This document shows positions 1 to 64,000 of a DNA stretch of 64,000 nt, in pieces. The DNA lies in the NCBI GenBank assembly GCA_019058365.1, contig JAHPZE010000008.1, forward strand, positions 1 to 64,000. The letters are read 5' to 3'. This DNA comes from Promethearchaeota archaeon (GTDB taxonomy: Archaea; Asgardarchaeota; Lokiarchaeia; Sigyniarchaeales; SOKP01). The stretch's first letter is position 1. Each line of letters begins with the position of its first letter. A program made the translations under genes and the position numbers. The notes beneath the pieces are model-generated. The model ran no database searches. It worked only from the letters and a program-made list of their open reading frames with translations, and was not told the origin of the DNA.

Positions 1-200
1 TATATAAAAAGTCAATGTTCAATAGGATTTAGAGATCTACTTCCTTTGGTACTGTCTTTATTTTATTCCACACTATATAAAATGCATTTTTAAAGTAAAT
101 AAGTTATAAATTAATAAACATAAATATAACCAGATTATATTAATTTTTAAAGTATAAGTGATAATATTTCTAAAATACTGTTGAAATTAAAATAAAAAAA

Positions 201-1934
201 ATGGCAATTTCAGAAAATGAAATAGATGCATTGGAGATATTAAAAAATCAAATAGGAGAATCGATATTAGAAATTTCTAAAATAGAACGCTACTCACTTG
301 GATATTATGCAGAAAATGGGCATATTACTGGTTTAAGTTTATATTCCTGTGGTTTATCAGAAATACCAAAAGAAATTGGACTATTTTCTTCGCTTAAAGA
401 GTTATATTTTAGAGGTAATAATTTAAGCTCGGTAGCTGAAGAATTATTTTCTCTCCTTCGTCTTGAGATTTTAGATTTAAGTGAAAATCATTTAGTAGAA
501 TTACCAGACTTAATTAGTTTACTTTCTTCACTTAGAGAACTACATTTAGAGACGAATCAATTAATAATTTTACCTGAAACAATTGGCTCTCTCACATCTT
601 TGGAAATTTTAGATTTAAGTGAAAATAAGTTAAAAAATATCCCAAATTCAATTGGTCAGATGCAAAAATTAAAAACTTTAGATTTAAGCGGCAATAGAAT
701 TGTGGAATTACCTACAACCATAGGAATGCTGAATTCTTTGGAAATTCTTTTTCTAGGAAACAATAAATTAATTAAGCTTCCCGATTCAATTACCCAACTA
801 ACTTCACTTAAAAGATTAAATTTAAGAAATAATAAAATAACTCATCTTCCCGAAGCAATAGGTAATCTTTCATCATTAACATCTCTTTTTTTAAAGGGAA
901 ATAATTTGGATAAATTACCAAAATCTATAGGGGAATTACAAAATTTAATTTACCTAGGTTTAACTTCAAATCATTTAACTCATCTTCCCGAGAATATCGG
1001 CTCAATATTTTCTCTTGAAAATCTCAGTGTCTCAAGTAATAAGTTAGTTAAACTTCCTGATTCAATAGGTTCTCTTAAATCATTATTAAGGCTTGAGATA
1101 TCTGATAATAATTTAAATATGATACCAGAATCGATTGGTAGGCTTTCATCGCTTAAAATATTACGATGCGGGCGTAATAATTTAATAAATATTCCAGATT
1201 CAATTGGTAATCTTAGAACACTTGAAACATTAAAGCTTAATATTAATAAACTAATAGAATTACCTAATTCAATTGGATTTTTAAAATCTCTAAAAGAATT
1301 AAATTTATATGATAATCAATTAGAGAATTTGCCAGAAAGTATTGGATCTCTCTCTTCTCTTGAAATATTGGATCTAAGTAAGAACCAATTAAAAAATCTT
1401 CCAGAATCAATAGGTTCATTAACATCACTCTTAGAATTAGATCTTTCAACAAATAAGCTAGAAGTGATCCCACAAACGATTGGTTCACTTCCTATACTAA
1501 AAACCCTAATCCTTGGTTTTAATAAATTAAAAATGATTCCTAAATCGTTAGGTTTCCTTACAACACTCGAAGTGTTGGATTTAGGGAAAAACATGTTAAT
1601 TTCAATTCCAGAAACAATAGGTTCTCTTACGTCTCTTAAACATCTATACTTATATTATAACGAATTGGAAATGATTCCGGAATCAGTTGGTTCATTAAAA
1701 TCTTTAAAATATTTATATTTAGGCAATAATAAATTATCAAATCTTCCTGAATCTATAGGAAGACTTAAAACTTTAAAATATCTTTTTCTACGATCTAACT
1801 ATTTGACTGAATTACCAGAGTCACTAGAATCATTACGTTTTCTTCAATATTTAAATATCGAAAAGAATAATCTGAAAGGATATTTAGATTTTTTACATAA
1901 ATTAGAACTTAGAGGGATCAAAATCCTTAAGTAA
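201..1934 (+). CDS. Leucine-rich repeat protein (about 22 regular 23-aa LRRs, SHOC2/RSU1-like class)
   Basis: Repeats of LxxLxLxxNxLxxLPxxIGxLxx across almost the whole protein; short N-terminal cap; no signal peptide or TM segment. Confidence 0.95.
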   Translation: MAISENEIDALEILKNQIGESILEISKIERYSLGYYAENGHITGLSLYSCGLSEIPKEIGLFSSLKELYFRGNNLSSVAEELFSLLRLEILDLSENHLVELPDLISLLSSLRELHLETNQLIILPETIGSLTSLEILDLSENKLKNIPNSIGQMQKLKTLDLSGNRIVELPTTIGMLNSLEILFLGNNKLIKLPDSITQLTSLKRLNLRNNKITHLPEAIGNLSSLTSLFLKGNNLDKLPKSIGELQNLIYLGLTSNHLTHLPENIGSIFSLENLSVSSNKLVKLPDSIGSLKSLLRLEISDNNLNMIPESIGRLSSLKILRCGRNNLINIPDSIGNLRTLETLKLNINKLIELPNSIGFLKSLKELNLYDNQLENLPESIGSLSSLEILDLSKNQLKNLPESIGSLTSLLELDLSTNKLEVIPQTIGSLPILKTLILGFNKLKMIPKSLGFLTTLEVLDLGKNMLISIPETIGSLTSLKHLYLYYNELEMIPESVGSLKSLKYLYLGNNKLSNLPESIGRLKTLKYLFLRSNYLTELPESLESLRFLQYLNIEKNNLKGYLDFLHKLELRGIKILK

Positions 1935-2074
1935 TTCTTTCTTTTAAAAATCGTTCTTTTTGTTCTATCAAAAAAGCTTCTCAATCTATAAGAAATCAAC
2001 CTATGAAATTTGTTTTAGTAAGTAGCAACTATAAAATAATATGATTTATATATTAAACGGAGTTAGATAAAACT

Positions 2075-4102
2075 ATGGATATTTCTAAAGCTATGAAAAT
2101 CAAATTACCAGATGAGTTGCCACATTATCCTAAATTCATTGATACTATAAGAAGAGCACCATCTAGAGGTTATAATTTAACTCAAGATCAAACAAAATTA
2201 GCTCTAAAAAATGCGTTAAGATATATACCTCCTCACCTCCATGATGAATTAGCAACTGAATTCTTAGAGGAATTAGTATCGAGAGGAAGAATATATGGGT
2301 ATAGATATAGACCTGAAGGAAATATTAAAGCAAAATCAATTTATGAATATAATGGAAAAATTATTGAAGGAAAAGCTCTACAAGTAATGATTGATAATAA
2401 TCTTGATTTTGATGTTGCCCTTTATCCATATGAATTAACAACATATGGTGAAACTGGGCAAGTTTTTCAAAATTGGATGCAATATCGATTAGTAAAAATG
2501 TATTTAGAACAATTAACTGAAAATCAAACACTAGTTTTAGCATCTGGCCATCCAGTTGGGCTTTTCCCTACCCCATCTAATACTCCAAGAGTAGTCTCTA
2601 CAAATGGATTAATGGTTGGCATGTTCGACAATCAAGACGATTTTGCTACAGCTGCAGCTTTGGGTGTAACTAATTATGGACAAATGACCGCAGGGGGATG
2701 GATGTATATAGGGCCTCAAGGAATTATTCACGGGACATATATTACCTTGTTAAATGCAGGAAGATTATATCTCAACATTCCACAGGATAAAGATTTAAAA
2801 GGAGTTTTATATATCTCATCTGGACTTGGTGGAATGAGCGGAGCACAAGCAAAAGCGATTGAAATTGCTGGAGGAATTGGAGTTATTGCAGAAGTTGATG
2901 AATCAAGAATTAAGACTAGGTATGAACAAGGATGGGTTTCCCGAATTTCTGATGATCTAAGAGAAATTTTTGAATGGGTCGATAATGCTAGAAAAACAAA
3001 AAGACCTTTATCTATAGCATACAATGGAAATATCGTTGATTTATGGAAATATGTTGTCGAAAATGGTATTAAAGTAGAATTGGCTTCGGATCAAACTTCT
3101 TGTCATGCGGTTTATGATGGAGGGTATACTCCATTTCAACTTAGTTTTAAAGAAGGTAGAGAGTTAATAAAAACTAACATTCAAGGATTTAAGCAATTAG
3201 TTGATGAATCATTGAAAGAACAATTTGAATTGATAAAAATTATGACAAAAAGAGGTACCTATTTCTGGGATTATGGTAATTCTTTTATGAAGGCTGTTTT
3301 TGATGCCGGAGTAGATGAAATTGCTAAAATTAAGAATAATCCTGCCGAAGGATTTATTTTTCCATCTTATGTGGAAGATATAATGGGACCTATATGTTTT
3401 GATTATGGTTATGGACCATTTAGATGGGTATGTCTTTCTGGAAGAGATCAGGATTTAGATAAAACTGATCAAGTCGCAATGAATTCTATTAATCCAGAAA
3501 GGAGTGCTCAAGATAGAGATAACTATATATGGATAAAAGATGCAAAAAAGAATAATTTAGTAGTGGGTACAAAAGCCAGAATATTATACGCAGATGCTAA
3601 AGAAAGAATAGATATTGCTTTAAAATTTAATGAATTAGTTAGGAAAGGAGAAATCGGGCCAATAATGTTAGGTAGAGATCATCATGATGTTTCTGGAACA
3701 GATTCTCCTTTTAGAGAAACGTCAAATATTAGAGACGGAAGTAATATAATGGCAGAAATGGCAGTTCATTGTTTTACTGGTAATGCAATTCGTGGTATGA
3801 CATACGTAGTTTTATCAAATGGAGGTGGGGTTGGTATTGGAAAATGTTTTAATGGAGGTTTTGGATTAGTTTTAGATGGTTCTGAAAAAGTTGATAAAAT
3901 TATCAAATCAGCTATAGAATGGGATGTAATGGGAGGTATAGCAAGAAGAAGCTGGGCTAGAAACAGTAATGCTTTTGAGACGGCTTATACTTGGAATATC
4001 GAAAATGAAAATAGAGGACATTTAACATTGCCTTTTATAGCAGATGATAAAGATTTAGATAATATTATTGGTAATTATTTAAAAAACTCAAATAAAAAAT
4101 AA
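2075..4102 (+). CDS. hutU: Urocanate hydratase (long ~675-aa form)
   Basis: Motifs YGQMTAGGWMYIGPQGI, GLGGMSGAQ, SDQTSCH, GPFRWVCLSG, GRDHHDVSG, NGGGVG; adjacent to hutH and hutI. Confidence 0.96.
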   Translation: MDISKAMKIKLPDELPHYPKFIDTIRRAPSRGYNLTQDQTKLALKNALRYIPPHLHDELATEFLEELVSRGRIYGYRYRPEGNIKAKSIYEYNGKIIEGKALQVMIDNNLDFDVALYPYELTTYGETGQVFQNWMQYRLVKMYLEQLTENQTLVLASGHPVGLFPTPSNTPRVVSTNGLMVGMFDNQDDFATAAALGVTNYGQMTAGGWMYIGPQGIIHGTYITLLNAGRLYLNIPQDKDLKGVLYISSGLGGMSGAQAKAIEIAGGIGVIAEVDESRIKTRYEQGWVSRISDDLREIFEWVDNARKTKRPLSIAYNGNIVDLWKYVVENGIKVELASDQTSCHAVYDGGYTPFQLSFKEGRELIKTNIQGFKQLVDESLKEQFELIKIMTKRGTYFWDYGNSFMKAVFDAGVDEIAKIKNNPAEGFIFPSYVEDIMGPICFDYGYGPFRWVCLSGRDQDLDKTDQVAMNSINPERSAQDRDNYIWIKDAKKNNLVVGTKARILYADAKERIDIALKFNELVRKGEIGPIMLGRDHHDVSGTDSPFRETSNIRDGSNIMAEMAVHCFTGNAIRGMTYVVLSNGGGVGIGKCFNGGFGLVLDGSEKVDKIIKSAIEWDVMGGIARRSWARNSNAFETAYTWNIENENRGHLTLPFIADDKDLDNIIGNYLKNSNKK

Positions 4103-4189
4103 ATCGATTTAAATTGTTTAAAAAATTTAAATGGAAGAATGTCTAACTTTTAGATTAGTCTAATAATTATAGTCAGAAAGTGAATCATA

Positions 4190-5695
4190 ATGAACAATAA
4201 TTTTAGATATGGAGTGGATAAATTAACCGTAGGAAAAGCTTTAGAAATATCAAGAGGTTCTATTAAAGCTATTCTAACTGAAGAGGTAAAAGAACGAATT
4301 CTTCAAAATTACAAGGCTGTTCAATCAATTGCTAATGGAGAAAAATTAGTTTATAGTATTAATACAGGATTTGGGCCTCTATGTAGAACTAGGATATCAA
4401 AAGAAGAAACAGGAAAATTACAGGAAAATCTTCTTAAAAGCCATAGTGTAGGTGTTGGATCACCTATAGAATCTGAAATATCAAAACTGATGTTAATACT
4501 AAAAGTTCATGCATTATGTATGGGATATTCTGGAATTTCTCTTAAAGTAGTAGAAAGAATTTGTTGGCATATTAATAATAATTTTATCCCATTAGTTCCT
4601 AAGCAGGGTTCAGTTGGTGCATCTGGAGATTTAGCACCATTAGCTCATTTATTTTTACCATTAATTGGATTAGGATTTTTAACCCAAGATAGCAAAAATT
4701 ATACACCAACCGAGAAAATATTAACCGAACGAAAGATGAATCCTCTAAAGCTTCACGCAAAGGAGGGTTTAGCTTTAATTAATGGCACACAATTTATTTC
4801 CGCATATGGGGTAAAAATATCCGAAAAATTTTCAAATTGTCTAGATCATGCTGATCTTATTAGTGCTTTAACGCTTGAGGGTTATTTAGGTTCACCTCAA
4901 CCTTTTGTAGAGAAATTGATACAATTACGACCCCATAGGGGAGCAATAATAGTTGCAAATAGAATTAGAAAATTTCTGGAGAATTCTCAATTTGTTGAGT
5001 CTCACAAAGATTGTGAACGTGTTCAAGACCCTTATTCTATTAGATGTATCCCACAAGTCCATGGGGCTTCTAGAGATGCTTTATTGCATTTGAATGAAAA
5101 ATTAGAATGTGAGCTTAATTCTATTACAGATAATCCGATTATTTTTAGTGAACAGGAATCCTATAGTGGGGGCAACTTTCATGGACAACCTCTTGCTCTT
5201 CCTTTAGATTATATATGCTTAGCAGCATCAGAACTGGGTAATATATCTGATCGACGAATTTTCTTATTACTAGAAGGAAAATGGGGGTTACCTTCAAATT
5301 TAATTGAGAAGGCAGGTTTGAACTCAGGATTTATGATGACACAGTATACATCAGCAGCTTTAGTTAGTGAAAATAAATCATTTTGCTTTCCAGCAAGTGC
5401 AGATAGTATTCCTACAGGAGGAGGACAAGAAGATCATGTAAGTATGGCTCCCATAAGTGCAAGAAAAGCTTTTAAAATATTAAATAATCTAGAAAAAATA
5501 CTTGCAATTGAACTTTTATGTGCTGCTCAAGCATTTGATTTTAGGAGACCATTGAAATCTAGCATAATTCTAGAAGAATGTCATAAATACATACGAAATC
5601 GAATACCTCATATCAATGAAGATACTATTTTATCCGAATATATTAACTCCGCATTAGATATAATCAAAAGTAATGAATTATTAAAAATCTCGTAA
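4190..5695 (+). CDS. hutH: Histidine ammonia-lyase
   Basis: MIO motif GSVGASGDLAPLAH, YSINTGFG, KEGLALING, VQDPYSIRC, GGNFHGQP. Confidence 0.97.
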   Translation: MNNNFRYGVDKLTVGKALEISRGSIKAILTEEVKERILQNYKAVQSIANGEKLVYSINTGFGPLCRTRISKEETGKLQENLLKSHSVGVGSPIESEISKLMLILKVHALCMGYSGISLKVVERICWHINNNFIPLVPKQGSVGASGDLAPLAHLFLPLIGLGFLTQDSKNYTPTEKILTERKMNPLKLHAKEGLALINGTQFISAYGVKISEKFSNCLDHADLISALTLEGYLGSPQPFVEKLIQLRPHRGAIIVANRIRKFLENSQFVESHKDCERVQDPYSIRCIPQVHGASRDALLHLNEKLECELNSITDNPIIFSEQESYSGGNFHGQPLALPLDYICLAASELGNISDRRIFLLLEGKWGLPSNLIEKAGLNSGFMMTQYTSAALVSENKSFCFPASADSIPTGGGQEDHVSMAPISARKAFKILNNLEKILAIELLCAAQAFDFRRPLKSSIILEECHKYIRNRIPHINEDTILSEYINSALDIIKSNELLKIS

Positions 5696-5708
5696 AAAAT
5701 TTAAGAGA

Positions 5709-7034
5709 TTGATCAAGCTGTTTGTAACATCAACATATTCAAAAAAAGAAGTTTTTACTAGTGTTGATCCAGATTTAGTTGTATACAACTGTAATGAACT
5801 TGTTACTATGAACTCAAAATATGGCGCTCCAAGATTATACGGAGATATGTCCAAATTAGCAATTATTAATGATGGAGCAGTCGCAATTAAGGATGATAGA
5901 ATTATTTTTATAGGTACAACTGATGAATTAATATCAAAATTTGAATTTGGGAAAATCTCTATCAAGATAGATGCCACAAATAAGCTGGTTACTCCCGGAT
6001 TTATCGATCCGCATACTCACATTATTTTTGATGGTACACGAGAAAATGAATTATCAATGAAACTTGAGGGGAAGACATATATTGACATTTTAAAAGCGGG
6101 AGGAGGAATTTTAAAGACTGTTCACAAAACTAGACAAGCACCATTAGAAAAATTAGTTGAAAATGGTAAGAAAATCTTAGATAGAATGATGTTATACGGG
6201 ACAACTACAGTAGAGACGAAATCTGGTTATGGCTTAACTACTGAAAGTGAAATTAAACAATTAAGAGCTATAAAAATTTTAAATAAACAACACCCATTAG
6301 ATATAATTCCAACCTTTCTGGGAGCACACACAATACCTCCGGAATATAAAGATAAAAGTGATGACTATGTTAGACTAATTATCTCAGAAATGATTCCTAA
6401 AATTGCGAAAGAAAATCTTGCTGAATATTGTGATGTTTTTTGTGAAGAAGGGATTTTTACAAGAAAACAAACAAAAAAAGTATTGAAAACAGCTATTAGA
6501 TACGGTTTAAAACCTCAGATTCACATTGATGAGATTGTGGATACAAATGGTGCATTATTGGCTTCTGAAATAAAGGCAATTCAAACAGGCCATTTACTTA
6601 AATCTAATGATGAAGGTTTAAAAGCTATGGCAGAAACGGGAGTTATCGCTACACTCTTGCCAGGAACACCATTTTGTTTAATGTTAGATGACTATGCACC
6701 TGCAAGAAAAATGATAGAATTAGGAATACCTATTGCTCTAGCAACTGATCTTAATCCAAATTGCTGGACAGAATCAATGCAAATGATAATTGCTTTAGCT
6801 TGCTATCATATGAAGCTCTCACCGGCAGAAGCACTCACAGCAGCAACTATTAATAGCGCGTGTGCAGTTCAAAGACAAGATGAGATTGGGAGTCTTGAAA
6901 TTGGAAAAAAAGCAGATTTAATAGTTTTTGATGTACCTAATCACCAATTCTTACCTTATCATTTTGGCGTAAACTTAGCATTAAAAGTAATAAAAAATGG
7001 AAAAATAGTAGTTGATAACGATTTCTCAACTTAA
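5709..7034 (+). CDS. hutI: Imidazolonepropionase (amidohydrolase)
   Basis: PGFIDPHTH, GGGILKTV, ETKSGYGL, TFLGAH, DVFCEEG, ALATDLNP; TTG start is uncertain. Confidence 0.95.
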   Translation: MIKLFVTSTYSKKEVFTSVDPDLVVYNCNELVTMNSKYGAPRLYGDMSKLAIINDGAVAIKDDRIIFIGTTDELISKFEFGKISIKIDATNKLVTPGFIDPHTHIIFDGTRENELSMKLEGKTYIDILKAGGGILKTVHKTRQAPLEKLVENGKKILDRMMLYGTTTVETKSGYGLTTESEIKQLRAIKILNKQHPLDIIPTFLGAHTIPPEYKDKSDDYVRLIISEMIPKIAKENLAEYCDVFCEEGIFTRKQTKKVLKTAIRYGLKPQIHIDEIVDTNGALLASEIKAIQTGHLLKSNDEGLKAMAETGVIATLLPGTPFCLMLDDYAPARKMIELGIPIALATDLNPNCWTESMQMIIALACYHMKLSPAEALTAATINSACAVQRQDEIGSLEIGKKADLIVFDVPNHQFLPYHFGVNLALKVIKNGKIVVDNDFST

Positions 7035-7038
7035 TTTC

Positions 7039-7956
7039 TTAAAAATCAAAATAATATTCTAATAAATGTTTTTCTTCTAGTTTATCAGGTTTATCAAGTT
7101 GCAAGTAATATTCTAATGAGTTCAGAACCGCACCTAGTGGCAATACACCTACTAACTCAGAACCTATTATTGATACTCCATATCGAGCAGCCTCTATCTT
7201 TACTAATTCCATTTGTCTATATAATGGAGTTTTTCTATAATTTATATTTGAAATTCCGACTTGTACATAATCTCGATTTGCCAGTTCTGTACCCATCGCT
7301 TTTATATTTACCAGTCCACCAGAATGTAAATGAATACACTTGGCAACTTTTCTCGCAATTGCAACATCTTTAGTATCTAAATTAATATTAAAGCTTATTA
7401 ATGGATTTCTTGCTCCAGTTACTAATGCACCAGCTGTAGGATGAAACTCAGATGGACCAAAATCAGGTTGTCGTTCTGGATCCGTTTTGATAGCGTCTTT
7501 AAGTTTTTCATATTCTCCCTTACGAATATTATCAATATTTTTTCTCTCCATTTTCCGAGCAGATTCTTCATAAAGGTACACGGGTATTCCTTCTTTTGCC
7601 ATGGTTTCAGCAAACTTTACTGATAATTCTATACATTCTTCCATTGTAACATTTTGCGCTGGTACAAAAGGAACTACATCAACAGCACCAATTCGAGGAT
7701 GTTGGCCTTTATGTGCATTCATATCAATTAATTCAATCGCTTTTTTAGCAGCATCGATATTTGCCTTTAAAACAGCTTCAGGAGTTCCAACAAAAGTGAT
7801 GACCGCTCTATTATAATCAGAATCATATTCAACATCTACAATACGAGTATTAGGGGTATTTTTTATCTCAGAAACAATTAAATCAATTTTTTCACTGTTC
7901 TGACCTTCACTATAATTAGGAATCGACTCAACAATTTTCTTTTTACCTTTTTCCAT
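7039..7956 (-). CDS. ftcD: Glutamate formimidoyltransferase (stand-alone FTCD N-terminal domain)
   Basis: ESIPNYSEG, DSDYNRAVITFVG, GQHPRIGAVDVVPFVP, IPVYLYEESA, PDFGP; convergent on hutI with a 4-bp gap. Confidence 0.92.
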   Translation of the reverse strand: MEKGKKKIVESIPNYSEGQNSEKIDLIVSEIKNTPNTRIVDVEYDSDYNRAVITFVGTPEAVLKANIDAAKKAIELIDMNAHKGQHPRIGAVDVVPFVPAQNVTMEECIELSVKFAETMAKEGIPVYLYEESARKMERKNIDNIRKGEYEKLKDAIKTDPERQPDFGPSEFHPTAGALVTGARNPLISFNINLDTKDVAIARKVAKCIHLHSGGLVNIKAMGTELANRDYVQVGISNINYRKTPLYRQMELVKIEAARYGVSIIGSELVGVLPLGAVLNSLEYYLQLDKPDKLEEKHLLEYYFDF

Positions 7957-8008
7957 AAAAAAAACCTATATTAAATAATGAGTTCTTATTTGAAATAATA
8001 TGAACAAA

Positions 8009-9271
8009 TCATAATGAATATTTCTTTTTATAATATGTTTTGTCAGTAAATACATAAACCTTATCTTTTCCATTTCCAATGACGTTATCATTTACTTCAA
8101 GTTCAACAATAACTTTTTTCTTTTTCATGCCTCTTGGGGATTTATTAACCCTTTTTTCTTGATACATAATTTTTTCAACTTTTTGATGAATATAAGTGTC
8201 TGTATCTTTACCCATAATGATTATATCGTCATTTATCGAGATATATCCATTATCCAGCGAAACTGATGCAAGATTAGGTTTTTTTTCGTATTTTTCAACC
8301 TGTCCGATTCTTATATATCTATAATGAGATAAATTTGTTGGTGATTTATGTTGATGATCCTTTTCGGTCATTCTGTTAAAATAAAAACCAGAAGTAAACC
8401 CTCTATTATAAACTTTCTTTAATTCTGTAACCCATTGTCCTACTTTCTTTTTAGTGAATGTATCGTTATAATACGCTTCTATAGCATCTCGGTATATTTT
8501 AGAAACGATCTCTACATAATGTGGATGACGCATTCTTCCCTCTATTTTAAAGCTATCGATTCCTGCTTCAATTAATTGAGGGATATAAGCTATAGTGCAT
8601 AAATCTCTTGAATTCATGAATCTTATTCCATCATAAATATACTCATTGCCTGATTCTTCACGAACCCACCATTTTCTTCTACAAGGTTGCTCACAATTTC
8701 CTCTGTTGGCTGATTTATCAGCAGTTCCACAAATATCTTGAGAAAAATAACATCTTCCACTAATCGATGTACACATTGCTCCATGAATAAACACTTCAAC
8801 TTTTGTTTTTGTTAGATTTCGTTTAATTTCTTTAATCTTTTCTAGTGATAACTCCCTAGCTAAAATAATTCGCTCAGCACCTAGTTCTTCATAAAATCTA
8901 GCTGATAAAGAGTTAGATACATTACATTGAGTAGAAATATGAAAGAGGATTCCAAACTCTTTAGCAATTTGAATTACTGCTAAATCATGTACAATTACGG
9001 CATCAATCCCAGCTTCCTTCCCATTTTCGATAGTGTCCCTAACATCTTTTATTTCATTATCATATATTAAAATATTTGTCGCTAAATATGCTTTCAAATT
9101 GTTATCATGACAATAATCGATGATCTTGGGTAAATCATTTAAAGCAATATTATCAGATCTCATCCGCATATTGAATCTTTCAACACCAAAGTAAATAGAA
9201 TCTGCATATTTTGAAGCTGCTTTTATTGCCTTAAAGTTTTTCGCGGGTGCTAATAACTCTACTTTTTTCAA
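8009..9271 (-). CDS. Peptidase U32-family Fe-S protein (TrhP/RlhA-like, probable RNA hydroxylation)
   Basis: ELLAPA, HISTQCNVSN, RIILARELSL, EVFIHGAMCTSISGRC, NRGNCEQPCR, SFKIEGRMR. Confidence 0.9.
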   Translation of the reverse strand: MKKVELLAPAKNFKAIKAASKYADSIYFGVERFNMRMRSDNIALNDLPKIIDYCHDNNLKAYLATNILIYDNEIKDVRDTIENGKEAGIDAVIVHDLAVIQIAKEFGILFHISTQCNVSNSLSARFYEELGAERIILARELSLEKIKEIKRNLTKTKVEVFIHGAMCTSISGRCYFSQDICGTADKSANRGNCEQPCRRKWWVREESGNEYIYDGIRFMNSRDLCTIAYIPQLIEAGIDSFKIEGRMRHPHYVEIVSKIYRDAIEAYYNDTFTKKKVGQWVTELKKVYNRGFTSGFYFNRMTEKDHQHKSPTNLSHYRYIRIGQVEKYEKKPNLASVSLDNGYISINDDIIIMGKDTDTYIHQKVEKIMYQEKRVNKSPRGMKKKKVIVELEVNDNVIGNGKDKVYVFTDKTYYKKKYSL

Positions 9272-9431
9272 GATTTTTTCTAATAATTTTAGTGAATATG
9301 ATACTCTTTAATAGAAGTTAAAAATAATACTAAGATAAAATTTGGTTTAATTAATTTAGATCCTATTAATTCTTATGACTTTATATATTATAAAACTTTA
9401 AGATTAAAAAAAAATTTCAGATTTTAATCTT

Positions 9432-10520
9432 ATGATAGAAAAAAATGAAAGTAGTTTTCTATTTTGGTTAAGAAAATATAAAAATCTAATAATTGGAATT
9501 ACTACAATTATTTTAATTATATTTATGGCTTTTATTGTAGATTTTCCTCGATTAATCTCTAAAATAATTGCTATTGGAGTTTGGGGAACTATTCTATTTA
9601 TTATTACCTATACAATTGCATTTATAGTCCGAGCTTATAAGCTAAAACTAATATTCAAAAATTTAAATTTAAAAGTTAAATATTCCACGTGTTATTTTTC
9701 ATTGGGAATTTCATTTGTTATCAATGATTTAACCCCTGGAAAGATGGGAGATATAGCAAAAATGTTTTTTATAAAGGATAAAGAAGATATCAGACTTAGT
9801 GATTCAGTCTGTAGTATTGCTATAGAACGTATTTTAGATTTAATTTTATTATTTTCGATTAGCATTTTTGCTCTGATTTTCCTATACATTAGCAATATAA
9901 ATGATATCAACCAAAAAATTCTTTTAGGTCAAAGTATACAATTTTATCTAATTTTTGGTGCGATTATAATAATTGGGATTTTGATTTTGTTAATCCTTAT
10001 AATATATAAAACAGATTTTTTCGTGCGTATTGTTAGTAAAGTTTCATTAAAATTATCCAATCTTATTAAAAGATTTTTAAAGAATTTTAAAAGTGGAATA
10101 AGGAATTTTAAAAGTAATAAAAGAGGATTACTAAATATTATTTTACTTGGATTCCCAACTTGGATAATTGATGCTGCAATTGCAATATTCTTTTTTTACT
10201 TGTTAGGTTATCGCTTAAATATAATAATTATAATTTTAGCTACACTTTTAACCTTCTTTAGTAAAACATTTCCAATAACACCTGGTGGTTGGATTGTGTC
10301 CGAAAATATTGGAGCATTATTTGTATTTATTTTCTATGCACCTGAACTTGAGTTCTTGGAAATATTATCTATATTTATTATTGATCATTCATTTAGAAGT
10401 GCTTATCTTTTCTTTTTTGGTGGTTATTCAATATTTCATTATAATTTTAAATTGAGAGATTTAGAAAAATTAAATAACTCGGAAATCAAGATCCAAAATA
10501 ATTCAAATAATATTATCTAA
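9432..10520 (+). CDS. UPF0104/lysylphosphatidylglycerol-synthase-TM (flippase-like) membrane protein
   Basis: About 8 hydrophobic helices; NDLTPGKMGDIAK, ERILD and PITPGGW motifs. Confidence 0.8.
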   Translation: MIEKNESSFLFWLRKYKNLIIGITTIILIIFMAFIVDFPRLISKIIAIGVWGTILFIITYTIAFIVRAYKLKLIFKNLNLKVKYSTCYFSLGISFVINDLTPGKMGDIAKMFFIKDKEDIRLSDSVCSIAIERILDLILLFSISIFALIFLYISNINDINQKILLGQSIQFYLIFGAIIIIGILILLILIIYKTDFFVRIVSKVSLKLSNLIKRFLKNFKSGIRNFKSNKRGLLNIILLGFPTWIIDAAIAIFFFYLLGYRLNIIIIILATLLTFFSKTFPITPGGWIVSENIGALFVFIFYAPELEFLEILSIFIIDHSFRSAYLFFFGGYSIFHYNFKLRDLEKLNNSEIKIQNNSNNII

Positions 10521-10534
10521 TACTAGTTAGAATA

Positions 10535-11239
10535 ATGGATTACATAGATTATATTGAGGGCCAAACTGAACAAAATTTTTGGTTTAAAAGTAAGAAACGT
10601 CTTATTAATATCTTATTATTGAAGATGAATCTCAAGAATTTAAAAATCTTAAATATTGGAGCGGGTACAGGGGCAGATTTAGATATTTTAAATCACTATG
10701 GAGATATTTTTATATGTGATATAAATAAAAGAGCTTTAAACTTAATACCTAAGGATTTATTCAAAGAGAAAAAAGTTTGTAGTGCTACAAATTTACAATA
10801 TCCTGACGAACAATTTGATGTAGTATGTTCATTTGATGTTTTTGAACACATAGAAGATGACAAAAAAGTGGTAACTGAAGTTTATCGTGTTTTAAAGAAA
10901 GGTGGTTTCTTATTTTTTACTGTTCCAGCTTTTAATTTTTTATTTAGTGCCCATGACAAGGCTTTAAAACACGTCCGAAGATACAACAAGAAAACAATGT
11001 ACCAACTTCTAAACAATTTTAGAGATATAGAAATTAGTTACTGGAATTCTTTCTTATTTATTCCTTTTGCTATTTTACGGTTTTTGAAAAAGAAATCAAA
11101 ACCAAAGACTGATTATTTTAATTTGCCTTCACTAATAGAAAAAGTATTTTTAAAAATATTAACTGTCGAAAATCGGATAATTAAAAATGGATATAAATTA
11201 CCCTTAGGGTTATCCTTAATTGGATATTGTAAAAAATGA
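10535..11239 (+). CDS. Class I SAM-dependent methyltransferase
   Basis: ILNIGAGTG, FDVVCSFDVFEHI, VLKKGG, TVPAF...HD...HVRRY. Confidence 0.9.
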   Translation: MDYIDYIEGQTEQNFWFKSKKRLINILLLKMNLKNLKILNIGAGTGADLDILNHYGDIFICDINKRALNLIPKDLFKEKKVCSATNLQYPDEQFDVVCSFDVFEHIEDDKKVVTEVYRVLKKGGFLFFTVPAFNFLFSAHDKALKHVRRYNKKTMYQLLNNFRDIEISYWNSFLFIPFAILRFLKKKSKPKTDYFNLPSLIEKVFLKILTVENRIIKNGYKLPLGLSLIGYCKK

Positions 11240-11240
11240 A

Positions 11241-11969
11241 CTAACTATCCATAATTGTTTTTCCTTCATTTATTAATCTAAATTTTAAAAATAATATGTA
11301 GGTAGCCATTGATTTTTCCTTTTTTATTGAAATATAAGATTTTGGACCTTCTCGCCAAATAACTGGAATTTCTCTAATTTTATATTTTTTTCGTTGAGCT
11401 CTAATAAGCATTTCAGAATCCCAGAATGCTCGTCTTTGTAAATTCCATCCCATATCTTTTATTAGATCCTTAATTATATTTGCCTTAAATAATTTAAATC
11501 CACATTCATGATCGTTTATTTTGGAAGAAAAATAAATCCTTAAAAATAGATTAAAAATTTTTGAAACAATAAATCTATATGGCGTTCTACTCAGTCTCGA
11601 ACCTTTAATATATCTACTCCCAATTGCAATATCATAACCCTGCTTTATTGTCTTAAATAATTGAGGTATAGCGCTCATATCTGTTGAAAGGTCTGCATCC
11701 ATAAAAAATATTAGATCATTATTCTCAGCATGTTTTAAAATCATTTTAGCAAGATTCTCCCTGACTGTTGGTCCTTTACATCGAAGATGAATTAGATTTT
11801 TAAAATTCATTGAATCTATTATATCACCTGTTTTGTCAATACTACCATCATTTACTATATAAATTATGAAATCATCATATAACAAATTCAAAAATCTGTT
11901 AAGCATATATTTTAGATTTGATTTAATGAATCTTTCTTCATTGTACACTGGAATAAATATTTTAATCAT
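11241..11969 (-). CDS. GT2 glycosyltransferase (dolichol-phosphate glycosyltransferase-like)
   Basis: IPVYNEE, VNDGSIDKT, FMDADLS, IAIGSRY, ECGFKLF, EIPVIW. Confidence 0.9.
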   Translation of the reverse strand: MIKIFIPVYNEERFIKSNLKYMLNRFLNLLYDDFIIYIVNDGSIDKTGDIIDSMNFKNLIHLRCKGPTVRENLAKMILKHAENNDLIFFMDADLSTDMSAIPQLFKTIKQGYDIAIGSRYIKGSRLSRTPYRFIVSKIFNLFLRIYFSSKINDHECGFKLFKANIIKDLIKDMGWNLQRRAFWDSEMLIRAQRKKYKIREIPVIWREGPKSYISIKKEKSMATYILFLKFRLINEGKTIMDS

Positions 11970-12149
11970 ATTTATGAAGAATTTACCTTAAAGAAATGTT
12001 AGTAAATATTATTTTAATAAAACTCGGAATTTAATAAATATTTAGATTCAATGAAGGTTTTAGTAGAATATTAAAACCCGAAATATTAAAATACAAAAAA
12101 ATTAAAAATCAATTTCCATTTTGATTATCCATATAAAAAAGACTCTAAG

Positions 12150-13220
12150 TTGTTATTTATAATGAGTACGAATATAAATAATCTAAATGACATTAAAACT
12201 CAGTCATTCTTAGAAAGGCTATTGGATTATAAAGCAGTTATCTTTATCAGTTTTGGAATCGGAATCCGCTTATTTATGCTTGCTTTTTACTATTATACTC
12301 ACATAATAGATCCATCAAAAAGTTGGGGAGATGTAGCCATTAATTTTAGGGGAAGTTATTATTATCCTCCTTTTACTATGTCTTTATTAGGGTTCTTTAG
12401 AGTAATCTCTTTTGGAATAGTTGAAATATTCGCCTTTTGGGCTTTTCTTTTAGAAATAATTGCAGTTGTATTATTTTACTTTGTATTAAAAAGTTTCAAA
12501 ATGTCTAATTTAATGTATGTTTATGGATTATTCTTGATAAATCCATTTTTCTTTTTAAATAATGTATTTAGTTTGGAGAATTGTGGTTATCACATAACGG
12601 ATTCATTTTTTTTTATATTTTTTTTTATAGCATTGTTTTTCTACCCTAGAGAAGAAAAATGGAGTAGATATCTATTTTATATTTTTCTAGCGTTTTCTGC
12701 TGTCCAGAAATTTTATACTTTACCGATTATAGGATTTTTCTTTCTCAAGTTTTTAATAGAAAAAGATTGGGAAGAAATGAAAAAGTTTTTAATTTGTATA
12801 GTGCCTATTGTTTTTGTTTTCCTTATTTCACCAATTTTCTTTATAGATAATTATTTTTCAGTTTATATCTTATGGAATGAACTTGGTGAAGATGTATTGC
12901 CATTGTATATTAGGTTAATAATTATTGCTATTATTAGCTTATCTTATATCTTCTTCAGACTTAAAAAAGCAGGGATCATTGAGATTACCTTCTTTTCTAT
13001 ACTTATTATGGTGATCTTTTTGTTCTTTAGTAAACCTTTTATAAGATATTTTCAACCACTCTTAATATATGGAATCCTAACTCCTTATGTATTTTTTACC
13101 TTTACCCTCAATCTTGGATTTATAAAAAGGAAAATTATCTTTGATAATCATTTATTAGTTTTTTATTCATCATTCATTTTAGTTGGTATAGCATATTTGA
13201 TTATAATTTTTCTATTATAG
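12150..13220 (+). CDS. Polytopic membrane protein, possible GT-C-fold glycosyltransferase
   Basis: About 10 TM helices; WGD and YYYPP in the first loop, FLINP; lies in a glycosylation cluster; the true start may be ATG 12162. Confidence 0.5.
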   Translation: MLFIMSTNINNLNDIKTQSFLERLLDYKAVIFISFGIGIRLFMLAFYYYTHIIDPSKSWGDVAINFRGSYYYPPFTMSLLGFFRVISFGIVEIFAFWAFLLEIIAVVLFYFVLKSFKMSNLMYVYGLFLINPFFFLNNVFSLENCGYHITDSFFFIFFFIALFFYPREEKWSRYLFYIFLAFSAVQKFYTLPIIGFFFLKFLIEKDWEEMKKFLICIVPIVFVFLISPIFFIDNYFSVYILWNELGEDVLPLYIRLIIIAIISLSYIFFRLKKAGIIEITFFSILIMVIFLFFSKPFIRYFQPLLIYGILTPYVFFTFTLNLGFIKRKIIFDNHLLVFYSSFILVGIAYLIIIFLL

Positions 13221-13249
13221 TCCATCAGAAATGAATTCTGTTAAATAAA

Positions 13250-14485
13250 TTAGAAAAATTCTTTAAATTTCTCTTGTGCAATTTCTCTTCTTATTTTTAT
13301 TTCTTGTTCAGAAGTAATTTTTTGTTTAAGACCTTCATTGCATATCTCTTTTCCTATAATTACTTTAGGATTATTTGCCCAATTTACATTTAATAGTAAA
13401 CAAAGATAATAAATAGATGACAGTATAAACGCTATTAGATGTCCAATATTACCCTCCGATGGACCTTCAATTGAAATTTTTGCTGATGGTACTTGTTGTT
13501 GAATTAAAGCTTGAAATGTCGCATTCGCTTGATAATTAACGATAGTTTGAGCACTTTGGCCATCAACATGTGCAACAGATGATGTTAAAAAAACGTCAGG
13601 ATTTTCATTTTTAATAGTCCATAATATCGGTATAACGATTCCTTTGGTTCCTCCCAAAAGATATTCTAATACAGAATGTTGGCAAATTGGAGCAGATTGA
13701 TATGTACCAATCATTCCTTTTTCATCTTTTCCTGTGCTTTCCGATATTCCTTGAACCCATAATCCAATGCTGCCTTCAAGATTTTTTGAGTAGGGCATTG
13801 AAAAGACCACATTATAACCTTTTTTATATAAGTTAAATAGAAATGTTGCAAGTTCTATAGACGGCTGCTTTTCATATTTTGAAAATACTTCATAACTATT
13901 TTCTAATCCATTTAAAAATTCTTTGACATTGATACCCGCCATATAAGCTGGAACAATTCCAACATTAGTAACAGACCCAGCATAACGTCCCGAAAGATTA
14001 GGCACATCTAATATAGGACAATCTATTTTTTTCAGAATTGTATTCATAGTGCCCATGGACGAGAGTCCTAAAAATTTGTAGCCCAACTTAAGAAAAGTTC
14101 CAATAGTTGAATTAATATCTATGGTTTCCCCTCCTCTCGATATTGGAATTACAATTGAATCTTCTGGAGATGTTTTATCTAAACATCCCTTTAATTCTAC
14201 AGCCCTGGAACTAGTAACAGGAAATATTTTTCTTTTTGCTAAATGTTTTAAAGCAAGTAAAGTCTGAATTGAACCTCCTGTTCCTAAAACTATAATATTT
14301 TTAAGGTTATCAGTAATAAATTGTTCTGTAATTTTTTGAAGTTTTGGTAGATCTATATAAGTCTTCGTGTCAAAGAAAAAAGGAGGATCCCAATTCTCTT
14401 TATTCTTATTAATAAGATTAATAGAATCTTCTACCATTGAATCGCTTATTTCTGGATAACATTCAAATTTTACATCTATTGTCAT
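13250..14485 (-). CDS. pgi: Glucose-6-phosphate isomerase-like (SIS-fold) protein, divergent
   Basis: VLGTGGS, ISRGGET, GRYAG, QGISESTGK, QHS and PKVIIGK correspond to PGI motifs. Confidence 0.7.
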   Translation of the reverse strand: MTIDVKFECYPEISDSMVEDSINLINKNKENWDPPFFFDTKTYIDLPKLQKITEQFITDNLKNIIVLGTGGSIQTLLALKHLAKRKIFPVTSSRAVELKGCLDKTSPEDSIVIPISRGGETIDINSTIGTFLKLGYKFLGLSSMGTMNTILKKIDCPILDVPNLSGRYAGSVTNVGIVPAYMAGINVKEFLNGLENSYEVFSKYEKQPSIELATFLFNLYKKGYNVVFSMPYSKNLEGSIGLWVQGISESTGKDEKGMIGTYQSAPICQHSVLEYLLGGTKGIVIPILWTIKNENPDVFLTSSVAHVDGQSAQTIVNYQANATFQALIQQQVPSAKISIEGPSEGNIGHLIAFILSSIYYLCLLLNVNWANNPKVIIGKEICNEGLKQKITSEQEIKIRREIAQEKFKEFF

Positions 14486-14746
14486 AAGATTTCATCCAGT
14501 GTAAATTAGTAATTTTGATGATAACTTTATATAATCTATTCATGTATATATTATTTTATTTATTAACCATAGAGAGAAAGAAATCTTATCCACACTCAAA
14601 AATTATAGAATTTTGTCGTTCTTTGCTTTTTCATTATTAAAAGTAAATTTGAAAATTAGAACTCTATTTTAATTAAAATAAGGACGCATCCAACTATGCA
14701 TAATAAATAGTATCTATAAAAATTACACGTATTTTGATGATTTTTT

Positions 14747-16012
14747 ATGGCCAAGGCAACAGAAATTGAAGAGAATAATGATTTTGAGATGGGTAATCCT
14801 TATTATTGTAAAGAATGCAAACGTAATCATACAAAAGGGAAAATCTATAAAGAACATTTAAATTTTGCTAAATTTGAAAATGGGGACGATGAAAACAATT
14901 TAGATGAAAACATTAAATTAAATAATGATGATTATGATGATGAAGTAGAATTGATTGAAGCTTTTAATGAAAATGATAATCAAGAAAATAAAATTGAAGT
15001 TGAAAATCAATTGGAAGATGATTTAGATTTAGATAGGGAAGTTGATCCAAACATTGGAGAGAGTCTAAAAGAATGCATTAATGCTGTTAAAAAACTTCCC
15101 GGTGTAGGAGAAGCCACATTAAACAAATTAATAAAAGCGGGCTTTTCTAGTTTAGAATCAATCGCATTTACCCCACCAAAAATTATTCAGGAAGAAAGCG
15201 GTTTAGGAGAAAAAACAACTGAAAAATTAATTAAATCGAGTATGGAACAATTACATATTGGTTTTAAATCCGCAGAAGACGTGTGGGAACATAGAAAAAA
15301 TATAGCTCGAATAACAACGGGTAGTCAAGAATTAGATGACTCTTTAGGTGGTGGTGTTGAAACTGGTAGTGTGATAGAATTTTTTGGAGAATTTAGGACT
15401 GGGAAAACTCAAATAATGCATCAATTATGCGTAAATGTTCAATTGTCCGAAGAAAATGGAGGTCTTGAAGGAAATGCTTTATATATAGACACTGAAGGTA
15501 CATTTAGACCAGAAAGAATTATCCAAATGGCTGAAGGTTTAGATATGGATCATAAGAAAGTGTTGAAGAATATTATCTTTGGCCGTGCATATAATAGTGA
15601 TCACCAAATCCTCCTGATTAAAGAAGCTGCAAATTTAATTAAAGAAAGGAACATTAAATTAATTGTAGTCGATTCTTTAATTGGGCATTTTCGAAGTGAG
15701 TATATAGGACGTGGAACGTTAGCAAATCGTCAGCAGACAATTAATTCCCATTTGCACGATTTATTAAGATTATGTGATATATATTCAGATTTAGCAGTTG
15801 TTGTGACTAATCAAGTTCAAGCGAAGCCTGATGTTTTTTATGGAAACCCATTACAAGCCGCTGGGGGAAATATTGTGGCACATGGTTCTACAATTAGAGT
15901 TTATTTAAGGAAGGGTAAAGGAGAGCAGAGAATCGCTAAAATTGTTGATGCTCCACATCTACCAGAAGCAGATGCTATCTTCTCTATAACTGAAAATGGT
16001 ATATCTGATTAG
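14747..16012 (+). CDS. radA: Archaeal recombinase RadA with a ~100-aa N-terminal extension
   Basis: HhH LPGVG, Walker [22 protein letters not shown], Walker [28 protein letters not shown]; no intein. Confidence 0.95.
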
Positions 16013-16049
16013 TTACAACATTAAAAATAGTTGAACTCCTAAATTAAAA

Positions 16050-16574
16050 TTAAATTCTTATTTTCCAGCCATCTTTTTGAGTGAATTGAATCTTTTCATC
16101 TTTATTCATTTGATGAATTATCAAATTGATAGATTTTTCAGAAATTGTAATTCTCTCTTTAGCTGCTCTATCTAAGGCTTTTTCAGTTAATTCTTTTAAA
16201 GATTTTACTGCTTTTTGATCATAAAGGATCTTTAAAATAATTCTTTCGATACTTTCTCTAATTTTTAATGGTACTATCAGAGATTCATCATGATTCAAAT
16301 TGGATGAAAATAAACTATTTACTTGATCTTGTTCTCTAACATTTCCATTCGGTTTAACTTTATCTTGTATTCTTTGTAACTCCCGATAATCTACAATGGG
16401 TTTCTTGTCATGTATTATTCTCTGAGAATTTTTATCTCCAAGTTCAATATTACTATCTTCTTTTTTTATAATCGTGCTATCAACTTGGCCCTCTGAAACG
16501 CTAATCTCTTTTATGTCCTTTTCCTTTTTAATTTTTCGTTTTTTAATGAATCCAGTGAACATTTTAAAAATCAC
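16050..16574 (-). CDS. Hypothetical protein with probable C-terminal winged helix
   Basis: Charged disordered N-half; IILKILY...SLKEL...SINLIIHQMNKDEKIQF..GW pattern. Confidence 0.55.
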   Translation of the reverse strand: MIFKMFTGFIKKRKIKKEKDIKEISVSEGQVDSTIIKKEDSNIELGDKNSQRIIHDKKPIVDYRELQRIQDKVKPNGNVREQDQVNSLFSSNLNHDESLIVPLKIRESIERIILKILYDQKAVKSLKELTEKALDRAAKERITISEKSINLIIHQMNKDEKIQFTQKDGWKIRI

Positions 16575-16689
16575 ATTATTGAAATTTTCTAAATATTGTT
16601 ATTTACTATTATGGATATAAATGTATTTACCATTTTTAAGATCTACCCTCATTTATTTAGGAAAATTATGCATATAACTATAAGAATCT

Positions 16690-16720
16690 TAATTAAAGAA
16701 AAAAATAAAAAAAAAATAAA
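16690..16720 (-). terminator. Oligo-T tract after the giant gene (archaeal-type terminator candidate)
   Basis: A-runs on the + strand (T-runs on the - strand) immediately after the stop at 16721. Confidence 0.4.
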
Positions 16721-19700
16721 TTAGAGTAGCTTTTCAAATTCTTTTGCTTTATTTGTTAATCTCTTAACTTCCTTTGTCATATCATCTACGCCTAACTTAA
16801 AGATTTCTGATGCAATTTTTGAAGATATTTTATATTTCTGAGCAGCTTCAGTATAGTGTTCTTGTTTAGCAGCTAATTTAGCTTCTTTTTCAAGTGATTT
16901 TAATTTAATATTAAGATCTTCGATTTTAGTCATACGTATTAGATCGTCTAATAATAGAGACTCACTTGCCAATTCCCAGGTTGTAGCAATTTTTACAGCA
17001 TTATGGAGAATTTTTAAAGAAGAATCATAATCATTCTCTTTCTTTGCTTTCAATGCATTCTTTTTTAATTTTTTAATTTCCTTATTGGCTCCTTTTATGG
17101 TTACAATTTCAGCAGCTTCAGGTTGTAATTCGATCGGAGCAGATACAATTTCACGTTGTTCACTCAAACTCACAAAATATGCTTCTCTTTCTGCGGGACC
17201 CATTTGAGCAAGATCATTGACTAATTTTTGTCTGTCTTCTGATGATAAATTAACCAATCCAGTAACTTTCTGGTTAATCAGATTTAATTCTTGCTGAGAA
17301 ATTGGTGGAGTTTCTATAGTGGCAATTTCTATTGGCATCAAAATTTTCTTATCTCTTAATTCTTTGATTCCCATGAAAATCTCTGCTGTTTCTTTACCTG
17401 TTTTTTCTGTGGCCTCTTTTAATAATGTAGCAATAAAGAAGAAATTCCTTTCCGAATCTTTCATTAGAGTATTTGCGATTTTTAAAACATCTCTAGATTG
17501 GGGTTTCTTTAGTGTTTTAGCACTAGAAATTTCATAGCTAATTTCATGTGGTAAAATAATTGAAGTATTTAATATATCATCGATAATAGTACCAGCATCT
17601 CTAAATATGTTTAGTTGACCTCTCCAATTGGGTAGCTCATTGGCATAAGTTTTCTCAAAAAAATGTATAAATTCCATTAAATTTCTACGTAGAATAAGTG
17701 ACGCTTTTTTACCTAATACTAAAGCGACTCTAATATTTTCTCCGTCTGAAAGGAGTAACATTTTATCACCATAAGATATCTCATTCAATTCTTCTTGGCT
17801 TACTAAGTCTTTACCAAAACTGCTTATTGCTGAAATAAAACCGGAAATTAACTCAGGATCAATTTGTTCAGAACCAAACGATTTGAAAAAAATACATGTG
17901 CCCGTTCCCTTATATAAAACTAAAACGTGTTCTAAGTTAATTGCATCATCAAAAATAGTTTTAACTTCAGTAAGGATACGTGATTTCTCACGTTTTTTGG
18001 GAACTACTACACCCCGATAAATACCAACTGAACCGCCTACAGCAGCAATAGCTATCCCCGCAATTATTAAATAAGGTAGAATATCTTTAAAACTAAAACC
18101 TGGTGGTATAGGTTTAATATCAATGTCTGATATTTTAGTACTGTATCCTTGGTGATAATAAGCACTCTTTAATTGAATCGTTATATTCAATGTTAAAGTA
18201 TCACTATAGGTAGGTATTATAATTTCTATTTCTCCAGTACTGTTAGTGGAATAATCTTCAGAATCACCAGCTCCATTATTATAATATAGAATCACAGTCA
18301 TGTTTGATCCATCTATGGGTAACCAAAAAGAACCATCAAAATATTCTGCCTTGATAAGTAATGTAAACGGAAGTCCAGCTTTAACACTTTCAGGTTTGTA
18401 AACAATAATTCTAGTCTCATATTTATCTATGATTCTTAATAGAAAATTCACTGTTGTCACATTATTACTATATTTTGCTACTATAATAGAAAAGGAGTAA
18501 TTACCAAGAGTTAATAGTGAAATATTCAAACTTCCAGAATGACTTGAAGCTCCTTCGGTAATAAAATGAGCTATTGTACCACTTTCTAATGTATCAATAT
18601 TGGTGTAATAAATAGTATAAAATACCCCTGGTGCAATTGGAATAATAGTTCCAAAATGAGCATCTGTTGTATTAAATTCAATACCAATATTACTTCCAAT
18701 AAAAGTATAATAGAAACTATCTATAGCTGGTAATTGACCTCCAGGATTAGTTATAGAGATAATATTACTAAGTGCTGACACTATTCTTAATTTAAAACTA
18801 AAGGTGGAGACTATGTTATTTGATTTGTTAATAATAATTGTAACAGAGTAATTTCCAATTGAAAATGAAGAGATATTTAAACTTCCAGAATGACTTAAGG
18901 CACCTTCGGTAATTAAATGAACTATTGTACCATTCTCACTCGTATCAATATTGGTGTAATAAATAGTATAAAATACCCCTGGTGCAATTTGAATAATAGT
19001 TCCAAAATGGGCATCTGTTGTATTAAATTCAACAATAACATCGGTTGCTATAGTAGGTTCATAAAAACCTCCTGGGATAGTGGGCGATAATTGACTGCCT
19101 ACATTAGTTATAGATATAAGGTTACTTTCTGCCGAGACAATTGTTAAATTGAAAATTAATGGTATTACTTTATAATCCAAAATCACTACTGATACGTTGA
19201 TTAAGTAATTGCCTATGGATAAACCTGAAGTAGTAATGGTTCCAATATAGGTTGAAGTAGGTAGGTTGAATGCTAGAAAGTCTAAGAGGGTTCCATTCTC
19301 TCCTGTTCCTAAATTTATATATCTTACTACACGTGAATCTAAAGCTCTCGCAATTACTTTATTTAAACCATGATCATCAGTTATATTAAATTCTAAATTA
19401 AGGTCAAGAGCTATAGTAGAATTATAATAATTTCCAACCCCAGACGGTTCTAATTGCCCTCCTAAGTTAGAAATTGATATAATATTAATTTGTGAATTTA
19501 CTAAAGTTAAATTAAAACTGAAGGTTGTATTTTCATAGTTAAGTTTCGCAAATGTAATATTAATTAAATAGCTTCCAGTCTCCAGTAATGTCGAAGATAA
19601 AATATTTCCTATATAAGTACCATATGTCCCCGATTGCCAAACAAAATTAAAATTTCCCTGAAGTATTCCAGTTGATTCTGTTTTAAGATTTTTGTATATT

Positions 19701-22700
19701 ATCATAATATTATATCCCGGAATTCCCTCAGTAATAGCCTTATCTCCACATTCTCTATCTGTCACATTGAATTCAACATTTAAATCGCTTCCTAAAAAGG
19801 TTGAATAATTATATCCAATACCGGTGGGTATTAGTATTTCCTCAGGATCAGAAACTGAGATCATGTTAATTTGAGTATAATTTCCCCTTAAATAAAAGTT
19901 AAAGTAAGCTAGACTCCAATTATAGTTAGGATCTTTTGAGATATTTAATTCTAAAGTATACCACCCATAATCCAACCCATTTAAGCTAATATTGAGAATG
20001 TAATTACCATTATTGAGAGGATTAATCAATTTCCAGTTAAAATCTCCCGTATTCCATATAGTTCCTGTTCCATAATTTTTCACATTTACATCTAACGTAG
20101 TAAGATCAAGAACTGGCTGATCAGTTATAGTATCATTGAAATAAAAATAAATCGTTTGATTTAATCCTGAATTCCTGGCAATTTCATCAGTTCCTATGAG
20201 GTTTTCGATTTGTGTCTGAATAATTGTAACCTCAATATCTAGACTTATAATTTGAGTTTCTTTTCCAATGGCGGAAATGTTAAATATATAAGTAAAAGGA
20301 GAATCTGCTACATTAACAGTACTGGTATTCAAGTATATAGTGTATGTCCCATTATTCCAGTCTTTTAAAAATGGTAAGAAACCATATGATGGACTCATCT
20401 CACTCCAAGTTGCCCCTATGATAAAGTTATCCAAATAATCCATATAATCAAACGTATATGACACATTCAGACCCCTTCTTATCGACCCTAAATCAAAGGA
20501 ATTAGATGGGTCAATTAAAGTTGTTATTTGTCGATGGAAATTAAAAGGAATTGATAGATTATTGTAATATTGCTTTGATGCATTAATGATAATATCGATA
20601 AATCCAAAATTAAGAAATTGAGTATCATTACAATCAATCGTAATATTATATCTACCACTTCCAATCTCAGTGACATTATTGTGCCTCCAATTAAGCCCCC
20701 CATTGAGGGTATAATTAATCTCAGCGTTTTCAATCCCTTCACTTTTCACTACATCATTATATTGGAGTGTTATATTAAATATTTGTCTATCATTGAAAAT
20801 TGAACCATCTGGGGGATCTAAAACTTCCAAAGATGTATTTCCTATAATCAATTCAAGACTTGAATTAATATAATCATAATAATTTAGTTTACTCCCATTT
20901 ATTGCTAGAGTGAATAAGCCATATCTATTAAATATTGGTTCACTACAATTTACTATGATACGATAATTCCCATTTCCAATTTCTGTTATATATTTACTAT
21001 CATAGAGACCTTCTCCTTGAACATCTACTTCTATTGAAGCACCAGTTAATCCCTGATTTCTGGATGTATCGAAATAATAAGCTGTTATATTAAAAACTTC
21101 ATCTGAATAATAAAATGTGTTATCAGGTGATTTAGTAAAGTTTAATTTGGTAACACCTGTAATTGTAATATTTAAATTTTTACTTTGATTATAATAATAT
21201 TGTTTGCTCGCATTCACAATTATCGTTCTTAAACCATAGTTTCCAAAATCAGTATCATTACAGAACACTGTGATATTAAATCTATTGTTTCCAATAGAAT
21301 ATATCTTATCCCAACGATAAGTATTCCCTCCATCAAGACTGTAATTAATCAAAGGGTTCGTAATTATCTCATCTCTAAGTGTATTATTATACTGAATAGT
21401 TATATTGAATGTATCTGAAGAATCAAAATTAGATTCATTTGGAGGTCCAATAATTGTTAAAGAAGTCTCGCCCAAGATTATAATATCTATTGTCTCACTT
21501 TGATTATTATAGTATTGCTTACTTGCATTAATAGTAATACTATTGGGGCCATTTGAATTAAATTCGGCGTCATTACAATCAATTGTAATATTATAAAGCC
21601 CATCACCCAAAATGGTAATATTGTCGGTTCTATAATTATTAGAATTAATTCTATAAGAAATAGTGGCATCAGATATATTTTTAGGAGGTGATCCAGTATA
21701 TCCTGTATCGTTAAAGAAAGCTGTAATATTAAAAATATCACTTGCGTCAAATGTCAATGGTGGTAAATTGATAAATTTTAATTCTGTTTCTCCTAAAATT
21801 GTTAAATTTCCTATTAAAAATCCAGCTGCAGTACCATTATTCCAAGCTAAATATGTAGTAAAAACACCATATTGAGACGCATTATTAGAAATATCCCAAT
21901 CCGATACATTAAATTCTGTATCTGGATTCAATGCGGATATATCTACAATATTTGTATGATTTAAATAATTAGGTGCTGGACTATACACACTTAAATTAAG
22001 ATTGCCATTCCCAATAACCTCAGTAAAAGTAACATTAAATCTAACAATGTCAGTGTAATTAGCAACATCATTTATTGGTATACCATCAACAAAAGTAGTA
22101 ATTGTGTTAATGAGATTATCGGATGTAGCATTTAAAAACCAATAAGTACCATTCCCGGCATTTGGTATTTTTATTTCTCTATACCCATTTCCTAATAATC
22201 GTTTTGTAATCGTTGACGTTCTATCATCAGTTCCATTAAAAACCTTAATACTACTATCGTGCCAAGTAGCGGGAATAGTGAAATTAATTTGAAATTTATC
22301 GAAACGTGTATCAAAATAATTTAATCCTGCTTTTCGTGTAACATTCCAATCAACAAGCTGACCAGTTCCAGCTATATTAAACTCTGAGCTTGCTTTTAAA
22401 TTTGTTTTAGTAAAATTGATTTGAATTTGAGAGATATTACACGTAACATCCCACCAATTTGCTGAAATATTGTAATGTAAATATCCAGAATTACTTCCAT
22501 TTACTTTAGTAGATTCCCAATATCCATACCCGCTATCAATATCTGAGACAGGATCACCATTAATTTTGAGAGTAATATCAGTTGCATTAGGAATATTTCC
22601 ATAAGGTGATAGTTCTATCTTTATATTAAAATCAACATAGGAAGAAGGTGGACCAATATTTGAAACCAATTGCCAATCACCACCAGAATATTTATAACTT

Positions 22701-23518
22701 TCTGTTTCATCAATGCCATCACCTCCAAGGGTACTTTGATCTCTGGTATAATACCATAGTGCATCTCCTGCAGCGACACCAATATCAAAAAGACCAATAA
22801 ACCATGTATTATTATCTGTTAAAGAATTATCTAGAAACTCATGAAGTCCTGTAACTGTATACCAATCATAAGTATTATTTGGAAATTTAAATGTTATTAA
22901 ATCTTTATACCAATCATACTGATCAACAACGGTTAAAGGTTTACTTCTACTTGAGACCCATTCAGATCTATATAAAACCATTTGAACAGTTGCATTTTTA
23001 GTAGGATGTGAGTTTGCTAAATAAACTGAAACATTCTCTAGATATCCATCTCCTATTGATGTTAATGAGGTAGTACAAGGAACTGAATTTAAAAAATCTT
23101 CGGCTCCATTTGGGCTACTATCCTCAATAATTAAAGATTTATTGGGAGCATAAATATCTTTAATAGTTATATTAGTAAAAGTAGAGTTAAAGTAAATATC
23201 TTTCGGACAAGGTAAGGTAAAATTATTTCCATTTACGATTGAGGTATTTACAATAGTATTAAAAGAATTATTCACATAAGACTGATGTAAAGACACATTA
23301 ATATCATTACCAGTATTACTATAACTAGAAGAATAATCTGAAGTCTTTACCTCATTAAACATTTCATATTCAGAAGGTGAATCTATATCCGTAACTGGAT
23401 TAGTAAAATTCCAGTTGTAGACCTCAACATTGAAGAAACTTATCGTTATTGTTAAAAAGAAAAGAATTAGTATCCGTTTATTTTTTTTAATATTAGAGTT
23501 TAACATAAGCCTAAACAA
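16721..23518 (-). CDS. Giant single-pass surface protein (2265 aa): beta-rich extracellular repeats, TM helix, cytoplasmic longin-like domain, wHTH and helical tail
   Basis: N-terminal signal/anchor; many N-x-S/T sequons; two repeat families; TM ILPYLIIAGIAIAAVGGSVGIY followed by basic KKREK; then LEHVLVLYKGTGTCIF...DPELISGFISAISSF. Confidence 0.8.
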   Translation of the reverse strand: MFRLMLNSNIKKNKRILILFFLTITISFFNVEVYNWNFTNPVTDIDSPSEYEMFNEVKTSDYSSSYSNTGNDINVSLHQSYVNNSFNTIVNTSIVNGNNFTLPCPKDIYFNSTFTNITIKDIYAPNKSLIIEDSSPNGAEDFLNSVPCTTSLTSIGDGYLENVSVYLANSHPTKNATVQMVLYRSEWVSSRSKPLTVVDQYDWYKDLITFKFPNNTYDWYTVTGLHEFLDNSLTDNNTWFIGLFDIGVAAGDALWYYTRDQSTLGGDGIDETESYKYSGGDWQLVSNIGPPSSYVDFNIKIELSPYGNIPNATDITLKINGDPVSDIDSGYGYWESTKVNGSNSGYLHYNISANWWDVTCNISQIQINFTKTNLKASSEFNIAGTGQLVDWNVTRKAGLNYFDTRFDKFQINFTIPATWHDSSIKVFNGTDDRTSTITKRLLGNGYREIKIPNAGNGTYWFLNATSDNLINTITTFVDGIPINDVANYTDIVRFNVTFTEVIGNGNLNLSVYSPAPNYLNHTNIVDISALNPDTEFNVSDWDISNNASQYGVFTTYLAWNNGTAAGFLIGNLTILGETELKFINLPPLTFDASDIFNITAFFNDTGYTGSPPKNISDATISYRINSNNYRTDNITILGDGLYNITIDCNDAEFNSNGPNSITINASKQYYNNQSETIDIIILGETSLTIIGPPNESNFDSSDTFNITIQYNNTLRDEIITNPLINYSLDGGNTYRWDKIYSIGNNRFNITVFCNDTDFGNYGLRTIIVNASKQYYYNQSKNLNITITGVTKLNFTKSPDNTFYYSDEVFNITAYYFDTSRNQGLTGASIEVDVQGEGLYDSKYITEIGNGNYRIIVNCSEPIFNRYGLFTLAINGSKLNYYDYINSSLELIIGNTSLEVLDPPDGSIFNDRQIFNITLQYNDVVKSEGIENAEINYTLNGGLNWRHNNVTEIGSGRYNITIDCNDTQFLNFGFIDIIINASKQYYNNLSIPFNFHRQITTLIDPSNSFDLGSIRRGLNVSYTFDYMDYLDNFIIGATWSEMSPSYGFLPFLKDWNNGTYTIYLNTSTVNVADSPFTYIFNISAIGKETQIISLDIEVTIIQTQIENLIGTDEIARNSGLNQTIYFYFNDTITDQPVLDLTTLDVNVKNYGTGTIWNTGDFNWKLINPLNNGNYILNISLNGLDYGWYTLELNISKDPNYNWSLAYFNFYLRGNYTQINMISVSDPEEILIPTGIGYNYSTFLGSDLNVEFNVTDRECGDKAITEGIPGYNIMIIYKNLKTESTGILQGNFNFVWQSGTYGTYIGNILSSTLLETGSYLINITFAKLNYENTTFSFNLTLVNSQINIISISNLGGQLEPSGVGNYYNSTIALDLNLEFNITDDHGLNKVIARALDSRVVRYINLGTGENGTLLDFLAFNLPTSTYIGTITTSGLSIGNYLINVSVVILDYKVIPLIFNLTIVSAESNLISITNVGSQLSPTIPGGFYEPTIATDVIVEFNTTDAHFGTIIQIAPGVFYTIYYTNIDTSENGTIVHLITEGALSHSGSLNISSFSIGNYSVTIIINKSNNIVSTFSFKLRIVSALSNIISITNPGGQLPAIDSFYYTFIGSNIGIEFNTTDAHFGTIIPIAPGVFYTIYYTNIDTLESGTIAHFITEGASSHSGSLNISLLTLGNYSFSIIVAKYSNNVTTVNFLLRIIDKYETRIIVYKPESVKAGLPFTLLIKAEYFDGSFWLPIDGSNMTVILYYNNGAGDSEDYSTNSTGEIEIIIPTYSDTLTLNITIQLKSAYYHQGYSTKISDIDIKPIPPGFSFKDILPYLIIAGIAIAAVGGSVGIYRGVVVPKKREKSRILTEVKTIFDDAINLEHVLVLYKGTGTCIFFKSFGSEQIDPELISGFISAISSFGKDLVSQEELNEISYGDKMLLLSDGENIRVALVLGKKASLILRRNLMEFIHFFEKTYANELPNWRGQLNIFRDAGTIIDDILNTSIILPHEISYEISSAKTLKKPQSRDVLKIANTLMKDSERNFFFIATLLKEATEKTGKETAEIFMGIKELRDKKILMPIEIATIETPPISQQELNLINQKVTGLVNLSSEDRQKLVNDLAQMGPAEREAYFVSLSEQREIVSAPIELQPEAAEIVTIKGANKEIKKLKKNALKAKKENDYDSSLKILHNAVKIATTWELASESLLLDDLIRMTKIEDLNIKLKSLEKEAKLAAKQEHYTEAAQKYKISSKIASEIFKLGVDDMTKEVKRLTNKAKEFEKLL
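18522..19042. repeat. Intragenic near-identical duplication, period 351 bp (117 codons)
   Basis: ~18522-18682 matches ~18873-19033 (shared gtatcaatattggtgtaataaatagtataaaatacccctggtgcaatt). Confidence 0.9.
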
Positions 23519-23738
23519 TTTTTTCTATTTAATTTAATATTTTTATAATTTTATTAGCAATTAATATTAATAATTTTGTAGGTTAAATTTGAAAAAAATA
23601 ATTAAAAACATTATAAGAAATATCGCAATTAGTTCCTTTAAATATATCTCATACGGAGAAATTATGAGAGGATAAATAGAACTTTTATAAAAAATATCTA
23701 TATAAGTATTTTGAAAAATATTAAAAATCTAAGTCTCA

Positions 23739-24437
23739 TTAGCTGGTAGTATCTTTCTCCTTTAAGATAATCCTAGCATCCACACATATTAATCCCTTTT
23801 CGTAGATAAATACCGGATTTAAATCCATTTCGTTAATATTCTCATGTTTTGTAACTAGATCGGATATTTTCATTAAAGTCTCTACAATGGCATTAATATC
23901 TGCTTTAGGTTTTCCCCGATATCCATCTAATATAGGAAAGCCCTTAATCTCATGTATCATTTCTTTGGCATCATATTCTGTAATTGGGGCGATTCTAAAG
24001 CTAACATCCTCTAAAAGCTCTACTAAAATCCCGCCAATACCAAACATTAAAGCAGGGCCAAATTGAGGGTCTGTGGTCATACCTATAATAAGTTCCGTTA
24101 TTGGTTCCTTTGCCATTTTCTGTACCGAAATCTTTTTTTCTTTCTGAGATGGAATTTTCATTAATTCATCATAAGCGTTGTCTACTTCTTCTTTCGTTTT
24201 GAGGTTTAACTTAACAGCTCCAGTATCAGATTTATGAACAACATCTTCAGCCATGAGTTTCATAACAATAGGAAACCCAATCTCCTCTACTGCGGCAATA
24301 GTTTCTTCTTTTGAAGTTGCTAATTTTTGAGACGGAACTTGAATTCCAATTTCTTCTAACAATTCTTTAGATTCAAATTCAGTTAGTACCGTTTGACCGG
24401 ATTCAACCTTAGTTTTTAACTCTTCAGCTATATTCAT
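23739..24437 (-). CDS. ADP-forming acetate/acyl-CoA ligase beta subunit (ATP-grasp)
   Basis: LTEFESKELL, IGFPIVMK, HKSDTGAVKL, DPQFGPALMFGIGG, DVSFRIAPI, EMDLNP. Confidence 0.9.
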   Translation of the reverse strand: MNIAEELKTKVESGQTVLTEFESKELLEEIGIQVPSQKLATSKEETIAAVEEIGFPIVMKLMAEDVVHKSDTGAVKLNLKTKEEVDNAYDELMKIPSQKEKKISVQKMAKEPITELIIGMTTDPQFGPALMFGIGGILVELLEDVSFRIAPITEYDAKEMIHEIKGFPILDGYRGKPKADINAIVETLMKISDLVTKHENINEMDLNPVFIYEKGLICVDARIILKEKDTTS

Positions 24438-24603
24438 TTCTAAATTCCCGTATTAGGATATTGAATTATTTAGTTCTAATTATTAAATAGAATTATAAAA
24501 AAAATATAAAATTAATTAAAATGAATTAAAGAATTAGGTAGGGATAAATGAAAAAAGCTTTAAAATAAAATATAAAATAAATAAGAATAAAAAAGAAAAG
24601 ATT

Positions 24604-27447
24604 TTAAGATTTTCTCCAAATTGTTATTCCTCTCCTCCTACGAAGTCGCCATTTCCGAACCTCATCCATGACCGAAACACTAAAAGCACCAAGGAGAAGT
24701 GCTATCCAATAATAATAGTGGTTTAATGGTACGACATGAAATCCTATTCCCATTGGTGTATATAAGATAAGCAATTGTAAAGCAAAAGAAAGACCAGTTG
24801 CCCAGAATAAATGTTTATTTGGAAATAAATAAAATGGTTTGATATTTGATGTACATGTGTAAACAAACAGCAGTTCACAAATGACTAAATTTGCGAATAT
24901 TATTGTTTGTGTTAATGCGATTGCATATTCTTCTGCTGTATAGGTTACACCAAAAATTGTTGCACCACTGATTAATCCAGGATCTATTCCACTGGCAGTC
25001 CAACTTGGAATTAATACACCCCAAAGTAGTAAATAGAGTGAAATATCTGTTATTGAAGTATAAATTCCAAGCAGAAGAACCGGACCTTTAATCTCTGATA
25101 TCAATGTAAAACCTTTTCTTGGTTTGTCTTTCATTACATCCGGATCCGTCGGTGTTAAGCCAAGTACCATGGCAGGAATTCCATCAGTCGCTATATTAAG
25201 CCATAAGATCTGAATTGGCGCAACTGGAATGCTAAGAAACACAAGTGGAAATAATTTTAATACTATATATGCTGTAAGAATTAAAAAGATCTCATCAAAA
25301 TTAGTGCTTAACATGTATCGGAAGAATCCTTTAGTTGTCTCGAATATTCCGCGACCTTCTTCTATAGCATTTACAATTGTTGCATAGTTATCATCTATTA
25401 ATATCATTTCTGAAGCTTCTTGCGTCACCTCGGTTCCCTTTAAACCCATCGCTACACCTACATGCGCCCCCTTCACAGCGGGAGCATCATTCACTCCATC
25501 TCCGGTCATTGAAACCACTAAATCCAACTCCTTCAATCTACGTAGAATTCTGAGTTTATGCTCTGATGAAACTCTCGCAAAAATGTCCACTGTTTTAACT
25601 CTTTCCCGGAGTTCATCATCACTCATTTCTTCTAGTTCTATTCCCGTAATTGCTTCACTGGAGTCAGTTAGACCGATCTCATGTGCTATTGCAATCGCAG
25701 TAATTTTATGATCACCTGTAATCATGATTGTTCTAATTCCTGCCATTCTCGCTTCTTCGATAGCATCTTTTACTTCATCTCTAGCAGGATCGATTATTCC
25801 TGCTAAACCGAGATAAATATAATCTTGTTCAATTTCTTCTTCTCTATAATCTTCATTTAATGGTTTATAAGCAATTCCCAATACTCTTAATGCATTTTTA
25901 GCAAATTCCTCATTTTTTGCAAGAATTTTGTCTTGTACTTCATTAATTGGTTTTATTTGATTCTCATAAACTGCCTGACTTGCGTTGTCTAACAAAACGT
26001 CAGGAGCACCTTTTATTAATGAATATAATCTATTATCGAACTTCATTACTACTGACATCATTTTTCTATCTGAGCTAAAAGGAATCTCATCAATTTTCTC
26101 TGTTGTGGTATCTAAATCCATCTTCATTGCTAACACTTTTAATGAAATTTCAGTAGGATCTCCAACGACATCTGTATCATTTGTACCATTATTTTTTAAG
26201 GAAACATTTGAATTATTACAAAACATGCATACTTCTAAATATTTTTTCAGAAATTCATCAATTTGAACTTGGTTACCTTTTTCACCAACAATTTTACCTT
26301 CAATAGCATAACCTACACCTTCCACGTTATATTCCATACCCCCTATATAGACTTTTACAACTGTCATTTCGTTTTTTGTTAAAGTACCCGTTTTATCCGA
26401 ACAAATTACATTCACTCTTCCTAATGTCTCGACAGCAGTCAATTTTCTAACGAGAGCATTACGATCTGCCATCTTACGCATTCCTATAGACATAACTACT
26501 GTAATAACAACGATTAAACCTTCAGGAACCGCAGATACTGCTAATGATATTGATATTTCAAACGCTGTAATAAGTTCTTCAAGATTAAATTCTGTTATTA
26601 GTAATATAAATAGCTCTACGAGAAAAACAGCAAGACATATTATTATAATTATCAAACCTAAAAGTTTACCAAATCTATTTACTTCTTTCTGAAATGGACT
26701 AAGCTCTATTTCTTCTTCTTGCAAACTTTCAGCGATTTTACCTATTTCTGTAGCCATTCCTGTTCCGATGGCTATTCCTTCTCCATTTCCACGAGTTATA
26801 ATCGTGTTCATATATCCAAGGTTGGTCCTATCAGCTAAAATCATTTTTTTATCAACAGGTTTTAATTGTTTTTTCACAGGTTTTGACTCTCCTGTTAAAA
26901 TTGCTTCATCAACATAAAGTGAAAATTGCTTATCAAGTCTTATATCAGCAGGAAATTTATCCCCCTCTTCAAAGAGTACAATATCTCCAGGAACTACATC
27001 TTCTACTCCAATTTCTATAACTTTTCCATCCCTACGAACTTTAGCAAAATGTGGTGCTAATTTCTTAAGACTTTCAAGAGACTTCTCTGCTTGATATTCT
27101 TGATAAAATCCTAATATAGCATTCACTATCAAAATTGCGGCAATGACAATAGCATCAGTATATTCTGAAGGCCAGGCTACACCAGATCGAGTAGATTCAT
27201 ATATTCCAATTATGATTGAAATTAATATTGCAAACATTAGAAGATATATTAAAAAATCTTTGAATTGGCTTATGAAGATTTGTAGAGCTGTTTTTCCCTT
27301 CTCTTTAATTAGTTCATTTCTTCCAAACTCCTCAAGTCTTTTTTGGGCCTCATTTTCAGTTAAACCAACCTCTATCGATGTATTCATTTTTTCAGCTACG
27401 ACTTCATAACTATTCGAGTGTGCGTGAATATTTTCTAAATCTATCAT
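24604..27447 (-). CDS. P-type ATPase, type IIA (Ca2+-transporting, SERCA/PMR1-like)
   Basis: LTGES, AVPEGL, CSDKTGTLT, KGAPD, MITGDH, TGDGVNDAPA, IQILWLNIATDG. Confidence 0.93.
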   Translation of the reverse strand: MIDLENIHAHSNSYEVVAEKMNTSIEVGLTENEAQKRLEEFGRNELIKEKGKTALQIFISQFKDFLIYLLMFAILISIIIGIYESTRSGVAWPSEYTDAIVIAAILIVNAILGFYQEYQAEKSLESLKKLAPHFAKVRRDGKVIEIGVEDVVPGDIVLFEEGDKFPADIRLDKQFSLYVDEAILTGESKPVKKQLKPVDKKMILADRTNLGYMNTIITRGNGEGIAIGTGMATEIGKIAESLQEEEIELSPFQKEVNRFGKLLGLIIIIICLAVFLVELFILLITEFNLEELITAFEISISLAVSAVPEGLIVVITVVMSIGMRKMADRNALVRKLTAVETLGRVNVICSDKTGTLTKNEMTVVKVYIGGMEYNVEGVGYAIEGKIVGEKGNQVQIDEFLKKYLEVCMFCNNSNVSLKNNGTNDTDVVGDPTEISLKVLAMKMDLDTTTEKIDEIPFSSDRKMMSVVMKFDNRLYSLIKGAPDVLLDNASQAVYENQIKPINEVQDKILAKNEEFAKNALRVLGIAYKPLNEDYREEEIEQDYIYLGLAGIIDPARDEVKDAIEEARMAGIRTIMITGDHKITAIAIAHEIGLTDSSEAITGIELEEMSDDELRERVKTVDIFARVSSEHKLRILRRLKELDLVVSMTGDGVNDAPAVKGAHVGVAMGLKGTEVTQEASEMILIDDNYATIVNAIEEGRGIFETTKGFFRYMLSTNFDEIFLILTAYIVLKLFPLVFLSIPVAPIQILWLNIATDGIPAMVLGLTPTDPDVMKDKPRKGFTLISEIKGPVLLLGIYTSITDISLYLLLWGVLIPSWTASGIDPGLISGATIFGVTYTAEEYAIALTQTIIFANLVICELLFVYTCTSNIKPFYLFPNKHLFWATGLSFALQLLILYTPMGIGFHVVPLNHYYYWIALLLGAFSVSVMDEVRKWRLRRRRGITIWRKS

Positions 27448-27819
27448 ATTATTATCAATTTTTTTATAGAGATTTTTTTTAAAAAATAATAATTAAATTA
27501 CCTATATATTCTAATTATTTAATTAACAAATTTAAATTCACTTATAGATATTGGTTATAGAAACATGATATAAAATTCTATTAGTTCTTTAAAGCTTAGT
27601 GGATAAAATATAACGAAAATTTAATATGGACAGAGTTTTTTTGTAAATTGGTCAAAATCAAGTAAATTTGAAATCGAATTATCTAAGATATACTAACTTA
27701 AATTGTTAAAAAATATAAATAGAAAATTTATATTTATAATAACTCTAATAAAAGTTAATTAGATAATTCTAAAAAAAAACACCTTAGAGAACTACTAAAA
27801 ATATTTTTTCCCGAATATA

Positions 27820-28404
27820 ATGAGACCATCTCGAGTTTTTAGGTTGTTATTTAGGATATTCATATTACTATTAACTCTATCGGTAACTGTTGTATCTATA
27901 TTAGGTGGTTTATCCGCTCTTATAATACTTGATCCTTCTTCTAACAATATAGGAGTTGACTATACTGATGCAAGTTTTGACGTGGATTTTAACAATTTAA
28001 CGGGTGAGCTTACTGCTTTTAATTTTTCTTTACCTTTTAATATCACTAATGCTGGTTATTTTGATTTAGAAAATCTTCAGGTAGATATTAAGATCGGAAT
28101 GCGATATGAACATATAAATTATACTCTACCCGGTCAAAATGATACTATTTTCAAAAAGTTTTTTGAAAAACACCAAGATTATGGAACTATAATAAAAGGT
28201 AATAAAGGACTTTTCAATTTCACAGGAGATATGAGCAATATTATTTCGTTTCCCAATGCTACAAAGATAAATTGGTATAGAACGCCGCCCCCTGATGTAG
28301 AATTCTTTGCTAATTTTACTGTAGGTTTAACTTATTCTTTGGGATTACATTCTCTCGCATTTAGTATGCTTAATATATCAATAGGAGATTATTCATATCT
28401 ATAG
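27820..28404 (+). CDS. Hypothetical membrane-anchored beta-rich protein (LEA_2-like)
   Basis: N-terminal TM helix, then LPFNITNAGYFDL beta-sandwich-like pattern. Confidence 0.55.
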   Translation: MRPSRVFRLLFRIFILLLTLSVTVVSILGGLSALIILDPSSNNIGVDYTDASFDVDFNNLTGELTAFNFSLPFNITNAGYFDLENLQVDIKIGMRYEHINYTLPGQNDTIFKKFFEKHQDYGTIIKGNKGLFNFTGDMSNIISFPNATKINWYRTPPPDVEFFANFTVGLTYSLGLHSLAFSMLNISIGDYSYL

Positions 28405-28416
28405 GAGGTCATTAAG

Positions 28417-28908
28417 ATGGGAGCAACAAAAAATATGGTTAGGGGAACAATCTATACAAGCGTTTATGTTGTTACGACAATTATACTTCCTTTTTTATTA
28501 TTTAATTGGGTGAGAAATTTACAAATACCATTAGTGGGGGAAATAACATTAACTCAGGAAAACTATGAAAATATAATATTTTGGATAGTAGCTTTTGGAT
28601 TAATAATTAGTGGATGTGCTTTCTTTTCATATTCTTCCCCCAAGCAATCAATAAGAAGAACAGTATTTGCATTAATCCAAGTTATTGTAAATTGTCTATA
28701 TTTATGGAGTTACAAATTTTCTGGAGCCACCGAAATTCTATTTAATTTTAATATATCTGGATATCCTGGATTTCTATCTTTAAATCTCCAAACAATGGTC
28801 TTAGTATATATGGGAGTTTATTTTCTAACAATTGTATTAAAAATATATGATCTTGTTGATTTTAGTATTAATAGAAAGAAAATTCGAGAGAATAGAATGA
28901 AAGCATAA
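28417..28908 (+). CDS. Hypothetical 4-TM membrane protein
   Basis: Four hydrophobic segments; preceded by GGAGGT at 28404-28409. Confidence 0.75.
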   Translation: MGATKNMVRGTIYTSVYVVTTIILPFLLFNWVRNLQIPLVGEITLTQENYENIIFWIVAFGLIISGCAFFSYSSPKQSIRRTVFALIQVIVNCLYLWSYKFSGATEILFNFNISGYPGFLSLNLQTMVLVYMGVYFLTIVLKIYDLVDFSINRKKIRENRMKA

Positions 28909-28992
28909 GATGGGTGATAAAAAATAATTTTTCAAATACTAGGATTTTTACTGGTTCTTGCTGATATTTTTAGTGCTATCTTAATTTTTTTC

Positions 28993-29322
28993 ATGCCAAT
29001 TGTTATACCGGTAGGGACTTTTATGGTAAACTGGATAACTGCTACAATAACGTTTTTACAGCAAAATATTAGTCATAACTTAACTATTTTTATAGTAATA
29101 TGTATAATTTTAGTGGTTTCAGGTATTATTGTTAATATTATTTGGCCCGGTGACAGACCAGGTACAATATTTTCTAAGGGAATAGAAAAAATAGAAGAAT
29201 TAGAGGGTAAAGTAGATATATCTGAGAAAAAAGATATAATGGACGAAGTAAGAAGATGTAAGGACTGTGGTAATCCTATCGGAGACGCGGAAGTTTGTTC
29301 TTTATGCGGGGCTCGTAATTAA
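28993..29322 (+). CDS. Membrane protein with C-terminal zinc ribbon; reading frame open upstream to 28921
   Basis: TM segments; CKDC-x9-CSLC at the C-terminus; the true start is probably upstream (see findings). Confidence 0.7.
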   Translation: MPIVIPVGTFMVNWITATITFLQQNISHNLTIFIVICIILVVSGIIVNIIWPGDRPGTIFSKGIEKIEELEGKVDISEKKDIMDEVRRCKDCGNPIGDAEVCSLCGARN

Positions 29323-29750
29323 TTAATTATTTCATTTGTTTACTATTATCTAGCGTTAAAAAGTAATTTTGCCCCTTTCTATTCTAGATCCTTGACTATT
29401 AACCCTAGTTTGCCGGTGTTATCATTCTCAGTTGAAGTATAATTATTTCCTTTATTAAATCTTAAGTGTTTGTCTCATCAAATATAAGAGCTCACATATA
29501 ACCAGGATGACAAGTTATTTATTATTTCAAATTCAATACTTACAAATTTATTTGATTTAATCGCTCAGTCAATTAATCAATAACAAATATAAAAATTATG
29601 AGGTTACCTTACAATTAGAATTCTTTATTTTATGTTTTATAATAATGCAAAGAATGGTTTATTAAATGGTTAATATTAAATTTAAATTTTGGATCTATTC
29701 TATTTAGATGTAATAAGAATATATATTATTAGAAATTTTATAGAGAGCAC

Positions 29751-30500
29751 ATGAGCTTTAATTCTAAGGTTGAAAATTTCAAAAAGAAAAAGAATCTTTT
29801 TGAAGAATTAAACTATTATAAATCTATCATTCTAAAAAAAGTAAAGAGTGGAGATTATAATTCAGCTTTAGAAAAAGTAAGATCAGCATTGATATTAATT
29901 CAAGAACATAAAGATGCTTTTAGTACTGAAAAAGAACTTCTTGATTTTTATGAGCTAAGTAAACAAATACAGTCAGAATTAAAAAATCATAGAATGGTTT
30001 ATGAACGCAGATTCAATAATCTCTTGAAAGAAAAAATTGATGAAACTAATTTAGAAAGCTTTTCAAAATTGTTAGCTATGTTAAAAAATGAGGTAGATCA
30101 TAATCTCGATAAATACCATCTTCAAGATATCAGTTCTAAGATCACTCAATATTTTAAATATATAAAAAAAATATATGAAATATTGAGTTGCTATAAAATA
30201 TTGAATTACCATGATGCTTCCGATAAGATTTTTGAGTTTGTGAGAGATATTAAATCCGAGAACTTCCCAAACTTAAAGATGTTAATCTCATTAACTTATC
30301 AAAACTTAATACGTAATAGATTATTCGAATTTTCAAAAGATTTTGACAAACTTTCACTTTCTAATCTTTCTAATAAAATGGCTATGAACCAGGACCAACT
30401 ATATGATTTTATTAATATTATAAAAAAGCAACCAAAAAGTCCAGTACAAGAGTATATCCCTAAAACTCAAGAAATTGTTTTTAAAAGATCAAGTTTTTAA
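29751..30500 (+). CDS. Helical protein with C-terminal PCI-like winged helix
   Basis: All-helical N-part; LFEFSKDFDKLSLSNLSNKMAMNQDQLYDFI...QEIVF resembles the PCI consensus. Confidence 0.55.
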   Translation: MSFNSKVENFKKKKNLFEELNYYKSIILKKVKSGDYNSALEKVRSALILIQEHKDAFSTEKELLDFYELSKQIQSELKNHRMVYERRFNNLLKEKIDETNLESFSKLLAMLKNEVDHNLDKYHLQDISSKITQYFKYIKKIYEILSCYKILNYHDASDKIFEFVRDIKSENFPNLKMLISLTYQNLIRNRLFEFSKDFDKLSLSNLSNKMAMNQDQLYDFINIIKKQPKSPVQEYIPKTQEIVFKRSSF

Positions 30501-30536
30501 AATAAAGTTCTTTAAAACTTCCTTATTTTAAATTGA

Positions 30537-31460
30537 TTATAGCCCCCGATAAAATTCTGGGCGTAATATATTTTTATGAGTTAATCCATAATTTATTATA
30601 CTTAATATCTCATCTTTTTCTCTATCCAAAATACCTTTAATGGGTAAATAGTTTGATGCGTGATTACTCCGGAAGATACAATTTGCACTCTTATTATGAA
30701 ATTCAATTTGATTTATGAAATTTTTTAACTCTTGAAGAATTTCTATTGAATTCATCTCTAGAAATTCTCCTTTTATCTTTTTTTTAAAGATTTCAGTCCC
30801 AGAAGGTACCATAAGTGTTAGGAATGCAATATACCAAATTCTATCATCATCAGGACAGATTTTATTAACCAAATCAGCTGATTCTAAAGCATGTTCTATT
30901 GAAATTTCAGGATTATTTCCTCCACCAAGGCCATTTATCAAAGTCGCTGATAAAGTTATCCCTGCTTCCATCAACTTTTTAGAAGCTTTAATATGATCTG
31001 ATTTATTGACTTGTTTGTGTACCATTTCAAGTAAACGATCAGAACCAGACTCAAACCCAACATAAGCAATTTTAAGACCTGCTTCAAATAACATTCTTAA
31101 TTGCTCATCTGACTTTTTAAGTATATCTTTAGAGTGAGCATAAACACCACACCTTTCTAAATTTGGAAAAAGTGAATATGCATATCTGGTTATATCTAAT
31201 AATTTCTCAGTAGGAGTAACCATTGCATTCCCATCTAAGAAAAAAATTTTTCTCACATTTGATCCATATTGTTTTCTGGCAATATCTAAATCTTTTTTAA
31301 CTAATTGTACATCCCTAATCAAAAATTTTTTGCGAAGATTTGACATACAAAAATCGCATTTAAATGTACAACCCTCAGTTAATTGAATTAATAGGGAATA
31401 CGCTTCGGATGGTGGCCGAAATACAGGTTGACAGTAATATATTTCTTCCCTACTTTCCAT
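30537..31460 (-). CDS. Radical SAM protein of unknown function
   Basis: CTFKCDFC (CxxxCxxC); RPPSEAYS, YVGFESG, FRSNHASNY. Confidence 0.9.
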   Translation of the reverse strand: MESREEIYYCQPVFRPPSEAYSLLIQLTEGCTFKCDFCMSNLRKKFLIRDVQLVKKDLDIARKQYGSNVRKIFFLDGNAMVTPTEKLLDITRYAYSLFPNLERCGVYAHSKDILKKSDEQLRMLFEAGLKIAYVGFESGSDRLLEMVHKQVNKSDHIKASKKLMEAGITLSATLINGLGGGNNPEISIEHALESADLVNKICPDDDRIWYIAFLTLMVPSGTEIFKKKIKGEFLEMNSIEILQELKNFINQIEFHNKSANCIFRSNHASNYLPIKGILDREKDEILSIINYGLTHKNILRPEFYRGL

Positions 31461-31498
31461 TTTATCATAAAATAATGAGAGTAATTATTTTAAAAAGT

Positions 31499-32200
31499 TC
31501 ATTCTTCATCTTCTTCATCATCAGCTTCTTCATCATCAGCATCAGCAGACTTCTTTGGACATGAATTTAGATGTCTTCCTAAACGTAGAAATTCCTTTCC
31601 ACAGTAAGGACATTTCTGTTTTCCTGAACTTTTACTTTCTCCTCCTTCAGCTTTTTCATCACTTTTTTTTCGTTTCTTCTTTGGTTTAGAAGGCATAATA
31701 TCTTCGATACTTGCATCATCAGGTGCAAACTCACAGATCTTAATGTGGGAGGCAAGGTCAGCATATAGTTCTCCACAGAACGGACACTCTACTTCACCAA
31801 ATTCTTCTGAATCCTCCAATTCTGCTTTTCCCGCTTTTCTCTTTTCAAATTTTAATGGCTCTTCTTCATCCTCTTCATCAAATTCATCAATAGATAAATC
31901 AATTTCTTCATCGGATATTATATCTCCGAGTTCAAATACTTCCAATTTTATTTCTTTCTCTTTAATTCTCTTTTCTGCTAATTTTTTACTTTCTTCATAT
32001 ACATCAGAAAATCGCTGATTGTTTTTAACTGGATCATATATATCACATACTTGGCAAACATAAGCTCGAGTGCCCAAAGTTAATTCTCTAGCAGGACAAT
32101 AACATAAAGCTTGGAGACTTGTGCTTATATTACCTTTTGGTTCAAGATGTTTACACGCAATTTTCCTTGAATATTTAATTTTCTGTTTACGTCGTGGCAT
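31499..32200 (-). CDS. Acidic/basic low-complexity protein with N-terminal Cys cluster and two C2HC zinc fingers
   Basis: CPFCGELYADLASHIKIC and CPYCGKEFLRLGRHLNSC (C-x2-C-x9-H-x3-C); D/E tracts. Confidence 0.75.
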   Translation of the reverse strand: MPRRKQKIKYSRKIACKHLEPKGNISTSLQALCYCPARELTLGTRAYVCQVCDIYDPVKNNQRFSDVYEESKKLAEKRIKEKEIKLEVFELGDIISDEEIDLSIDEFDEEDEEEPLKFEKRKAGKAELEDSEEFGEVECPFCGELYADLASHIKICEFAPDDASIEDIMPSKPKKKRKKSDEKAEGGESKSSGKQKCPYCGKEFLRLGRHLNSCPKKSADADDEEADDEEDEE

Positions 32201-32304
32201 ATGCTGAGATCACTAAAAGAAGTATGCTAGATAATTATTCTTAAAATATAATTTTTTTGGATTGCATTTAATAAAATAAAATTTTTGGAAATATAGAATG
32301 AAAT

Positions 32305-33915
32305 TTAAAAATTATAATGTAGGTTTTTGAGATCATTCACAATTTTATTTTTCAATTCAACGTTTTCGAGGTTTGGTAATAGTTCTTCGACAATATCTCT
32401 TAACTCCATAACTTTTTGGACAAGTAATTCTGCTTTATTCCAAAAGGATGTTCTTAATGGATGCATTTTTAAAATAGCTTTATTAAAATTCTCAATTGCT
32501 GCTCTATAAAATAAACAAGCATTTTCTAGTTTATTAAGCCTTGATTGATAAATTGTACCAATTTTGTTAAAACACATTCCTGCACCAGCAAAATCTCCTT
32601 CTTTTTCAAAAATTATTGCAGCATCTTGAATTTTATTTAAAGCTTCCTCTAAAACATCGTTATCAGCTCTCTTCAATAACAGATATCCTTTAGTATAATG
32701 TGCTATTCCCAGATAAAAACGGTGATTTTGTTTCTTAGCAAGTTTATAAAGTTCATCTGTAAATTCGTCAGCTAAAATGAGATGTTCATTTGATATACAC
32801 ATATGTGAAACAATTCTTAATAAATCTAAAACTCTATCAAAATCTTTAATCTCTTTATACTTGTTAATACCTTGTCTAAGTTTTTCAATTCCAGCAAATG
32901 AATCTTTCTGTTCAAAAGCTTGGTTTCCTTCATAAATCAATTGTTCTGCTACTTCTTTTAATTTTATCTCTTTCTGCTTTTTCTTCGCATCTATTTCACC
33001 GTAAAAGAAATCATCCACACCGAATGCTATATCTTCTGTCATAGGAATTTCAGTTAAGAACTCTTTATTTGAAATACTACTAAGTTCATCGTCAAAGTGA
33101 ATTGATTCTTTAGCTTCTTGTTCTGATGATACTAATGTATTTTCTGGTGGTTTTTTATCTTCTCCATAAGCAGATTGCAATGGTTTTCCTTCTGTAACTA
33201 ATGCTGATAGTTCTGATAACACATTTGCGAAAAAATATTTGTTTAATCCATCTACAACATAATCCACTTTGTGATAATTCGTATCATACTGAGGATCATT
33301 AATGTCCATAGTAACATCAGTTATTCGATAAATTTCAAAACCAGTATCATATTTAGTCATTGCATATTCAGAACCATCTTCATTTTTTATAATTTCCTGT
33401 TTTTTCTTTCCTAATAGTGTGTGATCGAATACTAACCCACAAAAATCATTGTTGTTTTGCTGAAAACCTAATTGGTTAAGTAAATCTATGTAAGAAAAGA
33501 ATAAGTTTAATCCAGGATGACTATGGAACCATCCAACCATATAATATCCTTTTCCTTCCTTATCGAGCGTTTCCTGAATATTTTCAATAAATCCATAATG
33601 TCTCTCATCTAATTGCACATCTGTGGCATGACCAAACGTTAGGGCCTCAGCTCGCTCTACATATACTAATTCTTCGTCAGAAGTTCCAATTAAAATCCCA
33701 TAGATCTCCTTCCATTGCTCTGGAGGAATTGATTTATTTGCATAACGACCTGCATATAAAATTATAGTTTTATAAGCATCTGCTCTGATAACTATTGATT
33801 TACTGATTTTTTCTATATGCTTTTCTTCTTTAGTATCTTCATTTTCTAAATTAGATTCCGTATTTTCATTTCCTGAATTATTGTTATTATCGGGTTTTTT
33901 GAATTTCTCTGACAT
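32305..33915 (-). CDS. JAB1/MPN+ (JAMM) metallo-isopeptidase fused to TPR-like repeats
   Basis: KEIYGILIG ... VGWFHSHPGLNLFFSYID (E...HxH-x7-S-x2-D intact); C-terminal TPR/SNAP-like helices. Confidence 0.85.
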   Translation of the reverse strand: MSEKFKKPDNNNNSGNENTESNLENEDTKEEKHIEKISKSIVIRADAYKTIILYAGRYANKSIPPEQWKEIYGILIGTSDEELVYVERAEALTFGHATDVQLDERHYGFIENIQETLDKEGKGYYMVGWFHSHPGLNLFFSYIDLLNQLGFQQNNNDFCGLVFDHTLLGKKKQEIIKNEDGSEYAMTKYDTGFEIYRITDVTMDINDPQYDTNYHKVDYVVDGLNKYFFANVLSELSALVTEGKPLQSAYGEDKKPPENTLVSSEQEAKESIHFDDELSSISNKEFLTEIPMTEDIAFGVDDFFYGEIDAKKKQKEIKLKEVAEQLIYEGNQAFEQKDSFAGIEKLRQGINKYKEIKDFDRVLDLLRIVSHMCISNEHLILADEFTDELYKLAKKQNHRFYLGIAHYTKGYLLLKRADNDVLEEALNKIQDAAIIFEKEGDFAGAGMCFNKIGTIYQSRLNKLENACLFYRAAIENFNKAILKMHPLRTSFWNKAELLVQKVMELRDIVEELLPNLENVELKNKIVNDLKNLHYNF

Positions 33916-34180
33916 ATCAACTTTTCCTAATTTATTAATTAGTTCTAAAAAAGTAATAAGTATATACTTAATTAAAATTATGTATGATTAGTTCATAATA
34001 AGTAGTTTTATCACATTATAAAAGACTTCTAATAAAAGAATAGAAAAAGCTCATAATTTTTTTAAAAAAACTCAATCTGATCCTTAATAAGAATATTTTA
34101 TGTGGAGATTTTTCGAATAATTAATTACCCGATCCACCGTGAATAATCCAAGAAGAAAGATAAAAAAAAAAGTTAATTTA

Positions 34181-34233
34181 ATTTTTTGATATTGATTTTA
34201 AAATTTTAAGTTTTTTTTCTTAAAGTGCCTGAA
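34181..34233. repeat. 53-bp direct repeat, copy 1 (3' end of the SBP gene)
   Basis: 45/53 ungapped identity with 36899-36951 by hand alignment. Confidence 0.8.
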
Positions 34234-36723
34234 AACCAGAATGATGGATATCAGTCCAATTATTGGCATGAGTAAGAATCCATTGTATCCTGGAATAAAG
34301 TCTAATCCATTACTTTCTTCAAGTAAAACAGTGACACTAACACAATTGGATAATGTATACCCATGCTTATTATAAGCTGCAATAATGTAATAGTAGGTTC
34401 CATCCGACAGTCCGGTAATATGGTATGGTGAGGTTGCATTTTGATAGGAAAGTGGCGTTTGGCTGTAATCAAGGACAGTAATAAAACTATTAGATGTATA
34501 CACCGTATAATTATCTGCTCCTTGAGAACTGGTCCATAATAATTTGAAATATCCATCAGGATCAGGTGTATCAGCGTCGGATAACAACGTAAATGGTTTT
34601 GGAATTTCTCCTACAACAGTAACATTAATACAATTGCATAATGTGTACCCATACTCGTTATATGCTGCAACAATATAATAGTAAGTTCCATCCGACAATC
34701 CGGTAATAGAGTATGGTGAGGTTGCGTTCTGATCAGCAATAAGAGTAAGACCTCCGTTGATATCAGTAATATAACTATTAGATGTAAACACCGAATAATT
34801 ATCTGCTCCTTGAGAACTGGTCCATATTAAGTTGAAATTTCCATCAAGATCAGGACTATCTGCATCAGAATCCAAATTGAAATTATTGGGTGCCCATTCT
34901 ATTGAATAGAAATCAAGTATTCCCATCACATTATAAGAAAAGTTTTCTAATTCTGCCTTATGAACTTGTTGTACTAAGTACACCCAACCTGAGATATGAA
35001 CATGACTAGCTGGATTTAATGGGCGGTTTACGTCATAAATTAATGATTGGAACTTCATGTAATAGTCTAATTGTGTTGAATAATCAGTCTCGATTGCGGC
35101 TGCATCCATCAATTCAGTTAAACCGCCAGTACTAGTATCGTTAATTCGTGAGAAACATGCACCAGAATCTAAGTTAAATAATGGATCAATCATAGCAAAT
35201 GGATTTAAGTAATCTGGGCACCATCCTATATATCCAATATCCATCTCCCAAGGAGTTTGTTCACCAGTGTCTAAATAATCACCCCAATCTCTTATAGTTT
35301 CTGTAGTCTGAATTCCAATTAAATCAAAGTTGCTTGCCATTAATTGATTTAATCGTAGATTGGTGTTACTTCCAAAGTGCCTGTTTACTTCAAGATTTCT
35401 TCCAAGGATGTTTTGACCTGTCCAATCACCATCAGTATTGACATCAAATCCAGAAATATCGATCCCGCCACGAGCAATAATATCAGCAGCGTTATCTTTC
35501 AAAAGTTGTCTTGTTTTTACGATATTGGCTTCCCATGTGAAACTATCATCACTAGCTTGTATAACTGATGCATTATATCCTGGCATAGCTCGAGGAACTG
35601 CGGTAGTTCCCTCAACAGCATACCCAGCTTGAATTTCTTCATAAATATATGTATAGTTAATTGCTAATGCAAGAGCTCGTCTTAAGTATGCAGGATTTTT
35701 CTGATATTGAGGATTACCTGGTACAATCATAGAACCAGCAGTATCTCTTGGACCACAGTAAATTTCTAAATAGAAATAACAGAGATCTTCACCAACATCT
35801 TCCACATGAAAGGCTGGATCGGCTCTGAACGTATCGATATATGTTTTTGTGACACCACCAATATAATCAAATAGTCCAGCTAACCCGGCAGTCATTCTTG
35901 TTGTATCATCTTCAATGATCGTCCAAATCATCTCTTTAATTCTAGCTTCTCCTCGCCAATAGTTACTAAACGCATGGAATAGTATCTCAACATCCAATAC
36001 AAAGCTATCAAATTCGAAAGGACCTGTACCAATTAAATCATCAGTTGCTAAATCGAGATATCTATATCTAGGCGTAGACTCAGGTGATAAAATATGTGTG
36101 GCTCCAAAACAGAGTAAATCTAATAACGCACCAAATGGTTTACTTAAAATTATTGTAAATTCATAAGGATCTATATTATCATCCGCAATAAATGAATCAA
36201 AGATAGGAGTACCGTCAACATGAAAAAATACTGAGCTTGGAAATGCTTGTGTGGTATTACCAGGAAGAGCACCTGTGGCATTAATAAAATATTGTACTCT
36301 TTCAAAATTCCATTTCACATCTTCAGCAGTCATGATTGTTCCATCCTGGAATTGCACACCTTGTCTTAATGTAAACGTGATTTGAGTATTACTATCCCAA
36401 ACCCATGATTCAGCAAGCATAGGCTTTATTGCAAAACTAGAATGATTGGAGTAATCGTACTCAACTAACCCCTCTATAACTTGGTATTGTACATTTTTTG
36501 ATGAGATATCCCACGTATCAACAGGGTCAAGTACTGAAGGATTCCTCGCATAAGCCACTTTAAATGGAATATTTACAGTGGAAGAAGGATTTGGATATGG
36601 TTCTATCGATTTTATACTACTTCCATTATTCTCATTCTGGTAATTTAAAATAATTGAATAAGCAATAATTGAGGTAGAAAATATAATTAAAAGAAGTAAA
36701 AAACCTCTAAACTCTTTTTTCAT
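34198..36723 (-). CDS. Family 5 (peptide/nickel) ABC solute-binding protein with two FN3-like repeats and a C-terminal membrane anchor
   Basis: LDPVD, PMLAESW, FTLRQGVQFQDGT, IGTGPF, LRRALALAIN, GWCPDY; 2x ITGLSDGTYYY.VAAYN; IPGY-TM-basic tail. Confidence 0.88.
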   Translation of the reverse strand: MKKEFRGFLLLLIIFSTSIIAYSIILNYQNENNGSSIKSIEPYPNPSSTVNIPFKVAYARNPSVLDPVDTWDISSKNVQYQVIEGLVEYDYSNHSSFAIKPMLAESWVWDSNTQITFTLRQGVQFQDGTIMTAEDVKWNFERVQYFINATGALPGNTTQAFPSSVFFHVDGTPIFDSFIADDNIDPYEFTIILSKPFGALLDLLCFGATHILSPESTPRYRYLDLATDDLIGTGPFEFDSFVLDVEILFHAFSNYWRGEARIKEMIWTIIEDDTTRMTAGLAGLFDYIGGVTKTYIDTFRADPAFHVEDVGEDLCYFYLEIYCGPRDTAGSMIVPGNPQYQKNPAYLRRALALAINYTYIYEEIQAGYAVEGTTAVPRAMPGYNASVIQASDDSFTWEANIVKTRQLLKDNAADIIARGGIDISGFDVNTDGDWTGQNILGRNLEVNRHFGSNTNLRLNQLMASNFDLIGIQTTETIRDWGDYLDTGEQTPWEMDIGYIGWCPDYLNPFAMIDPLFNLDSGACFSRINDTSTGGLTELMDAAAIETDYSTQLDYYMKFQSLIYDVNRPLNPASHVHISGWVYLVQQVHKAELENFSYNVMGILDFYSIEWAPNNFNLDSDADSPDLDGNFNLIWTSSQGADNYSVFTSNSYITDINGGLTLIADQNATSPYSITGLSDGTYYYIVAAYNEYGYTLCNCINVTVVGEIPKPFTLLSDADTPDPDGYFKLLWTSSQGADNYTVYTSNSFITVLDYSQTPLSYQNATSPYHITGLSDGTYYYIIAAYNKHGYTLSNCVSVTVLLEESNGLDFIPGYNGFLLMPIIGLISIILVFRHFKKKNLKF
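34340..34870. repeat. Intragenic FN3-domain duplication, period 288 bp (96 codons)
   Basis: gttccatccgaca at 34397 and 34685; taattatctgctccttgagaactggtccata present in both copies. Confidence 0.9.
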
Positions 36724-36898
36724 TTTATTTCGCTCTTACTGATTGTTTTTATATAAATTTATCAAACAAATGATAAGTTTATTAATAGAATACTATGCTA
36801 TTATATATATTTTTCCGTGAGCATTTTTCTGACAATTAGAACACTATCTGGCTTGAATTCTCCAAATTAAAAGATTTGAACAATACTTCTTTCTTTGT

Positions 36899-36951
36899 AT
36901 TTTTTGATATTGATTTTTATGATTTTAGATTTTTTTCTTCAGGTGCCTGAA
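36899..36951. repeat. 53-bp direct repeat, copy 2 (3' end of comE)
   Basis: Matches 34181-34233; spacing 2718 bp. Confidence 0.8.
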
Positions 36952-37503
36952 GTTCCGCATTGCCTTGCAAAATCGAGTTTTAATCTCCTCAGGAAGTAAA
37001 GGGATGTTGCTTACGTGAGCATTACCGGGTTGAGTTCTAATGAGTACAAAATGGTATCCAGTACCCAAGTTTTTTAGGTTTTGAATTATATCTTTTTCTT
37101 TGTCGATAATAGTAATTGATTCAAATCCAGCTCCTTTTGCGATGATATCTAATTTTGTCTTACCATTTGTATAAGTTTTTTGATCACCAGTAGATCCATA
37201 AGAAGAATTATCTATAACTATGAGAGTTAGATTATTTGGGCTATTATTGGCTATTGTACTGAGACTTCCGAGATTCATTAGTAAGGAACCATCTCCATCA
37301 ATGCACCAAATTGTTTGTTTAGGTTGAGCGAGAGCAACTCCTAGTGCTATAGAGCTAACTAGCCCCATAGAGCCTAACATATAAAAATTTGAGTCTCTAT
37401 CGGAGATGTTATACAATTCTCGTGAGGGAGCACCAAGATTGCATACGATGAATTCATTAGTCAACGACTCCACAATCTTTTTTAAAGCGTCATATCTTTT
37501 CAT
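36925..37503 (-). CDS. comE: Sulfopyruvate decarboxylase beta subunit (ThDP-binding)
   Basis: CNLGAPSREL, NFYMLGSMGLVSSIALG, DGDGSLLMNLGSL...DNSSYGSTGDQ. Confidence 0.88.
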   Translation of the reverse strand: MKRYDALKKIVESLTNEFIVCNLGAPSRELYNISDRDSNFYMLGSMGLVSSIALGVALAQPKQTIWCIDGDGSLLMNLGSLSTIANNSPNNLTLIVIDNSSYGSTGDQKTYTNGKTKLDIIAKGAGFESITIIDKEKDIIQNLKNLGTGYHFVLIRTQPGNAHVSNIPLLPEEIKTRFCKAMRNFRHLKKKI

Positions 37504-37504
37504 A

Positions 37505-37999
37505 TTATTTCCTCCATAATTGCCTTTTTAGAAGAATTCCCACTGATTGGTTGGATTTCTTACTAAATTCAACAGCTGTTTTGATTTCTTTTATTTTTTC
37601 TACTGAATCAATAATGAATTTTTTAATATTTAATATATCTAAAAGACTTGGAGTAAGCTGACCCATTGGAATTTGTGCGATTATTTTTTCTCCCTCGGCG
37701 CCTCTATGACTCATTATAAAAACAACTGGAATTTTATATAATTGTAGTAATGATTTTATAGCATTTACTGAATTGCCTAAGCCTGAATTCTGTATCAACA
37801 ATGCCGGAGTTCGTCCACCCAAGTAGGCACCTGCAGCAATTCCTATTCCTTCTTCTTCACGAGTTATTGGAATATTTTGAATCTCGTGTCTATCATCAAT
37901 TTCTTCTAAAAGTCCCTTTAGTAAAATACAAGGTAATGATAAAATTAAATTTATTCCAGAATCTTTAATCATTTCATATAATGTGATATCAACATTCAT
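37505..37999 (-). CDS. comD: Sulfopyruvate decarboxylase alpha subunit
   Basis: SLPC, TREEEGIGIAAGAYLGG, QNSGLGNSVNA, SHRG.EGEKI.AQ.PMG; 1 bp from comE. Confidence 0.88.
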   Translation of the reverse strand: MNVDITLYEMIKDSGINLILSLPCILLKGLLEEIDDRHEIQNIPITREEEGIGIAAGAYLGGRTPALLIQNSGLGNSVNAIKSLLQLYKIPVVFIMSHRGAEGEKIIAQIPMGQLTPSLLDILNIKKFIIDSVEKIKEIKTAVEFSKKSNQSVGILLKRQLWRK

Positions 38000-38221
38000 A
38001 GCTCTAAGGTTTTTCGATAAATGTTATTATAAATGTAATTACAAAAATGAATTATAAAATCTTTAAAATATTATAATAGTTCTCTTGAATAAAATTATCT
38101 CAATTATTAGATTTAGTTTTAATTAATTAACACTTTTCAAGGAAATTATTTTTATTATTAAATAAACATCTTTAATTATTAAAAGTTTAATTGTTTATAT
38201 CATATCTAGTGAATACGGATT

Positions 38222-39481
38222 ATGAAAGCACTCGTATTTAATTACAAACTTTACAGATTAGCATTATCTAAAATATTGGGAACAGTTTATCTAAAAGGAT
38301 ATCTTTCTAAACTTGGAGCAGTACGATTGAAAGAAGTTTCTTTTCCAAAGCTTAAAAGTAACAACTGGTTGATTGTGAAGACGAAATATTGTGGGATATG
38401 CGGTTCTGATCAGAAACAAATCTTTCTTGATGGAAACATTGATAATCCAATAACTGCTTTACTTTCATGGCCTCAAACTTTAGGACATGAAGCTGTTGGG
38501 ATTGTCGATAAAGTCGGAAAATCATCAAATTTAAAGCCAGGTGATAGAGTTGCTTTAAATCCATGGATAAGTTGCGAACCGCGAGAAATTAAACCGATTT
38601 GTAGTGCGTGTGAAGATGGAAATAAATATCTTTGTAGAAATTTTACAAAAGGTATTCTCACTCCTGGAATTCATTCAGGTACTAGTAGGGATGCTACAGG
38701 GGGCTTTGCAGAATTTTTCCCGGCGCATGAAACTATGGCAATAAAAATTCCTGATTCCGTGTCATGGGAGCAAGCTGTTCTATCAGATCCTTTTTCAGTG
38801 GTGCTTCATTCTATATTAAAAGTTGAACTTAGAGAAGGATCGATTTGTGGGGTTTATGGTTGTGGAAATCTTGGGCTACTAACAATTCAATTCTTAAAGA
38901 GTATTTATGAAGATATAACTGTAATTGCTATTGCTAGATTTCCACATCAAATAGAAATGGCAAAAAAATTTGGTGCAGATCTTGTAATCAAATCATCTCC
39001 TCCAAGCAGAGTCATCGAAAGTGTTGGAGACTACTTAAATTGTGATATTTATTATTTAAAAAAAAATAAGCCTTGGTTATTAGAAGGAATTGATTTTTTA
39101 TTTGATACTGTTGCATCTGCAGAAACATTAGAAACAGGTTTACGTATCGTAAAATCAAGATTAGTAGATTTTAAGAATAATAAGGAGAGATCCGGAGTAA
39201 CTGTATTAACAGGAGTCCATGTTCCTAAGAGGTTTGAATGGACCCCATGGTATTTTAAAGAGATAAATATTATTGGTAGTAATGCCTTTGCAATAGAAAA
39301 TTTTGAGGGTACTCGAGAGCATGCATATTATCATTATTTTCGATTATTAGAAGAGGGAAGAATTGATCCAACACCAATAATTTCACATAAATTTCTCTTA
39401 AAAGATTATAAAAAAGCGTTTGTAACTGCAAGAAATCAAGAGAAATTTAAATCTATTAAAGTTAAATTTTATTTTGATTAA
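38222..39481 (+). CDS. Zn-dependent medium-chain dehydrogenase (paralog 1)
   Basis: CGICGSD, LGHE, four structural-Zn Cys, GCGNLG. Confidence 0.9.
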   Translation: MKALVFNYKLYRLALSKILGTVYLKGYLSKLGAVRLKEVSFPKLKSNNWLIVKTKYCGICGSDQKQIFLDGNIDNPITALLSWPQTLGHEAVGIVDKVGKSSNLKPGDRVALNPWISCEPREIKPICSACEDGNKYLCRNFTKGILTPGIHSGTSRDATGGFAEFFPAHETMAIKIPDSVSWEQAVLSDPFSVVLHSILKVELREGSICGVYGCGNLGLLTIQFLKSIYEDITVIAIARFPHQIEMAKKFGADLVIKSSPPSRVIESVGDYLNCDIYYLKKNKPWLLEGIDFLFDTVASAETLETGLRIVKSRLVDFKNNKERSGVTVLTGVHVPKRFEWTPWYFKEINIIGSNAFAIENFEGTREHAYYHYFRLLEEGRIDPTPIISHKFLLKDYKKAFVTARNQEKFKSIKVKFYFD

Positions 39482-39501
39482 AAATCGGAGTATAAATTCA
39501 T

Positions 39502-40764
39502 ATGAATTCAAAAAAGGAAAAGAGTTTCATCCCTGCATTAATATTCGAATTAAAAAAATTCAAGTTATTAAAGTCATTTATCAGAGGAAAAATAAATCCT
39601 AAAGGGTTTTGGAAATCGGGAGGACCAGTATCTCTAAAAAATATTCCATATCCAAAATTAATTGCAGAAGACTGGGTTATTGTTAAAACCGTTTTTTGTG
39701 GAATTTGTGGTAGTGACATGACTGAATTAAAACTTAAGGGGTCACTTGATAATCCTATACGTTCTTTTATTTCTTTTCCTCAGATAATGGGACATGAACC
39801 TGTCGGTATTATAGAAAGCGTTGGGCTTAAAGTTAAAAAGTTTAAAAAGGGAGATCGCGTGGTAATCACTCCGTGGTTTTCATGCATTCCTCGAGGAATC
39901 GTACCCATATGCTCAAGATGTTCTTTAGGTGATTTTAAACATTGTCAAAATTTCCAGAAGGGAAATCTTCCAGTAGGAATGCATTTAGGTGTTACAAGTG
40001 GATATGGAGGGTTTAGTCCATACATATCAGTTCATGAATCTCAATGTTTTTTGATACCAGAAAAAATATCATTTGAACAAGCAGTTTTAGCAGATCCTTT
40101 TTCTGTTTCTTTTCATTCCCTATTATTGCTAAATCCTAACCCTGACTCTCAAATTCTTGTTTATGGTTTAGGTATTATAGGTTTGCTTACAATACTTTCT
40201 TTAAAGAACATTTTTAGAGTAAAACATATAATAGGGATTGGACGATATCAATTTCAGAGAGAATTAGCTACAAAATTAGGAGCTGACCATGTTTTTTTAA
40301 GCTCAGGTGATTTATTAATTGAAGAAATAGCTGCATATAACAATGTTGAATTATATACACCTAAAAGGGGTCTTAAATGGACATTAGATGGCGTGAATGG
40401 GATAGTTGACACTATCGCTTCAGCAGAGACTTTTGAAATTGGAGAGAGAATACTTTGCACTCAAGGCAAATTAGTGTTTTTAGGTGCAAGTCCTCCAAAA
40501 AGGTTTGAAAATACTCTTCATTATTTTAAAGAACTCGAAGTTGTTGGTTCAAATGCATTTGGTATAGAAATATTCCGTGATAAATCGTTGCATGCATTTC
40601 AGCATTATTTAAATTTTTTATCAGAAGAATTAATAGATCCTCAGATGCTAGTTACCCATAAATTTCCACTTAATGCTTACAAGGATGCATTTGATACATT
40701 AGCTATTAAATCTGAATCTCATGCTGTCAAAGTTGTATTCAAGTTCTTAAATTCAAAAGCTTAA
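39502..40764 (+). CDS. Zn-dependent medium-chain dehydrogenase (paralog 2)
   Basis: CGICGSD, MGHE, structural-Zn Cys, GLGIIG; collinear with the upstream paralog. Confidence 0.9.
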   Translation: MNSKKEKSFIPALIFELKKFKLLKSFIRGKINPKGFWKSGGPVSLKNIPYPKLIAEDWVIVKTVFCGICGSDMTELKLKGSLDNPIRSFISFPQIMGHEPVGIIESVGLKVKKFKKGDRVVITPWFSCIPRGIVPICSRCSLGDFKHCQNFQKGNLPVGMHLGVTSGYGGFSPYISVHESQCFLIPEKISFEQAVLADPFSVSFHSLLLLNPNPDSQILVYGLGIIGLLTILSLKNIFRVKHIIGIGRYQFQRELATKLGADHVFLSSGDLLIEEIAAYNNVELYTPKRGLKWTLDGVNGIVDTIASAETFEIGERILCTQGKLVFLGASPPKRFENTLHYFKELEVVGSNAFGIEIFRDKSLHAFQHYLNFLSEELIDPQMLVTHKFPLNAYKDAFDTLAIKSESHAVKVVFKFLNSKA

Positions 40765-40858
40765 TAAAATATTCATTACTGGACAATAATTTAAGATATT
40801 ATATTTACAGAAACTTTAAGTAAATATAATAATTAATAATTTTGATTCAATTAAATCG

Positions 40859-41251
40859 TTGAAGGTGATTAATATAGTTCTTGAATTAATTGCTTCATTA
40901 TATACAATTATAATAGGAATCACAATGCTCGGTATGTGGTTTCTTTTATTAATAAAGAGAGAAGTACCAGACCTTAAAACCAAACCAACTCAAATATTTT
41001 TTCACTTAGTTGCTGAATTTCTTACAGCTGTTATGCTAATAATCGGAGGAATTGGATTTATAATGAATCAACCTTGGGGTATGGCTATATTCTTTATAGC
41101 TATTGGAATGGTAATCTATTCTACGATAAACGCAGCAGGATTTTATGGGCAATTAAAAGATTGGCCCATGTTTATTATATTAATAGTGTTTACCATTTTT
41201 TCTCTTTTAATTACATCTATGATATTACTTATTGAATTCCATATATTATGA
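40859..41251 (+). CDS. Small 4-TM membrane protein
   Basis: Four hydrophobic helices; FHLVAEFLTA. Confidence 0.7.
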   Translation: MKVINIVLELIASLYTIIIGITMLGMWFLLLIKREVPDLKTKPTQIFFHLVAEFLTAVMLIIGGIGFIMNQPWGMAIFFIAIGMVIYSTINAAGFYGQLKDWPMFIILIVFTIFSLLITSMILLIEFHIL

Positions 41252-41258
41252 TAAAAAC

Positions 41259-42473
41259 TTAAATAATTCCCTTTTTTTTGAAGTCTCGAATGTCAATGTC
41301 TAAATAGCCAAGGTTTCTAAGTATCTCTTTTGTATGTTGTCCAATTTTTGGAGCAAGATTTCTGATTTTTAAAGGAGTTCGTGAATAATTTATAGGTGAA
41401 GCCACATTTTGGATATTTCCAAACTTGGGATGCTCCAATTCTAAGATCATATTACGTGCCTTAATCTGAGGGTCATTACAAGCCTCAGCAAATGAATTTA
41501 CTGGCATAACACATGCATCTAAAGTTTTAAAAATATCCATCCATTCCATTTGAGTTTTTTGTAAAAATTCTTTTTGTAACTCTTTAAACAGATCTTCTCT
41601 TTCTTTTCCTTTAACAAATTGTTTTGGTTTTAAATCCTCACGTTCAAGACCTTCACAGAATTCTCGCCAGAATTTAAATTCAACAATACCAACGGATAAA
41701 AATTTGTTATCTTTTGTTTTATAAACATTATAAAAAGGAAAATCACCATGTAGGGGATTTTGGGTTTCGACGCCGTCATTTAAATTCTTGGAAAAATGAA
41801 ATGCAGCTACAAGAGGCATAAAAGAAAACACACAATCTGTCATTGATATATCAATAAATTGTCCCTTTCTATCAGGACTCTTCTCTCTTTCAATTATTGC
41901 GCCTAAAATCCCTATAGCTGATACTAATCCACCCCCAATATCAGCAACTTGAACACCTGGATTCAACGGTTTTCTATCCTTATTATTGTTATCATATACA
42001 GCTCGTTCTTTATTTAAATCCAATATCCCACATATTCCTATATAATTGAGATCGTGACCTGCAATTTGCTCGTAAGGTCCATATTGACCATATCCTGTCA
42101 AGGAACAGCAAATTATTGATGGATTAATTGAAGCTAATGTATCATAATCAATTTTCAATTTAGATGTTACCTTAGGTCTAAAAGTATCAAGAACAACGTC
42201 AGATTTTTTAACTAATTCATAAAAAATCTCTCTTGCTTTTTCCTTTTTAAAGTTAAGTGTAATAGATTGTTTATTTCTATTAAGAATAAAATTAAAAGCA
42301 CTTTCACGATCTCTTCCTTTTTGAAAGAATGGAGGTGGATGTCCATAGGGGTAATAAGGATCTTCTATTTTAATGACATTAGCACCAAGATCAGCAAGTA
42401 TCATTGAACAATATGGTCCAGGTAGCATTCTCGTTAGATCTAATACAACTTTCCCTTCTAAAGGTAATGACAT
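41259..42473 (-). CDS. Family III CoA-transferase (CaiB/BaiF; AMACR-like)
   Basis: PLEGKVVLDLTRMLPGPYC, LADLGA, NRNKQSI, LTGYGQYGPY, AGHDLNY. Confidence 0.92.
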   Translation of the reverse strand: MSLPLEGKVVLDLTRMLPGPYCSMILADLGANVIKIEDPYYPYGHPPPFFQKGRDRESAFNFILNRNKQSITLNFKKEKAREIFYELVKKSDVVLDTFRPKVTSKLKIDYDTLASINPSIICCSLTGYGQYGPYEQIAGHDLNYIGICGILDLNKERAVYDNNNKDRKPLNPGVQVADIGGGLVSAIGILGAIIEREKSPDRKGQFIDISMTDCVFSFMPLVAAFHFSKNLNDGVETQNPLHGDFPFYNVYKTKDNKFLSVGIVEFKFWREFCEGLEREDLKPKQFVKGKEREDLFKELQKEFLQKTQMEWMDIFKTLDACVMPVNSFAEACNDPQIKARNMILELEHPKFGNIQNVASPINYSRTPLKIRNLAPKIGQHTKEILRNLGYLDIDIRDFKKKGII

Positions 42474-42554
42474 AATATTAAAAAAAATAGATAAAATAAA
42501 AGTATAGAGGAAAAGTTTGAGATTATAGAAATGTATATCTTTATTTAATATTAT

Positions 42555-43958
42555 TTAGCGAAAATAAGTTTTTTTACTTCTTTGTATCCATTTAATATCT
42601 CCTAACCTACTTAATTTAAATATTTCATATTCATTATTATTCCAGATAACAATCCAAGAGGAGTCTGTAAAAAAATCTACATGATTGTTAGCATTACTTA
42701 TTTCTTCAATAATGGACTGTGAATCAAATTTTTTATGGATAAATTTGATGTCTCTTACATTAATTGAAGGAATCTTTAATTTCTCTGGGTAAATATCCCA
42801 TAAAGAATTCGGAATAAAGACTCCTTCAGCATTTTTGATATCAAGCACTTTAATATGTTTCAATATATCTGTATTTGCAATATCTGGGATCTGATTAAAT
42901 CCTATATATAGATGTTGTAATTTCTTTAATTTTTCCAACCCCTTAACATCTATTATTTTATTATTTCGAATATCTAAAAATTTTAATTTACATAGATTTT
43001 CTAATCCGTTTATTTCATCTATTTCATTATGACTTATATCCAGAAATTCTAATCTGTTAAGATTTTCTAACCCTTTAATTTCAGAGATTTGATTATTACT
43101 AAGATCTAGCCTTTTTAAATTAGAAAGTTTTTTAAGACCTTTAATTTCAGAGATTTGATTATTACGTAGGTTTAATACTTCTAGGTTCGAAAGATTTTCT
43201 AAATTTTCAATCTCAGAAATGTTATTATCAAATAGTAGTAAAGATTTCAAGTTTGATAGACCACTAATTCCTTCTATTTTAGAGATCTCATTATTATTTA
43301 AGTACAAAGACTCAAGTTTTTTTAATTTAGATAAATCATTAATTTTAACGACCTTATTCCCTTGTAAATGTAAATATCTTAACTCTTTTAGTGTCTCCAA
43401 GCCTTTAATTTCAGAAATTTGATTATAGTTGAGATAAATTTTTTTTAATTCTGTTAAACTTTCTAAATTTTTGATTTTCTCAATCTTATCGATGTTCTTA
43501 TTATTGAGATTAATGATAATATTAGATTCTGAAGGAAAAATTATATTTCCTTTGAAATTAACATATTGTTTGATTTTTAAAACTGATTTTAATTTATCAT
43601 TTGCACTTTTTTCCAAGGATTTTATTATCGAAAAAAGAAAATTATTTGTTTTATCATGTTTCAACACCCATACTATTGGTTTGACTGCTTTTTCCGGAAA
43701 ATTAAAAATTAGAACGTTAGCAGCCTGTTCCCGCATTTGTTCATTCAAATCCGAAATTAATATATTCTCAAGAAAGTCAAAAATTTTTTTTTCATTCGGA
43801 TGTATTAACCCTAAAAATTTAATTCCTAATATTCTAGTTTTTTCTTCATATTCATGATAATCCTCAATTATTGAGATTAATAAATCTGAAGCTCTTTTTT
43901 TATCTATTTTTCTGTTTTTAAAATTTTCATAAATCTTATAAGGTGATAGTTCCATCAT
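42555..43958 (-). CDS. HEAT-like N-terminus + SDS22-type LRR protein
   Basis: About 10 22-aa repeats LxxLxLxxNxIxxIxGLxxL; helical N-terminal repeats. Confidence 0.9.
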   Translation of the reverse strand: MMELSPYKIYENFKNRKIDKKRASDLLISIIEDYHEYEEKTRILGIKFLGLIHPNEKKIFDFLENILISDLNEQMREQAANVLIFNFPEKAVKPIVWVLKHDKTNNFLFSIIKSLEKSANDKLKSVLKIKQYVNFKGNIIFPSESNIIINLNNKNIDKIEKIKNLESLTELKKIYLNYNQISEIKGLETLKELRYLHLQGNKVVKINDLSKLKKLESLYLNNNEISKIEGISGLSNLKSLLLFDNNISEIENLENLSNLEVLNLRNNQISEIKGLKKLSNLKRLDLSNNQISEIKGLENLNRLEFLDISHNEIDEINGLENLCKLKFLDIRNNKIIDVKGLEKLKKLQHLYIGFNQIPDIANTDILKHIKVLDIKNAEGVFIPNSLWDIYPEKLKIPSINVRDIKFIHKKFDSQSIIEEISNANNHVDFFTDSSWIVIWNNNEYEIFKLSRLGDIKWIQRSKKTYFR

Positions 43959-44080
43959 CAGATAGCGAGATTCATGAGTTTAAATAAAGATATGATATCA
44001 ATTTTAATACAATTTTATATAAATGATTGGATAAATAAAACTTATTATTATAATTAAAAATAAAAAAAATTAATTGAATT

Positions 44081-44593
44081 CTATAATTCAATTATTTCAG
44101 ATTCCATTTTATCAGTATCTATAATTGCAAAGGTCGCTCTTCCCGTTAAATAACCACATAATTCACCAGGATTAACAATTAAAATACCATTTTCTAGTTT
44201 TTTATTTGATAAAGAATGTGTATGACCAGATAAAATTATGTCAAAATGTCCTGAATTTGCCAAAGCTTCGATCGTTTTTTGTTTTGGCATATGAGATACA
44301 AAGATTCTTTTTCCTCCTAATTCTAAAATCATTTCATTGCCATTTTCAGCAAATTCACATATTTGTCCCAAATTTTGTTTTAAAAATAATTTCTCTCCAT
44401 CGTTATTCCCAAAAACACCATAAAAATTTTTTTTTATCGTATTATTTAACTTATCAAACCATCTCTTTACGAATGGAGCCACATAATCTCCACAATGAAT
44501 AAGTGCATCCACATTTCTTTCATTTATTATAGATACTGCTTTCAATATATTATTCATATGATCATGACTATCTGATAAAACTGCTAACTTCAT
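44081..44593 (-). CDS. YfcE/MJ0936-family metallophosphoesterase
   Basis: SDSHD, HCGD, GNND, SH, GHTH, NPG. Confidence 0.92.
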   Translation of the reverse strand: MKLAVLSDSHDHMNNILKAVSIINERNVDALIHCGDYVAPFVKRWFDKLNNTIKKNFYGVFGNNDGEKLFLKQNLGQICEFAENGNEMILELGGKRIFVSHMPKQKTIEALANSGHFDIILSGHTHSLSNKKLENGILIVNPGELCGYLTGRATFAIIDTDKMESEIIEL

Positions 44594-44684
44594 CGTCTTT
44601 AGTTTAAAATTTAATTGAATTAGATATAATTAAATTACATTATTATATGTTTTATATTAATAATGAACTTTTTGTGAATTAGTT

Positions 44685-45758
44685 ATGATCGAAGATTTCT
44701 TTAAAACAGAAATAACCTTTGTTAACAATGAATTGAAGAAATATTTTAATCAATTATACAAAATAGAAAAAGACATACTTCTTCAAGATTTTATAACTCA
44801 ATTAGAGAAATTTATTTTAAATGAGAAAGCAAAGAGAATTCATCCAATTCTGTTAACAGCTGCTTTTGCTGGAATTGTAAATCCCATGTATTTAGAAGAT
44901 CAAATGAATCAAATTCGCGAAGTATCCATAGCAGTTGAATTATTACATAATGGACACTTAATTCATGATGATCTTTTAGATGACGATATGGTGAGAAGAG
45001 GTAAACCTACTTTCCATATACAATTAAAGAATGAATTAGAACAGGTTTATAAAGATATTGATCTCCTAAAAAAAGATGAAATAGGTGGATTGTATGGAAG
45101 AGATATGTCAATTTTGGGTGGAACGCAAGGATATCTCTTAGGTTTGGATATATTAAAATCTTCTAAATTTCCAGAACAATTAAAACTATTAGCAATTAAC
45201 GAGTATACAAACGCAATGGACTATTTATTGAAAGGACAATTAATAGAAGAGTACATGAGTTATAATAATATTACTATGACATTAGAACAATATTTAAATA
45301 TTGCGGAGTGCCAAAGAGCAAGAATATTCGAGAAATCTACAAAAATTGGAGCTATTTTAGCTAAAGGAAATCTTCATTATCAAATAAAACCTTTAAGTGA
45401 TGCTATGTTAAGTATAGGACAAGCTCATTCTATTCGTGATGACATTCTTGATTTAGAAAAAGATATTAGAGGGAAAATGAAAAAAATATTATATATTTTA
45501 GCTATTAGCAATACGGATGAAGACCAATCTAAAAGAATGAATGAAATATATCATAAAGATAAATTAACTAAGAATGATATTGAAGAAGTTAAAGATATAT
45601 TTACTAAAACCAATGCTTTAATGATCGCGGAGCACTTAGCTAAAAATCTAGTAGAGCAATCTAAAAATACCTTAAAAGATATTTATCCCGATTTAAACAA
45701 AGAACAAAAAAAATTCTTTAACGAATTTTCAGATTTTGTGATTCAAAGAGATTACTAA
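44685..45758 (+). CDS. Polyprenyl diphosphate synthase (GGPP synthase-like)
   Basis: KRIHP, ELLH...IHDDLLDDDMVRRGKPT, GQ, RDDILD. Confidence 0.88.
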   Translation: MIEDFFKTEITFVNNELKKYFNQLYKIEKDILLQDFITQLEKFILNEKAKRIHPILLTAAFAGIVNPMYLEDQMNQIREVSIAVELLHNGHLIHDDLLDDDMVRRGKPTFHIQLKNELEQVYKDIDLLKKDEIGGLYGRDMSILGGTQGYLLGLDILKSSKFPEQLKLLAINEYTNAMDYLLKGQLIEEYMSYNNITMTLEQYLNIAECQRARIFEKSTKIGAILAKGNLHYQIKPLSDAMLSIGQAHSIRDDILDLEKDIRGKMKKILYILAISNTDEDQSKRMNEIYHKDKLTKNDIEEVKDIFTKTNALMIAEHLAKNLVEQSKNTLKDIYPDLNKEQKKFFNEFSDFVIQRDY

Positions 45759-45774
45759 AAAATTGCTTCCGATT

Positions 45775-46371
45775 TTACACAACAATATATGGTTTATGTT
45801 GTCTTTTTAACATCAAATTATTTAACTCTTTAAAAACCTCTAAAACATTATGATTCTTTAAAGCAGATGTTTTATAAAATCCTTCTAATTTTCTCTCTTT
45901 TACATAGTTGTAAATTAATTCCTCAACAATAATTTCAGAATCGGGTGTATTATCTATTAGATCGCTTTTACTTCCAACTAAAAGAATAGGAATCTTTGAA
46001 TCGACAGCATTCTCAATTAATTTATCATACCAGAAATCTAACTGATGAAAGGAGGGGTAGTTAACTAAATCGAATACCAATAAGGCTCCATTAGCACCTT
46101 CTATAAATTTAGGAATCAATGGGACAAATCTTTCTTGTCCTCCAAAATCAAAAATGGAATTAACTATATAATTCTCTTTCAATATTTCAGATTCTTTTTC
46201 TGTATTAATCTCTAAATATACAGAATGAAAATTTATCCCAATTGTCGGGGATGTGTCAAAATTGAATGAATTAAAACAATATCTGTTAAATAAACATGTC
46301 TTGCCCACTGAACTGGCGCCACATATTACTATTTTAAAACTAAATACTATATCTTTTCGATCATAACCCAT
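45775..46371 (-). CDS. Rab-like small GTPase
   Basis: G1 GASSVGKT, G2 PTIG, G3 DFGGQERF, G4 SKSD, G5 TSA. Confidence 0.92.
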   Translation of the reverse strand: MGYDRKDIVFSFKIVICGASSVGKTCLFNRYCFNSFNFDTSPTIGINFHSVYLEINTEKESEILKENYIVNSIFDFGGQERFVPLIPKFIEGANGALLVFDLVNYPSFHQLDFWYDKLIENAVDSKIPILLVGSKSDLIDNTPDSEIIVEELIYNYVKERKLEGFYKTSALKNHNVLEVFKELNNLMLKRQHKPYIVV

Positions 46372-46569
46372 AGATTCATATTCTCTTTAATTATTTTAAA
46401 TTCAATTCAATTTTATTATGATTTACCAAATAAAATTATTTAACAACAGATTTAATTGAGAAAATTATGTGAACCTTAAATAATTTGCTTGAAATGTCGA
46501 TACTCTATACTATTAATAAGAGTTTCAAAAGTGGAAAATGTTGATACTTTTTAATTTAATAAAATATAT

Positions 46570-48162
46570 TTAAGATCCGACTGCTTGCCCATCTTTACGC
46601 CAGTCTGATGCTCCCAGATAACCATTTTCAAATTTATATATTATTTGGGCTCCTCCAAATTTATAGAAGCGCTCTTTAGATACTTGATGTCCTAGTCTTG
46701 ATAGATCTTTATAGATATTATTTTCAAATCCCGTTTCAAGGATTACTTTAAGATCATCCATTACTCTCCAACGAGGGGCATCTATTGCCGTTTGTGGATT
46801 TTGACCGTACTGAAATATCCTAATCATCATTTGAGCATGCCCCTGTGGTTGCATTGACCCGCCCATTACGCCAAATGACATTAAGGGCTCTCGATTTTTT
46901 GTTACAAATGCCGGAATTATTGTATGAAAAGGCCTCTTATTCGGACCTATTTGATTTGGGTGACCTTCGATTAAATTAAAACCTCTCGCTCGATTTTGAA
47001 GACTTATTCCAGTTCCGGGAATAACAATTCCAGACCCAAAATTCTCATAATTTGATTGTATATATGAAACCATCATTCCATCAGCATCAGCAGCAGTTAA
47101 ATATACAGTATCACCAAATTTTGGTATACCTGCATCATACTGTTTAGCTGTATTAAAATTAATCAAATTAGCTCTTTCACTTAAATAGCTTGGTTTTAAT
47201 AGAAAAGAAGGATCAAACTCTAAAGTTGTGGGATCAGATATATATCTATAAGCATCAGCAAATGCTAATTTCATCGCTTCGATTTGTAAATGTAAGCATT
47301 CTGGTGAATCCGATTCATAAGCACTTAAATCGAAATTTTTTAAAATTCCTAACATAATTAAAGCTGCTAATCCCTGTCCATTAGGAGGTATTTCATGAAG
47401 AGTAACTCCATTATATTCTGTTGTAAGAGTTTCTTCCCATGTTGCCTTATGATTTTCTAGATCATCAAGTGTAATTAAACCTCCTGTATTTTTAGCATAT
47501 TCTACTATTTTTTTAGCTAAAACTCCACTGTAAAAAGCTTCTCCCTTCGTTTCTGCAATAAGTCTTAATGTTTTTCCTTGAGCGGGAAAATTAAAAAGTT
47601 CACCAGGTTTTGGTGCTTTTCCATTAGGCATGAAAGATTTATGGAAATCAGGGAATGATCGTCGTTTAAACTGCTTTGAGAGAAAAGGCCATATTTCTGC
47701 TACAATTGGTGAAACTAAAAATCCATTTTCTGCATATTTAATAGCAGGCTGAAATAATTCTTTAAATTCTAGTTGCCCATATTTCTTCGAAAGCTCAACC
47801 CATGCTGAAACTGCTCCTGGTATGGTTACAGAATCCCATCCGTTTACAGGTATTGAATTATAGTGTGAAAAATGTTCTGGTGTCCATGCTGATGGTGATC
47901 TACCAGATGCGTTTAAGCTAATAACATTCCTACCATCCCACAAAACTGTAAAAGCATCACTACCTATCCCATTAGAAGTGGGTTCTACGACAGTTAATGT
48001 GATTGCAGAAGCAATAGCCGCATCTACAGCATTTCCTCCTTTTAAAATCATTTGAAGTCCTGCTTGTGAAGCTAAAGGTTGGGACGTTGCCACTATATTA
48101 TTTGCTAAAATAGGCATTCGTTTGGAAGGATATTTAAAATCCCAATTGAATATATTATTCAA
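46570..48162 (-). CDS. ggt: Gamma-glutamyltransferase family protein
   Basis: GGNAVDAAIA, NASGRSP, EIPPNGQG, nucleophile GDTVYL, KRPFHTIIP, GVMGGSMQPQG, DWRKDG. Confidence 0.93.
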   Translation of the reverse strand: MNNIFNWDFKYPSKRMPILANNIVATSQPLASQAGLQMILKGGNAVDAAIASAITLTVVEPTSNGIGSDAFTVLWDGRNVISLNASGRSPSAWTPEHFSHYNSIPVNGWDSVTIPGAVSAWVELSKKYGQLEFKELFQPAIKYAENGFLVSPIVAEIWPFLSKQFKRRSFPDFHKSFMPNGKAPKPGELFNFPAQGKTLRLIAETKGEAFYSGVLAKKIVEYAKNTGGLITLDDLENHKATWEETLTTEYNGVTLHEIPPNGQGLAALIMLGILKNFDLSAYESDSPECLHLQIEAMKLAFADAYRYISDPTTLEFDPSFLLKPSYLSERANLINFNTAKQYDAGIPKFGDTVYLTAADADGMMVSYIQSNYENFGSGIVIPGTGISLQNRARGFNLIEGHPNQIGPNKRPFHTIIPAFVTKNREPLMSFGVMGGSMQPQGHAQMMIRIFQYGQNPQTAIDAPRWRVMDDLKVILETGFENNIYKDLSRLGHQVSKERFYKFGGAQIIYKFENGYLGASDWRKDGQAVGS

Positions 48163-48283
48163 AATTACTCTCCTTTTCCAATGATTAACTTCTTGTAAAA
48201 TATAATGATAATATCTAAAAATCTATTTTGATTTAATAAAATAGTAAGTGTGATATTGCAATTTTTAAAGATAGATAGTAAAA

Positions 48284-49198
48284 ATGTTTATGACAACTAA
48301 AATCCCTCCTTCAGAAATAGTCATTAGACCTCCAGTAGAAGCTTATTCAGTTTTAATACCTGTAACTGGTGGCTGTTCGTGGAATAAATGTCGTTTTTGT
48401 GGCACATATAAAGGTGTTTATGGTGTTACTCAAGATTATGCTATACGATCCTTAGAAGATGTTAAAAAAGATATTGATAAATATGCTCAATCGAATTATC
48501 ATGGATTTCCGGTTTTTTTAGCGGGAGGGAATCCTACTTCGGCACCAACCGGATACTTAGCCGAAATCATTAAATATGTAAGAGTTAAGTTAAGAAATGT
48601 TCCTCGAGTAAGTTGTTATGCTAAATCATTAGATATTCTAAAAAAGTCTGATGAAGAATTAAAAACATTAGCTAATGCAGGATTAGATATTGTTTATATG
48701 GGCTTAGAAAGTGGTTCAAATACAATATTAAGAATTATGAAAAAAGGAACTAATGCTGAATCTATGATAAAAGCAGGAAAGAAAATTTTAAAAGCTGGAA
48801 TTAAATTATCATTATACATCATTCTAGGGTTAGGTAGTCACAAATATTCAGAAGAGCATGTGAAAGAAACTGCTAGAGTGTTAACTGAAATTAACCCAAC
48901 CATTTTTCGGTTCCGAACTTTAAATATTTTGCCTGGGACTCCTCTTTGGGATGAATGGAAATCTGGAGTATTTGAGTTATTGAGCCCTTTAGAGAATATA
49001 AAAGAAGAAAGGGACATCATAGCTAATCTAGGTGAAAATGTTACTTCTCAAGTCTTTAACGACCATGTATCTAATTATTGTACAATAGAATCTTCAAATA
49101 TAAAAGAAGATCGAAATATGTTTATAAAAACATTAGATTCTTTTATTAATGACCCAAGAATCCAAAAGATGGAAAGAAAAAACTTAATAAGAATGTGA
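48284..49198 (+). CDS. Radical SAM protein (paralog of 30537-31460)
   Basis: CSWNKCRFC; RPPVEAYS, YMGLESG, DHVSNY. Confidence 0.9.
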   Translation: MFMTTKIPPSEIVIRPPVEAYSVLIPVTGGCSWNKCRFCGTYKGVYGVTQDYAIRSLEDVKKDIDKYAQSNYHGFPVFLAGGNPTSAPTGYLAEIIKYVRVKLRNVPRVSCYAKSLDILKKSDEELKTLANAGLDIVYMGLESGSNTILRIMKKGTNAESMIKAGKKILKAGIKLSLYIILGLGSHKYSEEHVKETARVLTEINPTIFRFRTLNILPGTPLWDEWKSGVFELLSPLENIKEERDIIANLGENVTSQVFNDHVSNYCTIESSNIKEDRNMFIKTLDSFINDPRIQKMERKNLIRM

Positions 49199-49229
49199 TT
49201 GTTTGAGGATAGAGCTAAAAACGTCTATT

Positions 49230-50306
49230 TCAACCTTCAAGAACTTTATCCAACGTATCAATGAAAATCTTATAATTAGATATTGAGTCTATAAGGAACT
49301 CATTTATTTTGTAAATCCGGGTATAGCCATTTAATATTTCCAAATTATTTTTATTATCTTCTAATTCTACTCTCATTTTTTTTAACATATCATTCCATTT
49401 TGCAAATCTATTAATCACTGATCTAGAGAATTTTAATAGGATCATTCCTGCGGATTCAGCACCATATGTAATCTTGCCTTTAGGTGAAATCTCTGATTTT
49501 TCTACTAATCCATTTTCTAAGAGTAAATTGACTTCTTCAGAAATCTTCCCTACAGATAAACCTGTGATCTTTTGTATAGTTTTTTGGGTAAGATATTTTC
49601 TTGTAATAAAATATCCGAGAATCCTAATAAACATAGGATCTCGACTTGAAAACATAGGAGATACTGCGAGTTGATTTAACATATCTTCCTCAACTAAATA
49701 AACTTCTGGGTCAAAAGAAATCTTTTTCACTTCTTCTTCCCTTTTTGTCAATTTGAAATATTTTGAAGCTATTTCTTCTGTTGTTTCATTAGTTGAATTT
49801 TTTACCACTAATGGGAATAAAATTTTATAAATTTCAAAAGTTTCAAGCAATTCATCAATTCTTCTTGAAAGATGTTGTGCTCCTTTTTTAGATTGTTCTA
49901 TTAATTTTATTAATTCTTCTTTTTTATTTTTCAAATAAGTTCCTAAAGGATCAAAAGAACTCAATGCGATTTCAATCCCTTTAGTCGTAAGATCTTCAAG
50001 TTTTCCAGTAAATGAATATGTAAATGTATGAGTATGAGGAATACGTTCTTTTTGAAAAACTCCTGTACCCGTCATAACTGATAGAAATGTAGAAATTAAG
50101 CCCATCGAAAACCCAGTTAACTCTTTTAATTCTTTCTGAGATAACTTTTCATGAATTAAGAGATAAGAGGAAATTGTTGATATCTTGGGATTAACATGTT
50201 TACTTTTAGCAATATCCAAGAGTAATTCCACAAGGTTATCTTCATATTTTCGTAGTTTATCACTGAAAAGGTGACTATTAGTTTCAGTATCTTCTTCAAT
50301 AGTCAT
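49230..50306 (-). CDS. Tandem double wHTH (GbsR/MarR-like) regulator
   Basis: Two copies of L(S/T)QKx(L/I)xx(L/I)TG(F/L)SxGxIS. Confidence 0.85.
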   Translation of the reverse strand: MTIEEDTETNSHLFSDKLRKYEDNLVELLLDIAKSKHVNPKISTISSYLLIHEKLSQKELKELTGFSMGLISTFLSVMTGTGVFQKERIPHTHTFTYSFTGKLEDLTTKGIEIALSSFDPLGTYLKNKKEELIKLIEQSKKGAQHLSRRIDELLETFEIYKILFPLVVKNSTNETTEEIASKYFKLTKREEEVKKISFDPEVYLVEEDMLNQLAVSPMFSSRDPMFIRILGYFITRKYLTQKTIQKITGLSVGKISEEVNLLLENGLVEKSEISPKGKITYGAESAGMILLKFSRSVINRFAKWNDMLKKMRVELEDNKNNLEILNGYTRIYKINEFLIDSISNYKIFIDTLDKVLEG

Positions 50307-50344
50307 TTCTTAACTAAATATAGGTTAGGAATCTATTTAAATGT

Positions 50345-50360
50345 TTTCATGAAATTTGAA
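50345..50360. promoter_or_regulatory. Palindromic operator candidate TTTCATGAAA
   Basis: Perfect 10-bp palindrome about 40 bp upstream of the 50306 start; core shared with the 51512 and 51573 sites. Confidence 0.55.
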
Positions 50361-50431
50361 ACTTAAAAATTAGTTATTAAAAAAAATAAAATTAAAGATT
50401 ATTTAGGATTAAGGTCAATAAATAAATGGAA

Positions 50432-50950
50432 TTATTTTTTTTTTTCTTTTTTATATTTATTTTTAAGATCTTCCCAAAGGTTTATTACAGCCTTATATCC
50501 AGAAAATCTCATTAAATTTACATCAATAAAATCCTTTATTTCATTATATCCATTTAAATTTTGAAGTTCTTCTCTATTAATTACCAAATCATTTTTCATT
50601 TCGAGGAATTTTGCCTCCCATTTGATATTTGTTTTCAAGAGGCTAATTGCTCTACTAAAGGTTTCTGCGACAACTGATTCCATAGAGTAAATCCATGGTT
50701 TTGATTTTTTAGAAATCTTTATTAAATTAAACTCCAGAAAATTATTAAGCTCTTGAGAAATTTTTCCCGCAGAAAAGCCTGTTAAGTTTTGGAGTTCAGA
50801 TTGAGTTAAATCCTTTCGAGTTATAAAATAGAAAAGTATTTTTGAAGCTATCTCACCCCGAACAGAAAAAACAGTATACTTTAATAATGTTTTAAATATC
50901 TCACTCTCTATCTTTTTAATTTCAGGGTCAAATTTCTCTTCTTTTTTCAT
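50432..50950 (-). CDS. GbsR/MarR-like wHTH regulator
   Basis: LTQSELQNLTGFSAGKISQEL; begins DPEI..IE like domain 2 of 49230-50306. Confidence 0.85.
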   Translation of the reverse strand: MKKEEKFDPEIKKIESEIFKTLLKYTVFSVRGEIASKILFYFITRKDLTQSELQNLTGFSAGKISQELNNFLEFNLIKISKKSKPWIYSMESVVAETFSRAISLLKTNIKWEAKFLEMKNDLVINREELQNLNGYNEIKDFIDVNLMRFSGYKAVINLWEDLKNKYKKEKKK

Positions 50951-51471
50951 TGTAGATTTTCGTTATTTTTTTGTTTAAATATGAATTCTATATCAGACCA
51001 GATATTTTGAACAGTTTCAAAAGTTTCTGTTAAGCTTTGTATTCGTTCGGAAAGAAACTCCGCTCCTTTCTTATCTTTATTTTTCTCTATGTCAATAATC
51101 TTTTTTTTAAGAAATTCATTAATTTTTATGAATTCCTCTAGTGTTGCATCAGCAGTATCTCCGTATTTTTCGGGGGCATTTAAGTATAAATATTTATTTG
51201 TTTTTGGAATTTTTTCCTTTCTTATAACACCAAGCTCTAATATCTCTCTTAATTTTTTTGAGATTGTACCTGCAGAGAGATTTGTCAAATCTTTTAACTG
51301 TTTCTGAGTTAAATTTTTATGTATTCCAATATAACCAAGAATTAATTGGAGATTTGGATCAATACTCTTCGCTCTACCAGAATCTAACACAAATTCAATT
51401 AATATTTGCTCATATTCTTTAATCTTTCCCTGGAATATATGTTTTCTAGGCAAAAATTTCTTATCTATCAT
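50947..51471 (-). CDS. GbsR/MarR-like wHTH regulator
   Basis: LTQKQLKDLTNLSAGTISKKL; ATGA overlap with the next gene. Confidence 0.85.
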   Translation of the reverse strand: MIDKKFLPRKHIFQGKIKEYEQILIEFVLDSGRAKSIDPNLQLILGYIGIHKNLTQKQLKDLTNLSAGTISKKLREILELGVIRKEKIPKTNKYLYLNAPEKYGDTADATLEEFIKINEFLKKKIIDIEKNKDKKGAEFLSERIQSLTETFETVQNIWSDIEFIFKQKNNENLQ

Positions 51472-51501
51472 TCCTTAATATGATTAATGTGCAAACAACT
51501 A

Positions 51502-51546
51502 TTTATAATTTTTCATCTTTCATGAAAAATGAAGAACATTTATATA
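51502..51546. promoter_or_regulatory. Divergent promoter: two TATA-like boxes flanking a 22-bp palindrome
   Basis: TTTATAA 51502-51508, TTCATCTTTCATGAAAAATGAA 51512-51533, TTTATATA 51539-51546. Confidence 0.65.
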
Positions 51547-51572
51547 TGCAGATTTCATATTATTTTATTAGG

Positions 51573-51600
51573 TTTTTTATTATTCATGAAAAATAAAAAA
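51573..51600. promoter_or_regulatory. 28-bp palindrome with TTCATGAA core just before the ABC gene
   Basis: TTTTTTATTATTCATGAAAAATAAAAAA, one mismatched pair. Confidence 0.55.
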
Positions 51601-51609
51601 CTCTAAAAG

Positions 51610-52575
51610 TTGATAAATTTGAACGCAATCGAAGTAAAAAATCTAAAAAAATATTATAACAAGGGAAAAGTTAAAGCTGTTGATGGTGTTTCTTTTGAAG
51701 TTCCAGAAGGTTCTCGATTTGGTTTTCTTGGACCAAATGGGGCAGGGAAAACTACGACGATTCGATGCTTACTTGGATTTTTAAATGTTGATGCTGGTGA
51801 TATAACTATTCTTGGACAAAAAGTTAATCCCATAAAGGATGTAGAAATACGAAATCGAATTGGATATTTACCTGGGGAGCTTGGAATCTACAAGGAAATG
51901 AGTGCTACTCAATTAATTAGATATTTTGCGAAGCTTTACAAAATCGAAATTGATTGGAGATTTGTAGATGAGGTAGCTAACCGTCTTAAAATCGAAATGG
52001 AGCGAAAAATGGGCAACCTAAGCAAAGGCAATAAACAGAAAACAGGAGTCTTAGTAGCGTTAATGGGCAAGTTCGATTTATTAATCATGGATGAGCCAAC
52101 TTCAGGACTTGACCCATTAAATCAGAGTGAATTTTATCGAATCGTATCTGAACGCCAGAAAGAATCAAATTGTACTGTCTTTGTATGTTCTCATGTCCTT
52201 CCAGAAATAGAAAAATTCTGTGATAGCGTGGCAATTATTAAAAAAGGAAAAATTGTGGAGATTTCAGATGTTAGGGATCTTAAAGCAAAGAATTTAAAAA
52301 ATATTGAATTAATTTTTGAAACACCGAAAGGTTTAGAAGCATTTACGAACTTTTTAGCATCCGAGGTTCCAGAAGCTATTGTGAAACAATCCTACCACGT
52401 CGAGCTTCAATTTCTAGTCCCCCCAAAACAGACTCGAAAAGTTTTACATGAAATTAGTGAGAATGACTGGGATGGAGCCCCTATAAGAGATATATCAATT
52501 ACCCATTCTACTTTAGAGAATATTTTTATGCAATATTACAAAGATAGTACTACAGAAGGAGGTGAAGCTGCATGA
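51610..52575 (+). CDS. ABC-2 exporter ATP-binding subunit
   Basis: GPNGAGKTT, LSKGNKQK, LIMDEPTSGLDP, CSH. Confidence 0.93.
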   Translation: MINLNAIEVKNLKKYYNKGKVKAVDGVSFEVPEGSRFGFLGPNGAGKTTTIRCLLGFLNVDAGDITILGQKVNPIKDVEIRNRIGYLPGELGIYKEMSATQLIRYFAKLYKIEIDWRFVDEVANRLKIEMERKMGNLSKGNKQKTGVLVALMGKFDLLIMDEPTSGLDPLNQSEFYRIVSERQKESNCTVFVCSHVLPEIEKFCDSVAIIKKGKIVEISDVRDLKAKNLKNIELIFETPKGLEAFTNFLASEVPEAIVKQSYHVELQFLVPPKQTRKVLHEISENDWDGAPIRDISITHSTLENIFMQYYKDSTTEGGEAA

Positions 52576-53387
52576 ACACAATTAGAATTATGTTAAAGGA
52601 ACTTACGTCAAATAAAAAAGGCATTATCCTCTATACAGCATTACTGGGATTATTTTACATGTGGTTTGTTTCAATTTTTGATCCTATATTTTTTGCTGAC
52701 TTCGAAGATTTACTTGAATCTTATCCAGAAGCAATAAGGCAGATGATAGGTGAATTTTACTCACTTAGCACAATTGGAGGCTTAATGAATATATATCTTT
52801 TTTCAATGTCTTTGTTCTTTTTTGGAATTTATTTTGTACTAAAGGCTTCCCAAGACATTCCAAGAGAAATTGATAATAGAACAATCGATCTAATGCTGTC
52901 CAAACCTATTAAACGATGGGAATTTTCGCTAGGGAAATATTTATATCATATTATGGGAGCTATTATAATCCTGTTAGGTGTAATGTTGGCAGTAATTCTA
53001 GGTATTTTTATCATGCCAAATGTTGCTGCTAATGAAGTTCCATGGGCAGAATTTTTGACAGCTTTTCTTGTAATGATTTTATTAAATTTAGGCATTGTTA
53101 CTACTGGGTTTTTCTTCTCGACATTCATGGATACTAAGAAATCTCTTGTTTTAAGTTTTGGTACAATTATCTTTTTCTATGCAGTTGGTCAATTCTGGCA
53201 GAGTTTTGGCGAGAGTATGGAAGGCATTAAATATATTAGTATTTTCTACTACTCCGACATGTCAAATCTCCTTGTTAATAGTAATTGGGATGCAATACCT
53301 ATAAAAATCGTGTTTCTCTCAAGTTATACGATCATATTAGCCTTGATTTCATTACTAATCTTCAACAAACGGGATATCCCCGTCTAA
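52572..53387 (+). CDS. ABC-2 exporter permease
   Basis: 6 TM helices; EIDNRTIDLMLSKPIKR, FNKRDIP; ATGA overlap; GGAGGTGA upstream. Confidence 0.9.
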   Translation: MNTIRIMLKELTSNKKGIILYTALLGLFYMWFVSIFDPIFFADFEDLLESYPEAIRQMIGEFYSLSTIGGLMNIYLFSMSLFFFGIYFVLKASQDIPREIDNRTIDLMLSKPIKRWEFSLGKYLYHIMGAIIILLGVMLAVILGIFIMPNVAANEVPWAEFLTAFLVMILLNLGIVTTGFFFSTFMDTKKSLVLSFGTIIFFYAVGQFWQSFGESMEGIKYISIFYYSDMSNLLVNSNWDAIPIKIVFLSSYTIILALISLLIFNKRDIPV

Positions 53388-53567
53388 ATTTATATTTTTT
53401 CCTATTTTTTCAAAATTTTCCAACTCATACATAGTTTAGAACCTTTAATTAAATAGGCAATACCAAAAATTTATAAGTTTGTCATAATACGAATATCTTT
53501 AATATTATAATATATATTTTTACGTTATAATAAGAACATAGTAAAATATTCAACGAGGCTAACCAAA

Positions 53568-55037
53568 ATGTCGAATTATTATCGTGAAAAGATACATTCA
53601 AAGGATCTTATAGCTACATTTGATGATGTACTAATACTTCCAGGATTTACAAATTTTTCACCAAATGAGGTTGATATATCCTCAAACTTAGGAAAATATC
53701 ATCTCGAACTTCCAATATTATCATCGGCTATGGATACTGTCACTGAAGAGAGTATGGCAATAAGAATGGCTTTACAAGGTGGTCTTGGAGTTTTACATCG
53801 TAATTGTTCTTATGAAAGACAATTAGAAATGGTTAGAATTGTTAAGCGGGCTAGATCTTTTGTAATTGACGATGTAGCAACTATTAACCCTTATGCAAAA
53901 GTTGCTAAAGCAAAATTTATGATGGATAATTATAATATAAGCGGGATCGTAGTAGTTGATGAAGCTAAGAAAGTATGTGGTATTTTCACTAAGCGAGACA
54001 TTCCTTTCTTTGAAAAAGATATACATAATGGTGTAATTAAAGATTACATGACCAAAGAAGTAATTTCTATCAAACCTGGAGCTTCTAGGGAAGAAGCATT
54101 GAAAATTTTATACAAATCACGTAAAGAGAAATTACCCATTATAGATGAGCATGGTTTATTAAAAGGATTAATTACAAAGAAAGATTTAGCTCCTGAATTT
54201 CCATTTGCGTCGAAGGATGATGAAGGTCATTTATTATGTGCAATAGCATTGTCTCCTAAATTCCCAGAATCCTCTCAAGCTCAAGAATTATTGAAGGAAA
54301 TTGATAAATATGTAGATATTTTCTTTATTGACGTAGCTGATTTTTATAAAAGAGATGATATTAACGGTACAATGAAGTTAATGAGACTTTTGGAATCTGA
54401 TTTTGTTTTAGGGAATATTGGAACTTACCAAGCTGCTGAATATTTGATTTCAAAATGCGATTTTGTAGAAGAACGGTTTATAGGTTTAAAAGTGGGAATG
54501 GGTTCTGGGTCAATTTGTACAACTTCAATACAAACAGGTGTAGGTGCTCCAACATTATATGCTACTGCACAAGTAGCTGATGCTATACAAGATTATAATC
54601 AGGAACTATCTTTAATTGCAGATGGGGGTTTCACTAAACCAGGTGATTTACCAAAAGCATTTTCTGTTGGCGCAGATCTAATAATGTCAGGGCATTTTCT
54701 TGCTGGTACTGATGAATCTCCTGGTTTTATAGATACCATTTCTGGAAGAAAGGTAAAGGTTTATCGTGGAATGGGAAGTAAAGATGCGAGAGTGTCAGGA
54801 TATATCGCAGATCGTTATATAGAAAGCTCAAAAATGTTAACTGAAGGTGTTAGTGATTATGTGCCCTATGTGGGGGATGTAACTGGAGTTTTAGCAACTC
54901 TAAAAGAAGGTTTAACAAATGGAATGATTTATGCTGGCGCGGGATCTATTGAAGAGATGAAAAAAGCATCACTTGGAATTGTCTCAATTGTTGGTCAGCG
55001 TGAAACATCACCACACGATCTTATTGGAAAATTTTAA
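53568..55037 (+). CDS. guaB: IMP dehydrogenase with CBS pair
   Basis: TFDDVLILPG, SSAMDTVTE, GMGSGSICTT, IADGG, YRGMGS, EGVS. Confidence 0.93.
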   Translation: MSNYYREKIHSKDLIATFDDVLILPGFTNFSPNEVDISSNLGKYHLELPILSSAMDTVTEESMAIRMALQGGLGVLHRNCSYERQLEMVRIVKRARSFVIDDVATINPYAKVAKAKFMMDNYNISGIVVVDEAKKVCGIFTKRDIPFFEKDIHNGVIKDYMTKEVISIKPGASREEALKILYKSRKEKLPIIDEHGLLKGLITKKDLAPEFPFASKDDEGHLLCAIALSPKFPESSQAQELLKEIDKYVDIFFIDVADFYKRDDINGTMKLMRLLESDFVLGNIGTYQAAEYLISKCDFVEERFIGLKVGMGSGSICTTSIQTGVGAPTLYATAQVADAIQDYNQELSLIADGGFTKPGDLPKAFSVGADLIMSGHFLAGTDESPGFIDTISGRKVKVYRGMGSKDARVSGYIADRYIESSKMLTEGVSDYVPYVGDVTGVLATLKEGLTNGMIYAGAGSIEEMKKASLGIVSIVGQRETSPHDLIGKF

Positions 55038-55211
55038 ATTGTTGTTCTACATTTGTGTCGATATTTAAAAATAGTAGATCTTTTTAAATTCTACAATCTT
55101 AACCCTAATTTCACTTATTAAAGCTCTATTAATTAAGTATTAACCACAAAAAACTTTTCTTTGTAACAATTATTTTTATTATTTAAGTAAATTAATTCAA
55201 ACTAGATTTTT

Positions 55212-56816
55212 ATGAAAGCTATAAAAAGAGTTCTTATTAGTGTTTTTGATAAAAGTGGGATTATTGAGTTAGCTAAGATATTAAAAAGTGAATTCAAAGT
55301 TGAAATTCTCTCTACAGAAACAACTGGAGCCCTCTTAGAGAAAAATGGTATTAAATATACAAAAATTTCTGAGTTTACTGATTCACCAGAAATGTTTGAT
55401 GGCAGAATTAAAACTTTACATCCAAAAATCGAAGGTGGTATTTTATATCGTAGAGGTTTGCAGAAAGATATTGATGACGCTAATAAATATGATATTAAAC
55501 CAATTGATATGGTTGTGTGTAATTTATATCAATTCAAAGAAGCAATTGAAAAACCAGGCATAGCTCTTGATGATGCATTGGAGATGATTGATATCGGAGG
55601 ACCAACCATGATTCGTGCTGCAGCAAAAAATTTTCCAGATGTTATCGTGGTTCCAAGCCCTGATTATTATGGAGAAATTATTGATGAGCTTAGGAAAAAT
55701 AAAGGAGCTATCACTGAAAAAACTCGGATTCTCCTCGCTCAAGAGGTTTTTTCAATTATGGCAGATTATAATGCTGCGATTGCAAATTATCTCCAAAAAT
55801 ATTACAATCCAGAAGCTTTGTTACCCAAAACAATTATAAAAGTATATGAAAAGGTACAAGATTGTAGATATGGAGAAAATTGGGATCAAACAGCAGCATA
55901 TTATAAAGATTCTTTTGCAAAACATGGTCTTCATAACTTAAGACAAATTAGTGGAAAAGAAATCTCTTTTAATAATTATCTAGATATCGATTCCTGTATG
56001 CAAATTCTTCTGGATTTTGGTACGGAACATTACACAACGGCAATTTTAAAACATACAAGTCCTAATGGTGTAGCAATTGATAAAAAGGATCAATTATCAT
56101 CGGTAAAAAAAGCATTCAGTACAGATCCATTGTCAGCATTTGGAGGAATTTGGGGAATTAATAAAGAATTGACAAAAGATATAGCTGATTTTATTGTAAA
56201 TAAAGAAAAAATATTTGTAGAAGTATTAATGGCACCTTCATATGAAGATGATGCTCTGCAGATATTAAAACAAAAAAAAAATATGATAATAATTGAATAT
56301 CAAGATTTCCTTGATAAAAGAAATGATATCTATAAAAGTCTTGAAATTAGAAGTGTTCTAGGTGGAGTCCTTATTCAACAATATGATAGTAAATCTGTTA
56401 TTAAAGAATGGAATGTTGTAAGTAAGAAAAAGGTGAATAATATTGAAAAGGAGGCTTTAATCTTTGCATATAAAGTTTCTAAATGGGCCAAATCGAATTC
56501 GGCATGCTTTGCTCAAATCTATGATAATGGAATTTATTCCATAGGAATTGGAGCTGGACAACAAAGTAGAGTTCATGTAGTTAAATTAGCTATTCAAAAA
56601 GCGATAGAATTTGGCCATAAAGATGAATTAAAAGATTCTTTTATGGGAACAGATTCCTTTTTTCCATTCCCTGATGGTTTAGAGGTTACAGTCGAAGCTG
56701 GGGCAAAAGCTATTATTAATCCTGGTGGATCCATTAGAGATGATGCTGTAATTAAACGTGCAAATGAATTAGGCTGTGCTTTAGTATTTTGTGGCAAAAG
56801 AGTATTCCGCCATTAA
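55212..56816 (+). CDS. purH: Bifunctional AICAR transformylase/IMP cyclohydrolase
   Basis: LISVFDK, GRIKTLHPKI, IDIGGPTMIRAAAKN, RYGEN, SFNNYLD, KHTSP, FFPFPDG, PGGSIRD, RVFRH. Confidence 0.95.
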   Translation: MKAIKRVLISVFDKSGIIELAKILKSEFKVEILSTETTGALLEKNGIKYTKISEFTDSPEMFDGRIKTLHPKIEGGILYRRGLQKDIDDANKYDIKPIDMVVCNLYQFKEAIEKPGIALDDALEMIDIGGPTMIRAAAKNFPDVIVVPSPDYYGEIIDELRKNKGAITEKTRILLAQEVFSIMADYNAAIANYLQKYYNPEALLPKTIIKVYEKVQDCRYGENWDQTAAYYKDSFAKHGLHNLRQISGKEISFNNYLDIDSCMQILLDFGTEHYTTAILKHTSPNGVAIDKKDQLSSVKKAFSTDPLSAFGGIWGINKELTKDIADFIVNKEKIFVEVLMAPSYEDDALQILKQKKNMIIIEYQDFLDKRNDIYKSLEIRSVLGGVLIQQYDSKSVIKEWNVVSKKKVNNIEKEALIFAYKVSKWAKSNSACFAQIYDNGIYSIGIGAGQQSRVHVVKLAIQKAIEFGHKDELKDSFMGTDSFFPFPDGLEVTVEAGAKAIINPGGSIRDDAVIKRANELGCALVFCGKRVFRH

Positions 56817-57020
56817 AAAGCTTTAAACTTAATATTAATTTGGTTTTATATCTTTAAGAATTAATCTTTTTGAAAAAAAGTATTTGTAGTAAGAAAGGTT
56901 TATAAATTTCAAAAGATAATTTTATAATACTCAATATTTTGAATTTGACATTTTAAATTAATATTTTAAATGAGGAGACTTAATCTAATCATATCTTACT
57001 AAGATGGAGCTCTTTTAGAA

Positions 57021-57314
57021 ATGGATTTTTTTCTTGATAACTTGAAAGATACACTTGAAGCGATAAATAAATTAATAGAAAATAATGTAACTCTCGTAAA
57101 TACTAAGAGAATTAGAAGGTGTTATAATGTTAAATCCTCAAATCGCTCTAAGATAAATTTCATTTGGAGAGCTTTAAAATACCTTGAAGAAGAAGGAATT
57201 TTAACATTAAATGGAATAACCAATCCTAAAACCTATAAGATTATATCAAATGATAAAATAGACGTTGACAAGATACTCTCTCAAATTTGGAAAAATAAAA
57301 AAGCTGAATTTTAG
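57021..57314 (+). CDS. Small basic hypothetical protein, probable wHTH
   Basis: FIWRALKYLEEEGIL...KTYKI; 4-bp convergent overlap with the next gene. Confidence 0.6.
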   Translation: MDFFLDNLKDTLEAINKLIENNVTLVNTKRIRRCYNVKSSNRSKINFIWRALKYLEEEGILTLNGITNPKTYKIISNDKIDVDKILSQIWKNKKAEF

Positions 57315-60037
57315 ATTAAGTCTAAATCTATTAATAAATCGTTTAATTTATTTTTAGATTCTTCATCATTTGGATTATTAATTAACCGTTTTTGGTAAAA
57401 TATTATATTTGGATATTTTAATTCTAATTTATTAATTCTTTTTATCCAACTATTAAAGTTATTTAAAAGTTCATTAACTTCAGGGTCGTCTTCTAAAGCT
57501 TTTACTTCTTCTTTATTTTCTCCTGAAAAAAGATTTTTATATTGCTTTACACTTACACCTTGATCTCTTAATAATTTCTTGTTAGTCTTACGAATGAATG
57601 TTTCCAAACTGCTTCTCCAACTGACGTATTTTTCATTAATCTTATCAATTATATTTTGAATAACCCTTATCTCCTGTGGATAAATAGTCTCTTCCTTCTT
57701 TGTTAGGATCTTCCTAACTTTTTGAAATTCAATTTCAAACTTCTTAATATAATTATTGACCATTTTTTCAAATTCAAATAAAACTGTATTATAATCTTTA
57801 GCAAACAATACTTCATTACTTGAAAAGCTTAGAGTCTCTTCATCAAAAACACCTGTTAGCTTTCTTGTCTTAACTAAACTATCAAAAATATCTCTTATCA
57901 AGTTAATCTCTGATTCATTTAAGTCTTTACCATAAAATAAATCATGAAAAGAAAAAAGAAAACTATTTTCTAATAACAGATTAGTAATCCCACGTTCAGT
58001 ATAAAAAATAACTTCTCCGTCATTATCATAAAAAATCCCTTTTATTTTTCCATCAGCTAATAAATTATTAATAAGATCTTCTATTAAAGTTGACGTAATA
58101 TCATATGTTCCTAAAGAAATATAATCATCATGTTTTGCTTTATCAATTAACATATATCTTATGTCATTTTTAGCGTCTTCTATTTTTTGCAAATTAAATA
58201 TTAATAAATCAGCTTTTTTAAAGTAGGAAATGCCCAAATCATCAATAAATTTTAAAAATATGTTAACTTCCATTCCAGTTTTTTCAAGGTATTCATCTAT
58301 TTTTATTTGATCTTTTTGTTTTATCTCTTCCGCAATTAATTGTAGGTTTTCATCTATTTTAGATAAAATATGATTTCTATCAATATCTAACTCGTCAGAG
58401 ATCTTTTCAATTTGCTGTAATTTCTTATTTTCATCAGAAATTATACTAATTTCTTTGATCTTGTCTTTTAGGAATTTTGAATAGTAGAAAATGTTTTTTT
58501 TTTTATTCCAAATTCCACTTCGATAATCTACAAATTGTTCAAAAACATCTAACAGTAAAAGTTCTCCTATATTTAATTTATCTGAAATTTTAGATATGTC
58601 AAAATAACCTACAATTCTAGAATTTTGAACTTCAATGGTAATTTTTTGTTTACCCAGATTAGTCAACCACTGTGTACCTTTATGAAATTTTGAAAGATAT
58701 TCTCTAGGGATATTTTTAACTAATTTTATAAAATCTTCTTCTAATAATGTCTCACGGTATGATTTTAGTTCTATTATACTGTTTTTTGCTGCTTCAGAAT
58801 TAATCTTGTCTTGAATATTTTTTAATGAGAAATAAATTTCTTGGTCTTTACTCTTTAAAAATTTTTGATTAGTAGAATTTGAAATATCTGTAGTAATTTT
58901 ATCAATAAAATTTTGTGGGAGGAATTTAAACCTTCTTATATTTATAGAAGCATTAATATGTAAATCCTCTAAAAATTTTGATTTTATGTATGCATAAGGA
59001 TAAAAAAAGCCTATATTCGAATAGTAACCATCAATGAGCTTTAGAGAAATTAATGTTTTTATAAAGATTTTTAATTCTGACTTGTTATCTATAATTTGAT
59101 AAAATGTTCTGTAAAGGGTTTCATCAGATATTTTCAATTCTTCCGCGAAAAATCTTTTTAGTTTAACTTTTTCTAATTCATAGACATAAATTATATTATC
59201 CTTGGTTTTTACATAGAAATAGATCTTTTTGTCCTTTTGTTTTGATTTGGCAAAAATTTTTAAATATTCTTTTAATGATACCCCCATATTCTTACTTAAT
59301 GCCGTAAAATTGTGTTTTTTCATTAAAAAATGCCTATCCAATGATCTTATAATCTTTTTAGCATCTTGATACTCCATTTCGTGTGCATCTTGCATTGGGA
59401 AAAATTTATTCAATAGCGCTACTAATTTATTATAAATTTTAGATTTTCTATTATCATCAAATGAGATAATTAAAGATTTTGAGATAATTCTTAAATTATA
59501 TAATTGATCAAATTCCAAATCCTCACAGTAATCAAGAAAATTTAATAAAGAAATAATATTAACATCCTTTTTTTCTATCTTAAGACTTTCAAGTAAAAAA
59601 TCTATGCTAAACATTACCAAATTTGGATTTTTCTTAAATAACTCCATTAAAAAATAATGAACATTATCACGTACATCCTCACATTGATCTGTTAGAAGTT
59701 CGATAATTATAGAAAAATATTCTTTAATTAAAACCGGTTTAGCAATCAGAGAAAATCCTATAATTATTAATGAGTTTACTCTTAATTTTATATTCTCAGA
59801 GTGAAGAAAAACCTTGATTTTCTGTAATAATCCTTCACTAATGAGATCTATACGATTTTCTGCCAAAATACTTAAAATATATGTAATTTTTACAGCATAT
59901 TCTTGTTGATCCAATAGATTTTGAAATTCTTCTATTAATTTTTTGACTTTATCAGTTTTTTTTTTTTTAAAATATCTGTTAAGTTGATCAACTTTTTCAA
60001 GAATTAAGCTGTCTTCAAAATCTTCAAGATTAAACAT
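57311..60037 (-). CDS. HEAT-repeat + tandem winged-helix + coiled-coil protein (UFL1/PCI-like)
   Basis: HEAT-like LLTDQCEDVRDNV; repeated WH units (LLADGKIKGIF, LVKTRKLTGVFD, LISLKLIDGYY). Confidence 0.6.
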   Translation of the reverse strand: MFNLEDFEDSLILEKVDQLNRYFKKKKTDKVKKLIEEFQNLLDQQEYAVKITYILSILAENRIDLISEGLLQKIKVFLHSENIKLRVNSLIIIGFSLIAKPVLIKEYFSIIIELLTDQCEDVRDNVHYFLMELFKKNPNLVMFSIDFLLESLKIEKKDVNIISLLNFLDYCEDLEFDQLYNLRIISKSLIISFDDNRKSKIYNKLVALLNKFFPMQDAHEMEYQDAKKIIRSLDRHFLMKKHNFTALSKNMGVSLKEYLKIFAKSKQKDKKIYFYVKTKDNIIYVYELEKVKLKRFFAEELKISDETLYRTFYQIIDNKSELKIFIKTLISLKLIDGYYSNIGFFYPYAYIKSKFLEDLHINASINIRRFKFLPQNFIDKITTDISNSTNQKFLKSKDQEIYFSLKNIQDKINSEAAKNSIIELKSYRETLLEEDFIKLVKNIPREYLSKFHKGTQWLTNLGKQKITIEVQNSRIVGYFDISKISDKLNIGELLLLDVFEQFVDYRSGIWNKKKNIFYYSKFLKDKIKEISIISDENKKLQQIEKISDELDIDRNHILSKIDENLQLIAEEIKQKDQIKIDEYLEKTGMEVNIFLKFIDDLGISYFKKADLLIFNLQKIEDAKNDIRYMLIDKAKHDDYISLGTYDITSTLIEDLINNLLADGKIKGIFYDNDGEVIFYTERGITNLLLENSFLFSFHDLFYGKDLNESEINLIRDIFDSLVKTRKLTGVFDEETLSFSSNEVLFAKDYNTVLFEFEKMVNNYIKKFEIEFQKVRKILTKKEETIYPQEIRVIQNIIDKINEKYVSWRSSLETFIRKTNKKLLRDQGVSVKQYKNLFSGENKEEVKALEDDPEVNELLNNFNSWIKRINKLELKYPNIIFYQKRLINNPNDEESKNKLNDLLIDLDLI

Positions 60038-60056
60038 ACTTAATTAAATTAAGTGT

Positions 60057-60782
60057 TTAGTCCAATAAGAATTTTTTGAATTGTTCAATTTCTATAATAT
60101 TCTTAATATCTTGGAGTAAAAACGTTGGATTAGATTGTTCTAAACCTCTTCTTGTACCATGCCCAGAAAGCAAAGCAATACTATTAATTTCTGCATTCTT
60201 AGCACATTCAATATCTGCGGGAAGATCACCGATATAATATACATTATCTCTATTTATTGAGTAATTAAAGCTTTTCTTAATTTTCATTAATGCAGTGATA
60301 ATTGGATATGGATTAGGTTTTCTAAAAGGAGTATCATCGCGAGAGATAAAGACAGAAAAAAACCTGTCTAGATTTAGTTTATTCCTAAAATAAATTAATC
60401 TCTTTTTACTTGTATTTGAAACGATTCCTAATAAAATACCCCTCTTTTTAAGGTGTGTTAAAATCGACTCTAGATTTGGTTTTAAGATTTCATATTTTTC
60501 ATATTTTGGATACATATGCCTAAATTTAATAAAGAATATGTTTCTTCTCCAGATACTGGGAATAAAAGGTTTATATACTTTATTTATCCTTTTAAAAGCT
60601 ACTAATTTATTTTTTGAGTCTGACTCTTCAAAAAGTCTCGCAAAATCAATAAGCCTCACTCCTTCTGTATTTCTCCATTTAAAAAATGTATCTCTTAAAT
60701 AGATTAATGCTGTATATTCAAGTGCCTTCTGAGTAATAATAACTCCATCAAAATCAAATAAAAATATTGGTGGGTGAGACAT
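60057..60782 (-). CDS. HAD-superfamily hydrolase
   Basis: FDFDGVI, GIVSN, KPNP, YIGD..ADI..AKNA. Confidence 0.9.
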   Translation of the reverse strand: MSHPPIFLFDFDGVIITQKALEYTALIYLRDTFFKWRNTEGVRLIDFARLFEESDSKNKLVAFKRINKVYKPFIPSIWRRNIFFIKFRHMYPKYEKYEILKPNLESILTHLKKRGILLGIVSNTSKKRLIYFRNKLNLDRFFSVFISRDDTPFRKPNPYPIITALMKIKKSFNYSINRDNVYYIGDLPADIECAKNAEINSIALLSGHGTRRGLEQSNPTFLLQDIKNIIEIEQFKKFLLD

Positions 60783-60885
60783 AGGTGTGTTTAAAAAAGC
60801 TATTTAAAACTTAAATTTATCCATATTTATTTTAGTATTGAAATAATAAAATATTAAAAAAAAAGTAGTGTAACTTCTTATAATT

Positions 60886-61548
60886 CTATTGGTCTATTTC
60901 ATCTGGTTCAACCGAAACGTGAGAAAGCAACCAATCAAGTTGTTTTTCTTTTTTATTGACATTCAGTACAGTAGGGAGGATCATAACTTCATCGGCTTGT
61001 CCAGGCATAATAGTAAATTTTCCAGCTCTTAACATGAAGAACTCAAAGACATCAGGAATTTCTTTTTTGAAACGTAAGCTTTTCACTGGAAATCGTTCGG
61101 CTGAGCTGAAAATACCCGTTTTATGATAAATTTCATTCATTTCAATTTTATAGTATTCGAATCTCGTACTAATAACAATTATCCCGAGGATGAAAGCTAA
61201 AATTAAAGTCATCACCATATAGAACTCCCATGGCAGACCTAAATTGATTTCTATACTCGTAATCTGGAATGTGACATTCGGTAGAACTAAGAAAACAAGA
61301 ATTAAGAGGACAATAACAATAGCTAATACTAGCACAAAAAATTTAGTGGATGAGAAATCAAATGCAGTTACAAATATATTTACAAAGAACACTATAAACC
61401 AGATATATCCTAGAACGTCATTAGGGGTTTTAATTACTGCTTGGATAAACATTAAAATGAAGCTTGTGACGAGTAAAGGCCAAAAAAAGATAACTTTGGG
61501 GTAGGTCCTTAAATATATTTCATTTGGCTGTTTTTTTTGTTTAGACAT
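60886..61548 (-). CDS. 4-TM membrane protein with soluble C-terminal (PH-like) domain
   Basis: Four hydrophobic helices, then YYKIEMNEIYHKTGIFS beta-rich region. Confidence 0.6.
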   Translation of the reverse strand: MSKQKKQPNEIYLRTYPKVIFFWPLLVTSFILMFIQAVIKTPNDVLGYIWFIVFFVNIFVTAFDFSSTKFFVLVLAIVIVLLILVFLVLPNVTFQITSIEINLGLPWEFYMVMTLILAFILGIIVISTRFEYYKIEMNEIYHKTGIFSSAERFPVKSLRFKKEIPDVFEFFMLRAGKFTIMPGQADEVMILPTVLNVNKKEKQLDWLLSHVSVEPDEIDQ

Positions 61549-61662
61549 AATAAATTTTCACTAATTATGTATTTTAATTTAAAGAAGATTATAAAAATAA
61601 TAGATAGATGTGTTATTTAAATATTAGTATCTTTTCAATATGCCTTAAATAGAGTCTTTTTA

Positions 61663-62409
61663 CTAAAAGAAACTAATAGATTGTATCATTTTATAGGAAA
61701 ACGCAATTTGTTGGTTACCTTTATCACTAATCCCCATATGACCAGGAAGTAAATATTCTACATCCAAATTATTTACATATTTAATTGAATTAATTAATGT
61801 ATTTAAAGACCCTCCTGGAAAATCATATCTTCCAAAACTACCTCCCGTAAAAACTAAATCTCCGGGGATTAAAATCTTTTTGTCAGAATCATAATAAGAA
61901 ATTGATCCTAAGGAATGACCGGGCGTATAATAGATTTGGAACTTGTATTCAGAAGAAATTTTAATCTCCTTTATATTAATTAAATCAGTAACTTCTAATG
62001 GAATAATTTCGACTCCAAACATTTTAGGATTCATTCCAAAATTTCCGGGAAATATTCGAGATTCATCTCCTCCTGTCAAGATTTCCGCCGTTTCACCATA
62101 AGCAAAAATTTCAATGGGATTGCTCTTACTTAATTTCATTAAGGGATAGAGGCCTAAAACATGATCTACATGTTCATGAGTTAAAAAGACTTTAGTTATA
62201 TTAGATGGATTAAGATTAAATTTTTCCATTCCTTTGAATAATCCTTTAAGAGATATACCATTCCCTGCATCAAATAAAGCTAAATCACCCGTATTTGGAT
62301 CTTTGATAATGTATTGATTGCAATCCAGCATCTGATTTTCAGCAAAATAGTATAGATTTGATTTTACTTCTTTTCCCTTTTTTTCAGAGTCAGTACTAGA
62401 AAAAAACAT
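61663..62409 (-). CDS. Metallo-beta-lactamase-fold hydrolase
   Basis: THEHVDH, TPGHSLGS, GDLVF, GRYDFPGG, PGH. Confidence 0.92.
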   Translation of the reverse strand: MFFSSTDSEKKGKEVKSNLYYFAENQMLDCNQYIIKDPNTGDLALFDAGNGISLKGLFKGMEKFNLNPSNITKVFLTHEHVDHVLGLYPLMKLSKSNPIEIFAYGETAEILTGGDESRIFPGNFGMNPKMFGVEIIPLEVTDLINIKEIKISSEYKFQIYYTPGHSLGSISYYDSDKKILIPGDLVFTGGSFGRYDFPGGSLNTLINSIKYVNNLDVEYLLPGHMGISDKGNQQIAFSYKMIQSISFF

Positions 62410-62520
62410 AATAAAATTACCAATAAAAGTTTTTTAAAAAGATAAAATAGACTTGACTTTAATGTTTTTCTTTTCCAAAATATAAAATTATTAAGTATAC
62501 AAAACTTAACATATAATAGT

Positions 62521-62901
62521 ATGGAGAATCAACCCAACCTTGAGGAATTAAAACCTAAAATAAAACTAGGTATGAAATTTTGGTTGGAATTTGAGAATAA
62601 AAGTATATTGGGTTCTGGATGGGCGAAGTTGCTAAAAAATATTGAGAAAAATAAAGAAGGTTCATTATCTCACGCAGCAAAAGAGTGTAATTATTCTTAT
62701 AAATACGCGTGGAATATACTAAAAAGAATAGAAAAAAGAACAGGTAAAGCTATAGTGATAACGGGTAAAGGAGGTCGTGGTGGAGGTGGTTGGGTAAAAT
62801 TAACCGATTGGGGGCTATATCTCTTAGAAATTTATCAGAAGTATCTAAATGAAATAACAAAAATTGAAAAAAAACTTGGAGAGACAATGAAGATCAGCTA
62901 A
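62521..62901 (+). CDS. ModE-family HTH regulator (DNA-binding domain only)
   Basis: GSLSHAAKECNYSYKYAW, KGGRGGGG..LTDWG. Confidence 0.85.
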   Translation: MENQPNLEELKPKIKLGMKFWLEFENKSILGSGWAKLLKNIEKNKEGSLSHAAKECNYSYKYAWNILKRIEKRTGKAIVITGKGGRGGGGWVKLTDWGLYLLEIYQKYLNEITKIEKKLGETMKIS

Positions 62902-62992
62902 TAAATATATTTTAATTTCATTATTAATTTATTTCAATAAGGAGCTAAATAACTTAATCTTTTCAAAGAATTATGTAAAAAGGGGTTTTTAC

Positions 62993-63418
62993 ATGGAAGA
63001 CCGTTTAACGCAATTAAGTAAAATAAAAGTTTGCGATATTATGATCAAAGATCCACTTTTTACTTTTCCAAAAGAAAAAATCAGTACCACTGAACTTTTA
63101 ATGGTCAGGAAAAATATTGGTGGACTTCCTGTTGTGAAAGATCGTAAAGATAGACAACTTATTGGTATTATTACACAAAGAGATATACGTTTGGCTAGAT
63201 TTGCGATGAGTTTAGATTCACCGAATACAACTGTGAAGGATTTAATGACACCAGAACCTATTGTTGTAAAAGAAAATAACACATTAAAAGAGGTTTTAGA
63301 AATAATGTTCGATAATAATATTCAAAGACTTCCTGTTGTAGATGAAAAAAAAGAGCTAGTTGGCTTAGTTATACAAAATGGAATCTTAAAAACTCTTCTT
63401 GAATTTTTTCAAAAATAA
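62993..63418 (+). CDS. CBS-pair protein
   Basis: IGGLPVV...GIITQRD; VKDLMT...IQRLPVVD. Confidence 0.9.
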   Translation: MEDRLTQLSKIKVCDIMIKDPLFTFPKEKISTTELLMVRKNIGGLPVVKDRKDRQLIGIITQRDIRLARFAMSLDSPNTTVKDLMTPEPIVVKENNTLKEVLEIMFDNNIQRLPVVDEKKELVGLVIQNGILKTLLEFFQK

Positions 63419-63520
63419 TTAAAAGAATTCTTATTTATTAATTTTATAAAAAAATTATAAAAATCATTAATTTTAGATTATTAATAAGAAAAAGCAAATA
63501 AATTGCATTATTGATAGAAA

Positions 63521-64000
63521 ATGGCACTACCTTTTCCTGGCACACCAATTATAATTGATATTGGTTCAGCATATGTTAAAATAGGATTTTCGGGAGAGCC
63601 TGGACCAAGATTTGTTTTTCCTTGCATTACAGGAACTGAAAAATATAAATCTGTGATGGTTGATGTAAGTGCTAGAAGTATATATGTTGGAAATGATGTA
63701 TCTCGAATGCGTGGCGTTCTTAAAATAAAACACCCTATAGCAAGGGGGGAGATCATGGATTGGGAGAGTTTCTATGAAGTATTAAATTATATTTTTTATT
63801 CACTGCTTAGAATAGAGAATCTATCGGATTATCCTGTATTTTATTGTGAATCTCCTTTTATGCATAGAGATACTAAGGAGTATATTGCACGACTTTTCTT
63901 TGAAACTCATCAAGTTAAAAGTTTAGTTATGATGCCAACACCGTTATTGTCTATGTTTAGCGTTGGATTGACAACTGCGCTCGTAATTGAAAGTGGAGAT
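63521..64000 (+). CDS. Actin-family protein, 5' part (runs off the window end; absent from the ORF track)
   Basis: Hand translation: MALPFPGTPIIIDIGSAYVKIGFSGEPGPRFVFPCITG...IYVGND...LKIKHPIARGEIMDWE...LFFETHQV...GLTTALVIESGD; 160 open codons. Confidence 0.92.
   Translation, partial: MALPFPGTPIIIDIGSAYVKIGFSGEPGPRFVFPCITGTEKYKSVMVDVSARSIYVGNDVSRMRGVLKIKHPIARGEIMDWESFYEVLNYIFYSLLRIENLSDYPVFYCESPFMHRDTKEYIARLFFETHQVKSLVMMPTPLLSMFSVGLTTALVIESGD

What the first reader, a model, noticed from the sequence alone, without database searches (positions are those of the whole stretch)
29751..33915. Candidate minimal proteasome-lid/COP9-like module: JAMM-TPR + twin C2HC zinc-finger protein + PCI-like protein
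Seen: within 4.2 kb lie an intact JAMM isopeptidase, a protein with two C2HC fingers and a helical protein ending in a PCI-like WH. JAMM, zinc-finger and radical SAM genes are co-oriented (gaps 104 and 38 bp); the PCI-like gene converges on them. Known: the eukaryotic lid, CSN and eIF3 are built from MPN plus helical-repeat/PCI subunits, and UBZ ubiquitin readers are C2HC fingers. Inference: an eraser-reader-scaffold unit for ubiquitin-like modification. No Ub/E1/E2 gene is in the window, so the linkage may be coincidental.
Basis: partly seen in the sequence, partly recalled or inferred. Interest (0 to 1): 0.8.

Follow-up and report, generated by a model that had tools for sequence, protein, structure and literature searches.

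The report
Asgard JAMM-TPR protease with PCI-fold partner
One family of Lokiarchaeia (Asgard archaea) keeps an intact Rpn11/CSN5-type isopeptidase fused to a TPR arm next to a twin zinc-finger protein, a radical SAM enzyme and a small PCI-fold protein that is predicted to dock on the TPR arm, which makes it a testable archaeal MPN-PCI pairing but not a miniature proteasome lid.

Summary
P0004 (32305-33915, -) is an intact eukaryote-type MPN+/JAMM enzyme, closest to CsRpn11, Rpn11 and CSN5, joined by a disordered linker to an LGN/Pins-type TPR domain.

P0001 (29751-30500, +) has no sequence match to PCI. It folds confidently (pLDDT 89) into helical repeats plus a winged helix, and its long structural matches are nearly all PCI subunits.

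The complex predictor passed the P0001 / P0004-TPR pair: ipSAE 0.63 against 0.01 for the best control.

Comparative genomics changes the picture:
- The constant unit is radical SAM, zinc finger and JAMM-TPR. The zinc-finger/JAMM-TPR pair was found in 39 of 40 genomes of one GTDB family and in the sister family.
- The PCI-fold gene occurs in only 4 of 8 genera (27 of 40 genomes). It was lost at least three times and tolerates insertions beside it.
- The whole ~20 kb region is collinear, so synteny alone is weak evidence.
- The predicted interface is unlike the lid's, and the UBZ-reader idea is untested.

Verdict: a lineage-specific, probably targeted deubiquitinase-like complex with an accessory PCI-fold subunit. 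The lid/COP9 reading is partly supported. This scan flagged the same locus in at least 8 other genomes, and one earlier follow-up reached a similar but more sceptical verdict.

The parts
32305..33915 (-). P0004, 536 aa: MPN+/JAMM isopeptidase, disordered linker and TPR domain
   Evidence: Pfam JAB 45.8 bits. The PDB profile search ranks CsRpn11 first (E 3e-16), then Rpn11 and CSN5. AF2 model. Foldseek and VIA matches.
33193..33804 (-). MPN domain (residues 38-241). The JAMM motif H131-x-H133-x7-S141-x2-D144 lies at 33484-33525, and the catalytic E70 is upstream.
   Evidence: Invariant in 21 orthologues. Rpn11: Z 17.5, rmsd 3.0 over 165 aa. CSN5: Z 16.4.
32998..33192 (-). Disordered, poorly conserved acidic linker (residues ~242-306)
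   Evidence: pLDDT below 50 for residues 241-291. These columns vary in alignment A2.
32326..32997 (-). TPR solenoid (residues 307-530), all helical, with no winged helix
   Evidence: pLDDT mostly above 90. Pins/LGN TPR: Z 19.1, rmsd 2.8 over 176 aa. Weak Pfam SNAP and Rgg_C hits.
32764..32919 (-). Predicted docking surface for P0001 on the TPR domain (residues 333, 338-344, 347-348, 378, 380-381, 384)
   Evidence: complex prediction. Position 348 is Q in nearly all P0001-bearing g1/g4-type sequences and K/E/D/V/T in all 10 sequences from loci without P0001.
31499..32200 (-). P0003, 233 aa: N-terminal Cys-cluster domain, acidic and basic disordered tracts, and two CCHC fingers. Always adjacent to the JAMM-TPR gene.
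   Evidence: Alignment A3. NCBI locus tags place it beside the JAMM gene in 13 of 13 MAGs. Found in 39/40 family-f1 genomes and 3/3 sister-family genomes.
31733..31786 (-). CCHC finger 1 (C139-x2-C142-x9-H152-x3-C156)
   Evidence: Nearly invariant in A3; missing in the sister-family orthologue.
31559..31612 (-). CCHC finger 2 (C197-x2-C200-x9-H210-x3-C214)
   Evidence: Invariant in A3. Weak match to the beta-beta-alpha CCHC finger of 2l7x.
32045..32155 (-). N-terminal conserved Cys cluster (C16, C33, C35, C49, C52) of P0003
   Evidence: The most conserved part of A3. Fold unknown.
30537..31460 (-). P0002, 307 aa: radical SAM enzyme without a B12 domain. Co-directional with the zinc-finger and JAMM genes in nearly all orthologous loci.
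   Evidence: PF04055 at 61 bits. Weak similarity to class-B and lipid radical SAM enzymes. Contiguous with the zinc-finger and JAMM genes in 16 loci and absent in the GC14_75 lineage.
29751..30500 (+). P0001, 249 aa: PCI-fold protein (three-helix N-terminal bundle, helical repeats, C-terminal winged helix)
   Evidence: AF2 pLDDT 89.4. Nearly all of the Foldseek top 50 are PCI subunits. VIA Z 11.5, rmsd 4.2 over 168 aa against yeast chain 5mpb_Q.
30342..30482 (+). Winged helix of P0001 (residues 198-244: E200-202, H203-210, H214-225, E232-236, E241-244)
   Evidence: Secondary structure of the model. It aligns to the WH of PCI subunits.
30006..30080 (+). Predicted TPR-binding surface of P0001 (residues 86-110, RRFNNLL.E....NLE.F.KLLAMLK)
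   Evidence: complex prediction. Invariant within the g1/g4-type orthologues, but not significantly more conserved than the rest across the whole family.

Best explanation
P0004 is an active Rpn11/CSN5-type MPN+ isopeptidase, one of 4-8 MPN paralogues in this Lokiarchaeial family. Its C-terminal LGN/Pins-type TPR solenoid acts as a docking arm.

The small PCI-fold protein P0001, encoded convergently about 1 kb away, binds the first TPR helices (P0004 residues 333-384) through its helices 3-4 (residues 86-110). It serves as an accessory adaptor or regulatory subunit.

The always-adjacent twin-CCHC, largely disordered protein P0003 is the more constant partner. It could be a substrate adaptor, a regulator or a substrate, possibly bound as a peptide in the TPR groove.

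The likely reaction is removal of ubiquitin or a ubiquitin-like modifier from particular targets, because the genome encodes Ub, E1 and E2. The assembly is lineage-specific. It resembles eukaryotic MPN-PCI complexes in its parts list but not in its architecture.

Shown here: gene content, intact catalytic residues, folds, phyletic pattern and synteny.
Inferred: the binding (predicted only), the substrate, and the roles of the zinc-finger protein and the radical SAM enzyme.
For: MPN+ identity and intact active site:
- Pfam JAB 45.8 bits.
- The profile search against the PDB ranks CsRpn11 at E 3e-16, then Rpn11 and CSN5.
- Foldseek: CSN5 and Rpn11 at E 1e-9. VIA: Rpn11 Z 17.5.
- E70, H131, H133, S141 and D144 are invariant in 21 orthologues.

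TPR arm: Z 19.1, rmsd 2.8 over 176 aa to Pins/LGN.

PCI fold of P0001:
- pLDDT 89.4, with a terminal winged helix.
- Nearly all Foldseek top-50 hits are CSN, Rpn, eIF3 or TREX-2 PCI proteins.
- Z 11.5 over residues 76-249.
- In the search that does not depend on Foldseek, nearly all matches of about 150 aa or more over residues ~79-249 were PCI subunits.
- UniRef names the orthologue P0113 'PCI domain-containing protein'.

Predicted binding:
- ipSAE 0.63, 0.59 and 0.65 in three runs, against 0.01 for the best of 3 controls.
- That mark was reached by 58 of 80 solved complexes and by 2 of 110 mismatched pairs.
- The runs agree on the contacts, and the partner's pLDDT is 84.
- No similar complex has been solved, so the pass is unlikely to be recall of a known structure.

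Consistency with evolution:
- P0004 position 348 is Q in nearly all P0001-bearing g1/g4-type sequences. It is replaced in all 10 sequences from loci lacking P0001, which represent at least 3 independent losses.
- The contact R87(P0001)-E384(P0004) becomes K/Q in genus g3 and K/T in L020.

Linkage:
- P0001 lies within about 3.1 kb of the zinc-finger/JAMM pair in 22 of 22 genomes where both are assembled on one contig.
- This holds down to 30% identity of P0001.
- The zinc-finger gene is adjacent to the JAMM gene in every locus seen.

Possible substrates exist in the genome: a Ub-E1-E2-JAB operon on C34 and E1/E2 on C45.
Against: - P0001 was not found anywhere in the 9 sampled genomes of genera g2, g5, g6 and g7 (all but one 90-100% complete), which keep the radical SAM, zinc-finger and JAMM-TPR genes. 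The enzyme therefore does not need P0001.
- All the synteny lies within one GTDB family plus its sister. There the flanking P-type ATPase, three membrane ORFs, CoA-transferase, metallophosphoesterase and polyprenyl synthase genes are also collinear. Gene order alone cannot show a functional link.
- P0001 is on the opposite strand, and other genes have been inserted between it and the radical SAM gene (L019, L022).
- No sequence-level relation to PCI was found: Pfam, PDB profile, a profile search of 1.84 billion representatives that returned only 38 clusters, all matching along the 249-residue profile and read as the protein's own family or fragments of it, and hhalign probability of about 1%.
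- VIA Z values of 9-11.5 fall in the range that helical repeats can reach by common arrangement.
- Across the whole family the predicted P0001 interface is not significantly more conserved than random residue sets (p about 0.10).
- D338, G342, E344 and E384 of P0004 stay conserved in lineages that lack P0001.
- The complex score is a model's own confidence, obtained with my own unpaired alignments.
- The substrate, any role of ubiquitin, and the zinc-finger interaction are untested.
Confidence: 0.5

Rival explanations
1. The real functional unit is the co-directional radical SAM / zinc-finger / JAMM-TPR operon. The PCI-fold gene is only a neighbour preserved by the general collinearity of this clade, for example a winged-helix regulator or an adaptor for something else. 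The predicted contact is a false positive between two helical-repeat proteins.
For: - The radical SAM, zinc-finger and JAMM genes are contiguous in 16 loci, including the sister family (L026) and genera without P0001.
- P0001 is convergent, tolerates insertions beside it (L019, L022), and was lost at least 3 times.
- About 20 kb of unrelated flanking genes is also collinear.
- Two of 110 mismatched pairs reach the predictor's mark.
- An earlier follow-up on another genome (e1-5591041) read the synteny the same way.
Against: - The complex score of 0.63 stands against controls of 0.00-0.01, including a control that swapped the TPR chain.
- Interface position 348 changes in every lineage that lost P0001.
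- P0001 never appears away from the pair in the 22 genomes where this can be judged.
- P0001 stays next to the cluster in L019, where both outer flanks differ.
Confidence: 0.27
2. This is a maturation or biosynthetic cassette rather than a ubiquitin eraser. The radical SAM enzyme modifies the zinc-finger protein or a small molecule, and the JAMM domain acts as a processing peptidase, as Mec+/CysO or QbsD-type JAMMs trim carrier proteins. The TPR domain holds the substrate.
For: - The radical SAM gene lies 38 bp downstream of the zinc-finger gene and is conserved there.
- Bacterial JAMMs are known to process carrier-protein C-termini (established knowledge).
- P0003 has conserved linear motifs inside disordered tracts, as a substrate or scaffold would.
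- The radical SAM enzyme has weak similarity to RiPP and lipid radical SAM families.
Against: - The MPN domain is of the eukaryote-like Rpn11/CSN5/CsRpn11 type, not the prokaryotic Prok-JAB type (22.9 bits, below its cut-off of 25).
- No ThiS/MoaD-like carrier gene is in the cluster.
- The Lokiarchaeum GC14_75 lineage lost the radical SAM gene but kept the zinc-finger, JAMM and PCI-like genes.
- The radical SAM enzyme may instead belong with the nearby lipid genes: polyprenyl synthase, and CTP_transf_1 in L019 and L021.
Confidence: 0.12
3. A true proto-lid/signalosome. P0001 and P0004 descend from the ancestors of eukaryotic PCI and MPN subunits and assemble in the same way, with P0003 as a UBZ ubiquitin receptor.
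For: - The parts list matches: an MPN+ of Rpn11/CSN5 type, a PCI-fold protein and a CCHC finger.
- Binding is predicted.
Against: - The P0001 family is confined to 4 genera of one family (27/40 genomes there, 0/160 elsewhere in the phylum sample). Only 38 clusters match it among 1.84 billion representatives.
- No sequence similarity to eukaryotic PCI proteins was found.
- The predicted interface involves neither the winged helix nor a C-terminal helical bundle.
- There is no MPN- partner and only one PCI-like gene in the cluster.
- The finger spacing (x9) is shorter than in UBZ4, and no UBZ family matched.
Confidence: 0.08
4. P0001 is a ParD/RHH antitoxin, as NCBI names many of its orthologues.
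For: Weak matches of residues 21-63 to ParD: Pfam 20.8 bits, TIGR02606 22.4 bits, PDB ParD E 0.02. NCBI product names appear.
Against: - Both scores are below the curated cut-offs (21 and 46.2).
- The model has no N-terminal beta-strand, so no ribbon-helix-helix.
- The protein is three times the length of ParD.
- No toxin gene is adjacent.
Confidence: 0.02

Closest known systems
CsRpn11 of Caldiarchaeum subterraneum and eukaryotic Rpn11 / CSN5 (MPN+ deubiquitinases / deneddylase)
   Same: The same MPN+ fold and the complete E...HxH...S..D zinc site. These are the best sequence and structure matches. The host genome also has Ub, E1 and E2.
   Different: P0004 carries a disordered linker of about 65 residues and a 225-residue TPR solenoid that none of them has. 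It is not in a Ub operon; the genome's Ub operon on C34 has its own 276-aa JAB. No activity has been measured.
PCI subunits of the 26S lid, COP9 signalosome, eIF3 and TREX-2 (e.g. Rpn6/CSN2, CSN3, Rpn12, PCID2)
   Same: P0001 has helical repeats ending in an alpha-beta-alpha-alpha-beta-beta winged helix. PCI proteins dominate its structural matches. It is predicted to bind an MPN+ protein.
   Different: There is no detectable sequence relation. At 249 aa it is shorter than most PCI subunits. It is a single copy, not a six-member horseshoe. The predicted contact uses helices 3-4 against a TPR domain, not WH-WH sheets or a C-terminal helical bundle. It is confined to 4 genera.
AMSH / AMSH-LP and USP8 (deubiquitinases with a helical MIT targeting domain)
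   Same: The logic of a catalytic DUB domain joined by a flexible linker to an all-helical docking domain that recruits adaptors. P0001's N-terminal three-helix bundle gives generic MIT-like matches.
   Different: The domain order is reversed: the MPN domain is N-terminal here. The docking domain is a multi-repeat TPR, not a MIT domain. The MIT-like matches (Z 8.5-10 over about 70 aa) are within the range of chance for three-helix bundles.
UBZ4-type ubiquitin-binding zinc fingers (Rad18, WRNIP1, Pol kappa)
   Same: CCHC ligand set in a probable beta-beta-alpha finger.
   Different: The spacing is C-x2-C-x9-H-x3-C, against about x11 in UBZ4 as recalled from memory. No UBZ or other zinc-finger family passes its threshold. 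Ubiquitin binding is untested.
Helarchaeal single-chain TPR-MPN-WH-WH proteins noted earlier in this scan (e1-5506147, e1-5392964)
   Same: Asgard proteins that combine TPR, an intact Rpn11-like MPN+ domain and PCI-type winged helices. If real, they are a fusion counterpart of the two-gene arrangement here.
   Different: A different order of Asgard archaea and a different domain order, in one polypeptide.

Membership tests
MPN+/JAMM metalloisopeptidase (Pfam JAB PF01398) | Profile match above the curated cut-off | tested here: met
   45.8 bits against a cut-off of 22.5, residues 39-153. 49.3 bits in the genome search.
MPN+/JAMM metalloisopeptidase (Pfam JAB PF01398) | Catalytic E ... H-x-H-x7-S-x2-D zinc site | tested here: met
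   E70, H131, H133, S141 and D144 are present and invariant in 21 orthologues.
MPN+/JAMM metalloisopeptidase (Pfam JAB PF01398) | MPN fold closest to Rpn11/CSN5 rather than prokaryotic JAMM1/2 | tested here: met
   PDB profile: CsRpn11 3e-16, Rpn11 3e-13, CSN5 7e-13. VIA: Rpn11 Z 17.5 against PfJAMM1 Z 13.8. Prok-JAB scores 22.9 bits, below its cut-off of 25.
MPN+/JAMM metalloisopeptidase (Pfam JAB PF01398) | Isopeptidase activity on Ub or Ubl conjugates | not testable with these tools
   Needs an enzyme assay.
PCI domain (PF01399 / proteasome-CSN-eIF3) | Sequence profile match | tested here: not met
   - No PF01399 hit at E <= 1.
- The PF01399 genome scan hits 4 other loci but not this one.
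- The PDB profile search finds no PCI protein.
- hhalign against two PCI proteins of the same genome gives a probability of about 1%.
- The only contrary sign is a UniRef name on orthologue P0113.
PCI domain (PF01399 / proteasome-CSN-eIF3) | Helical-repeat subdomain followed by a C-terminal winged helix (alpha-beta-alpha-alpha-beta-beta) | tested here: met
   Model pLDDT 89.4, with H173-197, E200-202, H203-210, H214-225, E232-236 and E241-244. The Foldseek top 50 are nearly all PCI subunits, E 3e-3 to 0.15. VIA Z 11.5, rmsd 4.2 over 168 aa. This is a predicted structure, and the Z values lie in the grey zone for helical proteins.
Lid/CSN/eIF3-type PCI-MPN complex | MPN+/MPN- heterodimer | not tested
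   The cluster holds no second MPN gene. The genome has 5 other MPN loci elsewhere, and their pairing with P0004 was not examined.
Lid/CSN/eIF3-type PCI-MPN complex | Several PCI subunits joined through their winged helices into a horseshoe | tested here: not met
   Only one PCI-fold gene is in the cluster, and P0001 has no paralogue in the genome (blastp; one match per genome). Homo-oligomerisation was not tested.
Lid/CSN/eIF3-type PCI-MPN complex | MPN and PCI subunits tied together by a bundle of C-terminal helices | tested here: not met
   The predicted interface is P0001 residues 86-110 against P0004 TPR residues 333-384. P0001 ends in its winged helix with no C-terminal helix. This rests on prediction only.
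TPR repeat domain | Stacked helix-turn-helix repeats forming a solenoid that superposes on solved TPR domains | tested here: met
   Pins/LGN Z 19.1, rmsd 2.8 over 176 aa. Consensus TPR, KLC, NASP and Rap proteins score Z 13-17. No Pfam TPR family passes, only weak SNAP and Rgg_C hits.
UBZ (ubiquitin-binding zinc finger) | CCHC/CCHH beta-beta-alpha finger of UBZ spacing that binds ubiquitin | tested here: inconclusive
   The CCHC ligands are present with x9 spacing. Only sub-threshold hits to zf-C2HC_2, zf-Di19 and zf-CHCC. The precomputed PF28519 MTNAP1_ZnF hit is 'faint'. Ubiquitin binding is untested.
Radical SAM superfamily (PF04055) | Profile match and a CxxxCxxC cluster motif | tested here: met
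   61.1 bits against a cut-off of 29.5. C31-x3-C35-x2-C38. No subfamily is assignable: every NCBIfam hit is far below its cut-off.
ParD / RHH antitoxin (NCBI's name for P0001 orthologues) | Profile match above cut-off and a ribbon-helix-helix fold | tested here: not met
   PF03693 scores 20.8 against 21, and TIGR02606 scores 22.4 against 46.2. The model has no N-terminal strand.

The most novel reading that the evidence does not exclude
The P0001-P0004 pair is a genuine archaeal MPN+/PCI heteromer. That would make it the first PCI-type complex outside eukaryotes, and it would share ancestry with the building blocks of the proteasome lid, COP9 signalosome and eIF3. The Helarchaeal TPR-MPN-WH-WH fusions would be a second form of the same association. 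MPN-PCI pairing would then predate eukaryotes.
Probability: 0.12. Interest if true: 0.9.

Novelty: new variant of a known kind. Interest (0 to 1): 0.6.

Why it matters
MPN+ deubiquitinases of eukaryotes work inside PCI scaffolds (lid, CSN). According to the literature read here (PMC6043591), such PCI complexes are not known in archaea.

This is a conserved Asgard locus that encodes an Rpn11/CSN5-like enzyme and a PCI-fold protein, with a specific and mutationally testable predicted contact. It offers a simple two- or three-protein system for asking how MPN enzymes came to be controlled by helical-repeat/winged-helix partners.

Even if the resemblance is convergent, it shows that Lokiarchaeia diversified their MPN enzymes (4-8 per genome in this family) with dedicated targeting modules. 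It also gives names to three families that public records now label 'hypothetical' or, wrongly, 'ParD antitoxin'.

Tried and rejected
- Sequence link of P0001 to PCI: none found. Pfam and NCBIfam gave only sub-threshold ParD hits. The PDB profile search gave only ParD at E 0.02. The profile search of 1.84 billion representatives returned 38 clusters, all matching along the 249-residue profile and read as its own family or fragments of it, with none identified as eukaryotic. hhalign against two Pfam-PCI proteins of the same genome gave a probability of about 1%.
- ParD/RHH reading: rejected (below cut-offs, no beta-strand in the model).
- P0002 subfamily: no PDB relative at E <= 0.01. The protein atlas returned only generic radical SAM clusters.
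- Expression or co-transcription: no RNA holder was listed among the public runs, only DNA runs from sediment and salt-marsh metagenomes.
- Promoter and terminator reading of the intergenic regions: they are too AT-rich to interpret.
- Interface conservation test for P0001 across the whole family: not significant (p about 0.10).
- Search for the Helarchaeal TPR-MPN-WH fusions through a phylum-wide JAB scan: the listing did not single them out, and I did not pursue it.
- Zinc-finger/TPR and zinc-finger/ubiquitin binding: not tested, because the single complex job went to P0001-P0004. Only the TPR domain of P0004 was offered to the predictor, so a contact of P0001 with the MPN domain was not examined.
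- MIT-like matches of P0001's N-terminal bundle (Z 8.5-10 over about 70 aa): treated as generic three-helix-bundle similarity.

Full report
OBSERVATION

- P0001: 29751-30500 (+), 249 aa.
- P0002: 30537-31460 (-), 307 aa.
- P0003: 31499-32200 (-), 233 aa.
- P0004: 32305-33915 (-), 536 aa.

The co-directional gaps are 104 and 38 bp, and 36 bp lie between the converging genes. The window is G000:C12:1-64000 of a 4.74-Mb, 54-contig genome with about 29% G+C. The source names on its homologues are Promethearchaeota / Lokiarchaeia.

THE JAMM-TPR PROTEIN (P0004)

- Pfam JAB (PF01398) scores 45.8 bits against a cut-off of 22.5. The prokaryotic Prok-JAB model stays below its cut-off.
- E70, H131, H133, S141 and D144 are invariant in 21 orthologues that go down to 43% identity.
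- A profile of the family finds CsRpn11 of Caldiarchaeum (E 3e-16), then Rpn11, CSN5 and BRCC36, with AMSH far weaker.
- The AF2 model (mean pLDDT 74) has three parts: an MPN domain (38-241), a disordered linker (241-305) and a confident all-helical domain (307-530).
- Foldseek matches the MPN domain to CSN5 and Rpn11 at E 1e-9.
- The exhaustive VIA search gives Rpn11 Z 17.5 (rmsd 3.0 over 165 aa). For the C-terminal domain it gives Pins/LGN TPR at Z 19.1 (rmsd 2.8 over 176 aa), followed by KLC, NASP, Rap and SNAP-type TPRs.
- The C-terminal domain has no winged helix, so P0004 is not itself a PCI protein.

THE PCI-LIKE PROTEIN (P0001)

No sequence method links it to PCI:
- Pfam and NCBIfam give only sub-threshold ParD hits over residues 21-63.
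- A PDB profile search gives the same.
- A profile search of 1.84 billion representative proteins returns 38 clusters, all matching along the 249-residue profile and read as its own family or fragments of it.
- hhalign against two Pfam-recognised PCI proteins of the same genome gives a probability of about 1%.

The fold tells a different story:
- With a 25-sequence alignment, AF2 gives pLDDT 89.4 and pTM 0.77. The model has helical pairs followed by H173-197, E200-202, H203-210, H214-225, E232-236 and E241-244, which is a winged helix.
- Nearly all of Foldseek's top 50 hits are PCI proteins: CSN1/2/3/4, Rpn3/5/6/7/12, eIF3a/c/e and PCID2/Csn12. E-values run from 3e-3 to 0.15 and probabilities reach 1.0.
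- VIA re-alignment gives Z 11.5 (rmsd 4.2 over 168 aa, residues 76-249) to yeast chain 5mpb_Q, which I take to be Rpn6 from its length (434 aa) and chain letter. Many CSN2, Rpn and PCID2 chains score Z 9-10.
- In the search that does not depend on Foldseek, the top rows are short, generic three-helix-bundle matches to residues ~9-82, of MIT type. The long matches to residues ~79-249 are PCI subunits, for example CSN3 at Z 9.0 over 158 aa.
- These Z values are in the range that helical repeats can reach by chance. I therefore rate 'PCI-type fold' as well supported and 'homologous to PCI' as open.
- UniRef's own name for orthologue P0113 is 'PCI domain-containing protein'. NCBI's frequent 'ParD family antitoxin' label is contradicted by the model.

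THE ZINC-FINGER PROTEIN (P0003) AND THE RADICAL SAM ENZYME (P0002)

P0003 contains, in order:
- a strongly conserved N-terminal Cys cluster (C16, C33, C35, C49, C52);
- an acidic motif (IDLSIDEFEEE...PLKFEKRKAGK);
- two C-x2-C-x9-H-x3-C fingers;
- a lysine tract;
- a variable acidic tail.

Only sub-threshold zinc-finger hits were found. The UBZ idea is neither supported nor excluded.

P0002 is a radical SAM enzyme without a B12 domain. It resembles class-B and lipid radical SAM families only weakly. A 38%-identical paralogue lies at 48284-49198.

COMPARATIVE GENOMICS

In a sample of 200 Asgard genomes:

| Gene | Own GTDB family (f1) | Elsewhere |
|---|---|---|
| P0001 | 27/40 genomes; genera g1, g3, g4, g8; none in g2, g5, g6, g7 | 0/160 |
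| TPR domain of P0004 | 39/40 | one clear orthologue, in 1 of 3 sister-family genomes (G165, E 5e-33); weak generic TPR matches (E >= 6e-8) in 20 further genomes of other families |
| P0003 | 39/40 | weakly in 3/3 sister-family genomes, plus one marginal match (E 6e-4) in another family |

Wherever P0001 and the pair are assembled on one contig (22 genomes), they lie within about 3.1 kb. P0003 is always directly beside P0004.

Fetched loci show this ancestral layout:
- three small membrane ORFs (+), with an FMN reductase gene (-) beside them in many loci;
- P0001 (+), converging on radical SAM, zinc finger and JAMM-TPR (all -).

The radical SAM, zinc-finger and JAMM genes are contiguous in 16 loci. 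In the sister family the radical SAM gene is inverted. The radical SAM gene is missing only in the Lokiarchaeum GC14_75-type loci.

P0001 is missing from g2, g5, g6, g7 and from L042. Genes have been inserted beside it in L019, L021 and L022. A tree of P0004 puts the P0001-less lineages in at least three places, which implies repeated loss.

The outer flanks are also largely collinear across the family: P-type ATPase, CoA-transferase, metallophosphoesterase, polyprenyl synthase and the ComDE genes. Synteny alone cannot prove function. It does hold in L019, where the outer flanks differ, and down to 30% identity of P0001.

PREDICTED INTERACTION

One complex job was available. I gave it P0004 residues 300-536 and P0001, each with its alignment. 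The result:
- ipSAE of 0.63, 0.59 and 0.65 in three runs, against 0.00-0.01 in three controls.
- The pass mark was reached by 58 of 80 solved complexes and 2 of 110 mismatched pairs. Those counts hold only roughly, because my own alignments were used.
- The runs agree on the contacts, and the partner's pLDDT is 84.
- The interface is P0001 residues 86-110 against P0004 residues 333-348 and 378-384.

The verdict is that the model supports binding; it does not show it. No similar complex has been solved, so recall of a known structure is unlikely.

Evolutionary consistency is modest but points the same way:
- P0004 position 348 is Q in almost all P0001-bearing g1/g4-type sequences. It is K, E, D, V or T in all ten sequences from loci lacking P0001.
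- The R87-E384 contact changes on both sides in g3 (K/Q) and in L020 (K/T).

Two observations point the other way:
- Across the whole family the P0001 interface is not significantly better conserved than random residue sets (p about 0.10).
- Several P0004 interface residues remain conserved in lineages without P0001.

CONTEXT IN THE GENOME

- There is a canonical JAB-E2-E1-Ub operon on C34, further E1/E2 genes on C45, and Ub-like ORFs on C12 and C16. Ubiquitin-type substrates therefore exist.
- P0004 is one of six JAB loci in this genome. Genomes of this family have 4-8 JAB matches, while most other Asgard families have 1-2.
- No RNA data were found.

INTERPRETATION

The best-supported reading is a lineage-specific, targeted MPN+ isopeptidase. 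Its TPR arm recruits an accessory PCI-fold subunit and probably the constant zinc-finger partner as well.

It resembles eukaryotic MPN-PCI complexes in its components. It fails the architectural features that define the lid, CSN and eIF3:
- no PCI horseshoe;
- no MPN- partner in the cluster;
- no C-terminal helical bundle;
- an interface on the TPR domain.

The main rival is that only the radical SAM / zinc-finger / JAMM operon is functional and P0001 is a bystander kept by collinearity.

The literature I could search has no description of an archaeal MPN-PCI pair. Fuchs et al. 2018 state that PCI complexes are not known in archaea (PMC6043591). Makarova et al. 2024 note PCI-like winged helices in other Asgard and ESCRT contexts (PMC10936438).

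This scan flagged the orthologous locus in at least 8 other genomes. One earlier follow-up (e1-5591041) also found the PCI fold but saw no support in gene order. The present session adds four things: the predicted complex, the loss pattern with its interface correlate, the constancy of the radical SAM neighbour, and the family-level distribution.

Noticed in passing
G000 contig C7:87210-94539 (outside the window; locus L031 7211-14539): Two tandem MPN paralogues (468 and 493 aa, each an MPN domain plus a long helical tail), a Zn-ribbon protein, an MPN gene that seems split (105 + 212 aa) and a 734-aa AAA+ (MoxR/Mg-chelatase-like) protein with a VWA domain lie together. An MPN pair beside AAA+ and VWA domains recalls the components of the proteasome regulatory particle.
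   Followed up: partly
window 48284-49198 (+) and 45775-46371 (-): A second radical SAM gene, 38% identical to P0002, lies 17 kb away. In relatives it is conserved next to an Arf/Ras-like small GTPase gene and a polyprenyl synthase gene.
   Followed up: partly
window 27820-29322 (+): Three small ORFs with no family match (194, 163 and 109 aa) are conserved in this order upstream of P0001 or the radical SAM gene in nearly every orthologous locus, including genera without P0001. All three have hydrophobic, membrane-like segments. The first is rich in N-x-S/T sequons. The third ends in a CxxC...CxxC zinc ribbon.
   Followed up: partly
window 29751-30500 and its orthologues in public records: NCBI annotates many orthologues of P0001 as 'type II toxin-antitoxin system ParD family antitoxin'. 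The match covers about 40 residues and is below threshold, and the predicted fold is not RHH. The label looks wrong.
   Followed up: yes
window 34198-36723 (-): The 841-aa SBP_bac_5 solute-binding protein gene sits between the JAMM gene and the ComDE-like TPP genes only in this lineage. In Lokiarchaeum GC14_75-type loci the JAMM gene abuts ComDE directly.
   Followed up: no
sample of 200 Asgard genomes: The window's GTDB family has 4-8 Pfam-JAB matches per genome (2 in one incomplete genome), while most other Asgard families have 1-2. This is a family-specific expansion of MPN proteins.
   Followed up: no
G113:C22 and G162:C100 (loci L029, L030): In two genus-g4 assemblies the contig ends right after the zinc-finger gene, exactly where the radical SAM and P0001 genes would follow. 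Their apparent lack of P0001 is therefore probably an assembly break, not a loss.
   Followed up: no
G000 contig C16:296300-301317 (outside the window): A 307-aa protein with a weak Pfam PCI hit (22.4 bits) lies about 5 kb from a ubiquitin-like ORF. This is another possible PCI/Ub association in the same genome.
   Followed up: no
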